DNA of 63,960 bases, the filler included, from Ionaspis alba (taxonomy: Eukaryota), in the NCBI GenBank assembly GCA_964255285.1. It is 9 parts of 9 records of this genome, joined end to end, with 100 filler letters (N's around TTAATTAATTAA, not from the genome) between each part and the next. Parts side by side here need not be neighbours in the genome. Positions count along the whole stretch, not along the records: positions 14,294 to 21,339 come from CAXUUL010000863.1; 8 more parts are not named here. One strand, written 5' to 3'. Positions within the stretch are counted from its first letter, which is position 1. Every line of letters starts with the position of its first letter. A program made the translations under genes and the position numbers. Below the pieces are notes generated by a model, which saw only the letters and a list, made by a program, of their open reading frames with translations, made no database searches and was not told the origin of the DNA. Shown here in pieces: positions 1 to 63,960 of this stretch.

Positions 1-16
1 GAGCCAGCTGACAGAA

Positions 17-527
17 CTAGGCTGTACGCTATTCTCGCATATTGAGCCGCAGCAACGAGACTCGGTGGCACTCTTCGTGTCCGACTCCTTAATTATCAGA
101 GATTGGACTCGTAGACTCCCGTTGCGATGCACACAGGACTGACTTGCAGTGGCTGAACTCCCAGGTCAAGCATATCACACTGCAGGAACCAAATCGTTCG
201 ATTGTGGTCTTCACTCACCATAGCCCTTCCGCACTAGAGGCCACCAACAATCCAAGATCCTGGGCTGAATCTTCCCAAGTACGATCCGTATTTGTTACTG
301 ACCTATCGATTCAAGAGTGCTGGACGAGCCCACTCGTCAAGCTCTGGGCTTTTGGACATACTCATTTGAATTGTGATAGTCAGGATTCACAGACGAAAAA
401 GAGACTTGTAGCAAATCCAAAAGGCTATCACAGAAGAGAAAATATCACTTTTGACACAACGAAAGTTATAGATATTGACATTGATTCCGAATCAGCAAGC
501 AGATCTTCACACAAAGGGAGACCTTAG
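17..527 (+). pseudogene. Calcineurin-like metallophosphoesterase, C-terminal part, with a +1 frameshift (pseudogene or sequence error); 5' end off contig
   Basis: Motifs LGCTLFS...DWT (frame from 17), then VDS...DLQWL...VVFTHHSP...WAFGHTH...VANPKGY (frame from 111). The two halves are separated by one extra C at 110 (gat tgg act C gta gac). Confidence 0.65.
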
Positions 528-1542
528 AGGTGGAGCATGGCGAGGTCTACACATTGCAAAATTCTTTAGAGTCCTCCCCCAGCTGAGCTAAAGAATGTTG
601 CCCGTAAGCTCGAGCACTGCGTTCAGGCCTTGGAGCGAGCACGGCGCAAGATCGCAATAGGTCTTGAATTATATTTCGCCCCAACCTGGAACCGCCACGG
701 TGCCTTCGGGCACAATATCAGCTCCGGTAGAGCAGATTATGACTTCCAGGAAGCTTCTCGCAGTCCTGCGCAAGCTACACCATAAGCTCTGGTCGAAAAG
801 ACATTGTGAGTGCATGTTTGCTCCAAGCGAAGAAATTTCGCAGCCCGAAAATCGAATTTATCACCGTCCTCCTTCATTTCATATGAAAGCCGAGCCGGCT
901 TCAAAGTAGTCGAATGACATTTGGGAGAGTAAAATCATCACAATAGAGAGCTCGTCATGGTATATGTGATAGTGTTGTGTCGGGAAACGCTGACTCAATT
1001 TGATTCATCTGCGCTCAATTCGAGACAAGGATACTTCGAGACAAGAAGTCTACTTTCAGCACAGCGTTGAGACAAAGAGCTTGATCATTTGAGGTTCGTC
1101 TTCCATTACGATACTCAAGGGTGGAGAACCCCGTGGTTGATTTCGTCCATTCTGCCTGACTCCAAAATTAATCATGGCATTGTGCCTGCAATTTTTTGTT
1201 CAATACCCATCTTGGTCCTCCAGGAATCAAAGAACTTGTGCCAGTTTGCTTCGCTGTGAAGGCGTTTGTATCAATCGTCAAACTTACAATGCCTTGTTAG
1301 ATGCGTTGTTCCTCCTCTGACAGGAACAAAGTCTTTATGCATTACAAGCAAAGCCTTTGTCTCGCAATAATACTTTCAACAGCCCGAGACATCTATATAA
1401 GACATTGGGAAACAGCTTATTATGCCGACAACCAACTTCTCTCACAGGTTACATTGACATCCTTCAAGCTCACTCACTGCATCGGCTTCTCAACCGTCTC
1501 AACAACATCCTTCAGTAACCTAGCCAAGCGATACCAAACGAC

Positions 1543-1692
1543 ATGGTCATGTCAGTCACTGAGATGGTCAAAGCCGCACTGGTGGTGGCTAGGCACGTAG
1601 GAAAGGAGTGGGTCTGCGGCGACTGCGGGAACAGGCTTCCGCACGGACCTCCAGTCAGGTGCAATATCTGTGGATGGTACTACACTGAGTGA
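1543..1692 (+). CDS. Putative 49-aa zinc-ribbon/rubredoxin-like microprotein
   Basis: MVMSVTEMVKAALVVARHVGKEWVCGDCGNRLPHGPPVRCNICGWYYTE*. Contains W-x-CxxCG-x9-CxxCG. TATATAA at 1394-1400 upstream. Below the ORF-track size cut-off. Confidence 0.55.
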   Translation: MVMSVTEMVKAALVVARHVGKEWVCGDCGNRLPHGPPVRCNICGWYYTE

Positions 1693-2175
1693 AGCCGCGA
1701 TGCAGGTAGTTGGAGTCGTGAAGAGGCTGAGAAGTTAGCTTGTCTAGACTTTAGAAGGAATAGAGCACAATTTGTCTTTGCAAACCAAATCCCACTTTCA
1801 TCCTCTCTGTGAATTTCAATTGTTGACAATCTTTTATCAAGTCTTCTAGACGACATCAACGTAGAGCTTCATATGAAGACCTGAACGTCAGCATGGCCGG
1901 AATTTGAGTATTTCTTCTCGCTCCCTCTATAGATAGATTGTAGACCACAACGGCAGCCCTAATCACAAGCATTTAAATCACTAAGCGAGGACTATCCTGG
2001 ACTGCCGTGAGACCTCAACCGGGAAAAAAGTTCGAGGCTCAAAATCACCCCACCGTCCCCACGACTGTAACAAATCCTCCAGCATATTCGGCAATGTTTT
2101 GTCCTGTACATCTTTGTTCGTGATTTTTCTCCGTTCATAGTACTGTGATCGTGGCTCTTGGAGCACTGTCTCATC

Positions 2176-5100
2176 ATGGACCAAACCAAATTCGTTGATC
2201 TTTTGGAGAACGTGCTTGCGCCTGATACCATCAGGGTCAAGGCAGCGACAGCCACGCTACGCAAGGACTACTACTCCTCTCCCGAATCGTTAGCACTACT
2301 ACTCCAGCTTCTCACCTCGCACGAATCCCCTCAACTGAGGCAGCTTGCCGCAACCCAAGCGCGATCGCTCATACCGAAGCACTGGCCCTCCGTACCGGCA
2401 TCTTCAAAGCCACAGATCCGAAACCACCTTCTCCAAGCAACACTTCATGAACAAACATCCTTGGTCCGACATGCTGCATCGCGCGTCATCTCGACCATTG
2501 CCAAGCTTGATCTCGAAGATGGACAATGGACTGATCTGCCTGGACTTATGCAAGCTGCGGCTACGAGCTCTAGCGTGCAGGAGCGAGAAGTTTCCACATA
2601 TATACTCTTTACAATTCTGGAATCTGTCGGTGATGGATACATGCATCGATTTCAGGAGCTCTTCACGCTCTTCGAAAAGACCATACATGATCCGGAAAGT
2701 GGAGAGGTTAGGATCAATACATTGCTCGCATTGGGCAAGATGGCCATGCTCTTGGACAGCGATAATGATGAGCTTTCGTTGGAAGCTTTTCACAAAGCTC
2801 TTCCAAGCATGGTTGCACTACTCAAGCAGGCTATCGATGCTGGTGATGAGGAGAAGACCATGCAAGCCTTTGAAGTCTTCCAGACGCTGCTAGATGGAGA
2901 TCCCAAGCTGCTCTCGCTGCACTTTCGTGATCTAGTCACCTTCATGATCGAGTTGTCTTCACAAACGAGTGTTGACAAGGAGGCTCGGACGCAGGCATTG
3001 AATTTCTTAATCAATTGCGCGATGTTCCGAAAGCTGAAATTTCAAGGGTTGAGGGTGGCAGGACAGCTTACTGCTAAACTCCTGGAGATACTGGCCGAAC
3101 CTTCCGATGATTCCGAGGAAGAGGAAGCAGAAGACAAAGACGAAGACGAAGATGATAGTTTCTCGACAACCCTTCTAGCATTGAGCTTATTGAGTATAAT
3201 GGCCTCGAATTTGCCTCCAAGCCAAACCATAGTTCCACTTCTAGAACTGTTCAAATCGTTCTCCTCAAGTCCAGATCCTCGTCGACGACGAGCTGGAATC
3301 AGCGCTCTGGGTACTTGTGTTGAAGGAGCTCCTGACTTTATTGACGGTCAATTCCACGAGCTACAGCCCATCATTCTACGGCTTCTGGTCGATCCAGATA
3401 TCAAAGTTCGAGAAGCTGCTACCAGTGGCACCAAACTACTTGCAGATCATCTTTCCGAGACCATGGGCAAGGAGCACCAGAAGTTCATGGAGGCATTTGT
3501 CAAGAACTTGCGCCTTGCCATGGAACAGCTGAATGGAAACCAGTCCAAAGTTTGCACGAATATCGTGGTTCATTGCTGTACGGCCATTGACTCGTTAGTG
3601 GAAGGTCTTGAACGAGAAGATATAGCCGTCTATCTTCCGCAATTGGTGCCAAATCTCAGCCATCTATTTTCCCATCCTGAAATCAGGATCAAATCCGCCG
3701 CAATTGGAGCAGTGGGCTCCATTGCCGAATGCGCCAAGAACGATTTCCTACCGTACTTTGAAACGACGATGAATGCTTTGTCGAGCTATATATCCATTAA
3801 GGAGAACGATGACGACCTGTCATTGCGTGCCATGACCTGCGACACCATGGGCAATATGGCTTTGGCCGTTGGCGCTGAATCCTTCCAACGCTATGTTCAG
3901 CCGTTGATGCAATCTAGTGAGGAGGGATTACATCTTGATGACACAAGGCTCAAAGAGACTAGCTACATGCTATGGAGCACGCTAGCAAGAGTTTACGGGA
4001 CGGAGTTCAAAACATTCCTTCCCGGGGTGGTTCGAGGTCTTCTCAAGAGTATTCAGCAGGACGAGAACGACCTAGAAGTTGAACTTGGAGAGGAAGCCTC
4101 AGACCTTGTCGGTGCGGAAGTCGTCATTGCTGGCAAGAAAGTCAAAGTAGTTGAGCCTAATGGAACTGCGGGAGAGAATGGGTCTGACAACGATCAAATG
4201 GAGAATGACAGCGGTTTCGACGACGAAAGCGACTGGGATGACGTGGCCGGGATCTCGATCCTGGAAGAGAAGGAAGTTGCTTTGGAGGCTCTAGCCGATG
4301 TAATGTCGCACACCAAGAGAGAATATCTCCCATACGTGGAGGAAACGATTGAAGTAGTTTTACCTCTCGCTAGTCACACCTACGAGTCGGTCAGGAGGGC
4401 TGCCCTGAGTACACTCTATCGTGCTTACGCTACTCTTTGGGCCCTTCAGAGCGATGAGTTGCAGAAATGGAAACCAGGTCTCCCACTGAAGAACAGACCT
4501 AGCAACGACATCATGAAACTTGGAGAGGTTGTCATGGCGGCAACCCTCGAGATCTGGCCAGAAGAAGCTGATAGGTATGTTGGCTAACGTTGTCATGCAA
4601 TCGGTATCCTGACATAATTTCTTCCTACCTTCACATATTATTATGATGACATATATGTCGTTAACCCCAGCTCACTCAGACGTACAATTGTACGAGTGAT
4701 GCGAACGCGAATCTGTTCCTGATCACAAGCACAAGTTTCTCATCTGGTATCAATTGCATCTGAATGTATTGATACTAACGTGATAACCCACATAGCTCTG
4801 TTGTGCTCGAAGTCAACAGAAATCTCGCGGATACTCTTAAACTTTGTGGGCCAGCTATTATTTCGGGTAGCAAGGTCATCGAAAAAATTACCCAGACCAC
4901 CTTAGCCATTATCAAGAAGCAGCATGCTTGTCAGAAAGAAGGCGACGAATCCGATGAGGAGTTCGACACTCAAGAGGAATCATCCGAAGACGATTGGTAT
5001 GTAATCGATACGGCTTTTGACGTAGTCACAGCTCTTGCTGCGACACTTGGAGAGCAGTTCGGTCAGGTGTGGAAACTCTTTGAAAAGCCAATTCTCCAAT

Positions 5101-5809
5101 ACGCAAGTAGTAGCGACCATAATCAAAGGAGCTCTGCAGTGGGAGCCATCGCTGATGCCATCCGCGGAATGGAAAGTGCTGTCACCCCGTTCACGCCTGG
5201 GTTACTCAAAGCCCTCGTTCATAGGATGAGCGATGAAAATGCTCTTACCAAGTCGAATGCTGCCTTTGCGGTAGGCTTGCTGGTAGAGAATTCAGACAAC
5301 AACGATGTCATTCTCAAAGCTTATAACACGATTTTGGGAAAGCTCGAACCGCTATTTCATGCACGGGAGTCCCGTCAGCTTGACAATGCCGCTGGTGCGG
5401 TGAGCCGCATGATCATGAAGCACCCTAATAAAGTGCCTTTGGGAGAGGTACTTCCAGCACTCCTGAGCGAAGATATTCTGCCTCTCAAAGAAGACTTTGA
5501 AGAAAACGAACCCATCTACCGCATGGTAGTCCACCTATGTGAGTCTTTCCTGTAACTAACCCTTCTCGCTAGTGCTCTTTCTCCCTCGAACTAGGCTTAC
5601 ACGTTCCCGCAGACTCCTCGGGCGAACCCACCATTACAGGTCTCACATCACGTCTGATGTCCATTGTGGCCCAAGTCATGTCGCCTCCCAAGGAACAGCT
5701 TCCGGACGAAACACGAGAGCAACTCACCCAGCTCGTGAAGTTCGTTCACTCACGACAATCCGCTCTTGTTGAGGCTCATCCTATCTTGTTGGCTGCTGCT
5801 CAGGCGTAA
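2176..5809 (+). CDS. KAP123: Importin beta-4 / karyopherin Kap123 (HEAT repeats); exons 2176-4574, 4796-5538, 5613-5809
   Basis: Importin-beta N-terminus (PDTIRVKAATATLRKDYY...LRQLAA), HEAT repeats, acidic loop, NAAFAVG...DNAAGAVSRM, and LPLKEDFEENEPIY. Introns GTATGT...CTAAC...TAG and GTGAGT...CAG restore the frame. Confidence 0.93.
4640..4725 (+). ncRNA. snR71: Intronic box C/D snoRNA, snR71/SNORD29-type (predicted guide for the LSU rRNA Am2946 equivalent)
   Basis: Lies in the 221-nt KAP123 intron 1. C box ATGATGA 4643-4649; guide CCCAGCTCAC complementary to LSU rRNA GUGAGCUGGG; D' CAGA 4677-4680; palindromic stem CGTACAATTGTACG; C' GTGATGC; D box CTGA 4719-4722. Confidence 0.8.
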
Positions 5810-6174
5810 ATGCTCTGACATTTCTTTGATTTGTTGCATAGCACATCGGTTCTTAAATACAACGACCTGATGAAGGTATGACGTATGTTTCTTCGATACC
5901 CTTAGAATTTGAACGGTAAGTTAGGGCGGTTATCCACTAGTGGTGGTGTTCTTGGTTGTGAGGATGTTGATAGAAGGCAGTTTCGCAAAGACTGGGTACT
6001 CGTGGTCGATCCGTAGCATATTATGCACTGACGACTGTGGAGAGACCATAAAATATCAAATGAAAAAAGCCTTCTAATGCTCCGTGAGTATCTTGTCACA
6101 GCATCTAGGGAATTCATAAACCACTCCAGCACTCCTATGCAGATGACCCACTAAATATTTCAAGCCGGTGAAGT

Positions 6175-6850
6175 TTATCTTTTCCTTCGGCCAATAACCT
6201 TGGTGAATCCATCCTCATCGACTTCAGGAGGCGGGGGCTTCTCTTTCACCTTCACGACTTGTTCCGCCTCCCCTATCCCCGTATCTTCTCCTTCTTCTAC
6301 CTCTTCCGACTCATCGCTATCCCAATCCGTATCCTCCCCTTCCCGCTCACCTTTATCCACAGCTTGTACTCCGGCCCCCTTTCTCTCCCTTTCCTGCCAC
6401 CGCGCCAGCATCTCATCCACCTCCCGAAAATCCCCTCTCCACACTAGTTTCCTCAATCCGACAATCTTCGCCGCCACTATCTCTGCACTCCCGTCTTCCA
6501 AGTGGGTCTCAAACTCATCGTTCATGACTTGTAGCAGGAATTCCTCCACATAATCCACATCTGCATCGGGTGTTTCTTCCATGAGTGTAGAGACAGCGCC
6601 AGCAAACCAATCGCGCTTCTCGGAAGAGAGAGGACCACCCCAAGAGTTCTGCACGGCGATTGTGAGAGCTGGCCAGGAAGAGAGACTAAGGGCGATGGCG
6701 AGGTCGTATTTCGCGGCGATTTTTCCTACCTAAGTCAGATAGGTAGATCGGGAAGAATCAATCAAGAGCTCTACCTGGGGACGGAGGAAGAGAAACGCCA
6801 CCTGATGGCAGAGGAGCTACTGGACGTATCGAGGTGGCTGCAGTCGCCAT
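6175..6850 (-). CDS. TSR2: Pre-rRNA-processing protein TSR2 (WGG domain), one intron
   Basis: WPALTIAVQNSWGG...EKRDWFAGAV...EF...EDGS and C-terminal VDEDGFTKV. Short first exon from ATG 6850, then a GTAGAG...CTGAC...TAG intron. Confidence 0.92.
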
Positions 6851-7047
6851 TGTGAAGCATAAATGCAGTAGTATTGTGTCTCGGGATGCACTCTACGCGA
6901 GTGGCGGAAGGCTACTTTGTAGGGTTTCCAGTCCAGGGAGCCATAGTGCACGGACCAACGCTTAATTGTCCGCGTCTCCAACCTCCAGCCTGCGCGAAGT
7001 CCTTAGCCGGAGCTTCAGATATCATAACATCGACCTCTCTAGTACAT

Positions 7048-7147
7048 NNNNNNNNNNNNNNNNNNNNNNNNNNNNNNNNNNNNNNNNNNNNTTAATTAAT
7101 TAANNNNNNNNNNNNNNNNNNNNNNNNNNNNNNNNNNNNNNNNNNNN
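7048..7147. other. Artificial scaffold spacer (N44-TTAATTAATTAA-N44); identical spacers at 14194-14293, 21340-21439, 28476-28575, 35607-35706, 42730-42829, 49831-49930, 56907-57006
   Basis: The same palindromic six-frame stop linker sits between N runs each time. Intervening segments never increase in length along the window. Confidence 0.98.
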
Positions 7148-7161
7148 GACGCCAATGACGC

Positions 7162-9810
7162 CTACGCTGAAAGGCCTCTCTTCTCGCTCTCTGAAAAGAA
7201 AATAATCATACGCCATAGCTTCTTGACCAAAACCTCAGCCTCATCATCCAACGCCTATGTGAGGGATTATCAAGTCAGCCTTTATACTGGTATCTGGCAA
7301 TTTATTGTGGAGAGACAAGAGATAATTATCAAGGGTGACAAGAAGTAGCGAAAGAAGACAGAGACTGAACTCACCCCTTCAAGTTGTTCCACCAGATCCT
7401 GAGGCTGGCCTCTTGTCCGAATATGACTCTCCACGACCTCTACCAGCATTTGTTCTTGCACACCCAAGTACTCCACGATCTTCTTCTCCACGAATGGCTT
7501 CAACTGCTCTCCTAGCACGGTCTCGTCCACGAACTCCCATTTGACAGGCCAGTTCCACAAGCCCTCCTTGTCGGATGGGATATCACCAGCTAATTGTCTT
7601 GCTGCTTGTGCCCTCTCCTCATCAGTCAAACCCGAAGCTTCGGCCGTACTGTCGAACTTGATTGGTATGAGAGTCCGCTTCGTCGATGTGTCGGCTTCTT
7701 CTTCATCTTCCAGTAGACCTTCGACTTCAGCCACAGTCCTCCGAGTTGTAACAGCAGCTTGAGCTTTCTGTGCTGCAGCACCAAGCGAAAGTTTGAAGCG
7801 CTGAGGCTCACGAGGAAGCTGAGATCTTGACTCGAGCTCGATAGCTTGCCGATTGAGGAAGTCATCGGCCATGCCACGAGCTTGAGTCTGCTGCTGCAGA
7901 TCGCGTGCCTTCTCTCGGTCTTCAGCAGCACGGTCCAAATCGTCGAGATTTGCTTCTCGACTTCGAAAAGTGGCACGATTTCGAATCCACAGACTGCGAT
8001 CGAGATAGTACTCCTCAACTTTTCTGGTAGCCTCGGTGTCGTCGTTCCATTCTCGAAGCCGCTTGGCCACAGCCTCCTTCTCTGCCTCCTTCTGGCTTTC
8101 CTCCTCTTTATCTCGTTTCATCTCCCTCTCCACTGCTGCGGTCCTGCTTCGTTCTCTATTCAGCCATCTGCGCTCTTGATCCAGATACAGCTTTTCAAGC
8201 TCTGCCGCCTTCTTGTCTTTTCGCCTCTTCTCTAATTCCTCGTCACTTGCGTCGCTATCCTCATCCTCACGATCGATTGATCCTGCACTGGTACCATTGA
8301 CTCCAGTGCCGTTGACGAATGCGACACCTTTTTGGTAGTCTCGAGGAATCTGCGAGCCTTGATATCCCTTTGGCCCAGAAGGCGCGTTGGGAACACCTCG
8401 GTCTCGTGGACCGACGGGTATTCCATTGGCGCCACCTGCTGGCCCGCTTGGCGCCGCTGGAGGTGGTGATGCAAGGCGACTTGGCCGGGGCTGGCCTAGA
8501 TTCCTTTGTCTTTCCAGGGTTTCGATCTCTTCTTCTCGTTTTAGACGCTCCATGTCACGACGATTGCTTCGGTCTCGAAAAGCTGCGATCTCTTTAGCTA
8601 CGGTTTCTCGCATCTCTGCAGGAATATCCGAAAGCTCGTCGTCAATAGTGAGAGGAATGGTGACAACTTCGGCGTTTGGATTTTCATCGCCATTCTGCAT
8701 CGAAGAGTCCCCATCACGATCGACAGTAGAGAGATCGTTGGTCTGTATCGGAACAGTCGGATGAGTAAGATCTGTCAGAACAGCGGCGAGAGAGCTCTTG
8801 GCAGCATCTAACCTCAATTGGGCCTGTATCGGGTCCTGGTCTCCTCTTGATGCCTGATATTGCTCTAGATAGTTCAAAGAGCCATCATCGATTATAACCT
8901 GACGCCATACGTTAGAACCTTTCCCCGTCAGTTACACGTGTAGCACTTACGAGTAGACTGCTTTTTTCGACCTTGACATCATCATGACCATCTTCATTCT
9001 TCGCACCATTTGCAGATTGTGGCTTAATAGGAACCTCCACGTCTTTCAGCACATCTACGGCTGTAGCAAGACTTTCAGGATCTTCGTACTCAGCAAAGCC
9101 AAATCGACAAGCCTTATTGTCTGCGTCCATAGCCCGTGTCCAACGTTTCAAATTGCCCGCGCATCTTAGTATTCGCTCGATTCCTTCATCCCCGCCTGAG
9201 CCTTCTGTTATGCCACCAACAAATATTGTACGCACAACTTCGTCCTTTGATGGAGGTACCAATTGCATCATGCTATCACGCAAAGCTTGACGTTGAGCAT
9301 CCATGCTTTGTCCGCTCCCTAACCCGGGACGTGCCGATCTAGGCTCCATGTTACTATCTCTTCTGCCCGACTCTCCTCCAAGAGGCGTTGCTGGCTTTGT
9401 AGGGCCGGTCGTCCCCAGGCGTATCACAGGGGCAGAGAAGTTGATGTTTGGCATGTTCGCTGGCGGTTGAAAGTTTGGCGGAAATCCTCCAGGGCGGCCT
9501 GGCTGTTGAGAGTTGGATTGCTGCATACCGGGCGCCGGGCCTACGCCAGGCGCAGATATGCCAGGAGGTGCTACATCTCATCAGCTAAAGTTCAGGGAGA
9601 CAGAAATTCAGTTGCATACCGATAGCAGGTGGGGGTCCCATGCCCTGCGGCCCACCTGGCTGAGCAGGGAAACCGCCAAAGCCTGGAGGCCGACCATATG
9701 GTGGGTTGCCTAGATCTCTCGTGAGTATGATTCTGCATTCAGAGGCGGAAACGCAAAACTATGGGAGGATCACTCTCTGCGAGGTAGTCCTTACCTGGGA
9801 AGTTATACAT
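7162..9810 (-). CDS. SNU71: U1 snRNP-associated protein Snu71/Usp107/RBM25 (RRM, charged coiled coil, PWI domain), multi-exon
   Basis: RRM (TIFVGGI...FGFAEY), R/E-rich region, PWI domain (IPSDKEGLWNWPVKW...KIVEYLG...LDDEAEVLVKKLWRMIIF). First exon ATGTATAACTTCCCAG|GTAAGG; stop TAG at 7162-7164. Confidence 0.9.
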
Positions 9811-10167
9811 CAGGTATGATGGGGAAGAGAATCGTGGACCAGTGAGGAGGCCTTGGTTTGAGGTTACGTTGACTCTGTAATTGGTTCAAACTAGACGGTA
9901 AAAACGCGATCTTCATAGACCGCTTCCTGCTGCTATTGAAGTTTGGTGTTGCGGCTCGAGCTCATGAGTTTGTTCTTGTAGGGCTGAGCAGGGATCGTTA
10001 GAAACTGATCTTCAGTTTTCGAATATTTTTGGTCAGGTCGTTTGCGACCTGCTCAAAGCCACTCGTGATGGATAGGTCATGCGAAGACTGATACTATACT
10101 TTCAGGTATGTTCACCCCTAAACCAATTCTCTAAGAGTATCTGATTGACAGATTCCCCTTTCAAGAG

Positions 10168-11010
10168 ATGAAAGCGCAACGCTTTGGAGACGTACTCTTG
10201 AAGTCACGGACACCACCACTATTCTCCTTCCTTACACCATCCGTTTCCACTACAACTTGGTCTTCGACCGCCTTGCAGGCAATCTGTCAAGAAAGTCGAT
10301 GTCAACAATCGATACACCGGCGAGGGTTCGCAACTCAAACATCTCCACTACAGGCCTCGGCCGCGACTGCTGCGAAGCGGGAAGACGATGGATACAGTGG
10401 CACGGCAATTCCATCTCGGACGCGGCCAAGCTCTAAGACGGACAGCGTCCATAACTTATTGAACAGCATGAAATTACCCAAGAAGGCGGCATCTGATCCA
10501 CCTCCGAGATCGCCGGTCTTCAACTCCCCCTCGCAACTCAATGCAAACAAGCGATCATCGCCCGGTCTCGTCCATACGGCCATTTCTCAGGATCAACGCT
10601 CCCGAGATCACCTTCGAAGGCGAGAAGGAAGCATTGCGGATGAGATGATGTTCACACCCGAGGAGGAAGCTGTGGTTGGGTACAATGCGCAGAACATCGT
10701 CAGCCGCGAAGCCACACGGAGTATTATTCGGGCGAAGCCACCATCGCCTCCTATCCGTCTTGATGCTTTCGTGGGGCGAAGCGAAGACGTGGATATCACG
10801 AGGGGTATGGATTTAGCAAGGTCGATTCGGAAGCTGGAAATCAAGTGTGCATATAATAACGTGAGAAAGGACTTCGCCAAACAGAGGTTTCACGAAAGAG
10901 CGGGTTTGAAGCGAAAGCGGCTGAAGAGCGAACGGTGGAGGAAGAGGTTCAAGGAAGGCTTCCAAGCTGTCGTGAAGAAGGTGAAGAAGATGCGGAAGCA
11001 GGGATGGTGA
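10168..11010 (+). CDS. MRP21: Mitochondrial ribosomal protein bS21m
   Basis: Basic presequence-like N-terminus. C-terminal S21 motif N.VRKDF..QRFHERAGLKRKRLKSERWRKRFKEGF...MRKQGW. Confidence 0.9.
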   Translation: MKAQRFGDVLLKSRTPPLFSFLTPSVSTTTWSSTALQAICQESRCQQSIHRRGFATQTSPLQASAATAAKREDDGYSGTAIPSRTRPSSKTDSVHNLLNSMKLPKKAASDPPPRSPVFNSPSQLNANKRSSPGLVHTAISQDQRSRDHLRRREGSIADEMMFTPEEEAVVGYNAQNIVSREATRSIIRAKPPSPPIRLDAFVGRSEDVDITRGMDLARSIRKLEIKCAYNNVRKDFAKQRFHERAGLKRKRLKSERWRKRFKEGFQAVVKKVKKMRKQGW

Positions 11011-13577
11011 TGTATTCATCTGTACAAATTCTCTATATATTTGCGAAGACTTGGCGAGCTTTGTACTGTACGCATTTCTGAATCCAGCAGTCTGTACCAA
11101 GGTAGAATGCACGTAATCAACAATTCATGAGTCGCAGCACAGTCTTACTATCTACATAGAGGTACAGGTATGGTCTTAGAGGTCGAGAAGCACTGATGGC
11201 TGTCACAGGTCTCTGATCCAGAACCCATCGCTACCAATAGCTTCTCGTTGATCATGATCCTTTCCGGTGTTTGCCGTTTGTCTAATTGCCCGAGCTAGAT
11301 GATTCTTCTTGACGCAGCTGCATATGCTCCCGCGAGAGGAATAATAAAAATTCAAGTATTAGCAATCATCTATGCAACTCGCTATTATAGACAGTCTTTT
11401 CTTGGTTACGACTGACACGAAGAGAGCCTACTTATGCTCGACCCGTTTCCTGAATGTTAGATAGGAGTGTGGTTGATCCTTCAGGTCGTTGCTGGCCTTC
11501 GTGAGGTAGTACAGTATCCATTCCCCGGCTGCTGGTGATCGGCATTAAGGAAGGCGGTCCCTTTGGCTCTCCAAATGCAACAGACGGTCCTATCTGCTTT
11601 AAAGATCCACTCACATACAACTTCAACCCTTGCAACGATGTAGGTATTGCGAATATGGGTTGGCAAGGAGCAGGTGGTTTTTGTGGTGACTGCTTAGCCT
11701 CGCATTGACCTTCATAGGTACCCAAGATTGGCTTGGTCAGCTGTACAAGAATCGAAGATTTATACATGATAAATATCGAATTGAAATGCTGGCATCGTAA
11801 CTTCTCCTGGGTTACAGACTGCGCAAAAGCAACAGCTACACTGATGACCCTCGTAGCCTCGCCTGAAGGAACGACACCTTTAACAACCAAGTCAGAACAG
11901 TATCGTAATGCCCTCGAGAGCGTCGACATTTTCACTTTTCCCTCTGAATGCTTTATATTCCACTTCCACCCTAATACTCCGCTCTTCGAGCATTGTACAA
12001 CAAGGTGCCTTTTGCGAGCGTTCACAGCTGTCAAGCCAAACAAAGATACCAATGAACAATGCCGCCATTTTCATACCTCGATCCAGGGCTCTAGCATATC
12101 TCGGCACACCTGCTCAACAGATGAACAATCGTACGTCCATGAGCTCTATCCGCGCACAAACCCTGTAACACTAGTAGGTTTTCTGTCCCAATGTTCATGA
12201 GATGATTAGATGCCGTGCATTGAGGGGCATTCTTGGCAAATGCTTCCCGACAACGACAGGACAGCGGTTGCACCAAGTCTCTATATTCCACCATTCAATC
12301 TCAAGTCAAGGCCAGCAGGCCGAATCCACTAGCCAATAAGTCCATAGCTATGATTAGATGCTGCCAGCCTCCCCGGACTTGCCTTCTACATCAAGCGCTC
12401 AACTCGGCCATGGATGACCCGTTCGGGTTCTCTAGTCGCGGGGACCTCAGCTCCAGAGATACCCTAGAATGGCAACACACCGGCAGCATCTTGGCATGAA
12501 GGTATACTTCCGGATGACTTCCAGAATGTGGAATCCCTGCTGCGAGCACTTTAATTAGCACAAGCCCTACTTGGTGGGACGCCACTTGTTTCCTAACGTC
12601 CGAATCTCATTGGTTCATTGTTTCATCCCCGGATTCTAGGAATCTGGACATCGTATTAGTGCAGCTGCGCCAGTAACCTCCGGCAGGGATGAGTGCATTG
12701 TAGCCGCGACTAGCCAATCCGCTGCCGCTATCAACCGACGAGTCAAATCGCACGTTCGATGGTGTCCTTCCATACACGACCTTGGTCGATCATTGCGGTA
12801 CTAAATGTAGTGGGCCCGATAGCCTGGCATCATGTCAAGGGAAAGGCTTCATCATTGCTTTCGCTTGAGGTTCTTTCCGCGCCAGGGACCATACTGTCCT
12901 TAGAGTGAGCTACTGTGCCTTGGTCATGACTTCGGTCACCTGGATAAGCTGGAACCTGGACGATGGGTGGACGATGGAGTCGAGGGATTCGGATCTTGGC
13001 TCTGTTGCGGCTGACTGCTGCGCTTCTTGGGATGACGAGTCGTTACCGGTGGCGTGGGGCTCTTCTGTTGTATGACCCGACCTGCTTCTTTGCAGCCTGC
13101 ATTCTCTTATCGTCGAGTATAATTGGAATCCTGTAAAGCAAGATGCTGGATATCCATCGATCGTCTCTATGTTGCTCCTGCAATCCTCTATCATACTCTG
13201 CTCCGTGATGTCTTGTCTATGGAGAAAATGTGTTCAGACGCCTTGGGATTTATTTCTGGGACATTGGTATATTTAATGTCTTCCTACTATCCATACTCCG
13301 ATAGATTGCTCAATGAAACCGGCTATCTCCTTACTCAGAACACCTGTTTTCAGTCCTCTTGTGTATTCCGTGTCCCAGGTTTGACATGAGGTTAAAAATT
13401 CTGCTCTGCGTTGCCTGCAGGCTTCATGTATCTGCACCTATGAATTCCACAACACCAAAGCACCCCTTGCCCAACCCACCCTTAACATCACGAGTATCTT
13501 TGTTACCTACTCCCGTTGTATCACCCGAGTTAGTCTCCAAAACCATCATCACTGCCACAGATGCTACAAGCATCAAA

Positions 13578-14193
13578 ATGGTTTATATTTGGGGACCCGC
13601 AACCATCTCCCTCGCTCCGACGATTGCAGACTTCACTCTCGAAGGCCTGTCCATCAGTCAACTACACACCAACCATGTCAAAGTAGAGAATCAAACTCTT
13701 ACCACCAACGCGGCTCCCGTGACTCTCTCTAGCGGCCACGACTGGGCACAGCAGTCCATTTCCTTGGGTCTAGAGGCCTTGGTACTGGGTGGCAGGACAT
13801 CGTCCAACACATACCCGCCACGAGTCTTGACAACTATAGAAACAGCAACCGCGACTGATGCGCTTGGACTTGGGAACATTGCTGTTGTGGTCAACACAAC
13901 CACCGAGTCACAGTCAAAGGACTCGCGGAGAATGGCTATGACGGGGACAGCGGTGACAGCCGGCCTGACAGCGACAGTGGTCTCGCCAACCCAGATACTT
14001 GGCCCAGACACAGCGAGCCAGGCAGGAGTGACAACCAGGACCACTATCAGCTCCACAAACTGCAGCCAGGGAACGGCGATCAGCAAAACCACGACAACCA
14101 CAATTGCCCCCACGATCCCGAGTAAGAAACCAGCGACAAGAAACACTACAGCGAGTTCCATAGTATTGTGTCCGTCAACAGCCACAACTAAAG
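13578..14193 (+). CDS. Thr-rich, probable cell-surface protein, 3' truncated at contig end; start uncertain
   Basis: Open frame rich in T/S/A, with TLTT...VTLS...SISLG...LVLGG, a pattern typical of fungal cell-wall proteins. Confidence 0.4.
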
Positions 14194-14398
14194 NNNNNNN
14201 NNNNNNNNNNNNNNNNNNNNNNNNNNNNNNNNNNNNNTTAATTAATTAANNNNNNNNNNNNNNNNNNNNNNNNNNNNNNNNNNNNNNNNNNNNTCAAGCC
14301 ATGCAACCACGACCAAGACGCCCAGACAAAATATCCCTCAAAATGCACAAATCGAAAAGTCATGGATATCATATCACGACAACTTTCTTCCAAACGCC

Positions 14399-15543
14399 CT
14401 ACTGATATGCCGGAATCCCATACCCACTACCCATCGGCTGTTGCTGCTGCTGCTGCTGCATTTGATGCGCCTGCTGTTGCTGCTGTTGCATCTGCTGCGC
14501 CTGGGCCTGGACCTGGGCCTGCTGTCTCAACTGGCCCAAATCCGCAAACCAGGGATGCTTCAGGGCATCCTTAGCACTAACCCTCATCTCCGGTCTCAGC
14601 TGTAGCATTCTGCCCAGTAGATCCAAACCCTGCTGATCGATCTGCGGCAAGATCAAGCGCAAGTCCTGGGTAGCGTAGATATGGAAGTTATTTTTATACT
14701 CGGGAAATTGGGAAATGCCCGGCCAGGAGCGCTCGGAGGGGGTGCCCATGAGACGGAAGATTTTCTGGAGCTCGTCTTCGTTGGTTGTGCCGGGGAAGAG
14801 CGGGCGGCCGGTGTACATTTCTGCCATGATGCATCCCGCGGACCAGATGTCGATGCTGGTGTTGTAGGTGCGGCTGCCGAGGAGGACGTCAGGGGCTCGG
14901 TACCAGAGGGTGACGACTTCGTTGGAGAAAGTGTTGACAGGAATGCCGAAAGCGCGGGCGAGACCGAAGTCGGCGAGTTTGAGCTGACCTTTGTTATTGA
15001 TGAGTAAGTTCTGCGGTTTCAGATCACGGTGCAGGACGCGGTTTTCGTGGCAAAAGGCAATACCCTGGAGGAGCTGGTACATGAAGGATTTGATGGTGAT
15101 GTAGTCGAGTTGACCGCGGTCTCCACGGGAGTCCATGTATTTCTTGAGGTCTTTGTCCATGTATTCGAAGACGAGCATGAGTTTGTTTTCGGTGTGGATG
15201 ACGTCGTGGAGGGAGACGATGTTTTCGTGTTTGAGCTCTTTCATGAGGGAGATCTCGCGGATGGCGGTGGAGGGTGTGCCTTCTTCCGAGTCGAGGTGGA
15301 TCTCTTTGAGGGCAACTAGTTCGCCAGTTTGGCGATTGCGGCCTTTGAAGACCTAGAGGGACGCGAAGTTAGTTAGGTGGATGTGGGGCTTGGTATTTGT
15401 AGGGGGTGTGGAAATTTACGGTTGCATAAGTGCCTTCTCCTAGCTGGGGTAAACGTTAGCATCCGTCTCCACTAAAAAGATATATGGCGCAATTAAAATA
15501 CCTTCTCGAGCTGCTGGAACGAGCTGGGATGTTTTCTATCCAT
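14399..15543 (-). CDS. PHO85: Pho85/PhoA cyclin-dependent kinase; exons 15543-15502, 15443-15420, 15352-14399; poly-Gln C-terminal tail
   Basis: [69 protein letters not shown]. Confidence 0.96.
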
Positions 15544-16764
15544 TGTATTTCCTCCGACGAAGAGCTCTCCCGCCGGTGTCTGTACAACTTTTGCTTGAGT
15601 TTCAGAGTATCTTTTCCACTTCGCTTCTGGTTCCTTCTGTTTCGGTGGCTGGTCGAGGAGCGATGGACTATCTGTGCTATTTATGACAGCTTCGACAAGC
15701 TCGGCAAACGTGTTCGGGGAGAATCGTAGTGTTTCTTCCGGTGGCTGTAGATGAGGAGGTTGTTCAGGTCCGTAGAGAGGCTGTTGTATCTGCTGTATCT
15801 GCTGTTGCTGCTGTTGTAGCTGTTGCTGCTGCTGTTGAAAAAAAGGGCCGTAGACTGGGTCTTGGAATTGGTGCTGTTGCTGAGTAGTATTGCCAATAGC
15901 TTGAGAAGTTGAAGGCTGCAGTGGCGGGTTTGGCTGAAAGTAAGGTCCAGGGGCTACAGTCTGCTGATTACACTGTAGTGGATACTGTGATGGCTGTAGC
16001 CCTGCAGGAATTGGGACAAGATAGCCGAGCGTCGGTTTTTGTTGCGATTGTTGCTGCCCAGGAGCGGGAGCAAGGTATCCCAAGATTGGCTGCAGCTGCT
16101 GTTGCGGTGGTGGTGGTGGTGTTCGGGCGATAGGTGAGATGGGTCTGGAATAGGAACACTGTGGTGGTGGTGTTCGGGCGATGGGTGAGATGGGCCTGGA
16201 ATAGGAATCCTGCGGTAGCGGTTGAAATGGCTCAACGGGTTCGGAGCCGATCCCTAGATATTGGACTTCGTCAAAGAGCTCCTGCCATAAAATATCTGGG
16301 TCTACAGTCAGACTCTGCTCCCACTGTGGCTCCTGTTCCTGAGCAGCGAGAGTTTCTTGTAGTGCTTGTTGTGCTTGTTTTTCCTTGGCGGTAGGCTTCT
16401 TGAGGAGGACTTCGTGTTTGTACCGATACTCCCGAATAAATCTCTCGAGTTCTGGGTTCTCTATTTGCTTCTGGGTCTGATCACCAAAGCTGAAGAACCG
16501 ATTCCACCCTTGCTGCTGCTGCTGGTGGGTAGAGTCTCCGGTGATCGGATATTGCGTTTGTTGTTGTTGCTGCTGAGAATGAGGAGGGATACAAGGACCG
16601 AAAAGTGGGTTATGCTGGGATTGTTGCAGCGGCTGGTTTCCTAAGTCCGATTGACGGTAGCCTACCGGGACACCAAGTTCGTGTCGAGGAACGATGATGC
16701 GTGACTGTTGATCGAGACTCTGACTTGAGGAAGGTTTAGCTTGCGACTTGGAAGAGTCTCGTGA
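15544..16764 (-). CDS. Putative 407-codon Gln/Pro-rich N-terminal extension in frame with PHO85, with no in-frame ATG
   Basis: No stop between TAA at 16767-16765 and the PHO85 ATG at 15543. A 51-nt-period duplication differs only at synonymous sites in this frame. Confidence 0.6.
16111..16207 (-). repeat. Two-copy 51-nt-period direct repeat encoding SYSRPISPIARTPPP
   Basis: Copies at 16111-16156 and 16162-16207. Differences are CCT/CCC (Pro) and AGA/AGG (Arg). Confidence 0.9.
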
Positions 16765-18687
16765 TTATTGGAAATAGAGAACCTTGGATGTGGATACTGT
16801 TGCTGGCTAGGTGGTGGTGGAGGTCCATGGTGTGGATCCATTTTCGCTTTGGCGCGGGGCACTGTTTCGTCTTAGGCGGGCGCTTCGCCTTAGCGAAGGG
16901 CCGGCCGAGCGCGTTTGATTGGATTGAAAGCTTAGAATAATCTGATTGGCTAATATATTGGAGCTGGTAAATTCGATGCTGATGGGGCTTGTTGCTACGT
17001 GCGTAGAGATGTTCCGTGGTAGAGATGTCAGTTGAAGCTGAAAATAGAGACGATAGTTAGGATTCGACATCATGGGAGATTGAGTAGGAAAAGTAATGCT
17101 CTGGTTTCCCATGGCTACCTCGAAGATGGCCGTTCCTGCCATCTGGTTCGATTGTCAGTTGCATGGATCTATCCACAGTACGGTAGGAAACAACGTTCCG
17201 CTGTGAATGATCAAAGTGAAAATAATGATTGTACGAGTAAAATTGCCCCTCATTAATCGCAAGTCCCCCGGTACCATGACTAACCACCGTGTCCCGGTCT
17301 ATGTACTTTGTGCAAATGACCCCACTTCTTGGTTGGGTACGTACTACTGCGTTACCGAGGGCAGGGGATAGCGGGACGTACCTCCGCTCTCTCCAAGACT
17401 CTCTCTATCAACGTCCTTGACCGGCTTCAATCAGTAGCCGGGTCCCGGGTTGGTTGTGCATACCACCTACCATCGAGATGTTGCACAAACATGGGGCGGG
17501 TCCAGTGCGTTCCATGGACTTTATACCTTGTAAGGCGACGACAGCCTACATCTCGGTAATACGTAACCCTGCGTTGTCAAAAGACGCATGTCATCGACCA
17601 CGAAGTCGATGTCTACCGGAGACCGCCGATTTGATCGCTATCTCACCTTCACTTCATCTCATTACGCACCGAATGCAACGTTTCGAGAATAGAACAGGCG
17701 AGATCGACGCCCCCGGCGATGACGGCAACGTCAATGCATGCCCGTGTGGGTGCAACTCTTGTCGATGGCGTGGTCCCTCGACTCGGGCATTCTGTGGATG
17801 ATCGAGATGGTGGCGGCGGTGATTGGTGTTGAGGGTGTGCTTGGGAGAGAGGGCTGAGCTAGCAAAGCTTCTAGAATGAATAGAACACTTTAGAACGAAT
17901 TTCTCTTCCACGCTAGAAGAAAAAAATCCCGATGACGACACGCAGGGATGCGGCGGCACCAAGAAGGGAATAGCGGGGAGGAAATTCTTGCAATCATGCT
18001 TTTCGAAGGATTCGGTTGTTGGGGTGGAAAACACTGCTGGGCTGAGACCAATAACCGCCCTTGGGAAGACCCTGCCGAAGCCCCTCCCTGGGGGAAATGC
18101 CTTCACATGAGTGCCGGACCCCTAAACCATCCAAACCCACCTGGAACTATCAAATTGCTCAACGAGTACCGACCGCCTAATCCCACTGGGGCAACAACGC
18201 AGGCGAGAAACGCACCTGGATCGCTCGGGCCACTCGACACCANNNNNNNNNNNNNNNNNNNNNNNNNNNNNNNNNNNNNNNNNNNNNNNNNNNNNNNNNN
18301 NNNNNNNNNNNNNNNNNNNNNNNNNNNNNNNNNNNNNNNNNNACCGTACCTTGTGGGTATGCAAGCCACGGACGTGGTTTTGGCATGTCGTTGAAAGACA
18401 CCCATGTCCATGGGCGCAGCCAGATGAACGCCATCGCCTCTGACAGTAGCAACCTTTAGGGCTCGGTACCATGCCTTCGCTCTCAAGGTTCGTCAACCCT
18501 GGCAGTTGTAGATTTTCAGTCGCGAAGGTTTCTGCTATCTATCTGTGTTCCTGCATACTTAATTGGAAACCATGTCGTATCATCTATCATGCTTGCAATC
18601 TGAGCGTTTTATCTCTCGCATTCATATCACCAGTCCTTTCCCCGGTGGTATGTCGGACCTTCTCGCTCTGTTGCCATCCCAAGAAGC

Positions 18688-20584
18688 ATGCTGTCTTCCA
18701 CCAAGAGAGCCTGTGACGCCTGCCATCGACGAAAGGTCCGTCTCCTGCCGTTGTTACACGCTCTGCGCATTACTCCTAGATAGTACCTGAAGCTAATCTT
18801 CTTCCTCACGCCGGAATTAGGTCCGTTGCAATGGATCCCACCCGTGTCATAACTGTACCCAAGCTTCCCTCGCCTGTACTTACAACAAGCCCCCCCAGAA
18901 GAAGGGTCCCAAAGGCAGTCGGGCCAAAGTCATCTCGGAGCTCCGGAAGAGTCAGGAGATCACGGGCGTCTCTGTGTCGCCAACCCTCCAAAATGGCATT
19001 GCTGCATCCGAATCGCCGTTGTCCTCTCCGGTGTCATGGAAGACCCCGAATCTACTCTCTTCCGAGCTCATCGAGAACTGTTTGACGTATTTCTTCGAGA
19101 ATTTGTACCCTACCATGCCCATCTTACACCGAACTCAGACCCAACAATGCGTTCTAGAGATGGAATTCTCGGTGGAGGCCTACTGCCTCATTTGCTCGCT
19201 ATGCGCTTTCATCGTCATTCACCCAGGTCTTCACACTGTCGCGCAACGAGGTAAAGCAGCCAATTCTTTCCATCCCCATGGACAACGTCTGCTCGAGGAG
19301 GCGATACATGTACGAAAGTGTTATGACCACGTTGAGAATCACTCCGTGCTCGCAGTCACTACCTCGTTTTTCTTGTCGGCAACCTACGCAGGAATGACAA
19401 AACACAATGCCGCCTGGTTTCATCTCCGCGAAGCAATCACCTTGGCCCAGCTATTGGGTATGCAGAGTGAGAGCAGCTACACTCCGCTTGACCTAGAAAG
19501 TACGATGAGACGGCGAATGTTCTGGATGCTGTTTATGTATGAGAGGTAATGCTCCATCGTTTCGCCCTATGTGATCTCATCAGTTCGCTGAACTTCGAAC
19601 AGAGGATACGCGCTGCACCAACATCGCCCTTTGAGCCTCCAACCAACAATCGAGTATCCGGTCCCCGAAGAAGAAGAAGCCAGTGAAATCGTTGCTATCA
19701 CAGGGTTTCGATATCTCTTGATTCTTTTCAGCGTCGTGGACAATGAATTTGCCAGAGTATGGAATACAAACCGACAAGATTGTGCACCAGGCTGGCTTAC
19801 GGAGGTTCAACATCGGCTGACGGACGCATTTCCTCAAGAGTTAGGATGCACAGATATTCAAGAGACGGATCTTCGAATTACACAACAGTGGCTTCGTTCG
19901 ATCGTTTGGCAGCTATCCACGGCCAGCGGATGTCTTTCTTCTTCGACACCCGACCTTTTCATGAGTTTTCGGTATCCCATCGAAATCGCGAGAGAAGTCG
20001 TCGCTATTGCTACCAAATCCTCACACCACGCGATGGAAATACATGGAGTTGGCCTGGTAATATCCTCTATCCTATTAAAGAAGAGCATCACTGATCCATG
20101 AATCTAGATCGAGAAATTGTTCGACATCGCTTGCAGCCTTGTTGACGTTATGTCCTGCGTCCCAATTCAACCTGCCACGTCCGAACCAGGGCCTCAAGAA
20201 TACCTCACCCATTTTCTTCATTTGATATCTACTCTACGATCCGGAGAAACCAGATATGTCGGTCTCTTGCAGGCCAAGATACGAGACACCCTTCCAGGAA
20301 TGGCTTCATCGTTCGCAATACCACCTTCGTTAACCCATTCCGTTGACCATTCACATTCCACTTCTTACAGCTCCGGGTCTTCCAACTCAACTCCATACAA
20401 CAGCCCCCCACTACTGATAACTAGTCCACATCGATTTCCAGTGATTCACGATGGTATACACGACCACCACGCACTTCCAGACATTACGAGCGTTCCAACA
20501 ACCATGAGTCCTGCAAGCATGCTCCCCGTGTCCGGACCACCGGGATATCCAATGTCACTTACGAACGGTTATTTCCAGGATTGA
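18688..20584 (+). CDS. Zn(II)2Cys6 transcription factor with fungal TF middle homology region (MalR/SUC1-like), three introns; an extra 5' exon is possible
   Basis: KRACDACHRRK|VRCNGSHPCHNCTQASLACTY...KKGPKG; FF..LYPTMPILH; AWFHLREAITLAQLLGM; RRRMFWMLFMYER; MEIHGVGL|IEKLFDIA. Confidence 0.92.
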
Positions 20585-21439
20585 AACAAGCGATCGGGAC
20601 ATACTTTAGGGAATGAACATAACAATACGGGCCATTTTTCTCTTCTTTTCTTTCCTCTAGGATGAGCAGACGCCGGAGTTTCTTCAACCATTGTTGTTTT
20701 TTGGGTACTACGCATTTATTCCCACGGTTCTGCATTTGAAAACGCTTGGTCGCACGGTCCCTCCAACCCATTCCCAGAAATCTTGTTGCATACCCTCATT
20801 TGAACTTTTCGCATCACGATGATACCCATTAGCAAGTACAAATGTACATATGTACATATCCATGCATGAGCAAATACTTTGAGCATTGACCCGCACTGAA
20901 TTCACATGCACGAGAACCGGTTCTAACTTACGCTATCCATATGTGATCTTCCCTTGAGAAACAGATGTTCGGCCCACACTACAAATTCGGAGTTGGAATC
21001 TATGGTCGTGGTTAGAGCTGGATATGGTAGAGAGGGATGTGACTTTGTGTCACCGGGCATGAGCTGCGATCTGTCGATAAATCCAGATTCATCTACCAAG
21101 AACATCATGAAGCCTAACATATGCTGGATCCCCTTAACACAATATACCAGAAATAGCTAATCGAGAGAATACAGTGGGTACAACTCGATCCATAATAAGC
21201 AACGTCCAAGTATTTCGCTAACCCTCTCGCTCGTCCTCGAAACCGCATCTCTACGAGATCAGATGAGTCATCATACCGTTTCTTTAGGCAAAATTCCTCG
21301 TTAGGATGGACATTTTCGAAAGCGACAGATGTGCATGCTNNNNNNNNNNNNNNNNNNNNNNNNNNNNNNNNNNNNNNNNNNNNTTAATTAATTAANNNNN
21401 NNNNNNNNNNNNNNNNNNNNNNNNNNNNNNNNNNNNNNN

Positions 21440-21820
21440 CTCGTCGGGGTTCTCGACGGGTGAGGGTCCGGCGAATTCGTTGAGGTTGTCGTAATATTCT
21501 GGAAAGGTGTAGTCCTCATCTTCGGTTCCGGGTTTTGAGGCGGATGGTGTAAGGTTGGTAAAAGGGCCATCTTGACTAGAGGGTTGGGACGGACAGATTG
21601 AACGGCCCGGACTTGGACGATTGGCGATAGTGTCTTGGTTTCCGGTTCTGGAGCTCCCACGTCTACTTCCTCGTTTGCTCCGGGATACCTCTAAGGACTC
21701 ATGGCAGTGATATTTTTGTTCGTTTGGGTTTTCGACCGGCGATGGACCGGCGAATTCGTTGAGGTTGTCGTAAGTGTCTGAAAATGTATATTCGTCATCT
21801 TTGTCGTCTTTGGCAGCCAT
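21440..21820 (-). CDS. Orphan acidic protein with repeated YDNLNEFAGPSPVENP peptide, 3' truncated
   Basis: Two copies 93 aa apart with identical peptide core but many third-position differences. Confidence 0.6.
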
Positions 21821-22106
21821 CCGTCATTGTCTGAGTCGAGCCATAGTTTCTATAGAAATGCTCGGAATAATGGAGGTCGAGCATATTAACATCACCCTCG
21901 ACCCCACGAATTCGATACTTGCCGTTGTTCCGCAGTGACTGATAACGGTCCGCCACAGCCGTTATCAAGCTAGGCCGAATTGGTACAGCTCTCGCTTTGT
22001 CGCGGCTTTGGTACCAGAGCTGCCAAAACAATCCTCATTCCATTGACACCACACCTCGTACGATCTATGCTGGCATACTAAAACATCACATCCACATCGT
22101 CAGCTG

Positions 22107-22978
22107 ATGGCGCCGTCCAATTTTGCGCCGAATATCCATGTCTCCACCCACCCCTGCCTCCGTGCGAAGCTCTCTCAGCTTCGCTCCAAAACCACCAATG
22201 CGCACGAAACAAAGAGTCTGATCTCTGATATATCAATGATTGTTGGTTGCGAAGCTTTAGCGTCAGGTTTGCAGACAGAAGATAGTGGTACGGTGAGCAT
22301 CTCATTATGCGCCGCTCCATTTTAGCGGAGTCATTCATCCCCACTCGTCATTCACCTGCCGGAGGATTGCTCCAAACGAGTAAAGCTGACAGTGTCGAGG
22401 TATACAGGATGAAACACCTCTAGGCTATACCTACACAAAGACCGCAATCAGTCCTCAGCATCTCTCTCTCGTTCCCATCCTTCGCTCGGGACTTGGCATG
22501 CTAGACGGTATGTTCTTATCCTCGGGCTTCTAAACGCCGAATCATCAGACAGCTCTTCACTGACACACCCATCTAAGCTCTGACAACCCTCCTCCCAAAG
22601 CCCGTCCCAATCCACCACCTCGGGCTCTTCCGCGAACCCACGACCCTCCAGCCCGTCGAATACTACAACAACCTCCCCTACCACTCGCAACCACCCTCCT
22701 CCACATCCTCCCCTCACCTCGCTATCCTTGTCGATCCAATAATCGCTACAGGCGGTACAGCAGTCGCTGCTATCCAGACATTGCGCGAGTGGGGCGTTTC
22801 GAAGATTCTCATGATCTGCGTGCTGGGGAGTGAGGAAGGGGTGAGGAGAGCGGCGGCGGAGTGGGAGGGTGTGGAGCTTTGGGTTGGAGGCGTGGATCCG
22901 AAGTTGGATGCCAAGGGGATGATTTGCCCGGGTGTGGGGGATGTGGGGGATCGGTTGTTTGGGACTAAGGGGAAGTGA
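22107..22978 (+). CDS. Uracil phosphoribosyltransferase (Upp-like), two introns
   Basis: HPCLRAKLSQLR, LVPILRSGLGM, GLFREPTTLQPVEYYNNLP, PRPP-binding ILVDPIIATGGT, and C-terminal PGVGDVGDRLFGTK. Confidence 0.93.
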
Positions 22979-24089
22979 AGGAGATCAGTGATTGGAGATG
23001 AGGGATGAGGGTGTTTAGGAGGCGTTTGGTGCTGAGGTATAGAGATGTTTGATTGGAACATAGATCGTCAGATCGTTCTGTAATGATTGATATTTCTGCT
23101 TGATTGCTGTGGGATTCGTTAGATTGACATGAATACCATTGGGTAGATTCAATGAACTTTGCCAGTGGTCGGAGTTGAGTTCAAAACAGAGATTGTCTTC
23201 GTAGTAAATGAACAAATGAAAGCAAGAAACAGTCCGAAACATTGCGAAACATTGCGAAAGATCCGTTGGCGTGTAGAAGCAGTTGGATTTAACTGCTCCA
23301 TAGACACAAAGGAGCGGCATAGCTTTAGAAGAACAGTCAATGAGATGAATGGCACCCAAGCAATTGGCGTTTATGCCTCCTCAGCACCGCGGATCCTTTG
23401 GGGGACCATGACGATATCCAACAAGAGATTGTGCAGAGATTCGCTCTCGCCATGTGGCACGATTTGCAAGGTTCTTCGCTCGAACCATTCAACGTGTCTG
23501 CGTATAAAGACAATCCTAGGACAGAGGAGGATGGAGGCTGATGAAGGAGCTCTCTACTCCGCACGTGGAAAGAAGTCCGATGCAGGAAATCATAGTACTG
23601 AGATCTACCAGTCCTTGTTTNNNNNNNNNNNNNNNNNNNNNNNNNNNNNNNNNNNNNNNNNNNNNNNNNNNNNNNNNNNNNNNNNNNNNNNNNNNNNNNN
23701 NNNNNNNNNNNNNNNNNNNNTGGAAAGAAGTCCGATGCAGGAAATCATAGTACTGAGATCTACCAGTCCTTGTTTTGTCATACCGGTATCGTTGACATGG
23801 GTTTCAAGTAGTTTAACCATCATCACGGAGTCCGCAGCAATAACCTGGATGGTGAAACAGCGTTGGTCTTTGATAAAGCTATTGGCCTAAGCTTAAATTA
23901 TGATTCTACTTGGCAAACTCACACGGCTTTTGATTGGTCAACAGGTGGATGTATTTTATTGGTCGACAGTATACTTGATTGCTTTCATAAACCGCCTTTA
24001 TTCTTTCTAGAGCTCCAATAGTCCCCGTAGTCCCATAAAAGTACATAATCAAGACCTTGCTTCCCCGTCTAAGTTTTGGCCCTTGTTAA

Positions 24090-24415
24090 TCAACGCTCGA
24101 CGACCTTCATCATCCTCTCAACCTTCCGGTCCAAGTTCTTTCTTCTCACTTCCATGCCCATTGCAACTTTCTCGTGTGCTTGACTCTTACTGACATATGT
24201 GTAAAGCGGATATGGGCCGTTGGGGACTTGTTGGAGGAAATGTGAGTTGAGGCTAGTGGTGGTGGTGGCGGCGGCTGATTGGTAATATGTGGGTGCGACG
24301 GGAGCGGGAGCGGGAGCGCTAATGGAGCTAGATTAGTGCCAGTCCTTGTGGCTTGATGGGCGGTGGTCAGGAATTACCCTTGCGCAACCCTACTGCTGTA
24401 ATGATAAGACGACAT
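24090..24415 (-). CDS. Putative small two-exon hypothetical protein (~88 aa)
   Basis: ATG 24415; a GTAATT...CTAAT...TAG intron (24377-24319) joins MSSYHYSSRVAQG in frame to APAPAPVAPTYYQ...RRKNLDRKVERMMKVVER*. Confidence 0.4.
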
Positions 24416-27400
24416 ATTGAAATAGATTCTTAGATTCGTCAGCTTCGAATGCTGATATGTAGCGACAGGTGTTCTGGATTAAAAGTATGCTAGGAAGTAT
24501 AACTCTCAAAGCGAGTGACTTGAAGAATGGTAGCAGGGGATGTTCTATTATCGAGGAGACAGCTATCAGATTGTGCAGGCAGGGAAAGGGTAGATATCAA
24601 GGTCCTATATATATATGCGGAAGTCCTTCTATCATCTGGCCTGATGAGCCCTTGAGAGCCTCACCTTTCCTCCAGTCGAAAGTCCTGTGGACTTGTCCGT
24701 CACCTCCATCCTGTGCCTCCAGTTCCTGAAACTGCTTCATTAGCGTAGATAGCAGGATGACCACCCTCTCCTTCCCAATGCTTGTTCTATGCACTAGCGA
24801 TGTAGGCTACATCAGGCCTTATAATGCTTAAATAGATCGGAGAGGTGCCGAAACATGATTTTACGAGGTATACCCTAGCACTGTACATATCAAACGAGCC
24901 GGCTCATACATCTCAATCATTGCCTTATTGTCTAACTATCAGCTGGTTCAGCTCGCTAGAATGTTTCACGCTTCAGCGAACCAATCAATCTAATCCCTGC
25001 CACAAACACCCCACATGCTGTTCGCTAAGCTAGCGGCTCTTCGCCGAACCAATGTCTTGGCATGATTATGGTCGAGCCATTTATCGAACGGTTGAGCTTT
25101 GCCAAAAATAGCTAATGCCAGCCATATGGATGATTACGTCCCCTCAACATGGTGTGCGATTCTTACGCGCGCGTATCAGCCTCAGCTGAACTTGGAAATT
25201 GATTTTCGAGCTTCGGTCCACAGGTTTTGATTCCTTGTCACGACGGATTCGTCACTATGGGGATCATCAGCGGCCATCGTTCTGGTGCATGTGACCCCTC
25301 CTTCAGATACACCCTCTTTGCCGCTTCGTCGCATCTGCGTCTTCATCCCAATTGCATGCCGCGATCGAATCTCGGGGCGTAGGAATTAGGGGCTCAGGTG
25401 GGATCATGTGACCATACTAGTGGTTTAGTAGAACACACGTTCGCTTAGACTAGTAGTAAATCAGCTTGGAATACTACAGGGGACGCTTACACTATCGTCA
25501 CCGGCTTGCCTCATTGTAGCTCATCGCAGCGGCGATCACTCAACCCTGGTTCGCCAACGTTCCTATACACACGGTGTGGATACAAGCCTTCAATGTTGCG
25601 TAGAAAGGATGGGGATTGTGTTCTTGGTAGGAGCCTGACGTGCAGGCTCGGGCTTTTCGGCAACGGTGAGCTCCAGAACTCGGGGTCTGTGAAGCGTAGA
25701 GTTCCCCGAATGAACATCTTCATGGTCCGAGCAGTAGAGACCGGGGGGATACAATCCACAGTTGCTCGAAACACATACAAGCTCCAATCCCAGGCTTAGT
25801 TAGACTGCCCTCGTATTCATTGGATGTTACAGACCTCACGATGGAAAAGCCAACCAGCATTCGAAAAAGGCTGAGAACATCGGACGATTAGAACCCCGAG
25901 CCAACCCCAGGAATGTTTCCCCACCACAGTTAGATTTCAAGCTAACTCGATAAAGATAGGCTCTGAGGCTCTAAGCGCCCATGCAGAGATCTCCAGCACG
26001 GACATCAGCCACATATATCATTCTAAATCCTGCGCTAAGAATAATTTCAGGAATTCTATATGTAGCACGGAGTGAATCTGATACACCACCGAGTCAGGTT
26101 CCAGATACCGGGCCATACGTGGCATCGCAACTCTTCTCTCGCAAGCCTTCGGCATTTCGGGAATGATTCATACCGACAACGCGGGCTAGTGAAGAGCTGA
26201 AGTTCGGAGGTTGAAATGTATTCCCTGGTCACTGCATTCTGCACACTGACATGTTGAACCATGGTTACACTTCTCGAGGCCTCTGGTCTATGCTTCCGTA
26301 TAGATATAACGTCCAAAGCTAACCCAATGCGATCATCTTTGCCTCAACTCCAACAGTGGCCAATTGCCTCGACTTCTACTGCGCCCGCGCCAGGAGACAT
26401 ATGGCTTCCTCGGATTTACACAATCTAGCTACAACATATATGCGATGCCAGTGATCATTCAGTGCGCGTTGATTTTGTATACAAGGTCTTCTCTTTGCCA
26501 TGAATACATGCACAGGAGCCAACATCAAGGGATTCTTGCTCGTTAGTAAGCATTGTGCACTTCACCGACAGGAACGCTTCGGGATTTGTCAAAACTTCGA
26601 TTTCAGGGGCGACCGGATTCAGAAGCCAAAGCCAGCTTTGAAGGAGTTTCTGACTTCAATCCGATCGTCACGAAGAAGTGCTGATGTGTGGCCCAGAACC
26701 TCAAATGCCGTTGCGGCGTGACGAACTTCTCGACAGCTGCCGATCTGCAAGAAACACGTTTCATGCCTCTTGTGGTTAGAAACGGCCGGCTACAGTAATT
26801 TCGAGGAGATTGTGTAGCTCTGAGGTAGGTACGTGGCGTAGTTTTTCCAGATGGCTCAGCTGTAGCTCAGGGACTGCTTTGAGCTGCACGAGCGAAGCGT
26901 GTCGAAGCAGATAGTGTATGGCTGGTTGGTAAAATCGAAGACTACGCATATCGTGATGTTTGCGTTGATCAGCTTCAAAGATACCAAGATTTCAACCAGT
27001 GTTTCAGCATATCAAAGTTGATCCTGCCCATTTGAGGCTCGTGTTCCTCTTTGAACGGAACGACACTCACGATCTCGACGCCGAGCAAGTCATAGGATAT
27101 ATGTGTAAGACCAACAATTGAACAGGGCGAAAGCAGCAAGAAAAGAGGTGCATCTATCGCGATAGTAGAATTCGACCATAATTATTCAATTTTGATGCTA
27201 CCACATGTTTCTGTATCAATGGATCTGACGGTATGACTGTCGACCTCACTTCTGTCACCATCAATCCTCACGGGAGTATCCTTTCCGAAGAGGGCTCTCC
27301 GATCATGCATCCTCTCTGGCCACCGTCCGAGTATCCACGCATAGGGGTTGCATGTACAAAATATGGAGTGAGTGTCTACATCACGCATCGTACCTGCATC

Positions 27401-28575
27401 TTGCAAAGCAAGGTAGACCAACATTCAAAAGGTGCACCATCGGCAAATATTGTCGGCATGCCAAAGGTGGGCTCCTCCACCAGCGTTGTATTCGTTCTTA
27501 GTCGTGCCGCCGGAAACCGGTTGACAATCAGTCTTGTTGCCGGGCCTTCCACTCCTTTCGACTTAGTGGCAGTTGAGAAGGTGTGGATTCTTGGCACGGC
27601 GATGGCGCTAGCGCAGAACTATTCGAGGACGCCGCAGAACTGCCTATCTTTGCATTGCTATCTGTAAGGGCGCACAATCTTGAAGCACACTAGCGGCGAG
27701 TATCTCAAACGTCTGACATGCTTTGAGATGATATCTGTCTGTAGAAAATAAGTGGCTTATTACGAGCTGAAGACCAGGGTGAAACGCATCTTGCAGCAAG
27801 AACTAACCAATCTATTGGCAATGCAACAAGCATATCTAGGGCTGCATGAGTCGTGAGGGCAGAAGATCCAACCCCGGTTTCAAACCCAGACGGATGTGGC
27901 GGAGGGCACACACATGCAAAGAAGCATGATAAGAAGCTCAAACGAAAGGCAAACACGACGACAGAGGCAGCCATAAATATCATTATAATATAAGATCTAT
28001 TATTAGAGACCTCGAGGGCCAGCTTATTATAAACAGGACATCCACCTTCAAGAAGAAAAAGAGAAAGAAAGAAACCAATCGTAATTCCCGCGCACGAGTT
28101 CCACTCGCACCTTTTTCCATCCAGTGGCACTGCAAATCTGGTCCAAGCCAGTGCAGAAGATCGGGACATGTGCCTGACACGAGTCCAGCTTGATTGGTGT
28201 AACATCATGCCTGTGATCCACGCTCTCCACCCACCACTCCCCTTTACTAGCTCAACTGCCCACGCCAGCATCATCCACGCGTTCCAGCCACCCCCTTGCT
28301 TCAACCTCTCCCATGTACACTCCTCATGTGTACTCTCAGATTGTGGTTCCGGCTAAAGGTTCTGCCACATTCAGCTACTGCGCAAGTCAAGCGGCGAGCT
28401 TCGGCGGAATGTTTCTCGCGCATGTGGCGCTGTAGGTTGGATGGCAGCCAGAGGACTTTGCCTTTAAGAACCTTGNNNNNNNNNNNNNNNNNNNNNNNNN
28501 NNNNNNNNNNNNNNNNNNNTTAATTAATTAANNNNNNNNNNNNNNNNNNNNNNNNNNNNNNNNNNNNNNNNNNNN

Positions 28576-31500
28576 TGAACCTTCTTCGGAAACTCAAACT
28601 TGGTAGGTGTTGGACCCTTTTTCTTCTTTAAGTGGGTCGCAATGGGTGGCGATAGAGCTGCAACCTGATCCTTCTTCACAATTTCGGTCTTGTCTTTCCG
28701 ACTCTGCGGTGATGCAGAAGGCAACGGTGGCAAAGTTCCTATGGAACGCGCAGACGAAGGTGATGGTGTCCGAAGCGGCACTTCGATCTCCAGTTCTTTC
28801 GTATTAACATTTCGCGAAGATGGAGATTTAGATTCTGACCGGCCTGCCCGCAAGGTGTCCAAGTTTGCAGTGGGAGACACGTCTAGAGATTTCTTGGTCT
28901 GCAGATCACCACTGGAATTCTCAGAGAACGAGCGGCTAACCTTGGTCGATTCTTCGCAGGACTTCGAAGCAACTAATGACCTTCTTCCTTTTGCTGCCTC
29001 GGAGTAGGACAGCTTTGGAGATACCCTTTCTGCAACAGGTGAGATTTGCTCACTGGAACTCTTATGAGACGACGGACTCTGGTGAGCTAGTTCCATGTCT
29101 GCAATAGAAACAGTCTGTTGCATAGTGGTTTCTGTCGCCGAAGGAGTTGATTTTGCGGTTCTGACGGGGCGCAGAGGTATTGCAGGACGAGGAGTCGGAG
29201 CCTTCTTGGATTTCACCCTGGTAGTATCCATGACCATGTCCATGGAAGCTTCATCAAACGTGCTCTTTGCCTTTTGCATAACATTTTCCGATTCTGCCAA
29301 GGGAGAGCCCTCTCTGCTTTCAGCTGAACTGTTTTGGGCAAGAATTTTACGTTCTTCGGCCAGATCGTCTGATCGCTCAGTTTGAGAGGACGAAGGCGGA
29401 TTCGTCATGACGAACCCACCTGGAGGAGAAACCTCAAGGCTTCCTAGGGGAGGAACTATTGTGGCTTGAGTCTGCGGAATGCTGATTTGAAGACGGCGAC
29501 TTTCATGCCCCAAACCATGCTCTGACTGAAAATCTCGGCGCTCAGACTGATTGAGCATCTCATGACCCTTTGACTCAACTACATCTTTAGGGTGTTCTGA
29601 CGGAATTTCGCCAAAGCTATCCCTTTTGGTTTCGTGTTTAGGCTTCTTGGCTGACGAGTTTTTTCTCTGTGTCTTCTCGTCCGGAATCTTCTCTACTTCT
29701 GTCTTCTTTTGAGGGATCTTATCGTTTTTAGATGTCATGTAATCGTCTAGCGTCTTCTCAAGAGCAAGGTCCTCTTTTGTCTGGGAGCGCTCAGGGGATG
29801 AAGTTGGAGCAGGAGTCGGTGCAATATCACCTACTTGCCCATTTGTATCAGTGGTAGATCTTTGGGATGCAACAGCTTTCTCTTCGGTAGTCGAGTGCTC
29901 CTCAGGAACAGTCGACGGAGTGAAATCCTTGCCCACTGCTCCATTTTCTTCCCTCGGTGCAGGATCGTGGGTGGGTTTGGCAGAGCTCGCTGGCTTCCAG
30001 GGAGCTCTTGAGTTCCGGGACTTCCTCTTCGGAGATCCATCGGACGGCAATTGTGCCTGGGAGGCGGACACTCCGATTTTTCCAGACGGGTCTTCTTGGA
30101 CTATGAAATCGGCAAGTGACGCACGACGCGTTTCAGAGAAATTGTGCCGCTTTTCCGGGCTCTTCCTGACCTCCGTTCGCTTATCTGCTATACGCTGTGA
30201 GGACTGCTTCGTGGGTGTCTCCTGCTCTGCCTTTGTCAAAGCTTCCTTACAAGACTTCTCCTTGGTTTTGCCACTCCGTTGCCCTGTATTATTGCGTTCC
30301 CTGACCGGCGTGATCTGAGCTGTATCGAATTCTCCTACGGGATTGGGTACGTCCTCGAGGCTCAAGTGGTGGGTTGGGGTTCGTGGCTCAGACTTTTGCC
30401 CTTTGCCCTTCTTGTGTTTAGGCGTCTTTGGATTGCTATGGCCACTGCCCTGTTCATTCACCAGTTGCTGAGGTGCTATACTAGTACTCTTTTCTGTGCT
30501 GCTGGCTTGGGAACGAGGTGAATTTTTGCCGATATTAGTTTGTGCCTGGTGCGGTGGCAACGCGAAGACTGGTCCAGACGGCAAATCGCGACTGGCCTGA
30601 CCATCAAGACCATGAGAGTCAGAAGTATGCATCTTTGCATTGTTTACATTGCTGTAATTTGAAGTACCACCACGCTTGTCGAAAGCCTGTTTGACAGACA
30701 AGATAGAACCATCGGGAAGTCTTGTATTATTTAATCGGGACATTGCTTTCTGTGCATCGTCCGGTAGATGATAACTAAAATTCCTCTGATCAGTCGAAGG
30801 TGATCTCTCTGATGTCTCTCCACAACCTAGGAACATCTTACCAGACAAAGAAAAATCGGCCCTTCTTCCAACCCATCGAATGTTGATCTGATTTCCAGCC
30901 ACCTGAAGTGAAAGGTCCCTGGACTTCAACTACCGAACCTGTTCCTGCGAAGAGACGTTTCACGTCCTCTAGTTCAATCCTAAAAGCATGAACATAAAGA
31001 CGGTTTGGATCAAAAAGAGGTTGATTCGGGTACCGATAGGAGTCACTATGCGGCTGGCGAGGACCAGGTATATGTGTATTCGTCGCATCAGGTTGCCAGG
31101 AAGTGGACGTAGACCGAGGTTTAAAGTCTCCTGTCTGCGTTTGCTCATGGGTTGAGGAGCTAGCAATTATTGGCGAGTGCGCCTGAGATGCCTCACGCTG
31201 AGTACCTTCCTTTTGGCCCTCATTTGTTACGTTCTGCAATGGAGTGTCAGGCTTTCCTTTGACCGGCGTATCGGCTTCAGAAGTACCAGATACTTTTTGC
31301 CCGGATCGGGAAGACTTTCCGCCTGGAGTCTGGTTCGGACCAAGGTGAGCTTTACCCTCTTCGATTGTCCAGACTGAGGGCCCAGAATATTCGCCACTGT
31401 CTCCAACACCTCTAGGATAGCCCATCGGCAAATCGGGTCCACGAGTATATCGGAATTGATCACGATTTTGAGCTCCCTGCAGCGAAAAGCTGTTCTGACG

Positions 31501-33365
31501 GGAACCGCGGTTGGAAGAATATCTGCGACCTCCACGGATTCCTCGTTGATCTCCACCCTGACTTCGGTTGGGACCATAGTTTTCGTCCATAGACTCCTGA
31601 TGACTCCTCATGCCTTGAGACGGTACAAGTCGAGCATCATCCGAAAAAGTCTTGCGGGGGTTGTAGTTCTGATATCTACCACCTTGACCTTGTGCTTGTC
31701 GGTGACCCGAGCCATCCCGATCATCTGGCTTCCAGTGTTGGGAAGAGCCTTGGTGATACATTCCACGATTTGGTGCTTGGTTGTGACCTTGTCCAGGTCG
31801 AACTCGTGGCAGATGTAGTCCTCTGGGATCGGGTTGGTATTGGTCAGAAGGCTGAAAACCTGTACCTCTCGAGAAGTAGGCTTGATGGTTGTATGGAGAG
31901 TCTGGTTGCCTTGACATCTCTTGTACAGCAATGTCGACGAATGGTGGGAATGGTTCCATAGAGCTTCGACGAGGCGCTTGTGGCCCTGAAGGAATTCTTG
32001 GTGTTGTTGGAGACGGAGTTTGTAGAGGTTCAACCATCTGGTACGGAAATGGCCCCATAGCTCCGGGAAAGTCACAAATCACTTGAGCGTGAGCTTGCAT
32101 CTCTGCCAAACCCATACTCAAGACATGTGGATTAGCGTGGAGAGCTCTTGAAGTAGGAATGGGCTCGCTGGCGTCCATCTCGGTACCAATACCATGACCT
32201 CCCAAGGACTGGATTGGAAGACTTGACCTAATCCTTTGAAGTCCAAATGCAAGAGATTGTCCCCTGGGGCGTCGGAATTCGATATTATCGAAGTTTGGCT
32301 TGGGACGGATTGGAAGACGACTTGGAGGGGGTTGTGACCATCGAAGTGCACTGTTTGGCACCGGATGAGATGGAGATCTCTGGGATCTGTCATGAGTCCT
32401 TAGGTGGGGAAGCTGATTTGTTATCATCTGCTGCGAATACTGTACCGCCTGGCCCATAAGACCGCTGTGAGAATGTACATCGACGACTGGATTTGCATGA
32501 GGCTGAAACACTCGCAACTGCGGGCCCCTCGTTTTGTCAGCTTCTGGCTCACTACGAGATTTTATTTCTGATATGCCTTGAGCTATCTCTTCGAGCGGCG
32601 CATCGCCAGCAGAGGTAGGACGAAGGATGGCCATAGATGTCAAGTCTTGGGTTGGCATAGGGTCGGATGGAAAGCGCTGCGCAGGCGTTGATGCAGTCGC
32701 AGCTGCGTGTTGAATATCGAATGGAGTCGGCGCTGGCGCTTCGTCAGAGGCCTGCGTGGGTACAAGAGGTATATCTGGAATGGCTGCGCGAGTCAGTCAC
32801 CATACCTGTCTCTGGAGTATTGATGATTACATTGAGGTTTTGCATGCTTTGCAACCAGCTTGATCATCCTGGTCTTCTTGAGACTCATGAATGCATCCTG
32901 TAAGAGCTCTGCGTTATACAATGTGTTCTCGTCAGTGTTGAAGATTTCTTGTGTTTCCTCAGCAATGCTATCAAAGCGCTGGGAGTTTGCACTTTTCCAA
33001 TCTTCACAAAAGCGTTCCACTTGTGCGATACGCGCAAGATTCTCTGTCCCAATTTGGTTGAGCACACTGACAATCATACCAGAACCGTGAAGGTGAACAT
33101 CGTAGTGATCGAAGTAGTCGTAGATGTTGACAATTGGGAGCGTAAGATTCCTACATTCTAGAGGAAATTGACGTCTCAAATTAGCTACCAACGTTACCAT
33201 GTCGTCCGTCGGATCTGTGCGTAGTATCACCGACGATTCCCCCGCCTTCGCCTCCAACGTTACGGACTTTCCGCGGTTGGTCGAGAAGATGGCTCTGGCA
33301 TTCCGGACCCGTTGTGTATGATCGTCGGGCGGCGGAGCTGGTAGGACCACAGATATTGGCTCCAT
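28576..33365 (-). CDS. Large, mostly disordered RRM-containing protein, at least two introns, 3' truncated
   Basis: Three long ORFs joined in frame by GTAATC...CTGAC...CAG (~32.8 kb) and GTAAGA...CTGAT...TAG (~30.8 kb) introns. RRM: RLYVHAF...LEDVKRLF...GRFFFV|..DDAQKAMSRLNN...LSVKQA. Confidence 0.75.
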
Positions 33366-34505
33366 GATGCTGATTGTAGATGTGCGACCTGATGCAAAAG
33401 CAAAAGCTCTTGCAACGGGCTAATGCTGTGGAAGACGGGATGAGAGGAGTGAGGTTGAAGGTCACTCTCAAGGCGGTGAAATTTGAGTTTAAGGCCACTG
33501 TTAGAAAGGCATCTCCGAGCGAGTGAGGAAGGTACAAGGCACTCGTGGTCAGAAATGGAAGGAATCCATGCCTTTGTTCACCACTCAAGGTCAGCCAGAA
33601 TGATCAATTAGTACTGCTCAAGAGAGCTGCTCGTCAAAGAAGGGGCTATACCCTTCAGATAGGATGGAAACAGAGGGACGAGAGTCTGCCAAGTCTCGCT
33701 TCGATCAACCCTATGTCATGCCGGTGGCATTCAAGTAAACGCGAATCATGTAACAACACCAAAACAAGAGAGTGGGTTAGTAAAGCATACAATACTGTGT
33801 TATTCGCTCGTACTGTAAAAGGCTTCAAGTCGAGCGGCTTATAGGTAAAGAGTGTATGTGTGGAAGAGGTGGGTTGCCACGAGCTTAGCCACGAGGAGAA
33901 AAATATCGCGATTCACGCAGTCCTTCACGCGTTGATCCAATCATCGCGTCCAGATTCACTACAACGTTGATGAAAAAGCTAGGCTAAGAAAATACTCTTA
34001 CGCTGTGCAAGAACAGGGTCTGGTTCTCAGCCGCCCATACCTACCAGTGAGGCAGAAATATCTGGCAGATCTCGTCAGAAGCTTGATCAAGGGAATCATC
34101 CAGCTGAGGAAATTGACAACCAAACAGCTACCCTCAATGCTTCTGAATGGAAAGGCTGAAGAGATTACCACTCATCTGACGAGACCGAGGGTGATCTATC
34201 CGATCATGATGGGACATTATTGGATCGACAATTCATCGTCCCTTGTATGGGAGCAGGAGTCCAAGAACATCATGCGAGGACAATCTGAGGCAATAGGAAC
34301 GGTCTGCTTCTCGCGAGAAGTTTCTTTGTCCCTTTGCATCAGCTATGACTTTCCACAGCATGAATCGTTGGAGGCATTAGAAAAAGTTCTGTACATCTCA
34401 AAGAGCTCCCAGCTCTGATCCTATCAATCCAGGCGAGTCCTTGGCCTCCTTTCGAGCATATGATACATCGGTCATTCCCCTCGTCAAAACCGGCTCTGCT
34501 CAATA

Positions 34506-35144
34506 TCACGAATTCTGTCCCTTTGGGAAGCTCCCAACAAGCTTCAAGATCTCGGACTCGTTGTCCCCAATTACTACTAGTTGTCAGTAAAGCCACTCCA
34601 CGAGCACCGAGGGCCGCCAGATACTCACCCGCTCTCCCATTGTTCCAATCCACAATCTGTCACCATCAAGTTAGCTTTAGTCCCATCCGACGGCCCGACC
34701 CTACCCTGGTGAAAGAGCGAACACTCACAACCGGTCTCCTAAATCCACCGCCCTCCCCTAGCCGCCTGACGGCGCCACCAACACCACCCTCGCTCTTCGC
34801 ACCTTCCACCAGCTCTCCCACCCTCTTGACGCCAATATACTCAATCAACGTCCTCAATTGATCAGGGGTAGGCGGCTCCTCCGTAACGTTTAGCTCGAAC
34901 TCCGCTCTCTCGCCTGCCTGGCCCCTCTGCTGCTTGTTTTGAGCGGAATGATCTGAGGCCTGGTCTTCAGTCGCGGTCGTGGAGGCAGCGGCGGAAGCTT
35001 GTTTGAGGAGAGTGAGGGCGCGGATGGAAGCGGGTGAGGTGGGGGCGTGGAAGAGGGTTATGATATCGAGGGTTTTGTGCTGGAAGGAGCGTCAATTACG
35101 AAATCACAGAAGGAGCAAGACGGGATAGATACGAAGCGGAACAT
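34506..35144 (-). CDS. FMP46: Mitochondrial thioredoxin-like protein Fmp46 (DUF1687), three introns
   Basis: MFRF|HKTLDIITLFH...ATEDQASDHS...FELNVTEEPPTPDQLRTLIEY...RPV|IVDWNNGRA|..GDNESEILKLV. Confidence 0.85.
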
Positions 35145-35706
35145 AGTTTTAATGTTTGTTCAGAGTTGCAGTGTGGTGAGCTTGTTGTTTGGATCGAACC
35201 TCGAGACCGACAAGTGCTTTGAGGTGGAGCTTGAGGAGGGAGCGCTAAAGAGGGCTAGTTTAACGGGCTTGGCACCGTTCTCCATCCCAAACGACGTTAG
35301 GGCTGCAGTGTTCTCAAACGGAGCCTCATATTACTTTTCAAGAAAACAATCACGTTCCCGTAAATTTGTTGATACATAAGACCAAGAGGGAAATTCGAGT
35401 ACAGCTTCAGGATTATCATAGGTGATCTGATTGATTGTATGTGCCATTTACCCGCAAAGCCTCGTACAGCTTTCGAAAATGGACCTGCTTTCCCAGTCGC
35501 CCCTATGTAGCGAAGTGATCACTACCAGATCTCTAGCACACAGTCCGATGGACACCCTCGTGCATTGGCCGCTGCGCTTTCTTGGCGTTCTTCTGATCAT
35601 GACCTTNNNNNNNNNNNNNNNNNNNNNNNNNNNNNNNNNNNNNNNNNNNNTTAATTAATTAANNNNNNNNNNNNNNNNNNNNNNNNNNNNNNNNNNNNNN
35701 NNNNNN

Positions 35707-36006
35707 ACAGAGCTCGTGTAAGGAGGAGGAGTGTATTTAGAGCTGGAGCTGGAGCTGTAAGGCTTAGGTGTATATGAAGGCGGAGGTGGAGGCGGTGGGG
35801 TATAAGAGTAGGGAGGAGGCGTGTACGGATAGTTGCGCTCTACGAGAGCGTTCTCAACTGGTACAGCCAGAGCACTATGATTGAGGAGTCAGTATGAACT
35901 TTAGAGAGAGTCCCCTGTAGTAGACAAAGATGCATCATGAAGAGCCATGCACATACCTGACATACAGTGCAGCCGTGAGAAACAGGACTTTGATAGTGAG
36001 GGCCAT
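35707..36006 (-). CDS. Secreted Tyr/Pro-rich (extensin-like) protein, 3' truncated; intron 35956-35875
   Basis: Signal peptide MALTIKVLFLTAALYVSALA, propeptide VPVENALVER, then NYPYTPPPYSYTPPPPPPPSYTPKPY...KYTPPPY. Canonical GTATGT/CTGAC/TAG intron. Confidence 0.75.
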
Positions 36007-38923
36007 GACTTCGGTGACTTGTTAAAACAAGACTGAGCAGCGAGTGTGTTGTGAGACTGAACAGATGAAAGCTCGAAAATCGGGGACCAGGAGGGGGGTT
36101 TTATAGGCGTTAGAAATAACATTCTCCCCGACTTCGGCTTAAAGAGACAAAGGGACGGATTTCTCCATCATCCGGCGGCATATCAACTCGCCCACACCAA
36201 GATGGAATGAAAAAAGAATGGAGGAGTTTTTGGACGTATCAAACCCACAGATTTCGAACGATCGCCAATGCATAACAGGGTTATGACGCGGGGAATGGAT
36301 ACGAGGACAGTAGAATAGGTTGAGAGCCGTAAATACAGGACAGAAAGGAAACACGGAACCTGAGTTAGGGCTTGTAGACTGCTTTGGGCTTAGCATACGG
36401 ATCCATGCTGGAGATCTCTACCACTCGTAGACTCGGAAGATTCTGATAAGCTTGTTTTGTGATTAACGATGATTATCCGGTCCTGCGGGAGAGCAACGGT
36501 GCATGCATGCAATATAAGATGCATATCCCTAGTTGTGGCTCCTCCGAGTACGTATTTCAAAGCATTCTCCGAGCAGACTTGGAGGAATCTTGCTATGACT
36601 CAGGAGCCAGCTCTGAGATTCCATAGAGCTTCGGAGACGATAGAAGAATCAAGAGAATAGATTTGACAGGTGGGCTCGGTGGTCAAGCTGTGAGAATGCG
36701 GTGATGTGACTTTTCCTCCTCTATGTGGCTCACAGACAGAAAGGTATTGAAAGGTTCGGCGGGAGCTAAGCGAGCTTCAAGCGCGATTGCCTCTGCATTC
36801 GTAGTCGAGTAGCTGCATTGCATCTCAAAGGCTGGTAACCGGTATTGGAAAGTTAAACTGCTCCTGCTTGGCTAATGCTTGTTACACGCTTCGTAGCGTG
36901 GATGGCAGGATTTCTAGAAAGTATAGATGAAAGCTGCCTGGCAGAAAGCTTAACCGTATGGCGTCACGTCACGAGAAGCAAATTCAATGAAAACACGCGG
37001 CCATGCTCGGGCAGAGAGGATGGTTGGAAGGAAACGGCATGGCGAAGGCAAACGTTTCCTGGTCGATAAAGGACGTGCATTGCATAGGGACGATAGGCTG
37101 GAGGAGGAAAGGCGATCAACATGGGATGGTGATCTCTAGCACGTGCAGTGAGAGGTACGGAATACTCATCGAGACGACAAGAATAGACGGCGAGGCTTAA
37201 TACCAGCTGACGCCACCACATGGGGAAAGCTTGCGAACGACGGCTTTCTTGAATCCGAGACTTCTCTAGCAGCCATTGCGGATTGCCTTACTCCTGCATT
37301 GGTTCATTGAGAGGCTTTTGCTGGCTGCCGTGAAGTTGCGGTGTAAGCGTAGTATTGCGTAAGAAGTGCAGTACCGTGGAGGAGCGGTTCCTGTGGATGA
37401 ATGAGATCCAACCTTAGGCCCTGCTTACACCGTTTGACGTATAATGACTGGTCATGTTGAAATTACCTCAACCCCGACTGTCTTGGGACCGCTGTTGAGG
37501 CTGAACAGCACGCAGTCTGACGCGTTGCTCGTCATACCAGCGTTGTGTCTTCCACCACCCTTGCTCTTCAGAGTTGTCAGAAATAGTGCATGCAGTTTTC
37601 CAAACTTTGGGTTTTTCTCAAGCACCAGGAATGGTTTGCCGCATGTCGCGTCATGCATATGGCTGCAGGTTGGATCGATCTTTCGGGAGGAGGACATGGG
37701 GTGAAGTCGTACTGGACGCGGCAGGAGAGGCTCTGGAAAGGGGAAAGTGTTACCGTATTACAGCCGAGTACGAACGAAAGGTTGAAGTAACGGTTGCCCT
37801 CGCTTGTTTCTGCGCTAGTCATTTCGACTTCATTTCCACCCTCAACACCAAGAGCTTGGTACTGCAGTCCGAGTTATGTTCCTCTGCCGAGCACGGACAT
37901 GACTTGGACAGTCTCACATAAGTGTTTTCCAAAGCTCATCGTTACTGTTACATCCATGGCGTGGAGACGCAGAGAAAGATTTAAAAGGAGGCGCTCCCCA
38001 GGATTGACTTTCACGCTGCTGCATGCAGAACTGTATTCACTGATTTCCCGCATGCTTATAAGCCTATTGGACTCCCACCACCACTACCGGCCTCGCAGTG
38101 TTTATCCACCCTTCACGCAATCATGTTCTCCACTCTTCGATTCAAGGTTCTTGCCTTACTTCTCGTGGGTCTGAGGTAGATCACCCATTTTTCTAAATGT
38201 CCTGCATAACCCTGGCCTTGAATGCATAGCCCTCCGAGCGAAATGCGGCCTTGTTCGGGCGTACTCATGATGCAAATAACCTCTCTTATCGCGCATTGCT
38301 CCCCCGTTGCTGCACGATTGCCTGTTATTGGGAGGAATTTCGCTGTCTCCGGTCTCCAGAAATCTGGTACGGTTCCGGTGTTACCATCATCCCCGTCCCC
38401 TCTGGACCTTTTCAACACGGGGTGGATTCACGATGCATATGCGATGCGCGAATTGATCGGGAACAACCAGCACCTCATGCACCTTCCAGCTCCAGTACAA
38501 CCGAGGGAAGCTCATGCGTGTTGGCCAGCATATACATCCTTCCAAGCACAGAAGCTCGTCGGAACGTTGGTTCCAGCCCTATCAATCCTCATCTCTCACA
38601 ACCCCACTCCTTCGGACTAATCAAGCGTTCGACCTTCTCTGAAGGCACGGATTCGCCGGTCGATACCGTCGATCGAGTCCGCTTTCACCCCCAAAGTCTC
38701 GGACTTGTGAAGCTATCATTCGACATAGTATTCCATGGACCTCAATCCAGCCAGGAATGCAAATACTTCCCTAGTCGGAGTCGGCGCTCAGCTTGATTCC
38801 ATCTTCTCCGGAACATGTCATTGAAAAAACGTGTCATATTGCCCTCATAATTATTGCAAAAAGCTCAATTTCCGCAAGTCCACTATTAGCTCGTTTCAAG
38901 TCGCTGACTCATTTTTGCCCACA

Positions 38924-39264
38924 GCTTCCCTGAGCTCACACCTGCATTGCCTGAGGCCATCCGCCCAGCTACATGCACACCCACACCAACAACTTACCTA
39001 TCTACATACGCCGTCGTCAAGACCAAGACCGTGCCCCATTCCTGCTTCACACCAACCACGACGGTCACGCCACCATGCCCGGGCTTTGACACCTCGACTT
39101 GCATCGCACCGCAGTGCATTATCATTTCGACAACGACCTATCCCTGTGCTGATGGCTGCTGCCCCACGACCGAAGTGAGCACGAAGTCCGCTGCTTGTAC
39201 CACGACTTGTAGTGGTGGGTGTAGGACGTCGTTCACGACTGCCACGGCTGCATGCACAAAGTAG
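38924..39264 (+). CDS. Small Cys/Thr-rich protein, last exon (12 Cys); 5' exon unresolved
   Basis: CTGAC...CAG acceptor, then FPELTPALPEAIRPATCTP...PCADGCCPTT...CTTTCSGGCRT...ACTK*. Confidence 0.55.
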
Positions 39265-39481
39265 ATGGTCATCCGTACACGTCTTGAAACTTCATTGGAA
39301 AAATGGCTTGAGAATTGGAGCTGAGGATTTCTGAATAGGGGCTTGTCAAACTTCATTGTGGAAAGCGGTCGGAAAGTGATGGAAAATCATGGACACTCAT
39401 TTTTAAAAGTTATGAATGGAAAAAATTGCCTTAGCATTACCTCGAGCTGAAGTAATTCGTGGTCTCCTAAGCCGCCCTGCC

Positions 39482-40755
39482 TCATTCAATACTGATCGTA
39501 AGCTTCCCCACATGCTTCTGATCAAACTGTACCCGTAGTCAGCACACCATCTCAACCGGCCGAAGTAGTTCAAATTCACCAAATACTGATACGCATCCTC
39601 CAATTTCTCCATCGGAAACACCTTCTCATCCACCACCGGCTTAATCCCATTCACATCAATCGCCTTGTTCATCTCCTCAAACATCTCCCGACTCCCCACC
39701 AAGATTCCCCGAACCACACATAAATGGTTCAAGCACTCCAAAAAGCTTGGCTGCTCGATCCCCTTCACGCCGCCCAGGAATCCGATAACGCTGATTACAC
39801 CCTCGATTTTGATTGCTGCTAGCGACTGCGCCATGGTTCTTGGCCCGCCGACTTCGAGAATGTGGTCTACGCCGGCTTTATTCGGGGTTAGTTCTTTCGC
39901 GCTGGCGCCCCAGTTGCTGTCGGATTTGTAATTGATGATGTGGTCTGAGCCGATCTTTTTCAGCAGGGAGGCTTTCTCGTCTGACGAGGTGGTCGAGATG
40001 ACGCGAGCACCAGCGGCTTTGGCGAACTAGTTTCCGCTGCATCAGCACATTCTTCCCCTCACCGCAAGACCTGACATCTTCCTCTTTCCGTAAAAACTAG
40101 CAAAATCATAAAGAGAATAAAAGAGTAATAGGCCCACCTGCACAGCAAACAAGCTCACCCCACCGGTCCCCTGCGTCAACACCGTCTCTCCCGCCTTCAA
40201 CCCCTTCCCTCCCAACCCAAACAGCGCATTCCACGCCGTCAAGGCCGCGCAGGGCAACGTACTCGCCTCCTTGAAACTAAGACTCTCGGGCATAGCTACC
40301 AGTCCCTCTTCATTGTACGCCCCATATTGGCGTATCACCCCATCGATTGTTCCTCCCACACCGGTTGCCAAGATCGCAGTGTTCGCGGACCCGGCTATAT
40401 GCGCCTGGTTGAACAGGGTGGTCACTTTGTCGCCCTTTTTGAAACGAGTGACGCGCGGACCGGTGGAAACGACAATGCCGGCGCCGTCAGAGCAGGGGAC
40501 GCATGGCGTTTTCGTGGGGAAGGGGTAGGTTTTCTGGGGTGAAGATCGTTAGCGGAGTTGGACGAGAGAATTGGGGAGATGGGATACCATTGGGATGGAT
40601 AGATCACGATAGTTGAGGGAGGCGGCTTTAAAGTTCACGAGGACGTCGTGGTCGCCGAGGGGGGCGATTTGGGCGGATTCGTGGAATTTGAGACTCTTGT
40701 CGATGCCGTTGTGGGCTTCGATGGTCCATTGTTTGGTTGTTGATGGTGGTGACAT
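39482..40755 (-). CDS. Medium-chain dehydrogenase/reductase (zinc-type ADH-like / quinone oxidoreductase), three introns
   Basis: AASLNYRD, VPCSDGAG, ASTLPCAALTAWNAL, VLTQGTGGVSLFAVQ, ILEVGG, IKPVVD, and C-terminal KHVGKLTI. Confidence 0.92.
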
Positions 40756-41628
40756 GGTTATGGTGGTACAATTGGCTGTTTCTTGTGTTTGGATTGACCG
40801 TTCAAGGAGGTTTGATGCAATTATACAGTGGATGGGGGAATTGGATGTATAATAGCATTGTCGCTGTATTTGTAAGAGTGCTCATCCTAATCCTGCTGAT
40901 GCGCAGTGTGCCCCACAGTAAAGAATCTTTTGAATTGGTTGATATGACGTGATTGTGCAGATTTGATGAGTGAAGTAATAGTGAAGTCATTTCGGACGAG
41001 AGGGAAATTACCTACCACGGGAGCTATTTAGCGCGCGCGCCGAGAAATCGAGGGCTTCTCGATTATTAGCCCTACCCGCAGCCGATGAAAGAGCCGCAAA
41101 GCGTTGATTCATGGCGCCAGAGGGATGTAGATGCCAACGATGGAAGAAACAAGATCAGTGGAGTTCGTAGTCTTCAGATTCTGTTGCGAGAAGCTATAGC
41201 AGCCAGGTAGCTGATATCTTGGAAGTATATTTGGGTTCAATCATTGGAATCAGGAGAAAGTCAAAATGCAGCTCATCCTTCGACTTCTCAATTAATCCCC
41301 TGAAAAGTCATATTTGGACAGGATGTTGAACATTAAAGCGATCTTTGGAGTGCCTCAACGCCGTTCATTTCCAGTACCTGTGTACCCTGGTAGATTCTCC
41401 CCCAGGACTCCAAGATGCAAATGCAGGCCACATGAGTCTCGTATACTAGACATTATCCTAACCCCGATCTAGACATGTCCAAGCCCCAGACCCAACCACC
41501 CAACCACCCAACCTTTTTTCCATCCGTGCCATAAGTCCCATTATCCTCGCAAAGCTCTAGGCTTTGATATCGTCCTTGACGAAAGCACATTCCAAACAAG
41601 CACTAGCGAGATACAACCCAACTCTCTA

Positions 41629-42729
41629 CTAGAAGAGGGCCATGATCGCTACCATAGCACAAGCGAACGCCGGGACAGTGACGGCAGGAGCCGAGCCCTG
41701 GAAAGTTGTTGACGAAGGTGTGGCACTGACGCCAGCCTCATGAATTTCGAAATGTGATGAGCTTCCAGCGCTTTCCTCAGCGTTTGGTCCTGCGCCAGCC
41801 ACAGAGTTGGGATTGGCACCGGTGGAACTTCCTGCAGAGCTGGATGGCATGCTGACGCCCGTTCCGATAGTGGTCCCTGCGATATTGGTGCCAGTTGCCA
41901 CCCCACTGGCGGTTGGGAATGACATGCTGACGCCCGTTCCGATAATAGTTCCGACACTATTGGTGCCAGTTGCCACCGCATTGCCCGTTGGGAATGACAT
42001 GCTGACGCCGGTTCCAATAATGGTCCCTGCGCTATTGGTGCCTGTTGTCACTCCACTGCCCGTTGGGACTGATATGCCGACGCCTGTTCCGATAATGGTT
42101 CCGACACTATTGGTGCCAGTTGCCACCCCACTTCCTGTTGGGAATGACATGCTTCCACTACCCGCTCCAGCGTTGGAGGTGGCGTTCGCAAAAGGCGGGA
42201 ATGAGGAGCTTGCAAAACCTTGCCCAGGAACAGTAGCTCCTGTAGGGAAGGCAGTGTTGGCAGTAACCTCGCTCAAGCTTGTCGTGATGGTCGCTGTGGC
42301 TGTAGTTGTGTCGCTCGCTCCGGAGATAGCGCTTCCAGTTCCGAAAGCAGTCCCCGCAGTTCCTGTCGAGAAGCCCGTTCCACCTGTACCAGTGGCGAAG
42401 CCTGTTGAAGCAGTGGCGTTGTTGAATGGGAAAGGTGCATCGGTCGAGCTACCAACGCCAGGAGCTGTGTTTCCAGTTCCAACGACACTCCCGGAAGCGA
42501 CAGTCTCTGAACCTGCACTTCCGCCGCCGATCACTGAAACAGATGCAAATGCAGTCTCGGCAGCTGCTGAGGCAGTTACAGAAGCTGTGGATCCTGTCCC
42601 AGCAGCCGTGCTAAATGCTGCGTTCCCACTTCCAAAGGCTGTGCCAGAAAATGAGATTCCAGTGCCAACGGCAGTACCAGAAGCTGTTGTTCCAGTCACA
42701 AAAGCAGTACCAAAAGCTGTTGTTCCAGT
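41629..42729 (-). CDS. Ser/Thr/Gly-rich GPI-anchored cell-surface protein, 5' truncated
   Basis: GTG/TGT-rich low-complexity frame, tandem repeats, and a C-terminal GPI-type signal FQGSAPAVTVPAFACAMVAIMALF*. Confidence 0.75.
   Translation of the reverse strand, partial: TGTTAFGTAFVTGTTASGTAVGTGISFSGTAFGSGNAAFSTAAGTGSTASVTASAAAETAFASVSVIGGGSAGSETVASGSVVGTGNTAPGVGSSTDAPFPFNNATASTGFATGTGGTGFSTGTAGTAFGTGSAISGASDTTTATATITTSLSEVTANTAFPTGATVPGQGFASSSFPPFANATSNAGAGSGSMSFPTGSGVATGTNSVGTIIGTGVGISVPTGSGVTTGTNSAGTIIGTGVSMSFPTGNAVATGTNSVGTIIGTGVSMSFPTASGVATGTNIAGTTIGTGVSMPSSSAGSSTGANPNSVAGAGPNAEESAGSSSHFEIHEAGVSATPSSTTFQGSAPAVTVPAFACAMVAIMALF
41854..42153 (-). repeat. Four tandem 75-nt (25-aa) coding repeats, consensus SMSFPTGSGVATGTNSVGTIIGTGV
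   Basis: Direct inspection of DNA and translation. Confidence 0.9.
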
Positions 42730-42829
42730 NNNNNNNNNNNNNNNNNNNNNNNNNNNNNNNNNNNNNNNNNNNNTTAATTAATTAANNNNNNNNNNNNNNN
42801 NNNNNNNNNNNNNNNNNNNNNNNNNNNNN

Positions 42830-43198
42830 GGGATTGGGGTTGAGGGCGAGGGTGAGGGGATGGTTGGTGTTGCGAATGGGCATACGCAAACTGTGATGGA
42901 GACTATTGGCGAGCGTCCTGGTCCACCTGTCGAGCATCAGGTCGGGATGAATGGCGTCCATTCTGTTCCTAACGGTGATGCAGCGATCGTGAATGGTCTC
43001 CATGGTCCTGAGACTACTGCTCCGGCGCAGATGAATGGCTTCGGTCATGTGCCTGCTGAGGATATGCAGTCGCATGTTGCTGGTTCTAGCGACGCGGGTT
43101 CCAGCCTCGAGCGTCGACTTTCTGATGGTCTTGCGGCAGAAGCGGCGGCTGAGGCTGCTAGGGCTATTGCGCTGTTGGGGCAGGTTGGTACTGAGTGA
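42830..43198 (+). CDS. C-terminal fragment of an unknown protein with NGxH motifs
   Basis: Frame is open from the contig edge. Motifs ANGH, MNGVH, VNGLH, MNGFGH. Confidence 0.4.
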   Translation, partial: GIGVEGEGEGMVGVANGHTQTVMETIGERPGPPVEHQVGMNGVHSVPNGDAAIVNGLHGPETTAPAQMNGFGHVPAEDMQSHVAGSSDAGSSLERRLSDGLAAEAAAEAARAIALLGQVGTE

Positions 43199-43858
43199 GT
43201 TCAATGACTACCTCTAGAAGACACAGATTCTTGTTGTGGGTCGGAGTGAAAATTACTTCACTGTTTGTCAGAAGATCCTGTATGTGGACTTGGGAAGATG
43301 AAGGACTGTTACCAGGAGGCTGCTCACTGTTGCCTCCGGGCATGCTAAAACTGGCTGTGGAGCTTACTACTATGTCTGTATGACTTGTGTCTTGTTGCAG
43401 ATTTGATTATGTCACTGGCGGCTTTGTCTGGCATACTTTTGCGAGCGTACGGCTAGCTATCATGGCGTTCGATACCCTCTGCTGGGGCAAGACTGTAGCT
43501 GTGGTTGAAGGGCTTTGTAATTAGAAGCAGACATCGCTACGTGCAAATACAGATTTGCTATGTACAATTGCGCTCTCTTGACATGTGATGTAGAATGTTT
43601 CCGACGGAAGGATTCCACCAGCCCGCGTGTCAGTCGAGGGTCGGAAGACCTCAGTTTCCCAATCACACCGTTATCAATGGGCGCACCACCTTTGTTCCTC
43701 GTTCTCTTCACTCATCGACTACGCTCTTGACCACTTGCGAGAGAACTTGCTCCTACTCTGCCTAGCCTGGGGCTTCTTTCGCTCGATACCATCATTGTGC
43801 ACCCTCCACCAAGACCTACTGCATCCCCACAATTGCTCCACTCCTGTCAACTTCCAGA

Positions 43859-44471
43859 TCACCTATTCTTCGTCGGCTTGTACGTAAACCTCTTTCTCGT
43901 CCTATCATCCAGTCCATATCAGCAGTCGCCACTTCACGTACCAGAACCAAGCAAGTACAACTCACGCTGCGAACTCCCCAAGCTTGTGTCCGACCATGTC
44001 CTCCGTGATTTGCACGTCGATGTATTGCTTTCCGTTGTGGACTTGGAAGATGAGGCCTACGAAGCTGTAGAAGATTGTCAGTGTGAGTATCATTATTTGC
44101 ATGGACAGGGAGGGGCGTGGAGAAGGAGGAGAGCCGTACTTGGGAAGAATTGTAGCGGCTCGGGCTTGCGTTTTGATGGGAGGAGTACGCTGGCCTTGGG
44201 GTGCGCGGACGATGGGGAGACTGTGCGGAATTGGTCAATTTGCTCTCATTCTGGATCTTGCAACGTGATCCAAAGCCAGGAGGTATTTACGACGACTTGA
44301 TGAAGAGATAGGGAAGGACGGTACGCAGAGCTGGAATTGGGATCGTTGCGGATTGGGAAGCTTACGGGACAATATGTGGACCTGTAGTGATGTCAGTGAT
44401 TTTCTTTGGGATGTAAAGGGCTCAATACCTTTCCAGACGGAGCGCGCGCATAGCGCTCGAGTGGGTAGCAT
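43859..44471 (-). CDS. RSM19: Mitochondrial ribosomal protein uS19m, multi-exon
   Basis: RSVWKG|PHIV|...[52 protein letters not shown]. Confidence 0.92.
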
Positions 44472-44735
44472 TGTTAGGGATGTTGTAGTCGTTCAGGTCG
44501 ACAAGTTATTGTGAGCTTTGCGATGTGCAATCTGCACAACAGCTTTTATACATGACCTTCGAATTATGCAAAACGTGATCATGCGTTTTGCTTGGCGCGA
44601 TCAAGGCGCGTTGCCTAATCTGCGCAGCACATTATAGAAAGTACCTGGGCTTGCCGACTGCTCAGTTGCAATGCTGATGAGTTTCTTCCCTTCTCATCGT
44701 TTTCTATCTACGTCGGGAAATTTCAAACATCCATC

Positions 44736-47176
44736 ATGCCCGGCCAGGAAGGTACTGTCCATATTCCTGTCCATTACACGGCGGATACCAGCTGACCTTC
44801 CTCCCCCCACGACAGTCGTCCCCTCGCCCTCCACAATCCGCATCCTAGTCGCTACAGACAGCCACGNNNNNNNNNNNNNNNNNNNNNNNNNNNNNNNNNN
44901 NNNNNNNNNNNNNNNNNNNNNNNNNNNNNNNNNNNNNNNNNNNNNNNNNNNNNNNNNNNNNNNNNNACAGTCGTCCCCTCGCCCTCCACAATCCGCATCC
45001 TAGTCGCTACAGACAGCCACGTGGGTTACTGCGAGCGAGACCCTATCCGCACACATGACAGCTGGCGGACCTTCCATGAGGTGCTCATGCTTGCTAGAGA
45101 AAAAGATGTGGACATGGTATTGCTGGCGGGTGATTTGTTCCATGAAAATAAGCCATCCAGGCAGGCGATGTACCAGGTTATGAGGAGTTTGAGGATGTGC
45201 TGTTTAGGTGATAAGCCGTGCGAGCTGGAGTGTGTAGGAGATATGAGTGAGTGCTTCGATGGGTGAGTTCTTCGCTTGTGGAGGAGCTAGGGAGGGGCAG
45301 GAGAGGTGTGATTGGGAAATGGTGCTGATATGGATGATAGGGCATTCAATCACGTCAACTACGAGGATCCGGATATCAATGTTGCAATTCCTGTATTTAG
45401 CATACATGGTAATCATGATGACCCAGCAGGAGTACGCCATTCTATCTCCATTTTGAAGCCATGGAGGGGAAGGCTAATGCTTGCTAGCAAGGACACATGG
45501 CGGCGCTAGACCTGCTCTCGATATCTGGATTAGTCAATTACTACGGGAAGACTCCTGAATCAGACAATATATCAGTGAAGCCGGTCTTGCTGCAAAAAGG
45601 ATCGACCAAATTGGCGCTTTATGGCTTGAGCAATGTACGGGATGAGAGGCTGTTTAGAACGTTCAGGGATGGAAAGGTCAAGTTCTTCCAACCTGGGACC
45701 CAGAAAGGGGATTGGTTCAACTTGATGAGTGTTCATCAGAATCAGTGCGTTGGTAGATATGAGATCTAATTGATTGATATGCTTGGCTAATAATCACTAG
45801 TCATGCCTATACAGAGACTGGGTTTCTTCCGGAAAACTTTCTTCCAGAGTTCATCGATCTTGTCATATGGGGACATGAACATGAATGCTTGATAGAACCG
45901 CGGTACAATCCAGAAATGAACTTTCATGTTATGCAACCCGGTTCCTCGATAGCGACATCCCTAATGCCTGGTGAAGCTGTTCCGAAACAAGTGGCTATTC
46001 TCAGTGTCACGGGAAAAGACTTCAAGGTTGAGCCCATCAGACTGAAAACGGTTCGACCATTTGTGATGAAGGAGATTGTACTTTCAGAGGACAAATTTGC
46101 CAAAAAGCTTGCGAAGAAAGAGAACAATCGACCAGAATTGACGAGACACTTGATGTCAATAGTGGATGATCTGATTCAGCAAGCAAAAAGAGAATGGTTG
46201 GAAGTTCAAGAAGATTCAGATCATGAGGAAGAGCTTGAGGTTCCACTGCCATTGGTCAGACTCCGAGTTGAATTCTCCGCACCAGATGGTGGGAATTTCG
46301 ACTGCGAGAATCCACAGCGATTTTCGAACAGATTCGTAGGGAAAGTGGCCAACGTCAATGATGTGGTCCAATTTTACCGCAAGAAAGCTGGAACAACCCG
46401 GAAGGCTCCAAGCGGCGCAGTCCTGCCTGAGCAATCGATAGTGGAGCAAACGCCTATCGACTCCATCAAAGTCGAAAAGCTTGTCCGAGAGTTTCTTACC
46501 GCACAATCGCTCACCATTTTACCTCAAAACTCGTTTGGTGATGCAGTCAGCCAATTCGTCGACAAAGACGACAAACATGCCATGGAACTGTTTGTGGAGG
46601 ACAGTCTCACCAATCAAGTCAAGTATCTCTTGAGCCTCGATACGCACGACGATGATGAAGATATCAACAGTGCGATGGACAGCTACAAATCCAAACTAGA
46701 AGAGCTCTTTGCAGCGGGGCATCTGAAGAAGGCCAAGAGATACAAGGTAAAGCCGAAACCCGACAATTGGGACACAGATATGGATGGTGACTGGGAAGAT
46801 CAACCCGGAGCACTTCAACGCTCGGATGTGGAAGACGAGGCAGAGGAGGACGAGGATGCTACACCCGCGCCGCCGAAGGGGAAAGGCAAAGCGGCCGCGA
46901 AGACAACAGCCGCAACGAAGAAAGCAGCTACTGCAACCAAAAAGGCGGCGCCGGCAGCAAAGACGACTAGAGGTAGGAAGAAAGTCGTCACAGAAAGCGA
47001 GGAAGAGGAAGACGTGATCATGGTGGACGACGAGGACGAAGAAGCAGAGGAATCCCTCTTCGTCAAACCTTCGGCTCCAGCATCGCGTACAGGTCGGAAG
47101 CCCACTGCGTCAAAACCTGCCGCTGCGCCGAAGCGTGCTCCTGCGAGAGGGAAGGCGAGTACACAGAGTAAGCTCG
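44736..47176 (+). CDS. MRE11: DNA double-strand break repair nuclease Mre11, multi-exon; 3' end in N gap
   Basis: [90 protein letters not shown]. Confidence 0.96.
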
Positions 47177-47280
47177 ANNNNNNNNNNNNNNNNNNNNNNN
47201 NNNNNNNNNNNNNNNNNNNNNNNNNNNNNNNNNNNNNNNNNNNNNNNNNNNNNNNNNNNNNNNNNNNNNNNNNNNNNTGT

Positions 47281-47561
47281 GCGGAGTAGATCCCGAAGCG
47301 CCGTGCTCTAGATCTCCCAAGTCGGCAGCATCTACGCAAGCATTGTCCCGGATGAGGGGTAGCGGATTCGGCAACAAGGATTGTCCCCAAACACAAATCA
47401 ACTCCACCCCACATTTCCACTTCCCGCCAGCCTTCCTGAATACTCCCCATCCACGCCATCCAACCGACGGACTGTTCCTTTTGGAACGCGGGATTTGTGG
47501 CCCCACCTGTTGAGGTGAAGATCTTCTGAATAATGGCTGATCATATCAAGGGCTGGCGGGG
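47281..47561. promoter_or_regulatory. Cluster of CreA/Cre1-type SYGGRG sites upstream of the aldehyde dehydrogenase
   Basis: GCGGAG 47281, GTGGAG (-) 47402, GTGGGG (-) 47407 and 47501, GCGGGG 47556. Short motif, so function is inferred only. Confidence 0.35.
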
Positions 47562-47719
47562 GCGGACGAAGACGATTGCGCGCCACCTGGGAGTAGATCC
47601 TACATATTCCTCTTTTACCCCTCATCTTCAACTCTTCTTTTTGCCATACACTGCTTCTCTATAACAGTAAAACCATTGAACACATCCCGAATAGTCACAT
47701 AACATATCTCACTGTAATC

Positions 47720-49572
47720 ATGTCGCTCTCAACACAGATTGATACGCCCGCTACAGGCAAATATGAGCAGCCTACTGGATTGTACGTCATTCTATCTACC
47801 CCACTCTACACATTTGACTGGAGCCTTGCCTGTGGCACACGATTGAGAATCAACTACTGTTGCACTTCTTTGCCATCAGAATCACTTACACCTTCAGGTT
47901 CATCAACAACGAATTCGTCAAATCGGTAGACGGAAAAACCTTCGAAACCATAAACCCCTCCACCGAGAAACCCATCTGTGCCGTCCAAGAAGCCTCGGAG
48001 AAGGATGTCGATATTGCCGTCTCAGCAGCCCGGAAGGCCTTCGAAGGAGAATGGCGACACGTCACACCCGAGCAGCGTGGCAAATTCCTCATCAAGCTTG
48101 GAGATTTGATTGATCGGGAGGCAAAGACTCTTGCTGCTATCGAATCGTTAGACAATGGCAAGGCGCTGAGCATGGCCTCCGTCGACGTTGGTATGGTTGC
48201 TGGATGTCTAAGATACTACGGAGGCTGGGCAGATAAGATTGAGGGCAAGACCATCGATACCAACTCCGAGACTTTCTCCTACACAAGACAGGAACCCGTA
48301 AGTTCTACCGGTAGCCGAGCATGCATTTTCCCATCGACTGACATTTTCGACAGATTGGTGTTTGCGGTCAAATCATCCCATGGAACTTCCCGCTCCTCAT
48401 GTTAGTACTATCTTTCACCCTTAAAGCATCTCAACTGCCATTAACACTCTTTCTCCTCCCAGGTGGGCATGGAAGATTGGCCCCGCAATCGCCTGTGGAA
48501 ACGTCGTCGTCCTCAAGACCGCCGAACAAACCCCCCTTTCCGGCCTTTACGCCGCCAAGCTCATCAAGGAAGCTGGCTTCCCACCAGGAGTCATCAACAT
48601 CATCTCCGGCTTCGGCAAGATCGCCGGTGCAGCCATCTCCTCGCACATGGACGTCGACAAAGTCGCCTTCACCGGTAGCACTGTCGTCGGTCGCCAGATC
48701 ATGAAGGCCGCTGCTGGCTCGAATTTGAAGAAGGTGACGCTTGAGCTGGGAGGCAAGAGCCCGAACATCGTCTTCGACGATGCTGATATCGAAAATGCCA
48801 TCTCGTGGGTCAACTTCGGAATCTTCTTCAACCACGGCCAGTGCTGCTGTGCTGGATCGAGAATCTATGTCCAGGAGGGTATCTACGACAAGTTCGTTGA
48901 GCGGTTCAAGGAACGTGCTGGGAAGAACCAGGTCGGCGATCCTTTTGCCAATGATACTTTCCAGGGTCCTCAGGTCTCGCAGCTGCAGTATGACCGTATC
49001 ATGGGGTAAGCTCGGATTCCTAATGTTCCTTCGCGTGGGCTGTGGGCTGACTTTCCTCCTCAGATACATCGACGAAGGTAAGAAGGCCGGCGCCAAGGTT
49101 GAGATCGGAGGGGAACGACACGGCAAAGAGGGTTACTTCATCCAACCCACCATCTTCTCCGGCGTCAGCGAGGACATGAAGATCATGCAGGAGGAGATCT
49201 TCGGCCCCGTCTGCTCCATTGCCAAGTTCAAGACCGAGGAAGATGCGATCAGAGTCGGAAACGGCACTACCTATGGTTTGGCTTCGGCTGTTCACACTTC
49301 GAACTTGAATACCGCTCTCAGGGTCTCAAATGCCTTGAGGGCTGGAACTGTCTGGGTGTATGTATTTCCTTTCTGCCCACAATTACCAGTGGATGCAGTT
49401 CAGAGACTGATAATTTGGCTACAGCAACTGCTACAACATGCTCCACCACCAGCTTCCCTTCGGTGGTTACAAGGAATCTGGTATCGGACGGGAGTTGGGT
49501 GAGGCTGCGTTGGCCAACTACACGCAGACGAAGACGGTGTCGATTCGTCTTGGTGATGCTCTATTCGGTTGA
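47720..49572 (+). CDS. aldA: NAD-dependent aldehyde dehydrogenase (AldA/ALDH2-like), five introns
   Basis: [33 protein letters not shown], catalytic [36 protein letters not shown]. Confidence 0.96.
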
Positions 49573-51969
49573 AATGGTATTGTAGCTAGGCAACCGCTCA
49601 GAATGAAGGCGCAGAAACTCCTGGATGTACTGTAATTTTTGGAGTAGCAATGCCATCGATGATCAACAACATGACACCTTGATTTCTTAGAGCCAACAAT
49701 TATGAGATATAAAAACGGGAGAGCTAATATGTGGGATTTGTTTTGTACCTATGTTCTTAACGACTGATAGGGCTGAGCATATCCCCGTCTAAAGTCCGAT
49801 TGCCATCACCTGTTTGACCTCGGGCTCAAANNNNNNNNNNNNNNNNNNNNNNNNNNNNNNNNNNNNNNNNNNNNTTAATTAATTAANNNNNNNNNNNNNN
49901 NNNNNNNNNNNNNNNNNNNNNNNNNNNNNNACCAGAAAATTATTCAACACTATAGTAAAGTGCTATTTTGATATCTGGAGCCACGTCTACCGAGAGAGCC
50001 GATCAACGGACTGCCCGGTTCACATGCAAGCTGGAGTGGCACCACCACGAGCCCGCCACACAGCTCAGCCTCAACCGACCACTTAAGCTACCGCGGCATG
50101 ACGCACGAAAGGATATTGTTAGTAACACACGATCGCGACATGGAACGGCACATTTTCTCCTTCCAGAAAATGTGCGTGCTGCAACGCATCATGTAAACGT
50201 ACAATCATCGGCCTCATGCAGAATCCTATTCCTCGGCGCGTACCGCAACACCTGAGAATCTTGCGGGGAAAGAGAGAGGGAAGGGAGTGGGAGAAACACA
50301 TGACCTTCCGTTCCCAGAGAGAGAGCCAGAATGCAGCCATCGGCAAAGCTTGCGGCACCCCAGTCAGCCCAATCAGCGATCGTAGCAGGGATGTTGACGT
50401 AGTCTCATTTTGCCATGCCAAACCCCACCAGCGAATTGTTGTGCAGAAGACCTCCAAGGCCGCTGACCCACCTGACTGGGACCGCCCTTCCTGATCCCCA
50501 CACAGCTACCCTCCTTTGTTGCTCCGGAGGCGTCGACTGGCCATGAGTGAGTCTTTCGCAAATGATCCATCCCACGGCCATGGCAGGAGGGAAGAGACGA
50601 GAGAAGCTTCGCGGGAGGGGGGAGACGATTCCGACGAATGTTTTGACTCCATGGAGATTGAATGCCCGTCTGTGCTTGCGTAGGGGGCTGACAGGTACAG
50701 GATCTTTCGACTCTATCTTCCGAATGTTCATTCGAGTGCATGGCGGCGCCAGAGATTCGGGGATCTGAGACATCCTACAAAAAGGAATATCGTGGGTCTT
50801 GAGACGGCTAATCCACCATCTGCCGCCCTCCCAGGTGCTCTATTCTAAACGCAAGCAATTGTCTTGTTTGCCTTGATCTTGAGGCCGAGAAATGCGTAAG
50901 CTGTGCGTAGGAGATGCGCGGAAGAACAGTCACATGGTCGCTGTCTCGCGCTTGAAGTGTCAACGAGGATGGGAATCGGGGAATGCACCACCCGCCACGG
51001 CAAGATCAGCGAGATCATGACCAACACTGTTTGACTGCAGCAACAGTGATGACGGCGATGGCGAACCATGCAGTGATCCTACCCATTATTCTCATGTCTC
51101 GATTTGAGATCACACTTTGCACATGGAGATCTATGCTCTTTCACCACTGGAACAGTGCATCGTAGTCTCGGGCATATCATTCCTAGACGAGACATATAAT
51201 TTCAAGACCCTACGAACCACAGCGTCCGCCATCGCTAGCAGCGACGAAAAGGCTTCCAAGCCAGAGGCGAATGCTGATATAGCAAGGTTCGCGATTAGAG
51301 TAACTAAATCTTAGGTGCATGAAGAGAGCAGCTGGAAACTGGGGTGTCCACGGCGGGCTTCCTTCCTTCGTACCGAATGAGCAAAGAATGGAAAACAGCG
51401 CTGCCTCAGCGCGCAGCAGCAGCATTAGCAGCAAGCCAGGCGACGCCGGACCGGCCATTTCTTGCCCTTCTAGCTCGATTCTTAGCACATCCTTCTATTC
51501 CCTCTTTTGCCCTCGCACTGCAGCAAGCACCCCCGTTCGACGTGCAGAAACGGGGCCGCGGTCGCTGGGAGAGCCAGCCAGGACCCCGGTGGATTTGGCT
51601 CTCTCTTGCACTCACTCGGAATTGGGTCGCCTGGCCCTTCTACTATTAAGAGTGCTTGGTGTCCCTCACCTATCCCATCTCCACCCACCACCCACGACCT
51701 CCTCATCCTCTCCGACTCTCACCAGCTTCTTCGGTGCTGTTCTCCCCCCACATCACCGACTCTTTTCACCACTATTATCACGTCTAATTCTCTTCTCACC
51801 TCGTCTTTACTTATTGCTCCAATCCTATCAGGCGTGCAACATTGATCCCTTGTCTCGGGGACCGCCCAAAGTAATCTATTATTCCACTCTTATTTTGTTT
51901 CGTTTCATCCACAAACCGCCCTCTACCATCTGTCGCATATAATCAATATACAGTCAGGACGTCTTCGCC

Positions 51970-53034
51970 ATGCCTACAGTACTGCTCTCGAAGTCGGCAG
52001 CAGCCTTTGCGCCTCGATCATCTCCTAATGTCGTGCTTAACACCAAGGTAGATCCATGGTTGACAGCAACGCTGAAGAGGATAAATCGCATCAAAAGGCC
52101 TCTGAACAGTGTCCCTCAACATTACCGATGTCTTACCGAAACCCTATCTGCGCCAACAGCCATATGGACGCTCTGCTCGATCATGTTGCCCAAAGCGCCA
52201 GATTCGGAGTTACGGAAGGACGAAAACCCATTGATTGAGGCTCTATTCAATTACCAGCTCGTCCACATCGAAGCATACGTCGTGCACGTCGACATGGTCT
52301 CACAGAACGAAGTCGCCTTCAAGCTTACGCCAGAGACGATCGAGTCCCTCGTCGAGTACCACAAAGACATCTACTCAGTCGACACATCAGCGAGTACCTG
52401 GAACTGGTCAGAGAAGGAAGTTCAGCTCAAAAAACTCCAAGAAGATTTCGTCCAAGCAGCCAACAAGTTCGTCTTCCGCACCAACGCCATCGCTCTCGAA
52501 GGCCTAGAAGAAGACGGCGGCGGCGAACTGCTCTCCGGCGGAAGCGAAGAGGTCAAGACAGCCATCATGGGCCTATTCTTACCCCTCCTGCCTCCACCCC
52601 CACGAGTCGTCGACGTCGTCCGTCCCGCCCCTCTCCTTCCCAGTTCCACCGGCGCCGAAAACTGGTGGCAGCCATCGCTCCCTCACTCCGCGCCTTCGGA
52701 ATCCTGGAAGATCGTGCCCTCGAGTCCGAGCACCACCTCCTCGGTCGATTCGAACTCAGGCATGTGGGCCAACATGAGCTTGAGCGAGCTGCAACTCCCT
52801 TCGCCCGCACCCTCGTACAGCCAGCCGTTTACGACAGCTTGTTATAGCGCGCCGCAATATTACAGCGCGCCCATGACCTGTGCGCCGATGGTTCCGCAAT
52901 TGCCTATGCCGAGCATGCTCGCGCAGCAATGCGGGACGACGGCGGGGTTTGGTGGGTATGGGAGCTTTGGGTGGGATCGGTACCAGGAATATACCATGCC
53001 TGCTTATACGATGCCGTTTGCGACGACGATGTGA
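51970..53034 (+). CDS. Hypothetical protein (354 aa, intronless), resembling a conserved Pezizomycotina family of unknown function
   Basis: Long clean ORF with good start context (GCCATG), ordered N-terminal domain and Pro/Ser-rich tail. Confidence 0.8.
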   Translation: MPTVLLSKSAAAFAPRSSPNVVLNTKVDPWLTATLKRINRIKRPLNSVPQHYRCLTETLSAPTAIWTLCSIMLPKAPDSELRKDENPLIEALFNYQLVHIEAYVVHVDMVSQNEVAFKLTPETIESLVEYHKDIYSVDTSASTWNWSEKEVQLKKLQEDFVQAANKFVFRTNAIALEGLEEDGGGELLSGGSEEVKTAIMGLFLPLLPPPPRVVDVVRPAPLLPSSTGAENWWQPSLPHSAPSESWKIVPSSPSTTSSVDSNSGMWANMSLSELQLPSPAPSYSQPFTTACYSAPQYYSAPMTCAPMVPQLPMPSMLAQQCGTTAGFGGYGSFGWDRYQEYTMPAYTMPFATTM

Positions 53035-54480
53035 TNNNNNNNNNNNNNNNNNNNNNNNNNNNNNNNNNNNNNNNNNNNNNNNNNNNNNNNNNNNNNNNNN
53101 NNNNNNNNNNNNNNNNNNNNNNNNNNNNNNNNNNNTTTTTTGTCTATCATTGCGTTTACTTAGCGAGCGTTTGCTGTTAATTTCCCCTCTATCGTTTTTA
53201 TTGTGTTTATCTGCTGCATTGCGAACCGGCTGGGTTTTGGAACGGTCGTTTTCATCATCATCATCATTCATCATCGAAGAATACGAAGCAACGGAATCGC
53301 TGGGTGGTTTCTAGTCGCTGCATTACATCTAAGATGGCGGGATAAGGCCTCGCGGCCGGAATGGGTGGAGCGGGTATATCTGCTGTTTAATGCGACGCTT
53401 TTCTTTTTTGGCGATGGTTGTCGCGGTTGGAGAACGCTGTTCGTGGACCGAGAGGGGCGGGAGTGGCGAGGTCCATTTCCTGCCCTTTGGTTGGGTGCTG
53501 CGATGGTGCGATCTGGCTGTTGTGTTTCTCACTCTGGTTCTGCGTGCGGGACTGGCTGGCATCTCTGTTGCAAGTGATGGTGGGAGACTGCGACAACGCA
53601 CACACCTGCTGTCTTGTGTCTGGTATGCAGGGTAGGTGTGGTTCGTTTCGCTACGAATTGGTGGATGATCAGGATACTGAAGGGTGGATTGCGGGATCTG
53701 GTACTCTGCCTGTGGCGGATGCTAGGAGGGAGGATCTGGTGTCTTCCTTTGCTCTGTGGTCTGGTCGACGGTGGACTGGTTGAAGCTGATTTGTGCGGAG
53801 CGAACACATATTGTGGGTTCATCGCCTATGCCCTGGCCTGTGGTCGGGGAAGCTGTCTCGCTGTGCGGGATGGTGAAAGATGCTGGATGGGAAGCTGCGC
53901 TTCCTTTTCTAATTAGTATTAAATATAATAAAAACACGTGAACATCGATGGCTTCTGGTCATAAATATTGACATGACTCTTGATCAATATGCCTGAGCTC
54001 CCTCATATTCAGTATAGCCTCTGGACCTCCTATCGGCTTTAGTGAATCTCGAAGTCACTGTCGTATTATGGCTCACGAAACTTGAAGATCATGGCCTCGG
54101 CTCCACCTGGGCTTCGTGTCTTGGAATATTTTTAGCGGCGATGACATAGGAGGCATCCCCGCTAAAGCTTGTTCCTTTCATATCCAAGCTTCGTGCCTGA
54201 CTTGACCTTGCTGATGGAGCATGCATGGAGCAAGAATTTGTAGTCATTTCACAGTGTCCGTGCCAGATCAATTTCTTCTCTTACTAGGTCATCATCATTA
54301 CAATTCAATCAATTCGACCGTAATTGTCCACACCTCTGTTGATTTTATAACTCAACTGCAAGAGAAACATCCTCCCCCGACCAACAACACCAGCCACACT
54401 AGCAGGACCAGCACCAATTGAATAAGAAATGCAATGATACCAGCAAATCTCTTCATCTAACCTTCACCTCGCCATCAAGC

Positions 54481-56672
54481 ATGGCAGCCCTCCACCAAGC
54501 CCTCCAAACCCTCGGTCCCACCTCCTACGATACCGTTCCTACCAGCGACCCAGAACTCAAAACCTTCCTCCAAAAAGCCTTCGCCTCCTCCCAACTCCTC
54601 ATCGACTCCGTCCCCCCACCATCTCTCGACCCCTCCACACCCACCACCCCGCGCTCCCGCGCCAACACCACCACCTCAAACGCCAGCAATATATCGTCGG
54701 TCTCCGCCTCCTCCGCTCGGTCCGAACCCCCAATTCCAGAACATCTAGCATTGCAGAAAGAATGGGGGAGGCCGATCAAGTTGTCGGCGAAGGAGAACCC
54801 GCTGGGTATGGCGGTGTTTAAACTTGCGGGCAAGGATGGGAGGGGAGCCTGGTTTGCCCGGAGGAGCGTGCATGAAGGTGGAATGGGATTTGATCGGTGG
54901 AGGAGTGGGCTACAGAGGGAGTTTCCGGAGAGCTTGAAAGTGCAGGGAGGCCCGGGAGATGGGAATGTGAGGGGCATTGGAGGGGAGAAGAGAGTTGAGA
55001 GGAGGGAGGTGCCAGGGGTGGGGTGTATGGAGGGTGAGTATTGGTTCTACAGGAGTCTAGGGTGGTGTTTACTGACTCGGGGGTAGTATATCATCTGTCG
55101 GCGCAATTTCCGGGACCGACCACACCGAGGGATTTTGTCACCTTGCTGTTGACTTCTTCGGCTGCTTTGACTCACCCTTCATCTCTGGCTGCGCCAGCGG
55201 AAGAGCGAGAAAAGGAGCTGCCGAGGTTTAGCGATTTCCCACGGCATTACATGGTCATCTCGAAGCCGTGTAAGCATCCGGAATGTCCTGAGCGCAATAG
55301 CTTCATCAGAGGACAGTACGAGTCTATCGAGTTTATCCGAGAGATACCCTTGAGGCCTAAGAAGTCGGTTTCTTCGTCAGATCTTCTAAAGTCCAGACGT
55401 TCAGGAGGAAAAGAAGGGCTTGACCGGAGGCAATCGAAATCGCTTGGCATGTCTCATCCCGGTAGTAGCGATTCTGAGTTGAGGAGTTCGTCCCGTCCTG
55501 CAGTAGTCCGACGTCCGTCAAGTGCAGATGGGCGGATATCGACTGACGGCCGACCTCGAGGCAAAACGATATCATTTGCTGAGTCGAGAGGCACTACAGC
55601 CAAAGGTGAAGCTTTCGATGTCCCCAACGATGACTCTGACGGCGAGAACGAGATGAACCCCGTAGAATGGATCATGATCACCCGTAGTGATCCTGGTGGC
55701 AGCGTACCGCGATTCATGGTCGAGCGGGGTACACCCTCAGCAATTGTAGCAGATGGGCTGAAGTTCGTTGAATGGTGTGGCAAGCGGAATATAGAAGAGG
55801 AGGAGCAAGACCTGGAAGACACACCCGCAGCAACATCCACCAAAAGAGACAGCCTAGCAGCCTACGAAACAAACGGCCATCTAGCAGGTCTAGAGGGCAT
55901 GCCTGACACCTCTCCCCCTATTCCAATCGCCCACCAAGAAGCAACCACAAACGGCACACCCGCCCCTCCATCCAATTCCCAGCCGGGTCTTTTCTCCACA
56001 CTGACTTCCACCGCCTATGCCTACACCCCTCAAGCCATCCTCGACCGGTTGCCCTCACAAACCACCACACCCCAAGCCTCTACGTTCCCCATTACCCCCA
56101 CCACAGCAAAAACAGCTCGACCACCGACCCTCTCCCGCTCCCCCTCCACAACCTCTACCCTCAGCACTCTCTCCTTCGCCAGCGCCGATTCTCACCTCTC
56201 CTCGACCCCCTCCACCAAATCAACCGCCGCCCTATCCTCAGCTTCAAAAATGGTTTCCGCGAGTGCGAGTACTCGATCCAAGAATGCGGGCAAATTGACA
56301 CCGCAAGAGAAGGAAGCGGCAAGATTAGAGGCCCAGAAGCGAAAATTAGATGATAAGCTCAAACGCACCCGCGAGAAGGAGGGCAAGGACAAGGAAGTGA
56401 TCGGAGAAAAGGAAAAGGAGAGGATCAAGAAGGCGGAAGAGAAGCACGCGAGGGAGGTGAGGAGGGCGGAGGAGAGACATGCGAAGGAACTTGCCAATAT
56501 TGAAAGGAGGAAAGAAAGGGATGTTAAAAAAGAGGAGGAGAGGCACAAGAGAGCGAAGGAGAAGGATGAGAAGAGTAAGGTTGAGAGGCAGAGGGATGAG
56601 GCGATCAAGGGCAGGGAGAAGGCGGAGAAGGAGTTGGAGGCGTTGGGGGTGGATGGGGGAAAGGATGGGTGA
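54481..56672 (+). CDS. DUF3074 (START/SRPBCC-like) protein with C-terminal coiled coil; intron 55034-55086
   Basis: WFARRSVHEG, YHLSAQFPGPTTPRDFVTLL, IRGQYESIEFIREIP, NPVEWIMITRSDPGGSVPRFMVERGTP, and a K/E-rich tail. Confidence 0.88.
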
Positions 56673-57076
56673 GGGGATGGAGAAGGTGTAGGATGGAGAA
56701 AGGGTGTAAGATAGTTCTGGGAGATGGTTTTGTGTATAGCTTGTGCATGGCCAATTGCATGGCTGTTTGTAGCTTAGTGAAATCATTTCGTGCTTTGGAG
56801 TTTGATCACATGTGTTGCTGCGAAACCAGTTGTGTGATGGTCAGGTTTGTGATAGCATTGTCTAGGGTTTATCTCGTGTCGAGTTGTGGGAGAAGGTTTG
56901 CCTGTANNNNNNNNNNNNNNNNNNNNNNNNNNNNNNNNNNNNNNNNNNNNTTAATTAATTAANNNNNNNNNNNNNNNNNNNNNNNNNNNNNNNNNNNNNN
57001 NNNNNNCACCAAGCTTTACATCTCTTCTTTGGAGGAAAATCCGCAAACTCATGTTTCCTGTGCTACATGAGCAGTC

Positions 57077-59722
57077 ATGGCTTTTCCCTTGATCTCTTCG
57101 AGTATACTGTCTTTACATGTCCATCTATTGCTTGCGACTGCGTCGATACTGCTCTTTGTGAGCGGTATCTTCCTACTTGTCTTCTGGAGGCCCAAAGCCT
57201 ACCAGACTGCTATTGCGGAGCTCTCCAGCTATTGCAAATTTTTCTACGTTAGCTTCTTGAAACCACATACAGGAGACGGCTTGGATGGCCAACAAGGAGC
57301 TCTCGAGAGCTTCTACAAAGCACAGGTATGCTCATGCGTCGTTATTCATTGGCAATTGATTGACGGTACCAAATCGACAGGCAGATATCTACGATGTGAC
57401 TCGAACACGGCTCCTTCGAGGTCGTGAAGATATGTTGGCTTTGGTTGCCGCTCAGCTCAGATATAAAGAAGAAAGAGGGGCGTGGCCCAGCAAGCGACCG
57501 GTGTGGGTAGACATCGGAGGCGGCACAGGATGGAACATCGAAGCAATGCAGGCATATCTCAACGTCCAAACTTTCTTCTCGAGAATCTATCTGGTGGACC
57601 TGTCACCGTCTCTCTGCGAGGTTGCCCGGAAACGATTTGTACGTCTTGGCTGGATTCATGTGGAAGTTATTTGCCAAGACGCTCGTCTGTTCAGTCTTGC
57701 GAGATCGCAGGTCGACCTTATCACATTGTCGTATAGTCTCAGTATGATCCCTGATTACTACAGCGTCGTTGACTCCGTATCGCATCTACTTGAACCCAGC
57801 GGCATCATTGGCGTTGTAGACTTCTATGTGCAAAGCGTCGTGGAGACTAGTGGAAGGAATTATACCGGCGGCTCTCTTCAACGCCATGTCAACTGGATAG
57901 GGAGGTCTTTTTGGCGAGCATGGTTTGATCTGGACAGAGTTGGGCTCGAAGGTGCCAAAAGAGTACAGCTTTCTCCTGCCTGTGATGGATTATTTCGAAG
58001 CTAATCAAAACAGGATTATCTCGAGTATCGGTTCGGTACCCTGAAATCCATGGATGAAAGAAATTATTTGCTTGGTGGCATTTGTATTCCGTACTATATC
58101 TTCCTTGGACGACTCGCGACATCGACTACGAGAGATGGAGATTTGATTGGGCGCTTGGATGCTTTGTGCACGGAGTCGCCATATCTTTCTCCTCGGCAAC
58201 ACCGCCTCGATATGTCCCGAGCCGTGGATTACTCTTCCACCGCCCTAAGGTCCAAAGCATGTCAATCAGCTGTAGTGAACCTGAGCGCCAACCTCCCTTT
58301 ACCTTCCAGTTTCTATCAAAACAATCACCATCGAATCTATTACGACGAAACCCTTCCCAAACATACCCAATTCAAGAACGATTTCATATATGCTTTCACT
58401 TGGGAAGATTCCAGAGTTGATCGGCGTTTGCTCAATATCAATTCGGAAGATGTGGTGTTGTGTATCACGTCCGCTGGTGACAATCTCCTGGACTATTTGT
58501 TCTCTGCCGGTCCAAGACGCATCCATGCCGTCGACCTCAACCCAAGCCAGAATCATCTTCTCGAACTCAAGATAGCTGCATTTCAATCGCTCCCATACGC
58601 CGACTTCTGGAAGATGTTTGGGGAAGGCAGATATCCTGCTTTTCGAGAAGCTCTTATCAATTCCTTGTCTCCACATATGAGTAGTCAAGCTTGCCAGTTT
58701 TGGCTCAGTCACACGGATACCTTCACTTCAGGGAGAGGTCTGTACGAGCAGGGAGGATCTGGACATGCGATCAGACTTGTGCGATGGCTACTGTGGGCCA
58801 CTGGTTTGAAAGGCGCTGTTCAAGCATTTTGTGGTGCGAAGACGCTCAATGAGCAAAGAGAACTGTGGCCAAGCATACGAAGGGTGTTGATGAGCAGAAC
58901 CCTCCACTGGGCCGTCCTGGGCTCGAAGCTCTTGTGGAAGGCCGCCGGAGTACCACCTGCACAGATGGCAATGATCCGTGAAGATTACTTGGACCAAGAG
59001 ACTCTTAATCCTTTGCAGGTACATCTTACCGACCCAAGCGCGGAGGGCCTTTGGCAGTATTTGATCAATACGCTGGATCCTGTGGCTCGAGAGACTCTGC
59101 TCAGTGAGGACAACTTCTACTACCTTCTGACCCTGATAGGAAAATACACTCACAGGTAAATTACAGCTCCAATTCGTTGACATTGTCATTTCGCTAATTC
59201 GATGCCCAGGTGCCATCCACCTTATTTGTCGGCGAGAGCCCACGCTAAACTTTCGCGTCCCGGTGCATTTGATGGTCTTCGCATCCACACGGATGAGATC
59301 AACGAAGTGATTGCTCGCATCGCACCAAAGAGCCTGACAATTGCCATTGTCATGGACTCTATGGATTGGTTCAACCCTACAAGCGATGAAGCTGAGACAC
59401 AGATCAAAGCTCTCAATCAAGCATTGAAGCTCTCGGGAAGAGTCCTGTTACGCTCGGCAGGGCTTAAGCCTTGGTACATCCCGGTGTTTGAGAACTTGGG
59501 TTTCACGTCGAAAAGAGTGGGAGCAAGGCTGCCCGGAACATGCATCGATCGGTATGTCTGTCATTGTTTCCTGTAGAGCTTGACTAATTCTGCAGGGTCA
59601 ATATGTATGCCAGCACTTGGATCGTGACAAAGACTCAGGATATCCTTCTCTCAGAGAAGCATAAATCATCATTATCCATATCCAGCACTACGTCTCCTAC
59701 TCTGGAGAAGCTGGAGATATGA
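57077..59722 (+). CDS. BTA1: Betaine lipid (DGTS) synthase: BtaB-like methyltransferase fused to BtaA/DUF3419; four introns
   Basis: N-terminal TM segment, LESFYKAQ|ADIYD.TR.RLLRGREDML, WVDIGGGTG, SYSLSMIP, IYAFTWED, ITSAGDN, AVDLNP.Q, MDSMDWF, DR|VNMYAS. Confidence 0.93.
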
Positions 59723-62597
59723 CTATCTCCTGCGGCCATGGAGCATCCCTCTCGTGAAGAGGATCTGTGGTTTGGACCACGACCAGATGGCGTACCTGCT
59801 GTATATGACAGAGGCGAGCTCATTGCTGAAGCCTCGACACTTAGGGACAATGATCGAACACCCGTACAGTCAGATTACGAAGTTACCAGGAGGCCCGCCT
59901 CCAGATACAAAGGTAGAGCGAAAAGTGTTTAGATTTCTCTTTCCGGCATTTTCTATACCGCTTAACTATATTGTCTGTTTGATAGTTGACATCGCATTAT
60001 CTATATATTCTATTTATCCAATTGCTCGCAACTGCAAAGCGGTGACCTCTGCAGCTACATATGATCGTGTTATTGTGATTTGCCACTGTTTGACTTCGAA
60101 GTTGCCGTACTTGGCTAAGTCGTCCATTAATTTCACCGAAACTGCGGCTGCGGCTCGTTCCCTTTTCGCCTGCATCTCCCCGTGTCGAGCAATATATGTC
60201 ACGATTGGGGCCGATTCTTGACGTAGTTTGTCCGCCAGCGCTAGAAGATATTTTTTTTTATCTTAATCCGTATTCCAGTTGTTTTTGTTTTGTAAATGCG
60301 GGGAATTTGACGTATTTGACTATTCCGACGTTTTCATTGCGGTCGCTGATGGCATGGAATATCTTGTTGGTATTTTCGTCATTTTTTATTTTTGATGCGC
60401 CCTTCTCGTACGCTTTGGCTTGCATCAGAAACGCTGCTCGGGGGAAGGATTTGGCGATAGGGAAAATACCACTACCAGACCCGGAGCCATCTTTGGAAGA
60501 TGCTATGCCGCAAAGAAGTATCTTCTCACACTTCATGGACGACGACATAGGAGGAACGCTCTTCCTCTTGCCCGGAAGTCCCTAGCTCGGGACGCCAATA
60601 CTCGTTAAATCACTTTGGCTGTATCTCGTCCCTCGAGCTCTTCACATCGGTAGACGTGTAATGGTCACATCAATACTGTTCTGTGTCCTTGTATAAAATT
60701 AGCCCAATAAACGCAAAAATCCTTGCAAATTGATTGCACCACCGCCAGTAATCCGATTCTGGCTACGTGCATAGCGGAGAATAAGGCTGGAAAGCTCATG
60801 GTGAGTATAGTCAAATGGCAGTATCGGCCGTACAGCGACAACAGCATCGAAATGGCACACGACGACCCTTTTGCAAGTCACACTGAGAAAGACCTTTCAG
60901 GTTCTGCTGGCTTTGGCGATTCGAGAAGCCCTCGGATAGGGAATCGATGCTCTCGATGAGGACATAATTATGTCACACCATTTCCCTGCTACCCCCCAAT
61001 CCCTTAATGATAGAGTGGCTCTTTCCCGGGTGGAATTACACGGTCGAGCGATCAGAAGAGAGAGTTCCGGGCCTCCGGGAAGAGAAGAAATAACGAGAGA
61101 GGAGGAGCAAGGGAAAGAGATTTGGTAAAATTGAAGACGACTGGGGCCGGAGAAGTCCAGTCCAGCCCATGTCGCCTAGAACCATAGCCATGAACACCAG
61201 GAGGTGGGAGGACATGCATATCGTTTGCTTCTATTCCATTCACTTTGCTTCTTTCTTCACTTTCTCTCATCTAATTCACCCTCAGCGCACCTATTCTCGT
61301 TGCGTTTGGTCGAGGCTAATTCGTTACTACGTTCGCTATTAGTTTATCCTTCTAAAATAAAACATTGGTGCTGTGGTGGTGCGTATAATTGATTCTATAT
61401 TTCCAGCACACTGCCTTTTTCTGAGTTGGCAGGGTTTGAGTACCTGCCTTCACCAGATGCCGGACCTGATGCAGCTCATTCGGAGCCACATCTTCTTACG
61501 GCGGTCCTGGGACTTGCTCGAAAGCAGTGAGATGGACACGAAGCCTGTTAGCAATGGATGCGGTGGATCCGAATGGTGTCTATGGGTATGAAGTGGGATC
61601 GCGCAGATCGCCAATGTGACTCGAGCGTCGGTCGTGGCACCCAGCATTCCAAAACGAACGGCGTTTGCAGCATGATATCACGCAGAGACCGGATGTTAAC
61701 AAGAATAGTTGTCGACAGAAGATATCATGCTGTTCTCAATGTAAAGAAGGCTGGTATCGAAAAGGAATTTCGAGTTGATTAATGTACAGAAACTTCTTAT
61801 CTGGCTCGTCGCCGATGGGCTCGTTTGAGAAGTCGGAGATTTTTCGAAATCGATTTTCGAGTTCTGCGGACTCATTCTCGACAGTTTTACTGATTTTTCG
61901 GATTGCTACTGGTGTTTAAAAGTCTTGTAGTGGATCGCTAAAAGCCGAATCCAAATTCTGTAGCATCTTTGAACGTTTGCTGGTAAGGTTGCCTGCGTTT
62001 TCGGTTGTGTTGTAAGAGAGTTGTGGTGTGGTGTGAGATCGAGAGGGAGTATTTTTTATTGGAATCACTGTCGCCTTTCGCATAGATGGCGACAGTTGGG
62101 TAATAGGAACGCACACCGCAATGCCCAGCTCCTAAAATCAATCCTTTCGATCGTGCGTCTGACAGATCGACTGTGACAATAGACATCTTCTCTGAAAACC
62201 CTTGGTCCTGGGTAGGCGTTGTGTTTTGACAATGAGGAAGAGACGACATCGATAATATTCTTCGCAATTTTCGCCGCAATCCCGCATTCCCCTCGACACC
62301 AGGCGTAAGCTTCGGCCATGTCTTCATTGGAATCTACTATCCAAGATGAGCCTAGGGCACATTGGCTGAGCGTTGTCAAGATGGTGAAATGGCAGGGCCA
62401 GTCAACAATGGTTTGAAATAGGGTGCAAAGCAACATAGACTTGTCTTAAGATTTAGTATTGTAGGATGTGCACTGCAAGAAACGCTGCAAAGTTCAGAGC
62501 ATATCATTCATTGAATTCCGTATGTAGATCCAAAAGAACGTATCAATCTATCGGCGCACTCTGCCTGCCTCCAATTACATCTGAGGAGTGAGAACCC

Positions 62598-63368
62598 TTA
62601 CAGACCCAACGGGTTCTGTGCAGTCTGTGCCTTCCCTCCAGACGCCTCTTCGCCCTTCCCCTACAAGCCTGTCAGCTACCGAGCCCAGTCAAGAAGTCTT
62701 GTGGCCACAAACCTGTGCTTGGCCCGTGGCTCCACCAACTGCTCCAGTTGCGCCTGAAACAGTGTTTCCCACGCCTTGCGTTGCTCCACCGACTGTCTGG
62801 TATGGATGTCAGCCCCAGAGCTTGTATCGATGTGTGATTGCGGGGCTTGGACCTTGCCAACACCTTCACCAACGCCGCCGACTGTCGGACATTTGTCAGT
62901 ACTGGAAGAGGATATTGGACAGCTGCACTGCTAACCTGTCTTCCCTACGGTGTCTCCCAAGCCTCCAACTGTCTGCTATCGTGTCAGTGCCCTGGAGGAC
63001 GCCATATGGTATCAGACCACCAAGGGACACATTCGAACCTTTCCAACGGTGTCACCTACGTGACTGTTAGTCCATGCCGTATGTAGAGTGTCAGTATACT
63101 TGCCGAGACCTCCTAGAATTCCTGTTCCGCCATCCAGCAGGACCTGTTAGTAAAGCAATGGGTCCATCGGAGGTGGGTACCTGGTAGGTAAATAGATTCT
63201 AAAGAAGAAGCTGAGAGTAAAGATATCACAGCAGCCGGAAATATATGACAATGGCCCCAAAAGCGAGTTCCATATGATCATGGCAGACAAGAAAAAAATG
63301 GCTATGAGAAGAATGGAGAGAACCATCCGGACAACTGGGAGAAAAGAGGTCGGGAACAAACCGCCCAT
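62598..63368 (-). CDS. 84-aa Gly-rich 11-mer-repeat protein (LEA/hydrophilin-like) in seven coding exons, including a GC-AG intron
   Basis: Spliced: MGGILGGLGDTVGKTVGGLGDTVGKTVGGVGEGVGKTVGGATQGVGNTVSGATGAVGGATGQAQGKGEEASGGKAQTAQNPLGL*. All six introns have CTRAC branch sites and restore the frame. A further intron lies in the 5' UTR. Confidence 0.85.
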
Positions 63369-63960
63369 GATGATTGTATCGAAGGTCTAGAGAATTAGCA
63401 TCGATCATTGAGCCCAGGTGCGCCGAGGACTCACAGTTGAACTGGTATTAGATTGATGTGAAGTTGCTTCAATACTTGCTTGTGTTTTGCGTAAATACTG
63501 TGTGAATACTATCGTAGCACAATCAACCACAGCGGCCACTCCCCCACTTATAACCCTCAACCCGCGGGGCCATCCGGCACCCCACCACCCCACCACCATC
63601 ATTCTCACATGCATGCAACACACAACCGCCTAACCTCTCCTGGGCCTGGGTTGGGTTGAGCGGATCGAAAGGCCAGGCAGAGCAGGGGGAGTGATCCGGT
63701 TTCCAACCCCGATCATGCGGGGCAATCTCCTCGGCACGATTGCGCAATGAGGTCAGCGCCAGGCTTAGATTGGGCTGTGGCTGGCGGGCTAGAGGATGGC
63801 TCGAGGGTGGCTTAAAGCATGGCTAGCGGAGATCGATATGATTCCGTGTGAGAGAAGTTAGACTATCTCGTATGCAAAGTAGTCTATCTACGACGAATCG
63901 AGGGCCGGGGTGAGGGAGCGGCGGGCGGGGTGGTGGGGTTGCGGGCTCTGGCGGGCGGGG

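Follow-up and report, generated by a model that had tools for sequence, protein, structure and literature searches.

Kinases of the Pho85/PhoA type link nutrient state and development in fungi. In Aspergillus nidulans, Bussink and Osmani are said to have described in 1998 two forms of PHOA encoded by one gene, a long form starting at M1 and a short form starting at M47, which were reportedly ascribed to alternative pre-mRNA splicing; the N-terminal extension of the long form is said to be about 46 residues. A fungal N-terminal extension initiated at a non-AUG codon is described for Neurospora crassa cpc-1 (PMC5487733). Similarly, dual isoforms of yeast Pif1, produced by leaky scanning between two in-frame AUGs, are described in a preprint (bioRxiv 10.1101/2024.01.21.576553).

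The sequence studied here, referred to as the window, is a stretch of 63,960 nt from Ionaspis alba (GCA_964255285.1) consisting of nine joined parts, of which positions 14,294-21,339 come from CAXUUL010000863.1. It contains a gene that, like A. nidulans PHOA, encodes a PSTAIRE kinase of the Pho85 type in which an N-terminal extension, in the same frame, precedes a conserved start peptide. However, the extension is 407 residues long, rather than the approximately 46 reported for PHOA, the window provides no in-frame ATG for it, and the conserved extension motif of other PhoA orthologues was not detected in it. As in the cpc-1 type, a frame is open upstream of the annotated AUG, there is no in-frame AUG and the leader is long; unlike that type, the window has no strong near-cognate site, although seven relatives do carry an ACG or CTG. 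As in Pif1, the relatives have an upstream start in a weaker context, a strong downstream start and no AUG between the two, whereas in the window the starts are approximately 1.2-1.3 kb apart and the candidate upstream ATG has a strong context but is not in frame. A term search of the text and 10 supplementary files of PMC5487733 returned no mention of Pho85, mdk-1 or NCU07580, and literature searches found no description of an ATG purge across a PhoA/Pho85 extension. A table in PMC4683649 gives the figure 366 in its PhoA row; as this may not be a protein length, no use is made of it here.

The kinase gene and its upstream reading frame

All features of the gene are on the minus strand. Exon 1 (15502..15543) begins at the canonical short-isoform start, in the context aatacaATGG with A at -3, and encodes the same peptide as in 19 relatives. 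It is followed by intron 1 (15444..15501; GTATTT ... GCTAACG ... CAG), exon 2 (15420..15443; LGEGTYAT) and intron 2 (15353..15419; GTAAAT ... CTAACTAAC ... TAG), all placed by homology to annotated orthologues, and by exon 3 (14399..15352), which includes the PSTAIRE motif, a Gln-rich C-terminal tail and the stop codon, and matches the protein kinase domain PF00069 (E 4e-69, profile positions 15-263 of 263). The PSTAIRE helix and the N-terminal glycine-loop region (LGEGTYAT), which we take to be the defining marks of the Pho85/PhoA family, are both present in the translations, and the kinase is 83-96% identical to those of its top matches that their sources name 'negative regulator of the PHO system'; for exon 3, identities of 90-96% to such proteins were recorded. 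The gene is thus a PhoA-type Pho85/CDK5 kinase of a filamentous ascomycete. Public gene models of Pho85 are often fused with neighbours, such as a sirtuin, a peptidase M28 or a membrane protein.

A preliminary description of this DNA had reported that the kinase frame stays open for 1,221 nt upstream of ATG 15543, back to a TAA, and that it is fused in frame to the kinase. These coordinates were borne out: the frame is open from 16764 to ATG 15543 (extension at 15544..16764), with 407 codons, no Met and no stops, and is closed upstream by TAA at 16765..16767, where a contig from a second sample (X2, see below) has no change listed. It continues through exon 1, and the first downstream stop is inside intron 1. 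The other two frames of 16764-15544 have 8 and 10 stops, and in a Markov simulation the mean was 12.2 stops per frame, with a probability of approximately 5e-6 for none. Codon log-odds trained on the window's genes gave +65.1 for the kinase frame versus -72.4 and -91.9 for the others. Additionally, 8 of 11 substitutions in public contigs, all of them within-species variants, are synonymous in the kinase frame (P 0.001-0.004 for a null synonymous fraction of 0.25-0.30); if two poly-Gln sites are left out, the count is 6 of 9 (P 0.01-0.025). A 51-nt (17-codon) tandem duplication at 16110..16207, in which SYSRPISPIARTPPP occurs twice, and a 12-nt indel allele are both multiples of three and preserve the frame. 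Third-position C differs between the extension (0.22) and the kinase (0.47). The extension is thus genuinely coding and shares its frame with the PhoA/Pho85-type kinase.

The extension is rich in Gln (20%) and Pro (14%), with 2.5% Asn, and a single-sequence structural model predicts it to be mostly disordered (mean pLDDT 49; 258 of 407 residues below 50). The same model predicts three helices, H104-121, H126-140 and H156-169, with block means of 51-75 pLDDT, within a charged block at residues 104-169 (16258..16455). The composition and helical block thus agree with the preliminary description, and the motifs that it had listed (LGYLAPAP/LGYLVPIP, PLFGP/PVYGP/PLYGP, ELERFIREYRYKHEVLLKK and LWQELFDEVQYL) were all found in the translation. 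Its further proposal was that this N-terminus may be of a prion-like or condensate type.

Searches with the extension did not reveal a homologue. A Pfam search gave only a sub-threshold match to DUF6229, word-index searches of proteins of near and of longer length were empty, and a full HMMER scan of 1.84 billion representatives returned one low-complexity match (E 6e-4). Similarly, a metagenome locus scan found no homologue, a protein atlas search gave no usable match, and the DNA of 17400-15544 had only three short low-complexity matches to the upstream regions of relatives. The extension motif of relatives (IA.QL..[AP]...L[WF]DP[RK][YF]T type), as a profile built from 12 loci, was not found in the extension: the score was -2.4 bits, and 24% of 2000 shuffles score as well. 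By eye, FAELVEAVINSTDSPSLLDQPPK resembled the IAEQLVSPSSVLF motif of relatives, a likeness that the profile test rejected. These sequence searches suggest that the extension is lineage-specific, and because no homologue was found, a between-species alignment of it is impossible.

Depletion of ATG from the extension

Between 17070 and 15543, the only minus-strand ATGs are at 16841, 16828 and 16288, of which only 16288 is within the open frame. As had been noted from the sequence, this is the single ATG in any frame of the extension; it does not share the kinase frame, is preceded by T at -3 and begins an ORF of only five codons (MAGAL*, 16271..16288). The initial figure of approximately 19 expected ATGs holds under uniform composition only: real base composition predicts 13.2, a first-order Markov model 7.5 (P 0.005), codon shuffling 6.6 (P 0.005) and synonymous-codon permutation 5.15 (P 0.010). 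With the control analysis included, the expectation is 6.6-6.7 (P 0.003-0.005). ATG is the most depleted of the 64 trinucleotides in the extension (observed/expected 0.13). In contrast, 13 other long ORFs of the window, used as controls, have 139 out-of-frame ATGs versus 131.7 expected, and are thus not depleted. The absence of Met is similarly unusual, with a probability of 9e-5 for 407 codons at the control rate of 2.26%, and of 0.02 at the lowest control rate (0.94%). The extension is therefore purged of ATG in all three frames, beyond the effect of codon bias, in line with the earlier view that codon bias explains only part of the depletion.

Upstream frames in related loci

The preliminary description had proposed examining the upstream regions of relatives, and the window was compared with 19 orthologous metagenome loci (20 loci in total). 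The upstream frame is open in all 20, over 19-407 codons (19-288 in the relatives), and no locus has an in-frame ATG between the first Met, or the opening of the frame, and the canonical Met. Pooled over the 20 loci and all frames, the upstream regions contain 5 ATGs versus 32.7 expected, compared with 70 versus 86.6 in their kinase exon. A purine occupies position -3 at the canonical ATG in 18 of 20 loci but at 3 of 9 upstream in-frame ATGs, where it is never A (Fisher P 0.004; P values pooled over the family overstate independence because the loci are related to one another). Leaky scanning predicts such a pattern.

The relatives differ in how the extension opens. In the four with the highest identity (L004, L001, L006 and L025), it opens at an in-frame ATG. 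In each of seven others, a single near-cognate codon fits the context YA[ACG][ACG]-NNN-GC, and it is at a homologous place, 61-83 codons before the canonical ATG: ACG in L008, L011, L012, L013, L014 and L019, and CTG in L017. Where the codon at this place encodes Thr it is ACG in 6 of 6 cases, versus 24% of Thr codons in the kinase exons. The near-cognate site is absent from all seven loci in which an in-frame ATG is nearby. In the ACG-bearing relatives, 66-204 nt separate the ACG from the closest ATG upstream of it. Long extensions are also present in two public metagenome gene predictions (not experimental proteins), P0002 (622 aa) and P0003 (578 aa), with kinases 90% and 96% identical to that of the window. 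Like the window, both have a low-complexity extension (288 and 249 residues) abutting MDRR(H/P)PNSFQQLER, in which the canonical Met is preceded by 287 and 242 Met-free residues. The two extensions are alike (29% identity, E 1e-15), but neither is detectably related to that of the window.

Candidate starts of the long form

The nearest upstream ATGs, 16841 and 16828, occupy the two frames other than that of the extension. ATG 16841 (16839..16841, gcgaaaATGG), a candidate start for the long isoform, has a strong context, is one frame off the extension and is the first ATG after a 229-nt ATG-free stretch (3.2 expected). The coordinates given in the preliminary description end on this ATG. This stretch (16842..17069) has CCAAT boxes and is a probable promoter and 5' leader; seven ATGs are found in the approximately 210 nt further upstream (17277-17070). 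The frame of ATG 16841 reads MDPHHGPPPPPSQQQYPHP, which is Pro/Gln-rich like the extension and thus suggests an ordinary AUG start followed by a short intron. ATG 16841 (ATGGATCCACAC) is like the long start of L006, and ATG 16828 (ATGGACCTCC) is equally like the start of L025; since both resemble the start of a relative equally well, nothing is drawn from either likeness.

A candidate intron that would restore the frame is at 16724..16797, with donor GTATCC at 16797 (74 nt) or GTTCTC at 16782 (59 nt) and acceptor AAG at 16724. Its signals are weak: the donors score 1.3 and -0.3 bits, versus 5.4-7.7 for eight known donors of the window. There are 320 frame-restoring GT/GC-AG pairs, including 42 GT-AG pairs of 40-199 nt; none of these 42 has good signals (donors at most 2.5 bits), and a YTRAY branch point is absent from all of them. 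The acceptors of the shortest candidates are AAG or GAG, in contrast to the YAG of all seven known acceptors. Additionally, the X2 substitutions at 16756 and 16735, inside the candidate intron, are third-position synonymous changes in the main frame, as coding sequence would show. Of the routes to the long form that had been suggested, a weak intron, named last, is consistent with the strong-context ATG and its Pro/Gln-rich frame, although the splice signals of every candidate are poor. Frameshifting found no such support, since a by-eye look for a -1 slippery heptamer in 16764-16665 of the 16841 frame saw none.

Initiation at a non-AUG codon had also been suggested. A strict near-cognate context search of the window's extension found nothing. 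In its first 100 codons, only ATC at codon 24 (16695) is a near-cognate codon flanked by both a purine at -3 and a G at +4, and the in-frame ACG and CTG codons of the extension are in poor contexts. ATC is a weak initiator. The suggestion thus draws good comparative support from the ACG/CTG site in 7 of 19 relatives, but not from the 5' end of the window's own frame, which has no near-cognate codon in a strong conserved context.

Proposed arrangement and alternatives

Together, these features suggest that the gene may follow the long/short isoform arrangement of PhoA in a very long version, with two forms of the kinase, a reading to which we assign a probability of approximately 0.5. The usual short PhoA extension would have grown into the 407-residue, mostly disordered Gln/Pro-rich region with its one helical block. 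One transcription unit would give both a short kinase of approximately 330 aa from ATG 15543 and a long form of approximately 740-750 aa bearing the extension. Selection would keep the leader free of ATG, and ribosomes that miss the long start would scan approximately 1.2 kb to 15543. For the long form itself, we tentatively favour, at slightly less than even odds, a start at ATG 16841, which would be brought into the frame of the extension by removal of a short intron that has weak signals, is perhaps regulated and ends at 16724. In favour of this start are its strong context, the ATG-free 229 nt before it, the Pro/Gln-rich peptide that it encodes and the in-frame ATG at which the extensions of L004, L001, L006 and L025 open. 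The unspliced message would yield only a 59-codon upstream ORF from ATG 16841 and the short kinase. A regulated intron at this place would parallel the alternative splicing reported for the M1 and M47 forms of PHOA. The earlier proposal that AUG depletion allows ribosomes to reach the short start fits the ATG-free in-frame upstream regions of the 19 orthologous loci, as expected if scanning ribosomes need to reach that start. ATG 16841 has A at -3, which does not fit simple leaky scanning past it.

Rather unlikely, in our estimation, is an mRNA that starts downstream of ATG 16828, from which a minority of ribosomes would produce the long form by initiating at some near-cognate codon in the early part of the open frame, with the rest scanning on to ATG 15543. 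In favour of such initiation are the 407 codons with no in-frame ATG, the poor candidate introns and the seven relatives with one ACG or CTG in an ideal context at a homologous place, where Thr is ACG in 6 of 6 cases and which has no such site in the loci with a nearby in-frame ATG. The spacing fits, with ATG 16828 located 133 nt before ATC 16695, compared with the 66-204 nt of relatives. However, the window itself offers only this ATC, its in-frame ACG and CTG codons being in poor contexts and the strict search empty, and the ATG-free 229 nt upstream of 16841 suggest that this ATG is within the leader, in a frame that encodes extension-like Pro/Gln-rich sequence.

The upstream region could also be a leader only, or a relic in which the 16841 ORF is an upstream ORF and the long form was recently lost through a frame-breaking change near its start, with the open frame yet to decay. 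ATG 16841 is truly offset from the open frame, no good intron bridges the offset, the extension has neither homologues nor domains, and its third-position C is less than half that of the kinase; yet the stop-free frame, the predominance of synonymous variants and the frame-preserving indels and duplications are at odds with a relic, and because the X2 contig has the offset too, despite 5 differences in 151 bases, it did not arise only just now. We regard a leader or relic as improbable. Far less probable is a one-base assembly error between 16841 and 16764, the preliminary description having allowed for an indel that hides an ATG-started long ORF. The offset of ATG 16841 is of exactly one frame, and there are homopolymer-like CCACCACC runs in the vicinity, but a separately built 1,001-nt contig of run X1 matches 15926-16926 with 0 differences, and a contig of run X2 matches 16705-16855 with 5 substitutions and 0 gaps; X2 is from another sample of the same study, and X1 is perhaps from the source sample, so that only X2 is from another sample. 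Hardly credible is the reading that the Gln/Pro-rich protein belongs to another gene, located upstream and simply adjoining that of the kinase. The fusions with neighbours in public models would give it some basis, but no in-frame stop separates the extension from the kinase ATG, the frame continues through exon 1, and the same in-frame arrangement is found in 19 orthologous loci.

The two-form arrangement could also apply to Pezizomycotina as a whole, an extrapolation that we consider doubtful. The translated leader of Pho85/PhoA would then be kept AUG-free in all three frames by selection, and the ratio of two CDK forms would be set at initiation, from a weak-context AUG in some lineages, a conserved ACG or CTG in an ideal context in others or, in this fungus, perhaps ATG 16841 followed by a weak intron under regulation. 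In the window, the leader would reach 1.2 kb, and the disordered arm could tether or concentrate the kinase. Pho85/PhoA gene models usually begin at the short start, so that a second isoform is absent from most annotations if the long form is real. In nature, the family would also offer a clean case of a sequence that has to be both protein code and AUG-free scanning leader, with a start codon that switches among lineages between AUG, ACG and CTG, and of the 20 loci compared, the window, with 407 codons, would have the longest leader of this kind.

The kinase gene and its open upstream frame

The window consists of pieces of about 7.05 kb linked by spacers of 44 N, TTAATTAATTAA and 44 N (7048-7147, 14194-14293, 21340-21439 and on, with a period of about 7146 bases), plus some 100-N gaps, and adjoining pieces do not imply genomic adjacency. 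A Pho85/PhoA-type kinase locus lies on the minus strand within the piece at 14294-21339 and comprises exon 1 (15543-15502), intron 1 (15501-15444), exon 2 (15443-15420, encoding LGEGTYAT), intron 2 (15419-15353), and exon 3 (15352-14402, then a stop). Exon 3 has a Pkinase domain match (E 4e-69) and is 83-96% identical to proteins publicly named 'negative regulator of the PHO system'. The kinase C-terminus is a Gln-rich tail (14399-14540, minus strand), and low-complexity Gln runs are thus present on both sides of the catalytic domain. Past a 100-N gap upstream of the gene, an ORF on the opposite strand (18821-19546, plus) encodes a fungal-specific transcription factor domain (PF04082, E 3e-9).

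Translation bears out the open frame of the preliminary description: the frame of exon 1 is unbroken upstream as far as a TAA at 16767-16765, giving an extension of 407 codons with neither Met nor stop, in which every motif quoted there was found. Between 17070 and the canonical start at 15543, the only minus-strand ATGs are at 16841, 16828, and 16288; the last is the single out-of-frame ATG previously reported within the extension, has T at -3, and opens an ORF of five codons. It is very unlikely that the frame is open by chance. The two alternative frames contain 8 and 10 stops, and Markov simulation gave a mean of 12.2 stops, for which the probability of none is about 5e-6.

With codon log-odds trained on 4678 codons from the window's recognisable genes, the kinase frame scored +65.1 and the other two frames -72.4 and -91.9; the kinase-frame score was above zero in almost all 30-codon windows from about 16740 to 15525. 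Public contigs of two sequencing runs of one study (X1 and X2) were aligned to the region, and 8 of the 11 substitutions within the open frame are synonymous (P 0.001-0.004 when 0.25-0.30 is taken as the synonymous fraction under the null), or 6 of 9 (P 0.01-0.025) if two poly-Gln sites, where contigs of other organisms pile up, are excluded. Additionally, a 12-nt deletion allele in the Gln run and a 51-nt (17-codon) tandem duplication at 16110-16207 both preserve the frame, although triplet slippage is natural in CAG/CAA runs. In X1, a second allele with the 12-nt poly-Gln deletion and several substitutions is present at about one third of the depth (15798, 15740-15955); the sample seems to contain two haplotypes or strains. 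Third-position C is 0.22 in the extension versus 0.47 in the kinase, consistent with a segment that is young or weakly expressed.

The charged, helical-looking block described earlier within the Gln/Pro-rich region agrees with a single-sequence AlphaFold2 model, which is mostly of low confidence, as for a disordered arm (mean pLDDT 49; below 50 in 258 of 407 residues), and predicts helices at extension residues 104-121, 126-140, 156-169, 306-326 (poly-Gln), and 353-361. The extension is without detectable relative: the sole Pfam match was sub-threshold, two word-index protein searches and a metagenome scan found no relative, a protein atlas returned no usable match, and HMMER, run in full against 1.84 billion representatives, yielded one low-complexity match (E 6e-4). 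A prion-like or condensate role is possible. Overall, we are fairly confident that the extension forms a genuine arm of a PhoA-type kinase, that it is translated, and that it is specific to its lineage.

ATG depletion in the window and in orthologous loci

The one ATG of the extension compares with 13.2 expected from real base composition, 7.5 from a first-order Markov model (P 0.005), 6.6 from codon shuffling (P 0.005), and 5.15 from synonymous-codon permutation (P 0.010), and no other of the 64 trinucleotides is as depleted as ATG. The depletion originally described is therefore real, but the figure of about 19 given for it holds only for uniform composition. Thirteen other long ORFs in the window, with a Met content of 2.26% (range 0.94-4.1%), have 139 out-of-frame ATGs versus 131.7 expected and thus no depletion. 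As these controls lack the depletion and the count in the extension lies below every null, it is not a by-product of Gln/Pro codons, in keeping with the earlier view that their bias explains only part of it. In the window taken alone, it is nonetheless moderate.

A metagenome scan with the kinase exon identified 36 loci. Left out of the counts were L027-L036 (at most 37% identity, or fragments); L021, L022, L023, and L026 (no first exon found in the available sequence); L010 (frame reaches the contig end); L020 (76% identity, three open codons, no upstream Met), which departs from the pattern and may be spliced differently; and L016 (81% identity, MNFQQLEK start, without extension), probably a PhoB-type paralogue. 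The metagenome record of L016 is of the same accession series as that of L004.

Upstream openness and AUG avoidance, two of the features to look for in relatives according to the preliminary description, were both found. In the 19 loci kept, 19-288 open codons precede the canonical Met, and none of the 19 has an in-frame ATG after the first Met (or the opening of the frame) and before the canonical one. Across 20 loci including the window, the extensions contain 5 ATGs in all frames versus 32.7 expected from codon shuffling, and the kinase exons of the window and 18 loci contain 70 out of frame versus 86.6. The Poisson P for the 5 extension ATGs is 2e-9, or 4e-7 once the expectation is scaled by the control ratio of 0.81, values that overstate independence because the loci are related to one another. 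Four long extensions have no detectable mutual similarity and are purged separately (observed/expected: window 1/6.6, L002 0/4.35, L004 0/3.0, L007 0/4.9). With fair confidence, the lack of ATG may be regarded as a selected, family-wide property.

The extensions of most relatives have in common the motif IA.QL..[AP]...L[WF]DP[RK][YF]T. Its profile, built from 12 relatives, did not find the motif in the window extension (-2.4 bits, a score reached by 24% of 2000 shuffles). In L009, directly after the conserved WDPKYTSR motif, an intron (GTAAGT ... CTGAC ... AG, about 340-416) lies within the extension; the family thus includes extensions with introns inside them.

When the kinase was used to search for longer proteins, many annotated Pho85 orthologues of 578-1920 aa were returned. 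Several are plain fusions to a neighbour gene (sirtuin, peptidase M28, membrane protein); models fused upstream of Pho85 include P0006, P0008, P0015, P0016, P0034, and others. Plausibly, such fusions arise as predictors seek an ATG upstream of an open, ATG-free extension. Others have an N-terminal extension alone, continuous with the canonical kinase start. For instance, two unnamed ENA proteins, P0002 (Met at 1 and 289 only) and P0003 (Met at 1, 6, 7, and 250 only), have Met-free extensions that are 29% identical to each other (E 1e-15) and show no detectable relationship to that of the window.

Start codons of the proposed long form

In seven loci (L001, L003-L006, L018, L025), an in-frame ATG precedes the canonical start by 38-155 codons. 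In each of another seven, exactly one near-cognate codon stands in the strict context YA[ACG][ACG]-NNN-GC, which matches the filamentous-fungal start consensus CAMM-ATG-GC; no locus of the in-frame-ATG type has such a site. Its position is homologous in all seven, 61-83 codons upstream of the canonical ATG. The codon is ACG in L008 (3148), L011 (3151), L012 (598), L013 (3123), L014 (3074), and L019 (2095), and CTG in L017 (61 codons upstream), where the peptide is FTLAS versus FTTAS or KTAQ in the others. ACG encodes the Thr at the site in 6 of 6 loci, compared with 24% of Thr codons in their kinase exons. L012 and L013 additionally have far-upstream in-frame ATGs (169 and 104 codons upstream). 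These start classes cover 14 of the 19 loci, leaving out L002, L007, L009, L015, and L024. A purine at -3 precedes the canonical ATG in 18 of 20 loci versus 3 of 9 upstream in-frame ATGs, where it is never A (Fisher P 0.004), contexts that fit leaky scanning.

The comparison provides good evidence for ACG or CTG initiation of the extension in some lineages and for AUG initiation in others, and the seven-locus site appears to be a conserved non-AUG start for the long form of Pho85/PhoA. A literature search found no report of AUG/ACG/CTG interchange at this start, and the text and 10 supplements of a 2017 mBio paper on fungal non-AUG extensions (PMC5487733) mention neither Pho85 nor NCU07580.

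The non-AUG initiation first proposed for the window thus has a probable counterpart in seven relatives, but a strict-context search of the window extension itself found no near-cognate site. The only early near-cognate that combines a purine at -3 with G at +4 is an ATC at codon 24 (16695); the in-frame ACG and CTG codons stand in poor contexts. A near-cognate start, on a leader beginning downstream of 16828, is unlikely here. Less probable again is that the extension is made no longer and persists as a leader or relic, a reading against which the stop-free frame and the synonymous substitutions speak.

Tentatively, with a probability of roughly 0.45, the long form starts at ATG 16841 and uses a weak, possibly regulated intron; other routes together share what remains. 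This ATG (context gcgaaaATGG) is 77 nt upstream of the frame opening and is the first past 229 ATG-free nt (3.2 expected), which are preceded by 210 nt with seven ATGs; CCAAT boxes lie at about 16949 and 16920. Its frame reads MDPHHGPPPPPSQQQYPHP, with a composition like that of the extension, and is one off from it, ending after 59 codons at 16664-16662. Assembly error as the source of the offset was ruled out, and the indel envisaged in the preliminary description is absent: a 1001-nt X1 contig matches 15926-16926 exactly, and an X2 contig, from another sample of the study, has five substitutions and no gap over 16705-16855.

Joining ATG 16841 to the extension needs an intron of length 3n+2, such as the minus-strand candidates 16797-16724 (74 nt, donor GTATCC) and 16782-16724 (59 nt, donor GTTCTC). 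Eight window introns placed by homology have donors GTTAGT, GTAAGC, GTATGT, GTGAGT, GTGAGG, GTGATG, GTATTT, and GTAAAT, branch points that are all YTRAY, and YAG acceptors in 7 of 7 seen. No donor among the 42 GT-AG candidates (40-199 nt) that restore the frame exceeds 2.5 bits, compared with 5.4-7.7 for known introns; none of the candidates has a full YTRAY, and the short ones have AAG or GAG acceptors. The splice signals are therefore poor. Unspliced message would present a 59-codon upstream ORF and then an ATG-free run to 15543. This outcome would resemble A. nidulans PHOA, which reportedly has two forms (M1/M47) arising by 'probably alternative pre-mRNA splicing', although its extension is said to be 46 codons, compared with 407 in the window.

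The X2 variants do not discriminate between start models: that at 16809 is synonymous in the 16841 frame, and those at 16756 and 16735 are inside the candidate intron and also third-position synonymous in the main frame. Between the X1 and X2 samples, 5 of 151 positions differ in the start region and 0 of 344 in the frame body (Fisher P 0.0025), and under either model this higher divergence is consistent with a start region that is largely non-coding.

Neither the existence of long and short PhoA forms nor that of non-AUG extensions is new in kind. What is new is the size of this extension (407 codons), its Gln/Pro-rich disordered nature, the ATG purge in all frames demonstrated across orthologues, and the AUG/ACG/CTG interchange at the long start among relatives.

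Just upstream of the ATG-free stretch (17070-17277, minus strand), the kinase frame holds 6 of the 7 ATGs, and in the X2 contig an in-frame TAG (16809-16807) is AAG, which would leave the kinase frame unbroken between 17154 and the TAA at 16767; this pattern may be chance.
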